In this document: piece after piece, positions 1 to 32,000 of the stretch
Layout: the number at the start of each line of letters is the position of its first letter
How positions within the stretch are numbered: the first letter of the stretch is position 1
Assembly (NCBI RefSeq): GCF_000247565.1
Contig: NC_016893.1
Coordinates: 60,001 to 92,000 of the forward strand
Direction of reading: 5' to 3'
Origin: Wigglesworthia glossinidia endosymbiont of Glossina morsitans morsitans (Yale colony)
Lineage (GTDB): Bacteria; Pseudomonadota; Gammaproteobacteria; Enterobacterales; Enterobacteriaceae
DNA: 32,000 nt
Position numbers and translations under genes: made by a program
The notes under the pieces: model-generated
What the model was told of the DNA's origin: nothing
What the model saw: the letters and a program-made list of their open reading frames with translations, nothing else
The model's database searches: none

Positions 1-305
1 GGAAGTTTACTTTCTAATAGTTCTTTTACAGATTCGTTTTTCAATTTTAATGTTAATCCGATATATAACATACTTCCGTATTCGCCGTCTTCTGGTTGTA
101 AACTTACAGTAAATGCATCTAAAGGGAAGTATATTTGAGCAGAAGAACTTTCTACAGGAACATTTTCTGCAGCTTGAGATAAAAGAGGTATATCATTTTT
201 GTTTTTTATCCAAGGTTGAAAGTATATAACTCCTAAAATAATTGAAATGATTGCTCCAATAAGCATTGCAATAACTATTGGACGTTTAAAAAAATTAAAT
301 TTCAT
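1..305 (-). CDS. fliL: Flagellar basal-body-associated protein FliL. The N-terminal part lies here and the 3' end runs off the window.
   Basis: Hand translation of the reverse complement from the ATG at 305..303 gives MKFNFFKRPIVIAMLIGAIISIILGVIYFQPW...IYFPLDAFTVSLQPEDGEYGSMLYIGLTLKLKNESVKELLESKLP. It has a single N-terminal TM helix, and the 'F.LD.FTVNL....LYIG.TL.LK' block matches enterobacterial FliL. Its position downstream of fliK matches E. coli fliK-fliL. It is absent from the ORF track because no stop lies in the window. Confidence 0.85.
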   Translation of the reverse strand, partial: MKFNFFKRPIVIAMLIGAIISIILGVIYFQPWIKNKNDIPLLSQAAENVPVESSSAQIYFPLDAFTVSLQPEDGEYGSMLYIGLTLKLKNESVKELLESKL

Positions 306-368
306 AATTGCCACTTTTAATTTCCTGTATTTATTTAATACGATATTATATTTTGAATCATACTGAAA

Positions 369-1631
369 TTAAGCATACATATCTATTCTTGTATGATCTT
401 GATTAAAGATATACTGTATTTTATTTTTATAGATATTATCGTTTTCAATTTTATTCAAATTTAGCTGTTCTTTTTTATTTTTTTTTCTATCTTTATTAAA
501 TTCATTATTTTTTTCATTTAATCTATATTGATTTTGATTTTCTATGTTATTAAAAATGTTATCTGACTTGTAATGTAAAAAATCTTTTATAAAATGATTA
601 CTAATCATTGCACTATCTAATAATATACCGTTATCTAATAAAGATTTACGTAATTCTTCTAAAGAACTTTTTAAAACCCCTCTTACTTCTGAATGTTCAG
701 AAAATACATGTAATTTTAATTTACTTTTGTAAGATTTTAAAATAACGTTAATAGATCCCAGATTTTTCGGATGTATTTTAAATTCTAAGTGAAATACGCC
801 ATCTTTTTTAAAAAATGCAATTTTTTCTTTTACTAAATTCATCCAAGATTTTAAATCATCAAAATTTTTTATATATAATGTTTGAACAAAATTTTTCGAT
901 TCTGTAATGGAAGAAAATTCATTGGTATTCATATAATAAATATCTTGTAAATCAGATAAATTGTTAAATTTTTGATTTATATTTTTCTGTCGATTATCCT
1001 GATTAAAGTTTTCAAAAATCAATTCCAAATTTTTTTTAATTTCTATATTTTGATATGATTTTTCTATATTTTCATTTTTTAAATTAGAAATACATTTCTC
1101 AAATATGTTTTTATTTACTAAAAAAATTTTTTTGTTCTGTTTTAATTGAATATAATCATTTTGATCAATAGATAAAAAACAGCTTTTTGGTGATTGGTTT
1201 GCTGAGTTCAAATGATCTAAATCAAAATCTTTCGAAAAAATCAAATTTTGATTATTGTTGAAAATATAATTTTCTGAAAAATAATTTTCTAATATATCTT
1301 TTTTTATTTTTTTATTAAAATTTTTGTTTAACGTATTATCAATTTTAGAATTAAACAAGTTTTGAATGTCATTTTTAGACATACTAAAATTATATAATGT
1401 ATTATTTTCCTCGTTAAAATTTGATTTCTCAGTTTTTAAAATTTCTGAATCATTAAAATATTTTTGAACATTTTTTTCATCAAAAATTGAAGTATTAAAT
1501 TGATTAAAAAATGATTTTTCAAAAATATTTTTTAATATCTTTTTGAATTCTAATTTGTCTGTTATTTCTGGAATAACATTAATTACGTCTTGTATATTAT
1601 GTAGAATATTATCTTCATTCAAACATATCAA
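369..1631 (-). CDS. fliK: Flagellar hook-length control protein FliK
   Basis: It sits between fliJ and fliL. The C-terminal ~90 aa (HLEFKIHPKNLGSINVILKSYKSKLKLHVFSEHSEVRGVLKSSLEELRKSLLDNGILL) matches the FliK C-terminal (Flg_hook) switch domain. The N-terminal ~300 aa is N/K-rich and low in conservation, as expected for the ruler region. The start at 1631 is TTG, with AAAGGAG (1647..1641) 9 nt upstream. Confidence 0.8.
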   Translation of the reverse strand: MICLNEDNILHNIQDVINVIPEITDKLEFKKILKNIFEKSFFNQFNTSIFDEKNVQKYFNDSEILKTEKSNFNEENNTLYNFSMSKNDIQNLFNSKIDNTLNKNFNKKIKKDILENYFSENYIFNNNQNLIFSKDFDLDHLNSANQSPKSCFLSIDQNDYIQLKQNKKIFLVNKNIFEKCISNLKNENIEKSYQNIEIKKNLELIFENFNQDNRQKNINQKFNNLSDLQDIYYMNTNEFSSITESKNFVQTLYIKNFDDLKSWMNLVKEKIAFFKKDGVFHLEFKIHPKNLGSINVILKSYKSKLKLHVFSEHSEVRGVLKSSLEELRKSLLDNGILLDSAMISNHFIKDFLHYKSDNIFNNIENQNQYRLNEKNNEFNKDRKKNKKEQLNLNKIENDNIYKNKIQYIFNQDHTRIDMYA

Positions 1632-1751
1632 AATATTATACTCCTTTGGTATATTTTCTTAAATATAATTCGTCTATTTGCTTTTGTAAATTTTTATCTT
1701 GGAGAACTTTATGTGTTAAAATGCAACGTTTTTTTAAAATTGTGAACGCGT

Positions 1752-2087
1752 TTAGTTTATTTTTTTTTTTTTCCAATAATTTTTTGCTTTATTAAGTTGT
1801 AATTTATAATTATTTACTTCTTTATTATAATCAAAAATTAAATTATTTAAACATATAAGAAAAACTTGATAATTATGCCAAACATTTATTTCCAAACCGT
1901 ACTTTATCATATTTTCTTGTAAACTAAGTCGATATTCTTTTTCATATAAAATAAGCATATTTAATTTTTTAACTGATTCTTGATATAAATTGCAAGCTTG
2001 CATTAGTTGTACTGATGCTTGTTGAAAAGAGATTTTTGCATGTATTTTTAATATTTTAAAATTAAATTTTATATTCATGATGTTCAA
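1752..2087 (-). CDS. fliJ: Flagellar export chaperone/stalk protein FliJ. As sequenced the frame is truncated; the intact frame continues to 1636 after a +1 shift in a poly(A) tract.
   Basis: It sits between fliI and fliK. 'LNMLILYEKEYR' aligns with E. coli FliJ 'LKMLIDYQNEYR' at identical residue numbers (39-50) when the ATG at 2078 is used instead of the TTG at 2087. The sequenced frame stops at 1752 after 108 aa counted from 2078. See the fliJ finding for the 3' extension. Confidence 0.85.
   Translation of the reverse strand: MNIMNIKFNFKILKIHAKISFQQASVQLMQACNLYQESVKKLNMLILYEKEYRLSLQENMIKYGLEINVWHNYQVFLICLNNLIFDYNKEVNNYKLQLNKAKNYWKKKKIN
1760..1772 (-). repeat. A13 homopolymer (T13 on the plus strand) inside fliJ. 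This is the frameshift or candidate transcriptional-slippage site.
   Basis: Counted directly: positions 1760-1772 are all T on the plus strand, flanked by a1759 and c1773. The tract encodes W-KKKK, followed by a premature stop 2 codons later. Confidence 0.9.
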
Positions 2088-2100
2088 GTATATTCGTGTT

Positions 2101-3462
2101 TTAAGAAAATAATTTTTTTAATTGTTGATAAGATTCTTCATAAGAACATTTATCTTCTATATTTTGTTTTAAATATTGCATTAATTTAGGATAATTTTTT
2201 ATTGCTTCATCTAATATCGGATCATTACCAGAAGCATATGCACCTACTGATAATAGATCTTTATTTTTTTGATAACTCGATATCCATTGTTTAATTTGTT
2301 GTATATGAAAAAAATGTGATTTTTTTACTAAATTTGGCATAGCTCTACTAATAGAAGTTTCAATTTCTATAGATGGATAATGTCCAGACTCTGATAGTTG
2401 TCTAGATAGTATGATATGTCCATCTAAAATTGCTCGCGCAGCGTCCGCAATAGGATCTTGTTGATCATCGCCTTCTATTAAAACAGTATAAAAAGCTGTA
2501 ATAGAGCCGTGATTTTGTGTACCATTCCCAGTTTTTTCTACTAATTCGGACAATTTTGAAAAAACAGAAGGAGGGTATCCTTTAGTTGTAGGCGGTTCTC
2601 CGATAGCTAAACCTATTTCTCTTTGTGCCATTGCATAGCGAGTTAAAGAGTCCATAATTAATAAAACATGTTTGCCTTGATCTCTAAAATCTTCTGCAAT
2701 TCGAGTAGCATATACTGCACCTTGTATTCTTAACATCGGCGCAATATCAGCTGGAGCTGCAATTACTACAGATCTAGAAATTCCGTCTTTTTGTAAAATA
2801 TTTTCAATAAAATCTTTAACTTCACGGCCTCTTTCTCCAATTAATGCAACTACTATAATATCTGCTTCGGTATATCTAGCCATCATGCCAAGTAACATGC
2901 TTTTTCCTACACCAGATCCAGCAAATAATCCCATTCTTTGGCCTCTTCCTACAGTTATCAATCCATTAATAGCTCTAACTCCGACATCTAAAATTTTTGT
3001 AATTGGATCACGTAATAAAGGATTAATGGGATTAGTATACAAAGATTCTTTTCTTAATACTTTTGGTACTGGCATACGATCTAAGAATTGTCCAGAACTA
3101 TTTAACACTCTACCTAATAGTTCTGTACCTAATGGCAGTAATCTTGTAGAAATTTTTCCATTAATTAATTCTGGAGAATATACTTTAGCTCCCGGAAAGA
3201 TTCCATCTACATTTTCTAAAGGAATTACAAACAAGTTTTTTTCTTTAAATCCTACTACTTCGCATTCTACTTGGATGACGGATTTTTCAACATACTTTTC
3301 AATAATGCACGTTGATCCGATAGGAAGCTGCAAACCAGTTACTTCCATAATAATACCGGTTGCACGAACTAATTTGCCATATTGATAGTAATCAGGTAAA
3401 TTAGAAATCAAACTTTCTTGATTGCTAATTTTATCAATCCATTTTTTTAATTGTAGTGTCAT
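2101..3462 (-). CDS. fliI: Flagellum-specific type III export ATPase FliI
   Basis: 453 aa with Walker A GSGVGKS and Walker B LLIMDS, and F1/T3SS-ATPase-like sequence throughout. The ATGA overlap with the fliH stop (3459-3462) follows the usual fliH-fliI coupling. Confidence 0.97.
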
Positions 3463-4142
3463 TGAATATTATCTTTTTTTAGTATTTGACAAATATGATT
3501 CCATTTTGATTCCAATGTTGCATCAATTTCTCCATCTTCAGTAAGAATGCGGAATCCGCCGCGTAACAATTGACCGTCTCCTAAAAGACGCCATCCTTGA
3601 TTTTTAAAAGTTTCTCCAAAATACTCTTTTAATACATTTAAATCATCCGGATGAACATATAATCGTAAATCGTCTCCTAAAAAATTTTTTTCATGTAACA
3701 ATTTTCGAATTTCTTTTAAAAGTACTTTAGTATCACATATAGGTGATTTTTTTATTATTTTTTCTGATATTTGTAATGCAATTTGTATTATACGTGATGG
3801 TATTATAGCTTCTAGTCCTGATATACTAGATTTTAATTCTTTAATTAATTGTTCTATTTGAAATATTTTTTCTTTTTTTTTGATATTAAATTGATCTAAT
3901 CCTTGTTTTAAACCTTCTTTTAATCCTTGAAGATATCCGGATTCTTTGCCTGATTTATATCCGGATTCGAACCCTTTTTTTTGTGCAGTAGTAATTTTTT
4001 TTTTTGTTAGTTCTTCGACGTTTTCCTTGTTATGTAATATATTTTTTGAATTTTTTTCTTTATCTTGAGAACTGGAGAAATCTCTTACTAGCCACGTGGT
4101 CCAATCAGATTTTTTATAATTTTCAGACATAACTTTCTCCAT
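3459..4142 (-). CDS. fliH: Flagellar assembly protein FliH, regulator of the FliI ATPase
   Basis: 227 aa, placed between fliG and fliI. The C-terminal '[13 protein letters not shown]...[28 protein letters not shown]' matches E. coli FliH 'LRVHPDDLQRV...GWRLRGD..LHPGGCKV..DEGDLDASVATRW'. The more likely start is the second ATG at 4130 ([13 protein letters not shown]), which has GGAG (4139..4136) 5 nt upstream. The ORF-track start is 4142. Confidence 0.9.
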
Positions 4143-5109
4143 CTTGGTTCAATGTTATTTCATCTGCATCTGATAAACGTCTAACTATATCTAATATTTT
4201 TTTTCTTTCAATTTCTACTTTAGATAATTTAATTGGTTTACTCAAGTTCAAATCTTCTCTTAAAATTTCTGCTTGACGTTTAGACATATTATTCAGTACT
4301 TTTTCTACTAATTCTGTTTTGCAACCTTTTAAAGCAACAATAAGAGAATCGTTTTCTACTTCTCTTAATACACGCTGTAAGCTTTGATCATCTAAATTTT
4401 GTAAATCATCAAAAATAAACATTTTTTTAATTATTTTTTCTGTAAGTTTTTGATCTATTTCTTTCATGAGTTGGATTGTTTTATCTTGATCAGATTGCAT
4501 GTAATTTAAAATTTCTGCTGCAGGCTTAATGCCTCCTTGAGCATTAGAATATGATTTATAACTTTGAATTAAATCATTTAAAATAAGAGTGAGTTCTTTG
4601 ATTGCAAAAGACGTTAACTTAGATAAATTTGCAATTTTTATTAAAATATCTCGACGTAAATCATCATCAAATTTTGATAAAATATCAGCTGCTATATTTC
4701 TTTTTAATAGAGATAATGTCACTGTAATTATTTGAGGATGTTCATCTTTAATAAAAGAAAAAATTGTTTCTGAATTCATAGTGTTTAAAGTATCAATTCC
4801 TTTACAAAGCTGATCATTTTTAACATTAAATTCTTCTAACAATAAAAGCGCTTGTTCTTCTCCTAAAGCACTACTTAATGTTGTTTTTAAATAATCATAA
4901 CATTCTTTTTCTGGACTGATTAATGTACGAGCATCATTATGAAATTCATCTAAAACAGATTTTAAATCTGATCTAGAATAAATACCTAAATTTGCCATAT
5001 TTTTACTAATTACTTCTATTTCTTGGCGATTTAAATATTTAAATACCGATGATGCTCTTTTTTCTCCGAGAGTTAACATAATAATTGCGCTATTTTTATT
5101 TAAATTCAT
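4123..5109 (-). CDS. fliG: Flagellar motor switch / rotor protein FliG
   Basis: 328 aa, collinear with E. coli FliG (331 aa). Matching blocks include 'EHPQIITVTL', 'MFIFDDL' and 'NMSKRQAEILREDL'. Its start overlaps the fliF stop by 14 nt. Confidence 0.96.
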   Translation of the reverse strand: MNLNKNSAIIMLTLGEKRASSVFKYLNRQEIEVISKNMANLGIYSRSDLKSVLDEFHNDARTLISPEKECYDYLKTTLSSALGEEQALLLLEEFNVKNDQLCKGIDTLNTMNSETIFSFIKDEHPQIITVTLSLLKRNIAADILSKFDDDLRRDILIKIANLSKLTSFAIKELTLILNDLIQSYKSYSNAQGGIKPAAEILNYMQSDQDKTIQLMKEIDQKLTEKIIKKMFIFDDLQNLDDQSLQRVLREVENDSLIVALKGCKTELVEKVLNNMSKRQAEILREDLNLSKPIKLSKVEIERKKILDIVRRLSDADEITLNQDGESYV

Positions 5110-6790
5110 AGTTTTTGTGTTCTTTTTTAATCCATTGACTTAAAATTTTTGCTACTAATTTTGGTTGTTTTTCAGCAATTTCTTTTAGTTCTTTAATATT
5201 ATTTTCTATTAAATTATTATTATTTTCTATATTTTTTTGATTTTTTATTTGCATTTTTTCTTCTTCTGAAGGGATATTATCTTTTTGTTGCAAATTTATT
5301 TTTTTCATCATATTTTGTTGATTTTCTTGTTGCTGTTTCCACATTTTCATAAATTTATTCCAAGCAAACCAGATTGCAATAAAAGATATTATATACTTAA
5401 AAATACTGAAAATAATATTTTGTAAACGCGGATTTTCCCAAAAATAAAGACGTGATAATTCGTTTTGATTATCGACGAAATTCATATTTACAATATTTAC
5501 TGTATCTCCTCTATTTTCTGAATACCCCATGGCTTCTCGTACTAAAGCGTATATATCTTGCATCTCTTGTGCATTTAACTTTATTTGATTACCATCAAGG
5601 TTAGTTCGATTATTTATCAACACAGCAACAGATAACTTTTTTAAAGTTCCAGAAGAAAATTGATTATGAGTAATTTTACGATCTATTTCGTAATTAATTG
5701 TTTTTTCATTTTGAATACTACTTGATCTTTCAGAATTGTTAGATGAATTTTCAGAAAGTGATTTTGAGTCAGTTTTATTATTTTCATATTCAGAATCTTC
5801 GATCATAGCAGATGATGGTTGTGATGGTTGGTTGCTTAATGCTCCTGGGATTCCTTCTGGAATGTTTCCAAAATTTTTATTTTCTGTAATTTGTTGACTT
5901 CGAATAGTCATGTCTTTAGGATCAGTATTTGGTTTATGCTGTTCTAAAGTTTGTTCGATTTTAGTAAAATCTATTTGAGCAGTGACTTCTGCGCGGATGT
6001 TATTGATTCCTACTATTGGAGTCAAAATAGCTTCAATTCTTCTGCGATATTCTGATTCAATTTCTCGAATATATTGTAATTGTACTACGTTACTGCTGAT
6101 TTCTTTATTTTCCGGTCGAGTAAGTAACTTTCCGTGATTATCAACTAAAATAATATTATTTGCTGGTAAATTAGGAACAGTACCTGAAACTAACCATGTG
6201 ATTGCTTGAATTTGATTATCATCGAGCATTCTTCCTGGATATAATGTAAGCGTAATGGAAGCTTTTGCTGATTGTTTATCTTTTACAAAAACAGAATTTT
6301 TTGGAATAGCTATATGAACACGTGCATATTGAATAGAATTAATTGTTTCTATTGTGCGTGCAATTTCTCCTTCTAATGCTCTTTGATAATTAATTTGTTC
6401 ATTAAATTGGCTCATTCCAAATTTAGAATCATCTAAAATTTCAAATCCTACTGAACCTCTTTTCGGCAAATTTTTTTGAGCAAGCATTAACCTAGTTTTA
6501 TATACTTGGTCTGCAGGAATCATAATAGCTCCGTTTCCATATGAAAATTTGTATGGAATATTTGCGGAAGATAATTCTGCTATAATTTCTCCTCCATCTT
6601 GATCGCTAATATTACTATATAATACTTGATAATCTGGAGATTGTATCCATATGACTAGTGCTGCGATTAAAGTAATTCCGAAAATTCCAGAAATTAAAAG
6701 AAAGTATTTTGGATTATTAAAAATTTTTTTAAAAAAATCAGTGAAATATTCAGTCGATTTGTTTTTTATATCTGTAGCCAAAACATTCAT
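5096..6790 (-). CDS. fliF: Flagellar MS-ring protein FliF
   Basis: 564 aa. It has an N-terminal TM segment (FLLISGIFGITLIAALVIWI) and conserved 'QYARVHIAIPK.SVFV', 'NNIILVDNHGKLL' and 'KLSVAVLIN' blocks, plus a C-terminal TM segment. It is divergent from fliE, as in E. coli. Confidence 0.95.
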   Translation of the reverse strand: MNVLATDIKNKSTEYFTDFFKKIFNNPKYFLLISGIFGITLIAALVIWIQSPDYQVLYSNISDQDGGEIIAELSSANIPYKFSYGNGAIMIPADQVYKTRLMLAQKNLPKRGSVGFEILDDSKFGMSQFNEQINYQRALEGEIARTIETINSIQYARVHIAIPKNSVFVKDKQSAKASITLTLYPGRMLDDNQIQAITWLVSGTVPNLPANNIILVDNHGKLLTRPENKEISSNVVQLQYIREIESEYRRRIEAILTPIVGINNIRAEVTAQIDFTKIEQTLEQHKPNTDPKDMTIRSQQITENKNFGNIPEGIPGALSNQPSQPSSAMIEDSEYENNKTDSKSLSENSSNNSERSSSIQNEKTINYEIDRKITHNQFSSGTLKKLSVAVLINNRTNLDGNQIKLNAQEMQDIYALVREAMGYSENRGDTVNIVNMNFVDNQNELSRLYFWENPRLQNIIFSIFKYIISFIAIWFAWNKFMKMWKQQQENQQNMMKKINLQQKDNIPSEEEKMQIKNQKNIENNNNLIENNIKELKEIAEKQPKLVAKILSQWIKKEHKNYEFK

Positions 6791-7057
6791 TTAATTTCCC
6801 TAAAATGCAATTTATTTAATTCAATATTTTTTTTCTAAAATTTATTGTAATTTAAATTTTGTGTTATTTTTGCTTAATAATTAACAGTTTCACATATAAA
6901 AAATCTATTGATAGGAAAATAAAGCAGTTCTTTCAACCTTAATTTTTTGGATTTGAATATTATTATTTAAGTTATTATTAAACACTAAAGCAACATATAT
7001 TTAAAATTTTATTGAAATATAAAATAACTAAATTTTAATGAAAAGGTAATTATTTAG

Positions 7058-7378
7058 ATGAAAATAGATTTTGATGAAAATCCAATAATAAACAAAATGA
7101 ACGCAATAAAATTTGATTTGAATCCAAAGATAAATATAAGCAAAATTTCTCAGGATTCAGAATTCCTAAACATTTTCAGAGAAAGTATAAAAAAAATTAA
7201 TACTTTAGAAGTACAATCGGAAGATATATCAAAAAAATTTGAACTAGGATATCAAAATGTTGGCATTAATGACGTTATGCTTGAAATGCAAAAAGCCGCA
7301 ATAGCTTTAAATTTTGGAATTCAAGTCACTAACAAATTAGTCGGAGCTTATCAGGAAATTATGAACATGAACATATAA
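7058..7378 (+). CDS. fliE: Flagellar hook-basal body complex protein FliE
   Basis: 106 aa, divergent from fliF. The C-terminal 'DVMLEMQKAAIALNFGIQVTNKLVGAYQEIMNM' is the conserved FliE C-terminus. Confidence 0.9.
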   Translation: MKIDFDENPIINKMNAIKFDLNPKINISKISQDSEFLNIFRESIKKINTLEVQSEDISKKFELGYQNVGINDVMLEMQKAAIALNFGIQVTNKLVGAYQEIMNMNI

Positions 7379-7430
7379 ACTATATTTTAATTGTGAGTAA
7401 AATTTTTAATTTTTTTAAAACACTAATTTT

Positions 7431-7823
7431 TTATTTAATTAACTTCCAAGCAGAAGATACTTTTCTCAATAAATCGTTTACATGCTTTATTTTTTTAACA
7501 TCATTATTTAAATTTGCCTCTAGTAAGACACGAATACAATATATATATAAAGACTTTAAGTTTTGAGCAAGCATAAAATTTTCGTCATTATGCAGCGCAG
7601 GTATAAGAACAGATTCGATCATAGAAATAGAATATGATATCGATTCTCCCTTCATAGAAATTTGATTGTTTTTTATTAAAAAAATTGATTTTCTAAGTTC
7701 CGAATGTAATATATCGAAAACAATATCAATTAGCTCTTTAGGATTAGCGTTTAGGATCTTGTCCTTTAAAGAAAAAAGATTCGATTTTTTATACATATTA
7801 ATAGCATGTTTGTTTTGATACAT
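7431..7823 (-). CDS. fliS: Flagellin-specific export chaperone FliS
   Basis: 130 aa, immediately downstream of fliD with a 28-nt gap. Size and four-helix-bundle-like sequence fit FliS (YKKS...ELIDIVFD...KGESISYSISMIESVL). GGAG lies upstream of the ATG. Confidence 0.85.
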   Translation of the reverse strand: MYQNKHAINMYKKSNLFSLKDKILNANPKELIDIVFDILHSELRKSIFLIKNNQISMKGESISYSISMIESVLIPALHNDENFMLAQNLKSLYIYCIRVLLEANLNNDVKKIKHVNDLLRKVSSAWKLIK

Positions 7824-7851
7824 ATCATACTCCGTTCAGATATCAAATACT

Positions 7852-9357
7852 TTACGTTTTATGAGAAGACAAAATTATATCGATTTGTTTACTAATAGCA
7901 TCAGTTTTAGTTAAAAATACATCTAATTTTTGAAATTGTAATTGGTATAAATTAATTCTATTACGAATCATAGTTTCAGTACGATTGATATTTTTAATTA
8001 CTGCTTTATTTTTCAATTTTAAATCTTGAAGTTCAGATTCGATAATTCCTGATTTGTTTAACTTTGTATTGTTAATATATTCTTGAATTAATTGAGATAT
8101 ATTTGAAATAAATCCTATTTGATTTTTTTTCCCAAGAAAAAAATCTTGCATATTTAACCAGTTCTTTTCAGTATTAGAATTTAATTTTTCTTGATTTAAA
8201 ATTAATTTTCCAGATTTCTGATCTATTGCTATTCCTACATCTATCAATGATGTAATATTAGTTTGTTTATAGTCACAATAATTTATTCTTGTACATTGTC
8301 TTAATTTGGAAATTAAATTTGTTAACAAGCTATTTCCAAACAAAATAGAACTTTGCGTCATATGATCTTTAGATTGCTTATTTAGATAAGAATTATGACT
8401 GTTTTCAAGTTTCAACTTCCTAAATTCTGATGTTTGATCTATAAATGTATTAAAGCAGGTAACAAATTCTTTTATATTTTTCAATACAAAATTTTTATCT
8501 TTAAAAAATCTTACAGTTTCTTTTTCGAAAAATTTTTTGGATTCATCTTTTTTTGATGTTTTAATTAAATTGAATGTAACATTTTTTAGAGCATCTGTAA
8601 TAATATTGCTTTCGCGATAGTATTTAATTCCATCTACTTCTAGAATAGAACATTGTGCTTTTTGATTCTCTCGCATTTGTGTATAAGTTGTTTCGTTTTG
8701 ATTTTTTTCTAGATTTTCTACATTTTTGTTAGGAAAACGTAAAATTTGATCTAGTTTATCATCTCCGTCAACATTAATTGCAAGTTGTCCATTTGTACCT
8801 AATATATCTGAACTTATTAACAAACAGTTTTCGTTAAAGTTAATTTTTTTAATTTCAGAATGAATATTTAAGTTGGATTTATTTATTGCTTTGGATATAT
8901 TTTCTAAAGTTGTATTATTTCGATTAAGTTTTATCCGAACTTTTTTATTAGTTTGATTTTGTTTGTTTCCCTGAACGATATTTAAATAACGTATATTTTC
9001 TGAATTTCCTAAGATCGTGTTTTTCTTTTGTTTTAAAAATAAGGATAATGTGTGATTTTTTGCTAGTTGCACGACACTTACTTCATGTGAGCTTTCGGAT
9101 TGACCGCCAGATGTAGAAAAACATTCATTTTTACTGCTTTGAAAGGAAGAAAAAGATCTTGAATTAATAGTAGAAGATTTCTGCAGAATATTTTGTAATG
9201 AATAACAAATTTTTCCCCATGCACTTATTTTATTTTTTATTATTTCTTTCTCATTTTGTAAAGGTTTTAATTTCAAGTTTTCAATTTCTATTAACCTTTG
9301 CATAAGTTCAGACGTAGCACCTTTAGATCCAATACCTAACATGGATATGTTTGTCAT
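7852..9357 (-). CDS. fliD: Flagellar filament capping protein FliD (HAP2)
   Basis: 501 aa, divergent from fliC and followed by fliS, matching the E. coli fliC<>fliDS layout. The N-terminal 'LGIGSKG...L..L...E...L' and the C-terminal coiled-coil region (RINLYQLQFQKLDVFLTK) are FliD-like. The middle is N/K-rich. Confidence 0.88.
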   Translation of the reverse strand: MTNISMLGIGSKGATSELMQRLIEIENLKLKPLQNEKEIIKNKISAWGKICYSLQNILQKSSTINSRSFSSFQSSKNECFSTSGGQSESSHEVSVVQLAKNHTLSLFLKQKKNTILGNSENIRYLNIVQGNKQNQTNKKVRIKLNRNNTTLENISKAINKSNLNIHSEIKKINFNENCLLISSDILGTNGQLAINVDGDDKLDQILRFPNKNVENLEKNQNETTYTQMRENQKAQCSILEVDGIKYYRESNIITDALKNVTFNLIKTSKKDESKKFFEKETVRFFKDKNFVLKNIKEFVTCFNTFIDQTSEFRKLKLENSHNSYLNKQSKDHMTQSSILFGNSLLTNLISKLRQCTRINYCDYKQTNITSLIDVGIAIDQKSGKLILNQEKLNSNTEKNWLNMQDFFLGKKNQIGFISNISQLIQEYINNTKLNKSGIIESELQDLKLKNKAVIKNINRTETMIRNRINLYQLQFQKLDVFLTKTDAISKQIDIILSSHKT

Positions 9358-9393
9358 TTAAATCCTCTGATATTTTTTCTTTTTAAAAGAAAT

Positions 9394-9420
9394 ATATCGG
9401 TGAATTTTAAAAAAAGTTTA
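9394..9420 (-). promoter_or_regulatory. Sigma-28 (FliA) class-3 promoter for fliD-fliS
   Basis: The minus strand reads TAAACTTT (9420..9413), then an 11-nt spacer, then ACCGATAT (9401..9394). The consensus is TAAAGTTT-N11-GCCGATAA. The -10 element ends 36 nt before the fliD ATG, with GAGGA (9368..9364) in between. Confidence 0.75.
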
Positions 9421-9515
9421 TTTTGACATATAAATATAAAAGCTCTAGGCATATAAAAAAATGCGAAAATCTCATTAGTAACACAAAATTTAAACTTGTA
9501 AATTACTATATTTTT

Positions 9516-9542
9516 TAAAGCTTTGTTAATCCGAGCCGATAT
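9516..9542 (+). promoter_or_regulatory. Sigma-28 (FliA) class-3 promoter for fliC
   Basis: The plus strand reads TAAAGCTT (9516..9523), then an 11-nt spacer (tgttaatccga), then GCCGATAT (9535..9542). This is 14 of 16 consensus positions with exact spacing, about 60 nt upstream of the fliC ATG. The SD GAGGGA is at 9589-9594. Confidence 0.85.
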
Positions 9543-9602
9543 CTTTTATCGTGTTCTTAAATATATTCAACAGAACTTCGCATAAAACGAGGGAAACCGT
9601 AT

Positions 9603-10868
9603 ATGTCTCATGTAATTAATACTAACATGCTATCTATAACTGCTCAAAATAATTTAAACAAGTCTCAGACATCTCTTAACACGGCAATTCAAAGACTTTC
9701 TTCCGGTTTAAGAATTAATAGCTCCAAAGATGATGCTGCCGGGCAAGCTATTAGCAATAGATTTACTTCGCTTATTAATGGTCTCGGTCAAGCAGCAAGA
9801 AATGCAAATGACGGTATTGCAGTTGCTCAAACTGCAGAGGGAGCTATTAACGAAATTAATGAAAACATGCATGCTATTCGACGTTTGACTGTACAAATTA
9901 AGTCTACTGCATCAGTTTCTAAAGCAGATAAAAAATCAATTCAAGACGAAATAAAGAAACGTCTTAGCGAAATTGATCGCTTAGCGGAACAAACAGAATT
10001 TAATGGAATGAAAATTCTTAGTCAAAATCAACGACTTAGCGTTCAAATTGGAGCAAATGACGGACAAGTAGTTAACATCGATCTATTTAAATTGGATACA
10101 GAATCTCTGCACGTTAAAGATTTTAATGTAAATTCAGATGCTCTGTACGCTTCTGACATAGACGAAAATGCTGTTACAAGTGCTAAGATAGGAATAGAAG
10201 CAAAAAAAATATTAGATTCTAGCACTCCAGAAAGTAAAAAGAACATTAAACGCCAATTATATGAATCAGGCGGCGAATATTTCTTTAAACAAATTGACGG
10301 CAATGAATACTATAAAGTAGAAATATCAAATACGGGAGTAGCACAGTACAACTCATCTTCCCCAGCCGAATTAACTGAAATACCTAAGTCAGTAAAAACA
10401 GCTCAAATAACAGTAGAAATTGATCCAAAAACGCTTGCAGTAGGAGAAACATTAAAATCTTATATGAAAGATGGTATTCAACAGTATCTTATACACAAAC
10501 AAGAAGGAGATAAAGAAATCTATCACGAAGCTATTATTAATTACGAAGGAAAAGTAAAATCAGGTTCCGAACTAGATTTCGAAACACTTTTAACCATGGA
10601 CCCATTAAAAGAAATAGATGATGCTATCGCAAAAATAGACGATATACGAGGATCTTTAGGAGCAACTCAAAATCGATTAGGTTCCGTAATTAATAGTTTA
10701 AGTACTACAATAGCAAATTTGACACAGTCAAGATCAAATATTTTAGATGCAGATTTTGCCACAGAAGTATCTAACATGAATCGCGCTAACATTCTACAAC
10801 AAGCAGGTACAGCAGTTTTAGCACAAGCTAATGCGGTTCCTCAAAATATTTTAGCTCTATTAAGATAG
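9603..10868 (+). CDS. fliC: Flagellin FliC
   Basis: 421 aa. The N-terminus MSHVINTNMLSITAQNNLNKSQTSLNTAIQRLSSGLRINSSKDDAAGQAISNRF and the C-terminus LGATQNRL...IANLTQSRSNILDADFATEVSNMNRANILQQAGTAVLAQANAVPQNILALLR are canonical flagellin D0/D1 sequence. The central ~160 aa is unique. Confidence 0.97.
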   Translation: MSHVINTNMLSITAQNNLNKSQTSLNTAIQRLSSGLRINSSKDDAAGQAISNRFTSLINGLGQAARNANDGIAVAQTAEGAINEINENMHAIRRLTVQIKSTASVSKADKKSIQDEIKKRLSEIDRLAEQTEFNGMKILSQNQRLSVQIGANDGQVVNIDLFKLDTESLHVKDFNVNSDALYASDIDENAVTSAKIGIEAKKILDSSTPESKKNIKRQLYESGGEYFFKQIDGNEYYKVEISNTGVAQYNSSSPAELTEIPKSVKTAQITVEIDPKTLAVGETLKSYMKDGIQQYLIHKQEGDKEIYHEAIINYEGKVKSGSELDFETLLTMDPLKEIDDAIAKIDDIRGSLGATQNRLGSVINSLSTTIANLTQSRSNILDADFATEVSNMNRANILQQAGTAVLAQANAVPQNILALLR

Positions 10869-10881
10869 AGAAATAAAACAA

Positions 10882-10918
10882 ATATATGGTCCTATATATT
10901 TCGGGGCCATATATTTTC
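10882..10918. terminator. Bidirectional rho-independent terminator between convergent fliC and trhO
   Basis: ATATATGGTCC (10882-10892) pairs with GGGCCATATAT (10904-10914), giving 11 bp including one G-U. A T-run follows on the plus strand, and TTTGTTTTATTT follows on the minus strand. It is the only GC-containing hairpin in this spacer. Confidence 0.7.
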
Positions 10919-10932
10919 AGAAAATAAATAAA

Positions 10933-11850
10933 TCAAAAAAACTCATTATTATAACAATACGAAGAACAAAATTCTTTAAACTTTTCGTTGCAAATTTTAC
11001 ACTGAAGAAAAAGTACATTACATTTTTTTCTTGCGCAATTTTTATGTAAATAAGATTGATTAATTTTACACTGATGACAATAAGATACTATATTTATATT
11101 AGTATTTTCAAACAGACGTGCATCAAATACAAACATTTTACCTAAAAATTTTACAGCATATTTTTTTTTTCTCATATAATTAATATAATTTATAATACCG
11201 CCTTTTAAAAAAAATACATGTTCGAAATTATTTTGTATTAACCATGCGCTCGCTTTTTCGCATCTAATACCTCCTGTACAATATAAAACAATCTTTTTAT
11301 GCTGATAATTTTTGAGCGCCCTAGTCATGTTTGTTAATTGGTTTCTAAAAGTTTGTGCAGGCACATGTATTGAATTTTCAAAATGTCCTATTTCATATTC
11401 ATAATTATTTCTTACATCTACAATTAAGCAATTTTTGCTATTAGACATAGTGTTAAATTGTTTCACTGATATACATTTGCCTAATTTTTCTACATTAAAT
11501 TTAAAATTTTTAATACCATCATTTACAATATGAGGTCTAACTTTTACTTGTAATTTATAAAAAGATATTGAATGATCGTCAGTCGAAAAATTAAATTTTA
11601 CATTTTTAAAAATTGGATTTAATTCATATAAAAAATTTTTTAATATATATATATATTTTTTATATATATAAATCTGCGCGTTAATGCCTTCTTGAGCAAT
11701 ATAAATTCTTCCCAAGATTTTTAACTCTTTTAATTTATTCAGTAATATTAATTGTAATTTTTTTGGATTTTGAATGTGGAAATATCGGTAAAAAGATATT
11801 GTTTTCTTTTCTTTAAAAGTTAAACTAGATTTTATATTAATGTTTTTCAT
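10933..11850 (-). CDS. trhO: Rhodanese-domain tRNA uridine(34) hydroxylase TrhO (YceA, UPF0176)
   Basis: 305 aa. 'TISFYRYFHI', 'GRIYIAQEGINAQI', 'VDVRNNYEYEIGHFENS', 'KKIVLYCTGGIRCEKASAWL' and 'GGIINY' match E. coli YceA almost block for block. It has a Cys-rich C-terminal tail. Confidence 0.93.
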   Translation of the reverse strand: MKNINIKSSLTFKEKKTISFYRYFHIQNPKKLQLILLNKLKELKILGRIYIAQEGINAQIYIYKKYIYILKNFLYELNPIFKNVKFNFSTDDHSISFYKLQVKVRPHIVNDGIKNFKFNVEKLGKCISVKQFNTMSNSKNCLIVDVRNNYEYEIGHFENSIHVPAQTFRNQLTNMTRALKNYQHKKIVLYCTGGIRCEKASAWLIQNNFEHVFFLKGGIINYINYMRKKKYAVKFLGKMFVFDARLFENTNINIVSYCHQCKINQSYLHKNCARKKCNVLFLQCKICNEKFKEFCSSYCYNNEFF

Positions 11851-11964
11851 AAAGATTTAAACAATTAAAATTTTTATATAAAAAATTGTATTTCAAAATT
11901 ATAAATCAAGCATAAATTTATTTCAAATTACATAAAAATTAAATTTTCGATAAAATTAATGTAA

Positions 11965-14469
11965 TTATTTTGATTTAAGTAAATTTTTTTTGGATTGTAA
12001 CCAAATTAAAAAATGTAACTTACTTAAAATTACAGGATCATTCAATATAAATAAGCGTTCAAAAATATCGAGATTTTTAATTCCTTTTAAAAAAATAATA
12101 TTTAAATACTTTTGTCTGTTGATTTCAATTAATTCAGAATGATTGTGTCGTGAATTTGCAAATGTTATAGCAAGTGCATTATACGCAGGATGTATAATAG
12201 CTTGAAAAAAACCATTTTTTAATAATCTTGATTGATTAATTTTAAAATATTTTTTAGTATTCACTAGTTCTTTTGGTGGTAAATATTCTTCAGGAATTAG
12301 AAATAAATTCAATTTTTTTAAAAATAAACCTATAGTCGAATAACTTGAATAAACAGAAATTAATGGCGACATAATCAACGCACTAAGAATAGGAATGAAC
12401 CAAAATAAATATTTAAAATTAATATAAAAAATTAATCCTAAGGTCCAAAAAATTCCAATTAATACTTGCGATAAATGATGCTTGAAAGCATCACGCCAAC
12501 TCGTGATTTCGTTGTTACGTTTTGGCGATTTCCACGTTATTGGACGTCCAATACATGCACTAAAAATAAAAAATGTATGACATACCATTTTAATCGGAGT
12601 AAAAAACATAGAAAATATTATTTCTAATAATATTGATAATATAAAACATTTAGCACCTCCAAATGGTTTTGAATTTTTGGAAATTATTAACGTTATACTA
12701 AATAACTTTGGTAAAAATAACAAAAATAAAGTTACAAAAAATAGTTCTGTAGCTATTTTTAAATACCAATAAGGAAAAAAATGAAAATAAGAGTTTATTG
12801 CAGAAATATATTGAAATTTAATATTATATATTATTTGTAATATTGTAGATAAAATTAAAAATGCAAACCAAAGCGGCGCTGATAAATACGACATCACTCC
12901 AGTTAAAAATACTATTCTATGCACTGGATGCAATCCTCTAACTAGAAATAATCTAAAATTCATTAAATTTCCGTAACACCATCTGCGATCTCGTTTTAAT
13001 TCATCTAATAAGTTAGGTGGTGGCTCTTCATAACTCCCAGGTATATCATATGCAATCCATACTCCCCACCCGGCACGACGCATTAGAGCGGCTTCAACAA
13101 AATCATGTGATAAAATTGATCCAGACAAAATTCCGCTTCCAGGAAGGGGGGCGAGAATACAATTTTTCATAAATGGTTGAATTCGAATAATAGCGTTATG
13201 TCCCCAATAATGTGATTCTCCTAATTGCCAAAAATGCATTCCAGCTGTAAATAAAGGAGTATATACTTGTGTTGCAAACTGATGATAACGTGCGTATAAA
13301 GTATTCATGCCTGAAGTTTTTGGAATACTTTGGATAATTCCTGCTTTAGGATTTGATTCCATTAATTTGACAAGATGAATAAGACAATTTCCGCTCATGA
13401 CACTATCTGCATCTAAAATAACCATATATGAGTATTTTTTACCCCATCTGCGGCAAAAATCATCAATATTTCCACTTTTTTGTTTTATACGTCTATGACG
13501 ACGTCGGTAAAAAATATTATTAAATCCCTTGGTTTCTTCACATAATTCTATCCAAGACTTTTGTTCTGAAACACAAATATCTGGATTGTAACTATCGCTT
13601 AATATATATATATCAAAAAATTTAATTTTTCCAGTAGCTATAATAGATTCATAAGTAGCTTTTAAACCTGCAAATACACGTTCAACATTTTCATTACAAA
13701 TCGGCATTAAAATCGCAGTTCGGTGGTGATGATTTAATTTTTTTTTAATATGATTGTTAGAAATATTAAATTTATCATTTTTTACACTTAATTGAATAAA
13801 TCCCATAAATGCAGTCCAAAAACTAGCTGAAACCCAAAAAAATAAAACAAAAAATAGTAATAATATTGTAGTATGTAATGTATATAAGATAATTTTTTCA
13901 GAATATTTTAAAAAACTATAATTGAAGTTATGAATTAAATTTATACAAGATAAATTTTGGTGTAATAAAATACTATTTAACTTGTATGATGCTATCGTAG
14001 TTTGTATTAAAATTAAAAGTAAAAATATATATCTTCTTGCAATACCTACAATTCTCCATTTTTCTAAATTACACTTTTTTTTATTCTTAAAAATAAATTG
14101 AAAAATTTTTTTTTTATTAAAAAGTTGTTTAAAAATTAATATGTAAGAATTAATTATCCATGGTGTTGGAGCAATACTAGAACGATTTACTTTAGGTGTA
14201 GATCGGATTAATGGACGATTATTGGAATCTTTTATCATTATTTTTGGAAAATTTATAATTTTTGGCCAAGCTAATTTAAGACGTTTTTTTACAGATGACA
14301 TCGTGATATCTTTCCAACAAAACATATTATATTTTTTATTTTTATTTTCGATTAAAGCACGATGTATGTAAAATAATCGTTTATAAGTGTATTTGTATAT
14401 CTTGTGAGTTAAAATATCAATTTTTTTATTTGAACACTTTAAAAGTTTTATATAACTTGTATTAAGCAA
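11965..14469 (-). CDS. opgH: Osmoregulated periplasmic glucan glucosyltransferase OpgH (MdoH)
   Basis: 834 aa, collinear with E. coli OpgH (about 847 aa). Matching blocks include '[24 protein letters not shown]', '[25 protein letters not shown]', '[13 protein letters not shown]', '[54 protein letters not shown]' and multiple TM segments. The start is uncertain: the ORF-track start at 14469 is TTG, and in-frame ATGs lie at codons 49 and 57. Confidence 0.95.
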
Positions 14470-14954
14470 AGTAAAATCTCGTCTAATTATTTTAGTTTAA
14501 AATTAATATAAATTAAAATTTCAATTTTTATATGTATTAAAATTTAAAATAATTTTTAATTATTCATAATGATAAATTTTTGATCTTTATAAGATATCTT
14601 TGAAAAATTTTATAAATTCATTTGAAAAAATTAAATATATTAAATATAATTGATTTATATCAAATATATAAATTTATTGAAACATATCATAGTTCATTAT
14701 ATAATAATAAATATAGTAATTTTACTACAATTTAGTTTATTAATTTTAAAAGGCAGAAGATCTTTAATATGAAATTTACTTATATTTAAATATTTTAAAA
14801 ATTTTTTCAGAATTATTTTATTTTCATTTTGAAAACTAAAAATTTATTTTTGATTGAAGCATATTTATTAGTTTAATAAAATAAATCAAGTATATATTTT
14901 ATACATAAAAAAATTGATTATATACTTTTTTAATCGTTATTTCATGTAAATATT

Positions 14955-15704
14955 TCAAAAATTATTTTTCATTTCTCTAAGAGTTTTAAAAATATACCAT
15001 TCTTCTTCTAGTAATAAAGATTTTAGCTTGCCTTGAAAATTGAAATTGTAAGGATTTAAAAAGATGTTAATTTGACGTTCTAAATATAATATAGACGGCA
15101 CAGTGGGTTTTTTATGCAAACGTAGCATTTCGACATGTTTTTTATAAAGTAGCAATGCAGCATTTTCAGGTAATATACTAAGCGCAAAATTCAAATTTTG
15201 CAAAGTATATTCGTGTCCTGCACAAATTAGTGTATTTGGAGGCATCTTATTTATTTTTTTAATTGATAGATACATATCATAAGCATTTCCTTCAAATAAT
15301 CTTCCACATCCTGCAGAAAATAAAGTGTCACCAGAAAAAAACCATGGGGTAGTATAAAATCCTATATGACCTAAAGTGTGTCCGGGAAGATTAAATACCT
15401 GAAATATTTGATTTAATAAAAATAACTTATCTCCTTCTTTTACTATTTTAGTAGTACCGTTATAGATTGTTTCTTTAGGGCCATATACAGGAATTTGAAA
15501 AATATCTTTCAATTTTTGTACGCCATCAACATGATCGTAATGATGATGCGTTAATAATATTGCGATTGGTATAAAATTTTTTTTTACACATAACTTATAT
15601 ACAGAACTATATTCTCCTGGATCAATAATTAAACATTCTTTTTTTTCATTATATAAAATCCAAATATAGTTATCTTTATTTGATTCAATCTTAGTAAGAT
15701 ACAT
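14955..15704 (-). CDS. gloB: Hydroxyacylglutathione hydrolase (glyoxalase II) GloB
   Basis: 249 aa. It has the metallo-beta-lactamase motif THHHYDHVDG plus 'GHTLGH' and 'CAGHEYT', the glyoxalase II pattern. It lies next to rnhA-dnaQ, as in E. coli. Confidence 0.93.
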   Translation of the reverse strand: MYLTKIESNKDNYIWILYNEKKECLIIDPGEYSSVYKLCVKKNFIPIAILLTHHHYDHVDGVQKLKDIFQIPVYGPKETIYNGTTKIVKEGDKLFLLNQIFQVFNLPGHTLGHIGFYTTPWFFSGDTLFSAGCGRLFEGNAYDMYLSIKKINKMPPNTLICAGHEYTLQNLNFALSILPENAALLLYKKHVEMLRLHKKPTVPSILYLERQINIFLNPYNFNFQGKLKSLLLEEEWYIFKTLREMKNNF

Positions 15705-16023
15705 ATAGTTTTCCTGGTTGAGTTGAAATTAATAACATTATTTATTTTTAATACTATTTAATGCATAGTAAACTTATAAAATAAATTGTAATTAATTTTT
15801 TTTATACAATAAAAAAATTTTTTTTATTTAACATAGAATTATATCATAATTGCGTTATTATATTTTTGATAAAAAATTTATAACGTTCATGAAAAAAATT
15901 TTTATTAAAAAAAATTAAAATTTATATTAGTCAATATAAATTTTATTCAATAAAATACGAATAAACTTTGAGCATCTAAAAAATATAATATTAAATATTG
16001 AAATTAAAAATATAATATTAATT

Positions 16024-16488
16024 TTAACATTTTCGATACTTTATATCTACCGTACTAGGATTTTCAGCAGCAAGACGTGCTAATAAATCACACCTGTCAT
16101 GCTCTGTGTAATTTGTATGTCCTTTAATCCAATTCCAGTGAACAAGATGTTTTTTTATAAGCGAATCAAGTTGTTTCCATAAATCAATATTTTTTACAGG
16201 TTTATTTCTTTTTGTTTTCCAATCATTTTGTTTCCAAAATTGGATCCATTTTGTAATTCCATATCTTAAATAGTTACTGTCTGTATTCAAAGTAATATTA
16301 TAAATATCTTCTAATGATTCTAAAGCTATGATAGCTGCTAATAATTCCATTCTGTTATTAGTCGTAAAATAATATCCATTACTAATTTCTTTATATAATC
16401 CATCACCAAATATTAAAATACCATATCCTCCTGGTCCAGGATTCCCTAAACATGATCCATCTGTAAATATTTTAATTTTCTTTTTCAT
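16024..16488 (-). CDS. rnhA: Ribonuclease HI
   Basis: 154 aa. 'IFTDGSCLGNPGPGGYG', 'TTNNRMEL.AAI.ALE' and 'DSNYL..GIT.WI..WK...WKT' are canonical RNase HI blocks. It is divergent from dnaQ. Confidence 0.96.
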   Translation of the reverse strand: MKKKIKIFTDGSCLGNPGPGGYGILIFGDGLYKEISNGYYFTTNNRMELLAAIIALESLEDIYNITLNTDSNYLRYGITKWIQFWKQNDWKTKRNKPVKNIDLWKQLDSLIKKHLVHWNWIKGHTNYTEHDRCDLLARLAAENPSTVDIKYRKC

Positions 16489-16532
16489 TGTAATGTATTA
16501 ATATCTTAAAAACATTTAATTATTTTTAATAT

Positions 16533-17279
16533 ATGCAAACTCAAATTGATAGACAAATTGTTTTAGATACTGAAACAACTGGAATCAATAAATATGGACC
16601 ACATTATTATAATCATAAAATAATTGAGATTGGAGCAATAGAAATTATTAATCGTAGATTCACCAATCAATGTTTTCATACATATTTAAAACCCAATCGT
16701 CCCGTAGATATTTCTGCTTTTAAAATACATGGTATTAGTGATGAATTCTTATTTGATAAACCTATTTTTTCTAATATAGCTTTAGATTTTATTAATTTTA
16801 TCAAAGGGTCGGAGTTAATAATTCATAATGCTAATTTTGATGTAGGATTTATAAATTACGAACTTAAATTAATGCAAAATAATCTTCAAAATATTGCAGA
16901 AATTTGCACTGTTACAGATACATTAAAATTAGCAAGAAAAATATTCCCCGGAAAACGTAACAATCTGGATGCATTATCCGAGAGATATGGTGTAAATACT
17001 GCAAAAAGAACTATGCATGGAGCATTATTAGATGCTGAAATCCTTTCTCATGTATATCTGTCAATGACAGGAGGGCAAATTTGCATAAATTTTTCAAAAA
17101 AAATGAATGCTAATATTTTACGAAAAAATTATAAATTTTTTGATAAAAATCATCATAAAAAAACAATAAAAACAAGCACTCCGATAATTTATGCAAATGC
17201 AGAAGAAATACATGCACATAAAAAATATATTCAAATGATAAAAAATACAAATAATTTTTGTTTATGGGATGAAAAATAA
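16533..17279 (+). CDS. dnaQ: DNA polymerase III epsilon subunit (3'-5' proofreading exonuclease)
   Basis: 248 aa. 'RQIVLDTETTG', 'HKIIEIGA', 'IHNANFDVGF' and 'HGALLDAEIL..VYL.MTGGQ' carry the Exo I, II and III motifs. Confidence 0.96.
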   Translation: MQTQIDRQIVLDTETTGINKYGPHYYNHKIIEIGAIEIINRRFTNQCFHTYLKPNRPVDISAFKIHGISDEFLFDKPIFSNIALDFINFIKGSELIIHNANFDVGFINYELKLMQNNLQNIAEICTVTDTLKLARKIFPGKRNNLDALSERYGVNTAKRTMHGALLDAEILSHVYLSMTGGQICINFSKKMNANILRKNYKFFDKNHHKKTIKTSTPIIYANAEEIHAHKKYIQMIKNTNNFCLWDEK

Positions 17280-17316
17280 AAATTTTCACGAAACTTATAA
17301 ATACATTAATTTAAGA

Positions 17317-17892
17317 TCAAAGATCTCTACTATATAGATAGTAAGAAGTACGTTTAGTAGTTTTTTTTCTATATATCTTCCAACTTTTTGGAACTATAGG
17401 ATCTGAATTTGATCGATCTATTTCAATGTAAATCCACGATTTTTGCTTTAAAAAATAATTTTTTTCTAAAAAATAAACTACATAATTAACTAAATTAATA
17501 TTTAAATATGGAGGATCAATAAAAACTATATCAAAAGAAAATCGTGGTTTTTTTAACCAAATTAAAATATTCGTCGTGATAACACGAAAATTTTTTGCAT
17601 GTAAATCATTTAATTTTTTCATTAATCTTAGATTAAGATATAAATTTTTTTCTATAAAAAAAACAAATTTGGCATATCTTGACAACGCTTCACTACCCAA
17701 TATACCGGTACCAGAAAAACAATCTAAACATAAAGATCCTTGAACAACAGGAGCAAGCCAATTAAACAATGTTTCTCGAATCGAACTTAAAGTAGGACGC
17801 AAATCAGTAATAAATGGTACTAAAAATTTTGTATTTTTCCATTTTCCTCCAATAATACGAATTTTATGTTTATTTAAATTTTTTATGTTCAT
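17317..17892 (-). CDS. rsmD: 16S rRNA (guanine966-N2)-methyltransferase RsmD (YhhF)
   Basis: 191 aa. 'IRIIGGKW', 'LRPT...IRETLFNWLAP', 'CLDCFSGTG.LG.EALSR' and 'VFIDPPY' match E. coli RsmD. It is divergent from ftsY, as in E. coli. Confidence 0.9.
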   Translation of the reverse strand: MNIKNLNKHKIRIIGGKWKNTKFLVPFITDLRPTLSSIRETLFNWLAPVVQGSLCLDCFSGTGILGSEALSRYAKFVFFIEKNLYLNLRLMKKLNDLHAKNFRVITTNILIWLKKPRFSFDIVFIDPPYLNINLVNYVVYFLEKNYFLKQKSWIYIEIDRSNSDPIVPKSWKIYRKKTTKRTSYYLYSRDL

Positions 17893-18062
17893 TTTTATGA
17901 TTATAATTATTTATTTAATTATGATTTTAAATATTTATTTAAAAATAGATTATTGATTTAAACTTAATTAAAAATTTAATTAAATGATTAAAATTAACTA
18001 ATTTTTTAATGGTATAATATATTAATTAATATTTTTTAGTAAACTATCACATAACAAAAAGA

Positions 18063-19031
18063 ATGAAAAATACAAATATAGAAAAAAAATCTAATTTTTT
18101 GAAACAATTTAATACTAAAATTTTTGCCAATATAAAATCAAGCTTAATTAACAGCCAAAAATATTTTGGCAAAAAATTGTCTAACATTTTTCAATCTAAA
18201 CAAATAAATGAAACATTATTTAATGAAATTGAAACACATTTGTTAAGTTCTGATTTAGGAGTACAAACTACAAAAAAAATTCTTGATAGTTTAATAATCG
18301 AAAATAAAAAAAAAAATATTGTATGTTCTAATGAATTATATATTTTACTTAAAAAAGAAATTTTGAATATTCTAATTAAAGTGCAAAAACCAATTACTTT
18401 TAACAAAAAAATGCCATTTATTATTTTAATGGTAGGCGTAAATGGTGTAGGAAAAACTACTACTATTGTAAAAATGGCATATAAATACAAGTCAGAAGGA
18501 AAAAAAGTAGTAATAGTAGCAGGAGATACATTTCGTGCTGGAGCCATAGAACAAATAAAAATATTAGGAGATAAATACGATATTCCAGTAATTTATGATT
18601 ATTATAAATCTGATGCGGCTTCAATAATATTTATGGCAATTAATTATGCCAAAAAAAATAAAATTCAAATTTTAATTATAGATACTGCAGGAAGATTACA
18701 TAATAAAATTAATTTAATGAAAGAACTTAAAAAAATAGTACAAGTTATTAAAAAATTAGATTTTACAGCTCCGCATGAAACTATGATCGCTATTGATGCA
18801 CATACCGGTCAAAATACTATAAATCAGGTAAAAATTTTTAACAACATTATCGATATTAGCGGAATTACATTAACAAAATTAGACGGTACTGCAAAAGGTG
18901 GAGCAATTATTGGATTAGCGAATGAATTTCATATTCCTATTCGTTATATTGGATATGGCAAACATGTTCAAGATTTATACCAATTTCAATCTAGTACATT
19001 TGTAGAAGCATTATTTTCTCAAAAAAAATAA
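18063..19031 (+). CDS. ftsY: Signal recognition particle receptor FtsY, NG domain only
   Basis: 322 aa. 'PFIILMVGVNGVGKTTTI.K', 'AGDTFRAGAIEQ', 'IDTAGRL.NK..LM.ELKKI', 'TKLDGTAKGG' and 'IPIRYIG.G' are SRP-GTPase G1-G5 motifs. Only about 15 residues precede the N domain, whereas E. coli has an acidic A domain of about 195 aa. Confidence 0.95.
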   Translation: MKNTNIEKKSNFLKQFNTKIFANIKSSLINSQKYFGKKLSNIFQSKQINETLFNEIETHLLSSDLGVQTTKKILDSLIIENKKKNIVCSNELYILLKKEILNILIKVQKPITFNKKMPFIILMVGVNGVGKTTTIVKMAYKYKSEGKKVVIVAGDTFRAGAIEQIKILGDKYDIPVIYDYYKSDAASIIFMAINYAKKNKIQILIIDTAGRLHNKINLMKELKKIVQVIKKLDFTAPHETMIAIDAHTGQNTINQVKIFNNIIDISGITLTKLDGTAKGGAIIGLANEFHIPIRYIGYGKHVQDLYQFQSSTFVEALFSQKK

Positions 19032-19182
19032 AATTTTTGTTACTTATAATTGAAGGTATTATACATAACAATTAATTTAAAAAAAGTTAATTTAAATTTT
19101 TTAAAATTATTAATTTTTAACAAATTTATTGTAATAAATTTAATAAATATATAATATATTTTACTATATTTTGAGGAAATAT

Positions 19183-20028
19183 ATGAAAAATATAAACACT
19201 TTAACATGTGTTACACAAAGTAGCTTAGAAGCATATATTAAAACTGCCAACTCTTATTCTATGTTAAGTATAGAAGAAGAAAAATTTTTAACTAAACGAC
19301 TGCACTATAATAGAGATTTATTAGCAGCAAAAAAATTAATATTATCTCATTTAAGATTTGTAATTCATATTGCACGAAATTATTCTGGATATGGATTACC
19401 TCAAGCTGACTTAATTCAAGAAGGTAATGTCGGATTAATGAAAGCCGTGCGTAGATTTAATCCAGAAATTGGCGTACGATTAGTATCGTTTGCAGTACAT
19501 TGGATTAAAGCTGAAATTCATGAATATGTTTTAAGAAATTGGAGAATTGTGAAAGTTGCTACTACTAAAGCACAAAGAAAATTGTTTTTTAATTTACGTA
19601 AAGCTAAAAAAAAACTTGGATGGTTTAATCAATACGAAGTAGATATGTTAGCTAAAACTCTTGGCGTTACAAGTAAAGATGTGAGGGAAATGGAATCCAG
19701 AATGTCTGCACAAGATATGAGATTTGATTTTCATTTAGAAGAAGAAAAAAATAAAAGATGTTCCACGCGTTATTTAAAAGATAAAACTTCAAATTTTGCC
19801 AATCTTATTGCAGAAGATAACTGGGATCTTCATGCCACAGATAAATTATGTTCTGCATTATCTCAATTAGATCTCAGAAGTCAAGAAATTATACGTGCTC
19901 GTTGGCTTCAGGATGATAATAAAAGCACATTACAGATGTTGGCTAAAAAATATGGTATTTCAGCAGAAAGAGTACGTCAATTAGAACAAAACGCTATGAA
20001 AAAAATTCGTTTTTCTGTAGAATCTTAA
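19183..20028 (+). CDS. rpoH: RNA polymerase heat-shock sigma factor sigma-32 (RpoH)
   Basis: '[85 protein letters not shown]' is nearly identical to E. coli RpoH, including the RpoH box. The ORF-track start (TTG at 19171) is probably over-extended. The ATG at 19183 (MKNINTL...) aligns with the E. coli N-terminus and has GAGG (19173-19176) upstream. Confidence 0.96.
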
Positions 20029-20059
20029 AAAGCAATTTTATTAAATAAAAATATATTTA

Positions 20060-21361
20060 TTATTTAAAAACATTATTTTTAAATACTTTTTTTGCTGCTG
20101 AAATTGTTTTATCTAGATCTTTTTTCTTATGTTTTAAAGAAACAAAATTTGATTCAGAAAAAGAAGGAGAAAACATTATTCCAAAATGTTGCATTTCTCG
20201 AAAAAAGAAATTAAATTTTTTTTTGCTACACAAAACAACATCTTGATACGATTGAATTTTTTTGTTTTTTGTAAAAAAAATACTAAACATGCTTCCACAT
20301 TGGTTAATTAATATAGAAACATTATTATTTTTTGCCACTTCATTGAGTCCATTTATTAGATAAGTTGTTTTTTTATTTAATTCGTTATATATCTCAGGAA
20401 ATTGCAAAATTTTTAAACAAGTATACCCTGCAATCATTGATATCGGATTTCCAGAAAAAGTACCGGCCTGATATACTGATCCTGTTGGAGTTAAATTTTG
20501 CATTATTTCTTTTTTTCCTCCAAATGCTCCGATAGGCAGTCCTCCTCCGATAATTTTACCAAGACAAGTGAGATCTGCATCAATTTTATAATAAGATTGC
20601 GCACCTCCTAAAGATATACGAAATCCAGTAATTACTTCATCCATAATTAATAAAGCATTAAAACGATTACACAAAATTCGTAATTGCTTTAAAAATTTAA
20701 TTTGTGATGGTATGCAACCCATATTTCCTGCGATAGGTTCAACAATAACACAAGCAATTTGATTAGAGAATAATTTAAATATTTTTTCTACACTTTCATA
20801 ATCATTATAAGGACATGATAAAGTTTCTGATAAAGCGCTTTCTGGAATTCCATCTGAAATAGATTGACTAGAAAATTCATTTTTTATATTTTTTTTAGAA
20901 CTACATGTTAATAGAAAATCCGAATGTCCATGATAACATCCATCAAATTTGATTATTTTATTTTTTTGAGTATATGCTCTTGCTAATCTTATTGCACTCA
21001 TTGTAGCTTCTGTACCTGAATTTACCATGCGTATCATTTCAATTGAAGGCATACATTTAGATATTAATTGCGCTATTTTTATTTCTATTTCAGTTAATAA
21101 ACCAAAATGTAATCCATTATTTATAAATTTTTTTATTTGAGATTTAATTTGTATATTATTATGCCCTAAAATTATTGCACCCCAAGTACAGATATAATCT
21201 ATATAACAATTTTTATTAATATCAAATAAGTATGGGCCATATGCTTTTTTTATAATTGAAGGAGTTGTTTGAACTGAACTAAATGCACGTATTGGCGAAT
21301 TTACACCTCCTGGCATAATTTTTTTTGCTTGCATGTATAGATTATTTAAGTTTATATTCAT
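20060..21361 (-). CDS. hemL: Glutamate-1-semialdehyde 2,1-aminomutase (heme biosynthesis)
   Basis: 433 aa. 'PGGVNSP.RAF', 'RMVNSGTEATMSAIRLAR', 'IKF.GCYHGH', 'IVEP.AGNM', 'DEV.TGFR', 'DLTCLGKIIGGG.P.GAFGG' (PLP lysine) and 'YQAGT.SGNP' all match. Confidence 0.96.
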   Translation of the reverse strand: MNINLNNLYMQAKKIMPGGVNSPIRAFSSVQTTPSIIKKAYGPYLFDINKNCYIDYICTWGAIILGHNNIQIKSQIKKFINNGLHFGLLTEIEIKIAQLISKCMPSIEMIRMVNSGTEATMSAIRLARAYTQKNKIIKFDGCYHGHSDFLLTCSSKKNIKNEFSSQSISDGIPESALSETLSCPYNDYESVEKIFKLFSNQIACVIVEPIAGNMGCIPSQIKFLKQLRILCNRFNALLIMDEVITGFRISLGGAQSYYKIDADLTCLGKIIGGGLPIGAFGGKKEIMQNLTPTGSVYQAGTFSGNPISMIAGYTCLKILQFPEIYNELNKKTTYLINGLNEVAKNNNVSILINQCGSMFSIFFTKNKKIQSYQDVVLCSKKKFNFFFREMQHFGIMFSPSFSESNFVSLKHKKKDLDKTISAAKKVFKNNVFK

Positions 21362-21506
21362 AAAATATTATTTTCTATTAGCATTTTATATATTTAAGTC
21401 AATATAAATAATTATAACTAAAAATTAATTAAATAACATGTAGTTTTTTATTAAAAAATCATATTTAAATAAAAAAATAAATGTTATTTACAATAAAATA
21501 TAAACT

Positions 21507-21845
21507 ATGAATACTAAAAACTTATTAAATTTAAAACTAACAGATCTTGCTATAAAAAAAATTCAGGAACTTTTGCAGTGCCAATTAAATAAAAAATTTA
21601 GAATATATATTTCTGGAGGAGGGTGTAATGGATTTCAATATAATTTTATGATTGATGATAAAATAAGCGAAGAAGACTCTATAATTTCATTTTCTAAAAT
21701 TGACGTAGTAGTTGATTTTATAAGCCTGCAATATTTGATTGGTGGTACTATAGATTATAAAGAAGAACTGTTAGAATCATGTTTTTTTGTTATCAATCCA
21801 AATGCTAAAACTACTTGCAGTTGTGGAATATCGTTTAGCATTTAA
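21507..21845 (+). CDS. erpA: Iron-sulfur cluster insertion (A-type carrier) protein ErpA
   Basis: 112 aa. 'R.YI.GGGC.GFQY.F..DD' and the C-terminal 'NPNAKTTCSCGISFSI' match E. coli ErpA (C-x(n)-C-G-C). It lies next to hemL, as in E. coli. Confidence 0.92.
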   Translation: MNTKNLLNLKLTDLAIKKIQELLQCQLNKKFRIYISGGGCNGFQYNFMIDDKISEEDSIISFSKIDVVVDFISLQYLIGGTIDYKEELLESCFFVINPNAKTTCSCGISFSI

Positions 21846-21992
21846 TTGTCAAAATATATTTAAAATCATTATTATATTTTAAATGAAATTCAAACATTGA
21901 AATTAGTTTTAATACAAACGATTTTAAATTTTATTAAAAAATTATTTATTTAAACGCATATATATTGTTCTTTTTTGAAACAAGAAAATAGC

Positions 21993-23054
21993 TTAATAAG
22001 CTTTCTCTAAGTGATATACTTTAAATAAATATCTACGTGATTCTAAAGATGAATGACGTTTGCATATCAATTGATATACATCATCAGGATGTAAATGATT
22101 AATAATCTGAAAAGCTTTTATTTGATTACGAGAAAATACTTCTAACATAGCAGTCACGCCACCATGATAAGATGCAATCGTTGCATACTTTTTAGATATA
22201 GGATTAATAATAGCACTTAAGTAAGTATCACGTAATAAAGATAAATAAGCAGTTCCAATATCTATATTTTTTTCTGGATTTAACAAAATTTTTTTACTAG
22301 GACTTCCTAGTTTACCTTGCATTTTAAATACATCTCTACCGGCAGTATTTTGCACAATTTGCATTAATCCTACTGCTTTAGAACTACTTATAGCGTATGG
22401 ATTAAAATTCGATTCAGCTTCTATAATTGCTAAAATTAAAGATTTATCGATATTATATTTCTTTGAAGCTTTATAAATAAAATTTAAATATTTATGTGCT
22501 CTTTTATTAGATCTATCAAACTTTAAAGGTATTTTAATAGACCAAACTTGGTTAATATTCATATAATATGTTTTTAATTTTGTTTTCAATAAATAATCTG
22601 CAAATTTGTTTGCACGCCATTGATGACGTACAGGAACGCCATGATGATCTAACACTTGACCATATAGTAATGGTTCTTTTCTAGAAAAATTAGAATATTG
22701 ACTATTAAAATCAAAATCTGAAAAATCATTATTCATTAATAATGCAATCACAATTGCTTTATGTAAATAAGCCTTTGGATCTTGACGCATAGTAGTTTCA
22801 ATAATAATATTTTTAAAAAGAAAGTCTATATGAATTATAGTAATGTTATTATATGTAATTTTAGAAAAATTTTTTGGATCAATAATAAAAATTTTATTAT
22901 TTTCCCATAAACTTTCTGAATTTTGAGATGTATTCTGAATAATAATATTGAGGCTATTGCTGTATTTGTTTGGATTTTGATCAATTTTATTTTGGCTGTT
23001 AGAGCAAGAAGTTTGTAAAAAAATTATAATTAGCAAAAAAGGTATATTTTTCAT
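21993..23054 (-). CDS. mltC: Membrane-bound lytic murein transglycosylase C (lipoprotein)
   Basis: 'KRAHKYL', 'SLILAIIEAESNFNPYAISSSKAVGLMQIVQNTAGRDVF' (SLT catalytic Glu), 'NIDIGTAYL' and 'ESRRYL.KV' match E. coli MltC. It is downstream of mutY-yggX, as in E. coli. The ORF-track start at 23069 is TTG. The ATG at 23054 gives MKNIPFLLIIIFLQTSC, a lipoprotein-type signal ending in Cys, as in E. coli MltC. Confidence 0.93.
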   Translation of the reverse strand: MKNIPFLLIIIFLQTSCSNSQNKIDQNPNKYSNSLNIIIQNTSQNSESLWENNKIFIIDPKNFSKITYNNITIIHIDFLFKNIIIETTMRQDPKAYLHKAIVIALLMNNDFSDFDFNSQYSNFSRKEPLLYGQVLDHHGVPVRHQWRANKFADYLLKTKLKTYYMNINQVWSIKIPLKFDRSNKRAHKYLNFIYKASKKYNIDKSLILAIIEAESNFNPYAISSSKAVGLMQIVQNTAGRDVFKMQGKLGSPSKKILLNPEKNIDIGTAYLSLLRDTYLSAIINPISKKYATIASYHGGVTAMLEVFSRNQIKAFQIINHLHPDDVYQLICKRHSSLESRRYLFKVYHLEKAY

Positions 23055-23122
23055 AAAAATTTGAATCAAATTAAATTTAATTTTTTAATATATTTAGAAT
23101 TTTAATCTGATTTAATGTAATT

Positions 23123-23365
23123 TTAATTTTGATTTTTTTTGAATAAAAAATCAATCATTTTTTTCTCTATCAATTTGCGATCATTTATGTTTATCATATT
23201 AAGTTTTTTTTCATTAATTAATACTGTTTGATAATTTTGCCAAATTTTCCAGGCTTCCTTAGAAATATGATTATGAATACGTATTCCTAAGGCTCCTGGA
23301 TATGGCGGAAAGTCTAATTGTTCACTAGTTTGATTTAGAAAAGTACAAAAAAATTTTTTTTTCAT
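23123..23365 (-). CDS. yggX: Fe(2+)-trafficking / oxidative-damage protection protein YggX
   Basis: 80 aa. 'FCTFL......[31 protein letters not shown]...RKL.E..M..FLF' is collinear with E. coli YggX. Confidence 0.93.
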
Positions 23366-23416
23366 ATTGTTTCCTAAAATTAAAAATTTTACATAAATTT
23401 ATGATTTAAATCACTG

Positions 23417-24463
23417 TTAATTTATTATTTTTAATATTTTTTTTACTGGTGCTGGTATTCCAATTTTGGGTGGATTATTTAATTTATACCAAATAAATTC
23501 TTTTCCGAAAAAAGATTCTTGTATATGGTTTTTTACAATTATTTTAATTGGTATAATATATAAATTTAGATTACATAGTCTATGTCTTATATTTTTCATT
23601 TTTTCTATAGAATCTATTTGAATTTTTTTGATATTTAACCAAATAAATAATAATTTTCGACAACTAAAATAAGGAAAACAAAATAGATCTTTCCAAATTT
23701 TGGATGATGTTTGATGTTGTAATAAAATTGACTGATTACTTTTTTTAATTAATATTAAATTCCATATTTCTATGTTAGAAATACAATATTTTTTTACTTT
23801 TTTTAATAAACTAAAATCATTAAAAGATTGATTAATGTATGTTTTACAATTCATGCTTATCGGGCATATTAAACATTTTGGATGATGTTTAGTACAAATT
23901 TGTGAACCAAGATCCATGATGCCTTGATTAAAATTACCGCAATTTTTTTCAGGCATAATTTTTTCGAGATATTTCCAGAAGTATTTTTCTCTTTTTTCAG
24001 AATATACAATAGATAGATATCTGCTAAATAATCTTTTGACATTTCCATCTAATATTGGATATTTTTTATCGTATACTGACGATAATATTGCACCTGCAGT
24101 AGAACGTCCTATTCCTGGAAATTTTAGTAAAATGTAAAAATCTTTTGGAAATTTACCATTAAATTCATTTTGAATAATTTGACTTGTTTTATATATATTA
24201 CGTGCTCGTGCATAATATCCTAGCCCAGACCATAAATGTAAAATATGATCTAAAGAAGCTTGAGATAATGAATAAATGTTTGGATATTTTTTAATAAATT
24301 TACTGAAGTAAATTTTTACTTTTTTTACTTGAGTTTGTTGTAACATAATTTCTGATATCCAAACTTTATAAATTGTTTTATTTATTTGCCAAGGTAAGTT
24401 TTTCCTGCCGAATGCTTGATGCCAAAATAATATTTTAGAAGAAATAGTTAAAATGTTTTTCAT
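23417..24463 (-). CDS. mutY: Adenine DNA glycosylase MutY
   Basis: 348 aa. 'LPWQ....YKVWISEIMLQQTQV' and 'W.GLGYYARARN' match. The HhH element is 'LPGIGRSTAGAILS'. The 4Fe-4S ligand set C-x6-C-x2-C-x5-C is 'CTKHHPKCLICPISMNC'. A C-terminal NUDIX-like domain is present. Confidence 0.95.
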   Translation of the reverse strand: MKNILTISSKILFWHQAFGRKNLPWQINKTIYKVWISEIMLQQTQVKKVKIYFSKFIKKYPNIYSLSQASLDHILHLWSGLGYYARARNIYKTSQIIQNEFNGKFPKDFYILLKFPGIGRSTAGAILSSVYDKKYPILDGNVKRLFSRYLSIVYSEKREKYFWKYLEKIMPEKNCGNFNQGIMDLGSQICTKHHPKCLICPISMNCKTYINQSFNDFSLLKKVKKYCISNIEIWNLILIKKSNQSILLQHQTSSKIWKDLFCFPYFSCRKLLFIWLNIKKIQIDSIEKMKNIRHRLCNLNLYIIPIKIIVKNHIQESFFGKEFIWYKLNNPPKIGIPAPVKKILKIIN

Positions 24464-25241
24464 ATATGATTTAAAAATGTTTTAAATAATAAAAATTATA
24501 AATTTTACTAAAATAAAATTCTGATTTATCACATGAAAAAAAAATAATCATGTTCGTATTTTTGTTACACTTCGATGACAATTAAAAGAAAATAAAATTT
24601 TAATTTTATATGAATATTAAAAAATATACATTTTATTAAAGATAGCTTTTCACTGATGAAAATCTTTTAAAAGAATATTAATAATTATAATCTAATTTGA
24701 TTTTAAATAAGCAATATATTTGATGAAAATTTTTAGAAAATTTAAAAAAATTTTAGTTTTAGTATATTTTTTTAAAATTTTATTTTTAAAGTTAATTACG
24801 ATTAAAAAAAATAAAATTTATTCGGATATATCAAATTTTTTGAAAAAACATTAAAATTTATTGATAAAAATCACATTATATCATAAATCAAATACTTCTT
24901 ATTAGGTTCTTTTAGTAAATTTTGATGTCATAAAAAATAATTTTTAAAAAATTATTTATTCAAAATTTATATTAAAAATCAATTTTAAAAATTTTTTAAT
25001 TTATACTATAAATTTAGAATTTTAAATGAACTATGTATAATGTAACACTTAAAAATTTAAAATTATCCCCCTGTATTATTCGCAAAGCTAACATGTAATA
25101 AAACTTCAGATTATCTCTATCAATAAAAAAATTTAACCTATACTTTTATAGTAATTATTGAAATAAAAATTTAAAAAATTTTTAATGATGAAAAAAATTA
25201 ATTGCGTAATTTTATTTGTAATAAATACGTAGAAAAATACA

Positions 25242-25835
25242 TTATGAATAAATTATTTTATTAATCATTTTTTTAATTGCTTTACTTCTATGTGATATTC
25301 GTGTTTTTTCTTTTAAAGTAAGCTCTGAAAGCATTTTATTATGATTGATAAGAAAAAAAATTGGATCGTATCCAAAACCATTTTTACTTTTTGATATAAA
25401 TTTTGCAATAACTCCATTTAAAGATCCTTCTACAACTATTGGAATTGGATCTTCAGGAAAACGTACATATGCTAAAGCACAATATAACTGTGCATTACGT
25501 TCAGACATTTTAAAATTAGACATTTCTTTTAAAACTTTTTCAATATTACTTTTATCTGTAGATAATGCGCCGCAAAATCGTGAAGAATAAACGCCGGGTT
25601 TTCCATTTAACATTTTTATAATTAATCCGGAATCGTCAGCTAACGCTGGAAACCCCGATTTAGATGCATGACGTGCTTTTATCAATGCATTTTCTATAAA
25701 TGTTGGTGCAGATTCAACAACTTTTTCTATATTTAAATTTTTTTGAGAAATTACTTCAATTTTTTCTTTATATAACAATTCTTTAAATTCATTGATTTTA
25801 TTTTGATTAGTTGTTGCTAAAATGATTTTTTTCAT
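25242..25835 (-). CDS. rdgB: dITP/XTP pyrophosphatase RdgB (non-canonical purine NTP house-cleaning)
   Basis: 197 aa. 'ILATTNQNKINEF', 'ESAPTFIENALIKARHASK', 'ALADDSGL', 'PGVYSSRF', 'GFGYDPIFF' and 'K..ISHR..A' match E. coli RdgB. Confidence 0.94.
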   Translation of the reverse strand: MKKIILATTNQNKINEFKELLYKEKIEVISQKNLNIEKVVESAPTFIENALIKARHASKSGFPALADDSGLIIKMLNGKPGVYSSRFCGALSTDKSNIEKVLKEMSNFKMSERNAQLYCALAYVRFPEDPIPIVVEGSLNGVIAKFISKSKNGFGYDPIFFLINHNKMLSELTLKEKTRISHRSKAIKKMINKIIYS

Positions 25836-25981
25836 GTGTATATTTTTAATATTAATTTATAACAAGAGTATAAAACGCATTTTTGTCTAAAACATTCAGG
25901 ATTTTATTTATTTTTGAATAAAATTAATTAATACATGAAATATGCTAAAAATTTGATATTTAAATATAAAAACAATATAAT

Positions 25982-26800
25982 TTAATTCGCAGCATTTTCG
26001 ATTTCTTTTGCTTTATCAGCTGCAGATCGCATAGATTTTTCAATAATTTTTTGAAAATTATATTGTTCAAATACATTTAGTGCAGCTTCTGTCGTACCGC
26101 CTTTAGAAACCACATGATGTTTCAAAACTTGAAACGATTTATCATGAAAATATTCTGCTAACATAGCAGACCCTTTTGCTGTTTGCACAATAAGTTCTTT
26201 GATATATTCTACATTTAAACCCATTTTTTGTGCAGATTTTTGCATGCATTCCATCATAAGAAAAAAATATGCAGGTGCACTAGAAGCGGCTGCAATAATA
26301 TAATTTAATTCGTTTTCATGTGATAACCAAAACGTTTTACTAATTTTACTAAAAAGTTCTGTTATCATTTCTTTTTGATTTTTATTTATTTTTTGAGCAT
26401 ATAATCCAGTAACACCTTGATTAATTAATACAGGAGTATTTGGCATAGCGCGTACTATAGTGGCGTTTTTATTTGAAATATACTCATGAATTTTTTTAAC
26501 AGTAACACCTGCGGCTACAGAAATAATAATTTTTTTTGATAAATTTTCTATATCTTTTATTTCTGAACATACTATAGGAATTACATTAGGTTTAACGGCT
26601 AAAATGATTATATCTCCTATGTGCATTCCGTGCGTATTATTTTTAAAATTTTTCAATGAACATTGATTTGAAATTGCAGTACGACTTTGCTCGTCAGGAG
26701 AGCAAATACAAATATTTTCTTTTAAATATTTTGATGAGATTAATCCTAAAATCATAGATTCTGCTATTTTTCCTGATCCGATAAATGTTAATTTTTTCAT
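25982..26800 (-). CDS. proC: Pyrroline-5-carboxylate reductase
   Basis: 272 aa. It has N-terminal Rossmann 'FIGSGKIAESM', plus 'ILAVKP', 'ISVAAGVT', 'VRAMPNTP', 'SSAPAYFF' and 'V.SKGGTTEAAL'. It lies 19 nt downstream of yggS, with AAAGGA before the ATG. Confidence 0.94.
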   Translation of the reverse strand: MKKLTFIGSGKIAESMILGLISSKYLKENICICSPDEQSRTAISNQCSLKNFKNNTHGMHIGDIIILAVKPNVIPIVCSEIKDIENLSKKIIISVAAGVTVKKIHEYISNKNATIVRAMPNTPVLINQGVTGLYAQKINKNQKEMITELFSKISKTFWLSHENELNYIIAAASSAPAYFFLMMECMQKSAQKMGLNVEYIKELIVQTAKGSAMLAEYFHDKSFQVLKHHVVSKGGTTEAALNVFEQYNFQKIIEKSMRSAADKAKEIENAAN

Positions 26801-26819
26801 TTTTTTCCTTTTAATTTCA

Positions 26820-27530
26820 TTATTTTTTATTCTGAAAGATCCCGTTTCCTATGCGCAATAATGTACTTCCTTCTGCAATTGCTGCAATCATATCATTTGT
26901 CATTCCTGTAGATAAAATATCTATATTTGGGTAGATATTTTGTAAATTAAAGAAAACTTGGTATAAATTATAAAAATTTGCACGTTGTTTTACAAAATTA
27001 TTTGTTTTTATAGGAATCGCCATAATTCCTCTAAGTTTTAAATATATGCATTTTTTATGAATAAATTCTGCAATTGTTTGCACGTCTTTTAAATTTGCGC
27101 CGTATTTGCTCATTTCTTGATTAAGATTAATTTGAATTAATACTTGTAAAGATTTTTGTACTTTTTCTCGATGTTTATTAAGATTTTTAGCAACATTTAT
27201 GTGGCCAATAGTATGGCACCAATCAAAATATTTTGATACTAATATGCTTTTATTAGATTGAACTAATCCGATCATGTGCCAAACTAATTTATTTTTTGGT
27301 TGATTTTTTTTAAACCAAAGTATTTTATTTATTGCTTCTTGTGCATAACTTTCTCCAAAATGATTTTGTTTACACGCTTGAATTAATTGAATTTCTTCTG
27401 TAGAACGTGATTTGCTTACTACTAATAAGTTTATGTTTTTTGGATTTTTGTTATAAAGTTTAGCTGATTTTTTTATTAGTTCTTTTATTTTTTTAAAATT
27501 TTCTTGAATAACATGCATATTAAAACTCAT
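26820..27530 (-). CDS. yggS: PLP-homeostasis protein YggS (COG0325, alanine-racemase N-domain fold)
   Basis: 236 aa. 'LLVVSKSRS' (PLP-Lys), 'FGESY.QE', 'W.MIG..QSNK', 'FDWCHTI', 'LQVLIQINL..E.SK.G', 'LRGIMAIP', 'LS.GMT.DM..AI..GST..RIG..IF' are collinear with E. coli YggS. Confidence 0.94.
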   Translation of the reverse strand: MSFNMHVIQENFKKIKELIKKSAKLYNKNPKNINLLVVSKSRSTEEIQLIQACKQNHFGESYAQEAINKILWFKKNQPKNKLVWHMIGLVQSNKSILVSKYFDWCHTIGHINVAKNLNKHREKVQKSLQVLIQINLNQEMSKYGANLKDVQTIAEFIHKKCIYLKLRGIMAIPIKTNNFVKQRANFYNLYQVFFNLQNIYPNIDILSTGMTNDMIAAIAEGSTLLRIGNGIFQNKK

Positions 27531-27793
27531 AAATTTATAACGCTATTTTATATATATCAATTATTTTTAATTTTTTATTAACTTATAATATTTTTCTTAT
27601 ATATTATATAATAAAATTAAATTATTTAAAATTTAAAATGTGCTAGTTTTCGTTACCATATTAAATGAATTTTTCCATTCTATTTTAGAATAATTAAATA
27701 TTTAATATTCAAATAACATTTATACTAGTTACAATTCAGATTGTACTATACTTAAGTAAGTGTAATTTATATTGTAAATTCATTGGAGAAAAT

Positions 27794-29707
27794 ATGCCAG
27801 TTATAACTTATTTGAATAATAAAAAGTTATTTTATGAAGGTTCTTTATCAATTTTAAAAATTGTTGAAAAATTGGATTCTGATTTATCAGAAAAATGCAT
27901 TTCTGCAAAAATTAATGGAAAATTAATGGATGTATCAGATATGATAGATTATGATGCATATCTAGAAATTATTACTCCACAAGATAAAGACGGAATTAAC
28001 ATTATTCGACATTCTTGTGCACATCTTTTAGGACATGCAATTAAACAATTGTGGCCTGAAGCTAAAATGGCAATTGGACCCACTATTAAAAATGGTTTTT
28101 ATTATGATATTGACTTAAACCATCAATTATCTTTGAATGATTTGCAAACAATAGAAAATAGGATGCATATACTAACTAAAAAAAATTATTCAATTAAAAA
28201 AAAATATGTTTCTTGGCAAGAAGCATATAATATTTTTTTAGATCGCAAAGAAATATATAAAATAAAAATTTTAAAAGAGAATATTTCAAAAAATTCATAT
28301 TTATCACTTTATTATCACGAAGAATATATTGATATGTGTCTTGGACCACATGTTCCTAAAATAGGTTTTTGTAGTTTTTTTAAATTGCAAAAAATTTCTG
28401 GAGCTTATTGGAGAGGAAAAAATGAAAATAAAATGTTGCAAAGAATATATGGAACTGCATGGAATTCCAAAGATACATTAATTAAATTCCTTGTAAATTT
28501 AGAAGAATGCAAAAAAAGAGATCATAGAATTATTGGAAAAAAATTAGATTTATTTCACATTCAAAATAATATGCCAGGAATGGTATTCTGGCATGAAAAT
28601 GGATTAATAATTTTTCATATTTTAAAAAAATTTATACGAATGCAGCTACGTAAATATAATTATCAGGAAGTCAAGACGCCACTGCTTATGAATTACAATT
28701 TATGGGAATCTAGTGGACACTTGGCAAATTACGGAAGTAGCATGTTTTATACTCAGTCAGAAAATCAAAAATACTGTATTAAGCCAATGAATTGTCCAGC
28801 ACATTTATTAATTTTTAAAAAAACTTTGAAATCTTATCGAGATCTTCCTATACGTATATCAGAATTTGGTATTTGTCATAGAAATGAACCATCTGGAGCA
28901 TTACATGGACTAATGCGTATCCGAAATTTTACGCAAGATGATGCACATATATTTTGCACATATGATCAAATTCATACAGAAATAAGTAATTGTATTAATA
29001 TGGTATACGATGTATATAGTTGTTTTAGATTTAAAAAAATACTCGTTCGATTGTCTACGCGTCCTGAAAAACGTATTGGCAATGATGAAATTTGGGATTT
29101 TGCAGAACAACAGTTAGAATCTGTATTAAAAAGTAAAAATATTTCTTTTGTCCATGAACCATATGAAGGCGCTTTTTACGGTCCAAAAATTGAATTTACC
29201 TTACTAGATTCATTATTTCGTAAATGGCAGTGTGGGACAATTCAATTAGATTTTTTTTCTCCAAAAAAATTAAAAGCATATTATGTAGATCGTGAGAATA
29301 AACGTATAAATCCTGTAATGATTCATCGCGCCATTTTAGGATCTATAGAACGTTTTATTGGAATTATTACAGAAGAATATTCCGGAAAATACCCATTATG
29401 GATAGCTCCAGTGCAGGTCGTTGTTGTTAATATCACAAATTCAGAAGTTGAATATGCAAAAAATGTATATAATTTCTTTTTTAAAAGAAAAATTCGAGTA
29501 AAATTAGATTTGAGAAATGAAAAAATAGGATTTAAAATTAGAGAATATACTTTACGTTGTATCCCATATATATTAATCTGTGGAAAACAAGAATTAGATT
29601 CTAAAACAGTATCAGTACGTACACAAAAAGGAAAAAAATTCGAAAAAATTAATATAGAAGAATTTTACTATAAATTATCTCAAGAAATTTTATTAAAAAA
29701 ATGTTAA
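27794..29707 (+). CDS. thrS: Threonine--tRNA ligase
   Basis: 637 aa, with the TGS domain, second additional (editing) domain, class II core and anticodon-binding domain all collinear with E. coli ThrRS. Matching blocks include '[17 protein letters not shown]', 'RDHR.IGK.LDLFH', 'KPMNCP.H..IF', '[29 protein letters not shown]' and '[10 protein letters not shown]'. GGAG lies 6 nt before the ATG. Confidence 0.97.
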
Positions 29708-29723
29708 TTTGGAGGAGTACAAA

Positions 29724-30272
29724 ATTAAAACTGGTAAAAAATATTCAGCTATACGATTAAATCGTATTAACGAAGAAATTCATGCAAAGTTAGTAAGGAT
29801 TATTGGAAATAATAGTGCTAAATTAGGAGTTTTAACACTCTATGAAGCTTTAAACGTAGCTAAAGAATCCGGGATGGATTTAGTCGAAATTAGTCCAAAT
29901 GCAAATCCTCCAGTATGTCGAATTATGAACTACGGAAAATTTTTATACGAAAAAAATAAATCTCATAAAGAGCAAAAGAAAAAACAAAAAACTATTAATA
30001 TCAAAGAAATAAAGTTTAGACCCAATACTGATATAGGAGACTATCAAGTTAAACTACGTAAGTTAACATCTTTTTTAAACAATGGAGATAAAGTTAAAAT
30101 TACTTTACGATTTCGCGGAAGAGAAATTATACATCAAGAAATCGGAATTAATATGCTTAATCGAATTTGTCAAGATTTAAAAGAATTAGCAATCATTGAA
30201 TCATTTCCAAAAAAAATCGAAGGTAGACAGATGGTATTAATATTAATTCCAAAAAAAATTAAACGTTCTTAA
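29724..30272 (+). CDS. infC: Translation initiation factor IF-3, with a non-canonical ATT start
   Basis: 'VRIIG.....GV......[39 protein letters not shown]....[17 protein letters not shown]' is near-identical to E. coli IF3. The N-terminus [16 protein letters not shown] aligns without gaps to E. coli (I)KGGKRVQTARPNRIN when translation starts at ATT 29724. GGAGGAG (29711-29717) lies 6 nt upstream. The ORF-track TTG at 29709 overlaps that SD. Confidence 0.93.
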
Positions 30273-30327
30273 AAAATACAACATTGATGCTGGCATCGTT
30301 TAATTTTATTTAAAATAGGAATATATT

Positions 30328-30525
30328 GTGTTAAAAATCAAAACTATACGTAGCGTTGCAAAACGTTTTAAAAAAACTAACTCTAATAGACTAAAATATA
30401 AAAAATCAAATTTACGTCATATTTTAACAAAAAAGTCTTCTCAACGTAAAAGAAATTTACGCATTACCTCTTTTACAAATATAGGAGAAAAAAAAATAAT
30501 TTTTCGTTGTTTACCATACAAATAA
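30328..30525 (+). CDS. rpmI: 50S ribosomal protein L35
   Basis: 65 aa, with a GTG start. '.KIKT.R..AKRFKKT.......K..NLRHILTKK...RKR.LR' and the C-terminal 'CLPY' match E. coli L35. Confidence 0.95.
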   Translation: MLKIKTIRSVAKRFKKTNSNRLKYKKSNLRHILTKKSSQRKRNLRITSFTNIGEKKIIFRCLPYK

Positions 30526-30569
30526 ACTTAATATATAATTTTTAATTATACGCAAACTTAGGAGTTACA

Positions 30570-30923
30570 ATGACTCGCGTAAAACGTGGAGTAACAGCTC
30601 ATGCTCGTCATAAAAAAATACTAAAAAAATCAAAAGGATATTACGGAGCACGGTCAAGATCTTACCGAAGTGCATTTCAAGCATTTATTAAATCAGGACA
30701 ATACGCTTATCGTGATCGTAAAAATAAAAAACGAACACTACGTCGATTATGGATTTGTAGAATTAACGCATGTGCTAGAAAACATGGAATATCATATAGC
30801 TTATTTATGCATAAGATTAAGCAGCTATCTATCTATCTCGATAGAAAAATGCTATCCGAAATTGCTATATACGACGAAAAAGCATTTACAAACTTATACG
30901 AAAAAATTAAAAATTTATCTTAA
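30570..30923 (+). CDS. rplT: 50S ribosomal protein L20
   Basis: 117 aa. '[37 protein letters not shown]...KR..R.LWI.RINA.AR..G.SYS' matches. GGAG lies 7 nt before the ATG. Confidence 0.97.
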
Positions 30924-31060
30924 ATATTTACAAAATAAACATTTATTAAATAATTAACTATTAAACATTTAGAAATATTATATTTTAAAAAATTTTCTTA
31001 TTTTTATTGGATAATTGCATATAATACATATAAACTTTATTAATATAAAAGCATATAAAT

Positions 31061-32000
31061 ATGTCTTATCATGTAAATATTTTGAATATAACATTTTTAA
31101 TTAATACAGCTCAAAATAAAATAAAAAAATGTAATAATATTAAAAAATTAGAACTAATTAAAACATATTGGATTGGGAAATCTGGATTTTTTTCAAAAAA
31201 AAATATTATACTGAATAAATTAATACCATATTCAAATATTATTAAAAATAATATAATTAAATATGCTAGTCTAAAAATTAAAAATATTTATTTAGAGAAA
31301 AAAGAAAAATTAGAAAATAAAAAAATTAGATCAAAAATATCAAAAGATAAAATAGATGTTTCTTTACCGGGGAAAAAATCAGAATTAGGAACTTTACATC
31401 CAATTTCAAAAATAATTTTATATGCAGAAAATTTTTTTCAATCCTTAGGGTTTTCTATCATTTTGGGAAATGAAATAGAAAGTAGTTTTTATAATTTTGA
31501 TGCTTTAAATGTTCCAAAAAATCATCCTTCTCGCACTAAAAAAGATACTTTTTGGATCGACAAAAACTGTTTATTACGCACCCAAACTTCTAGCGTGCAA
31601 ATTCGTGTGATGCAATCTCAAAATCCACCATTAAAAATTATATCTTCTGGACGTGTTTATAGAAATGATCATGATAAAACACATACTCCAATGTTTCATC
31701 AAATGGAAGGATTAATTATTGACTACGACGTAAATTTATCAAATTTAAAATCAATATTATACAATTTTTGTTATTATTTACTTGGTGAAAATATTAAAAT
31801 ACGCTTTCGTCCTACATATTTTCCTTTTACACAACCTTCTGCTGAAATAGACATTATGAACCAATATGGTAAATGGATAGAAATATTAGGATGCGGTTTA
31901 GTGCATCCTAATGTATTAAATAACATCAATATAAATTCTAATAAGTATTCCGGTTTAGCATTTGGCATTGGGATTGAAAGATTAGCAATGCTATATTATA
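31061..32000 (+). CDS. pheS: Phenylalanine--tRNA ligase alpha subunit. The N-terminal ~313 codons lie here and the 3' end is beyond the window.
   Basis: Hand translation from the ATG at 31061 stays open to the window end. It contains 'LHPISK', 'FDALNVPKNHPSR...DTFW', 'LLRTQTSSVQIR.M', 'GRVYRND.D.THTPMFHQMEGL', 'RFRP.YFPFT.PSAE.D', 'W.EILGCG.VHPNVL' and 'GLAFG.G.ERLAML', which cover class II motifs 1-3. It is absent from the ORF track because no stop lies in the window. Confidence 0.95.
   Translation, partial: MSYHVNILNITFLINTAQNKIKKCNNIKKLELIKTYWIGKSGFFSKKNIILNKLIPYSNIIKNNIIKYASLKIKNIYLEKKEKLENKKIRSKISKDKIDVSLPGKKSELGTLHPISKIILYAENFFQSLGFSIILGNEIESSFYNFDALNVPKNHPSRTKKDTFWIDKNCLLRTQTSSVQIRVMQSQNPPLKIISSGRVYRNDHDKTHTPMFHQMEGLIIDYDVNLSNLKSILYNFCYYLLGENIKIRFRPTYFPFTQPSAEIDIMNQYGKWIEILGCGLVHPNVLNNININSNKYSGLAFGIGIERLAMLYY

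What the first reader, a model, noticed from the sequence alone, without database searches (positions are those of the whole stretch)
1636..2087. fliJ is interrupted at a 13-A homopolymer; one extra A restores a full-length 147-aa FliJ
As sequenced, fliJ reads ...NYW-KKKK-IN-stop, with the stop at 1752-1754. That is 108 aa from the ATG at 2078, and a 120-nt apparently non-coding gap follows before fliK.

I translated the minus strand downstream of the A13 tract (1772..1760) in the frame reached by inserting one A. It stays open for 41 more codons: N-KLNAFTILKKRCILTHKVLQDKNLQKQIDELYLRKYTKGV-stop, with TAA at 1638..1636.

Four points support this frame as the real one:
- The total becomes 147 aa, which is the length I recall for E. 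coli FliJ.
- The new tail aligns without gaps to the E. coli FliJ C-terminus as I remember it. W(R/K)(E/K)KK..L.A...L..R matches early on, and QK.(M/I)DE...R matches near the end.
- It ends 5 nt before the fliK TTG start.
- It places the fliK Shine-Dalgarno (AAAGGAG, 1647..1641) inside the fliJ tail, the usual operon geometry.

The gene is therefore one of three things: a very recent pseudogene, an assembly or homopolymer sequencing error, or a gene rescued by RNA-polymerase slippage on the poly(A) tract. Slippage rescue has been described for frameshifted genes in Buchnera and Blochmannia. FliJ is needed for efficient flagellar type III export, so which of these holds matters for whether the apparatus works.
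Basis: partly seen in the sequence, partly recalled or inferred. Interest (0 to 1): 0.8.

Follow-up and report, generated by a model that had tools for sequence, protein, structure and literature searches.

The report
Poly(A)-frameshifted fliJ kept alive in Wigglesworthia
The flagellar export gene fliJ of the tsetse-fly symbiont Wigglesworthia is broken by a run of 13 A's, but its out-of-frame tail is still conserved like a working gene in three lineages, so full-length protein is most likely made by polymerase slippage on the A-run, a rescue already known from other insect symbionts.

Summary
The window is Wigglesworthia glossinidia from Glossina morsitans (WGM). On the minus strand, fliJ meets an A13 run at 1772..1760 and stops at 1754..1752, giving 108 aa. 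One extra A gives a 147-aa protein that covers the whole Pfam FliJ model and aligns without gaps to Salmonella FliJ.

New here:
- Two other Wigglesworthia assemblies are also out of frame at the same site, with different run lengths (A12 and A10).
- The basal G. brevipalpis symbiont has an intact 150-aa fliJ, with the run interrupted by GAG.
- The 40-codon tail stays open in all four lineages. Its dN/dS is 0.08-0.35, as low as in intact neighbouring flagellar genes.
- None of 18 other A/T runs of 9-11 nt in these loci breaks a frame.
- No restart codon and no frameshift-stimulating hairpin is conserved.

Best explanation: a long-standing frameshift that is tolerated because slippage on the A-run, mainly by RNA polymerase, yields some full-length FliJ. 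This was inferred, not measured.

This is a new member of a known kind (Buchnera and Blochmannia poly(A) frameshifts; Shigella spa13). The truncation itself was already published as a pseudogene. Interest is moderate.

The parts
1752..2078 (-). fliJ 5' reading frame as sequenced (108 aa plus stop), identical to NCBI 'flagellar FliJ family protein' of W. glossinidia
   Evidence: Pfam FliJ 44.3 bits, model positions 2-87 only.
1760..1772 (-). A13 homopolymer (T13 on the + strand), the frameshift and slippage site. Together with T1759 it makes a 14-nt spacer between the conserved Trp codon and the conserved KLNAF codons, where intact relatives have 15 nt.
   Evidence: Orthologous tracts are A12 (L001), A10+GAC (L002) and A6-GAG-A6 in frame (L003).
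1752..1754 (-). Premature TAA stop reached in the unshifted frame
1636..1761 (-). fliJ 3' tail in the -1 frame: N, then 40 codons, then TAA at 1638..1636. It encodes the C-terminal part of the FliJ helix. It is open in all four Wigglesworthia lineages and under purifying selection.
1641..1647 (-). AAAGGAG Shine-Dalgarno of fliK, lying inside the fliJ tail
   Evidence: sequence read; 9-nt spacing to the TTG at 1631
369..1631 (-). fliK (420 aa, TTG start), the downstream gene, intact
   Evidence: P0003, 100% identity, Pfam Flg_hook
2101..3462 (-). fliI (453 aa), the upstream gene, intact. Used to fetch orthologous loci.

Best explanation
fliJ of the Glossina morsitans Wigglesworthia really does carry a 1-nt deficit inside a lysine-codon poly(A) run: a 14-nt spacer instead of the ancestral 15.

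Most transcripts, read literally, give a 108-aa FliJ that lacks the last ~40 residues of its second helix. RNA polymerase slips on the 13-A run, so part of the mRNA pool carries 14 A's. Translating those mRNAs gives the canonical 147-aa FliJ, which ends just before the fliK start. Ribosome sliding on the AAA-lysine codons may add to this.

This partial rescue has been enough for selection to keep the tail intact across lineages whose tracts sit in different wrong frames.

Shown here: the frameshift, the homology of the tail, its conservation pattern, and the intact state in the basal lineage.

Inferred, not shown: that corrected mRNA and full-length protein exist, and that RNA polymerase rather than the ribosome or DNA heterogeneity is the main source.
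For: 1. The repaired protein is a full FliJ.
- Pfam 67.6 bits over the whole model, TIGR02473 above its cut-off.
- Gap-free alignment of residues 31-141 to Salmonella FliJ 3AJW residues 34-143, running across the junction.
- Outgroups all have 5 residues between the conserved W and [KR]L[NQ]A, exactly what +1A gives.
- The 5-residue repairs score 7-8 bits better than the 4-residue repairs in all three lineages.

2. The site is frameshifted in three independent assemblies. The spacer is 14 nt in WGM, 13 nt in L001 (Logan assembly of SRR14633898) and 13 nt in L002 (MAG JAVBJL01). It is 15 nt and in frame in the G. brevipalpis symbiont, where GAG interrupts the run. The FliI tree is (WGB,(L002,(L001,WGM))), so the fewest changes put the out-of-frame state before the L002/WGM split (dS about 0.5-0.8).

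3. The tail is under purifying selection.
- dN/dS is 0.08, 0.24 and 0.35, against 0.36-0.43 for the fliJ head and 0.04-0.60 for fliF, fliG, fliH, fliI and fliK. Its dS equals that of the neighbours.
- Placing the observed substitutions at random gives no stop and as few amino-acid changes in only 0.6-1.4% of trials.

4. Miscalling of homopolymers is not general. Eighteen other A/T runs of 9-11 nt in these loci are all in frame, the L002 tract is only A10, and fliJ is the only homopolymer-split gene in the 32-kb window.

5. The gene is transcribed. Its transcript is more abundant in bacteriomes of female than of male G. morsitans (PMC8166097). Flagella are made by the milk-gland population of this symbiont (PMC3280448). 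The flanking genes fliD, fliS, fliF-fliI and fliK are intact.

6. There is precedent. Poly(A) frameshifts in Buchnera and Blochmannia give 12-50% corrected transcripts (PMC5009743, PMC3017870). Shigella spa13, the FliJ-equivalent stalk, shows about 55% slippage, and Citrobacter tssM1 (A11) 20-25% (PMC4256274, PMC7762205).
Against: - No RNA or protein data were available, so corrected transcripts and the 147-aa protein are unobserved.
- The selection tests rest on only 7-30 substitutions in 120 nt.
- WGM was Sanger-sequenced from MDA-amplified DNA pooled from about 1000 flies, so a length error at an A13 run cannot be excluded for this genome alone.
- The two sister lineages need +2 (or -1), not +1. 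Rescue there would be less efficient, or would give a product one residue shorter.
- Baranov et al. 2005 inferred from run statistics that transcriptional slippage may not operate in W. glossinidia (PMC1088944).
- FliJ loss is not fully lethal to flagellar export in model organisms (my own knowledge), so a truncated or absent FliJ might be tolerated.
Confidence: 0.6

Rival explanations
1. Homopolymer length error. The true WGM genome has 14 (or 11) A's, and fliJ is an ordinary intact gene.
For: - A13 is the longest run in the window.
- WGM was assembled from Sanger reads of MDA-amplified, cloned DNA, and each of these steps can change run length.
- The tail looks fully functional.
Against: - Two other independent assemblies are also out of frame at the same site, one with a run of only A10.
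- Eighteen other runs of 9-11 nt in the same loci are in frame.
- No in-frame 147-aa variant exists among 5.8 billion clustered proteins.
Confidence: 0.1
2. DNA-level tract heterogeneity from replication slippage, resembling phase variation. The polyploid symbiont population carries a mix of A12, A13 and A14 genome copies. In-frame copies supply FliJ, and the consensus merely happens to be out of frame.
For: - Tract length differs between close lineages (A13 vs A12 at dS about 0.2), showing that the run mutates fast.
- This would also explain conservation of the tail.
- It is compatible with pooled-fly sequencing.
Against: - All three consensus sequences are out of frame. That is unexpected if in-frame copies were favoured and common.
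- Assemblies run through the site as single contigs.
- It could not be tested directly here.
Confidence: 0.12
3. Ribosomal frameshifting or sliding on the AAA-lysine codons, rather than RNA polymerase slippage, produces the full-length protein.
For: - A_AAA_AAA is a classical -1 slippery heptamer.
- WGM needs exactly a -1 shift.
- Ribosome sliding on poly(A) lysine runs is documented (my own knowledge).
Against: - No stable or conserved downstream hairpin: MFE -1 to -4 kcal/mol, no better than shuffled sequence.
- The sister lineages need the opposite shift (+1 or -2).
- Precedent in insect endosymbionts and in secretion-system genes is transcriptional.
Confidence: 0.1
4. True pseudogene or truncated gene. 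The tail is never translated, and the symbiont lives with a 108-aa FliJ or none, as annotated by Rio et al. 2012.
For: - Published annotation as a pseudogene.
- The head retains the residues discussed as binding regions (PMC8166097).
- Genome erosion is ongoing in this symbiont.
Against: - The tail is open in all lineages, while the other frames are full of stops.
- dN/dS is 0.08-0.35, with a normal dS.
- The random-placement probability is 0.006-0.014.
- It would need three independent, very recent inactivations at one site.
- No restart codon exists for a separate tail peptide in L001 or L002.
Confidence: 0.08

Closest known systems
Poly(A)-tract frameshifted genes of Buchnera aphidicola and Blochmannia, rescued by transcriptional slippage (Tamas et al. 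2008 PNAS; Wernegreen et al. 2010 MBE; as summarised in PMC3017870 and PMC5009743)
   Same: - An AT-rich obligate insect endosymbiont.
- A single small indel inside a run of 10 or more A's made of lysine codons.
- The gene is otherwise intact.
- The frameshift is shared or persistent across lineages, with purifying selection downstream.
- An interrupted tract in a sister genome goes with an intact frame, as described for Blochmannia dnaX.
   Different: - A different symbiont genus and gene.
- Three lineages carry different wrong-frame lengths at one site.
- mRNA heterogeneity has not been measured in Wigglesworthia.
- One earlier analysis even doubted that slippage occurs in this species (PMC1088944).
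Shigella flexneri spa13 (SctO, the injectisome stalk equivalent to FliJ) and mxiE, mxiA, spa33 slippage sites (Penno et al. 2005/2006, as cited in PMC4256274 and PMC7762205)
   Same: A type III secretion stalk protein whose production involves RNA polymerase slippage on a homopolymer. The reported efficiency for spa13 is about 55%.
   Different: - A pathogen plasmid gene with shorter runs, regarded as part of normal expression.
- No sequence-level relation to this tract was tested.
- In Wigglesworthia the site looks like a by-product of AT pressure on a KK(D/E)K motif.
Citrobacter rodentium tssM1 (A11 run; PMC4256274)
   Same: A run of A's just upstream of a premature stop. Slippage adds A's and yields 20-25% full-length protein alongside a truncated form.
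   Different: - A type VI system.
- Both forms were shown to be required there; nothing comparable is known here.
Salmonella FliJ (PDB 3AJW) / Pfam PF02050 / TIGR02473
   Same: The repaired 147-aa product aligns gap-free to 3AJW residues 34-143, has the same length, and lies in the same position between fliI and fliK.
   Different: - The gene as encoded in DNA lacks the last ~40 residues.
- Sequence identity to the solved protein is low.
- A high-confidence structure was not obtained (single-sequence model pLDDT 65).
E. coli dnaX programmed -1 ribosomal frameshift (A AAA AAG)
   Same: A lysine-codon slippery sequence and a -1 direction in WGM.
   Different: - No upstream Shine-Dalgarno or downstream hairpin stimulators were found.
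- The sister lineages need a different shift.

Membership tests
FliJ (PF02050 / TIGR02473) | Profile match above the curated cut-off across the whole model | tested here: met
   The repaired protein scores 67.6 bits in Pfam (cut-off 28.4) over model positions 2-123 of 123, and 54.8 bits for TIGR02473 (cut-off 50.45). As encoded in DNA, the protein scores 44.3 bits over 2-87, and falls below the TIGR02473 cut-off at 37.8.
FliJ (PF02050 / TIGR02473) | Gene located between fliI and fliK in the fliE/fliF-K cluster; length about 147 aa | tested here: met
FliJ (PF02050 / TIGR02473) | Two-helix antiparallel coiled-coil fold | tested here: inconclusive
   Sequence alignment to 3AJW is gap-free. The single-sequence AlphaFold model shows a helical hairpin with a turn at residues 61-62, but pLDDT is 65 overall and below 50 in the tail.
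Endosymbiont poly(A) frameshift rescued by transcriptional slippage (Tamas 2008 / Wernegreen 2010 type) | Frameshift is a 1-2 nt length change inside an A/T homopolymer of about 9-10 nt or more | tested here: met
   A13, with a 14-nt spacer against the ancestral 15
Endosymbiont poly(A) frameshift rescued by transcriptional slippage (Tamas 2008 / Wernegreen 2010 type) | Gene otherwise intact: the downstream frame is open to the orthologous stop, with no other lesions | tested here: met
Endosymbiont poly(A) frameshift rescued by transcriptional slippage (Tamas 2008 / Wernegreen 2010 type) | Frameshift persists across lineages, with purifying selection downstream of it | tested here: met
   Three lineages are out of frame. 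Tail dN/dS is 0.08-0.35, and the simulation gives P of 0.006-0.014. Substitution counts are small.
Endosymbiont poly(A) frameshift rescued by transcriptional slippage (Tamas 2008 / Wernegreen 2010 type) | Heterogeneous mRNA pool containing frame-corrected transcripts | not testable with these tools
   No read-level RNA data are accessible. The gene is known to be transcribed (PMC8166097).
Endosymbiont poly(A) frameshift rescued by transcriptional slippage (Tamas 2008 / Wernegreen 2010 type) | Genomic tract length verified at read level; full-length protein detected | not testable with these tools
   Only assemblies were available.
Programmed -1 ribosomal frameshift site (dnaX type) | Slippery heptamer plus a conserved stimulatory element (downstream structure or upstream SD) | tested here: not met
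   A heptamer is trivially present. Downstream folds are -1.0 to -4.4 kcal/mol with z-scores of -0.9 to +1.7, and are not conserved. The required shift differs among lineages.
Phase-variable contingency locus (DNA slipped-strand mispairing) | Tract length varies within a population and switches the gene on and off | not testable with these tools
   Between-lineage variation is seen (A13, A12, A10). Within-population variation cannot be assessed from assemblies.

The most novel reading that the evidence does not exclude
The out-of-frame poly(A) run may be a maintained expression device rather than a tolerated lesion. It would fix a ratio of short (about 106-108 aa) to full-length FliJ, or make FliJ supply depend on the physiological state of the extracellular, flagellated milk-gland population. 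That would parallel slippage-dependent expression of the equivalent stalk protein Spa13 in Shigella, and the two-form requirement of TssM1 in Citrobacter. If so, slippage-controlled stalk proteins would be a convergent theme in type III systems.
Probability: 0.1. Interest if true: 0.7.

Novelty: new member of a known kind. Interest (0 to 1): 0.45.

Why it matters
Wigglesworthia is thought to need its flagellar apparatus to pass from mother to larva through the milk gland, and blocking that transmission is one idea for tsetse control.

Whether the G. morsitans symbiont has a working FliJ decides whether its export apparatus is complete. The gene has been listed as a pseudogene, and a later transcriptome paper flagged it as unresolved. 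The evidence here argues that it should be treated as functional, like the single-indel poly(A) genes of Blochmannia.

It also gives a compact test case: three lineages, three tract lengths and one intact outgroup. This can be used to measure how much slippage rescue is enough for selection to hold a gene. It can also test the earlier claim that slippage does not operate in this species.

Tried and rejected
- **Independent restart of the tail as a separate peptide.** Only WGM has an in-frame TTG (1776). L001 and L002 have no ATG, GTG or TTG in the open stretch upstream of the tail. Rejected.
- **Stimulated ribosomal frameshift.** No stable or conserved hairpin lies downstream.
- **Conservation of the tail as fliK leader RNA.** This does not explain the excess of synonymous changes in the FliJ frame, or the stops in the other frames.
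- **Search for more strains.**
  - Protein searches with repaired FliJ and with FliK each returned only WGM and one Logan assembly.
  - Looking up P0001 found no contig on record.
  - A metagenome scan with a conserved tail 25-mer found nothing.
  - A literature search for the origin of the MAG found nothing useful. The tsetse hosts of L001 and L002 therefore remain unknown.
- **Structure prediction.** The single-sequence prediction of the repaired protein had too low a confidence to use.
- **Papers not available.** Tamas 2008, Wernegreen 2010 and Table S1 of Rio 2012 were not held, so their content is cited only through papers that summarise them.
- **Scan for other split genes.** A generic scan for homopolymer-split genes in the window gave only gene-junction artefacts besides fliJ.

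Full report
**What is in the sequence**

The window has 24.7% G+C. Its fliJ product is identical to an NCBI protein of Wigglesworthia glossinidia found on a contig of 719,535 bp. That is the chromosome size published for the Glossina morsitans symbiont, WGM (PMC3280448).

On the minus strand the genes run fliF, fliG, fliH, fliI, fliJ, fliK. A fliE-sized ORF and intact fliS and fliD lie beyond them.

fliJ starts at ATG 2078 and reads ...NYW. It then enters 13 A's (1772..1760) and ends KKKK-I-N-TAA at 1754..1752, giving 108 aa. A 120-nt gap follows before the fliK TTG at 1631.

Adding one A gives W-KKKK-N-KLNAF...TKGV-stop, with TAA at 1638..1636 and 147 aa in all. The fliK Shine-Dalgarno AAAGGAG (1647..1641) lies inside this tail. 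The only correction is that the spacer between the tail stop and the TTG is 4 nt.

**Is the tail really FliJ?**

- The repaired protein matches Pfam FliJ over the whole model (67.6 bits, positions 2-123 of 123). The truncated form scores 44.3 bits and stops at position 87. The tail alone maps in register to positions 88-123.
- Only the repaired form passes the NCBIfam equivalog cut-off.
- Residues 31-141 align without a gap to residues 34-143 of solved Salmonella FliJ (3AJW), straight across the junction.
- FliJ from Sodalis, Yersinia, Proteus, Pectobacterium, Cedecea, an Escherichia sp. and a Salmonella enterica locus all show W-x5-[KR]L[NQ]A[FW]...QK.MDE. The +1A repair gives exactly five residues at x5.
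- Repairs that give four residues score 7-8 bits lower in all three lineages.

**Relatives**

- A Logan assembly (L001, run SRR14633898; FliI 97.8% identical) has A12 at the same site, giving WKKKK-stop and 106 aa.
- A metagenome-assembled Wigglesworthia (L002, JAVBJL01; FliI 92%) has A10 followed by GAC and is again out of frame, at 109 aa.
- The G. brevipalpis symbiont (L003, BA000021; FliI 77%) has TGG AAA AAA GAG AAA AAA AAA TTA AAT GCA TTT. This is in frame and gives an intact 150-aa FliJ.
- The spacer between the conserved Trp codon and the KLNAF codons is 14, 13, 13 and 15 nt respectively.
- The FliI tree is (WGB,(L002,(L001,WGM))).

The fewest changes therefore place an out-of-frame state before the split of L002 from WGM and L001, followed by a further length change. 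Because such runs mutate quickly, this parsimony argument is only suggestive.

**Selection on the tail**

The 40 tail codons are open in all four lineages. The other two frames carry 2-7 stops.

| Comparison | Tail dN/dS | Counts (syn / nonsyn) | fliJ head dN/dS |
|---|---|---|---|
| WGM-L001 | 0.08 | 5 / 2 | 0.36 |
| WGM-L002 | 0.24 | 12 / 18 | 0.38 |
| L001-L002 | 0.35 | 9 / 17 | 0.43 |

These values are Nei-Gojobori estimates. The intact neighbours fliF, fliG, fliH, fliI and fliK range from 0.04 to 0.60.

Tail dS (0.26, 0.88, 0.57) matches the neighbours (0.21-0.28 and 0.44-0.80). The tail is therefore evolving at the normal silent rate while amino-acid changes are held down.

Placing the observed substitutions at random sites gives no stop and as few amino-acid changes in only 1.4%, 0.65% and 0.95% of trials. 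The substitution counts are small, but the three comparisons agree.

**Rivals**

*Sequencing error.* WGM was Sanger-sequenced from MDA-amplified, cloned DNA pooled from about 1000 flies. An error at A13 is therefore conceivable for that genome. It would, however, have to recur at the same site in two other assemblies, one with a run of only A10. Meanwhile 18 other runs of 9-11 nt in the same loci are in frame. fliJ is also the only homopolymer-split gene in the 32-kb window.

*Separate tail peptide.* Only WGM has a start codon in the tail frame.

*Programmed ribosomal frameshift.* No stable or conserved downstream structure exists. The lineages also need different shifts: -1 in WGM, and +1 or -2 in the others. 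Unstimulated ribosome sliding on AAA codons cannot be excluded and may contribute.

*DNA-level heterogeneity.* Variation in tract length within the polyploid symbiont population cannot be tested from assemblies. It remains a real alternative or a co-contributor.

*Dead pseudogene.* This fits the published annotation but not the conservation of the tail.

**Mechanism proposed**

AT pressure turned an ancestral lysine-rich motif into an uninterrupted A run in the morsitans-side lineages. That motif reads KKDKR in a Salmonella enterica locus, QQKKQ in Sodalis and KKEKK in WGB.

Replication slippage then changed the length of the run. RNA polymerase slippage on the run produces a mixed mRNA pool, and part of it has the 15-nt spacing and encodes canonical FliJ. 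This step is inferred from precedent:
- 12-50% corrected transcripts in Buchnera and Blochmannia (PMC5009743; PMC3017870);
- 20-25% at the A11 run of Citrobacter tssM1, and about 55% at Shigella spa13 (PMC4256274).

Spa13 is the injectisome counterpart of FliJ (PMC7762205).

WGM needs +1 A. L001 and L002 need +2 for the canonical spacing, or -1 for a product one residue shorter.

**What is already known**

According to PMC8166097, Rio et al. 2012 classed WGM fliJ as a pseudogene because of truncation. Rio et al. remarked only in general terms that frameshifts in homopolymeric tracts might be corrected during transcription or translation.

Medina Munoz et al. 2021 (PMC8166097) found the gene (WIGMOR_RS00305) more highly expressed in female than in male G. 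morsitans bacteriomes, and said its function merits investigation.

I found no statement that the break lies in a poly(A) run, that the tail is intact, or that sister lineages share the state. I could not read Table S1 of Rio 2012.

Baranov et al. 2005 argued from run statistics that slippage may not occur in W. glossinidia. That argument assumes effective selection against runs, which is doubtful in a symbiont under drift (my inference).

**Verdict**

The most likely reading is a long-tolerated poly(A) frameshift with slippage rescue. I put confidence in that mechanism at about 0.6, and at about 0.8 that the tail is expressed in frame by some route.

This is a new member of a well-described kind, in a gene whose truncation was already on record. 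The comparative pattern and the parallel with Spa13 make it a good, cheap experimental case, but specialists would not find it surprising. Interest is 0.45.

Noticed in passing
window 3995-4005 (minus strand, fliH); L001 3074-3084; L002 3460-3468: fliH carries an in-frame A11 run. It has the same length in WGM and L001, and is A9 in L002. If polymerase slippage operates, this run should produce a fraction of truncated FliH. It is a natural internal control for slippage measurements.
   Followed up: partly
window 18306-18316 (+ strand, ORF 18063-19031): There is an in-frame A11 run inside an SRP54-type GTPase gene (FtsY-like by Pfam). T10 runs also lie in frame at 11161-11170 (rhodanese/UPF0176 gene) and at 14106-14115 (834-aa glycosyltransferase family 2 gene).
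   Followed up: partly
window 369-1631 (fliK) and orthologues in L001 and L002: fliK evolves fast, with dN/dS of 0.31-0.60 among the three close lineages. This agrees with the value of 1.05 reported between WGM and WGB by Rio et al. 2012.
   Followed up: partly
window 14470-14954 and 24464-25241: Two unusually long stretches (485 and 778 nt) have no ORF of 45 aa or more, no tRNA and no Rfam match. The whole 32-kb window has no tRNA or Rfam hit. They may be decayed genes or long regulatory spacers.
   Followed up: no
L003 5831-5834 versus window 1631-1638: In the G. brevipalpis symbiont the fliJ stop overlaps the fliK GTG start (GTGA). In the WGM clade the tail ends 4 nt before a TTG or GTG start, so the junction geometry has changed between lineages.
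   Followed up: no
L003 5544-5553 and 5700-5708: The intact WGB fliJ itself contains an in-frame A10 run (FLKKKMK) and an A9 run at the orthologous site. It is therefore also exposed to slippage, though its frame is correct.
   Followed up: no
window 23417-24463 (minus strand): A 348-aa ORF with HhH-GPD and NUDIX_4 domains (MutY-like adenine glycosylase) is intact. The repair-gene content of this symbiont is relevant to homopolymer instability but was not examined further.
   Followed up: no
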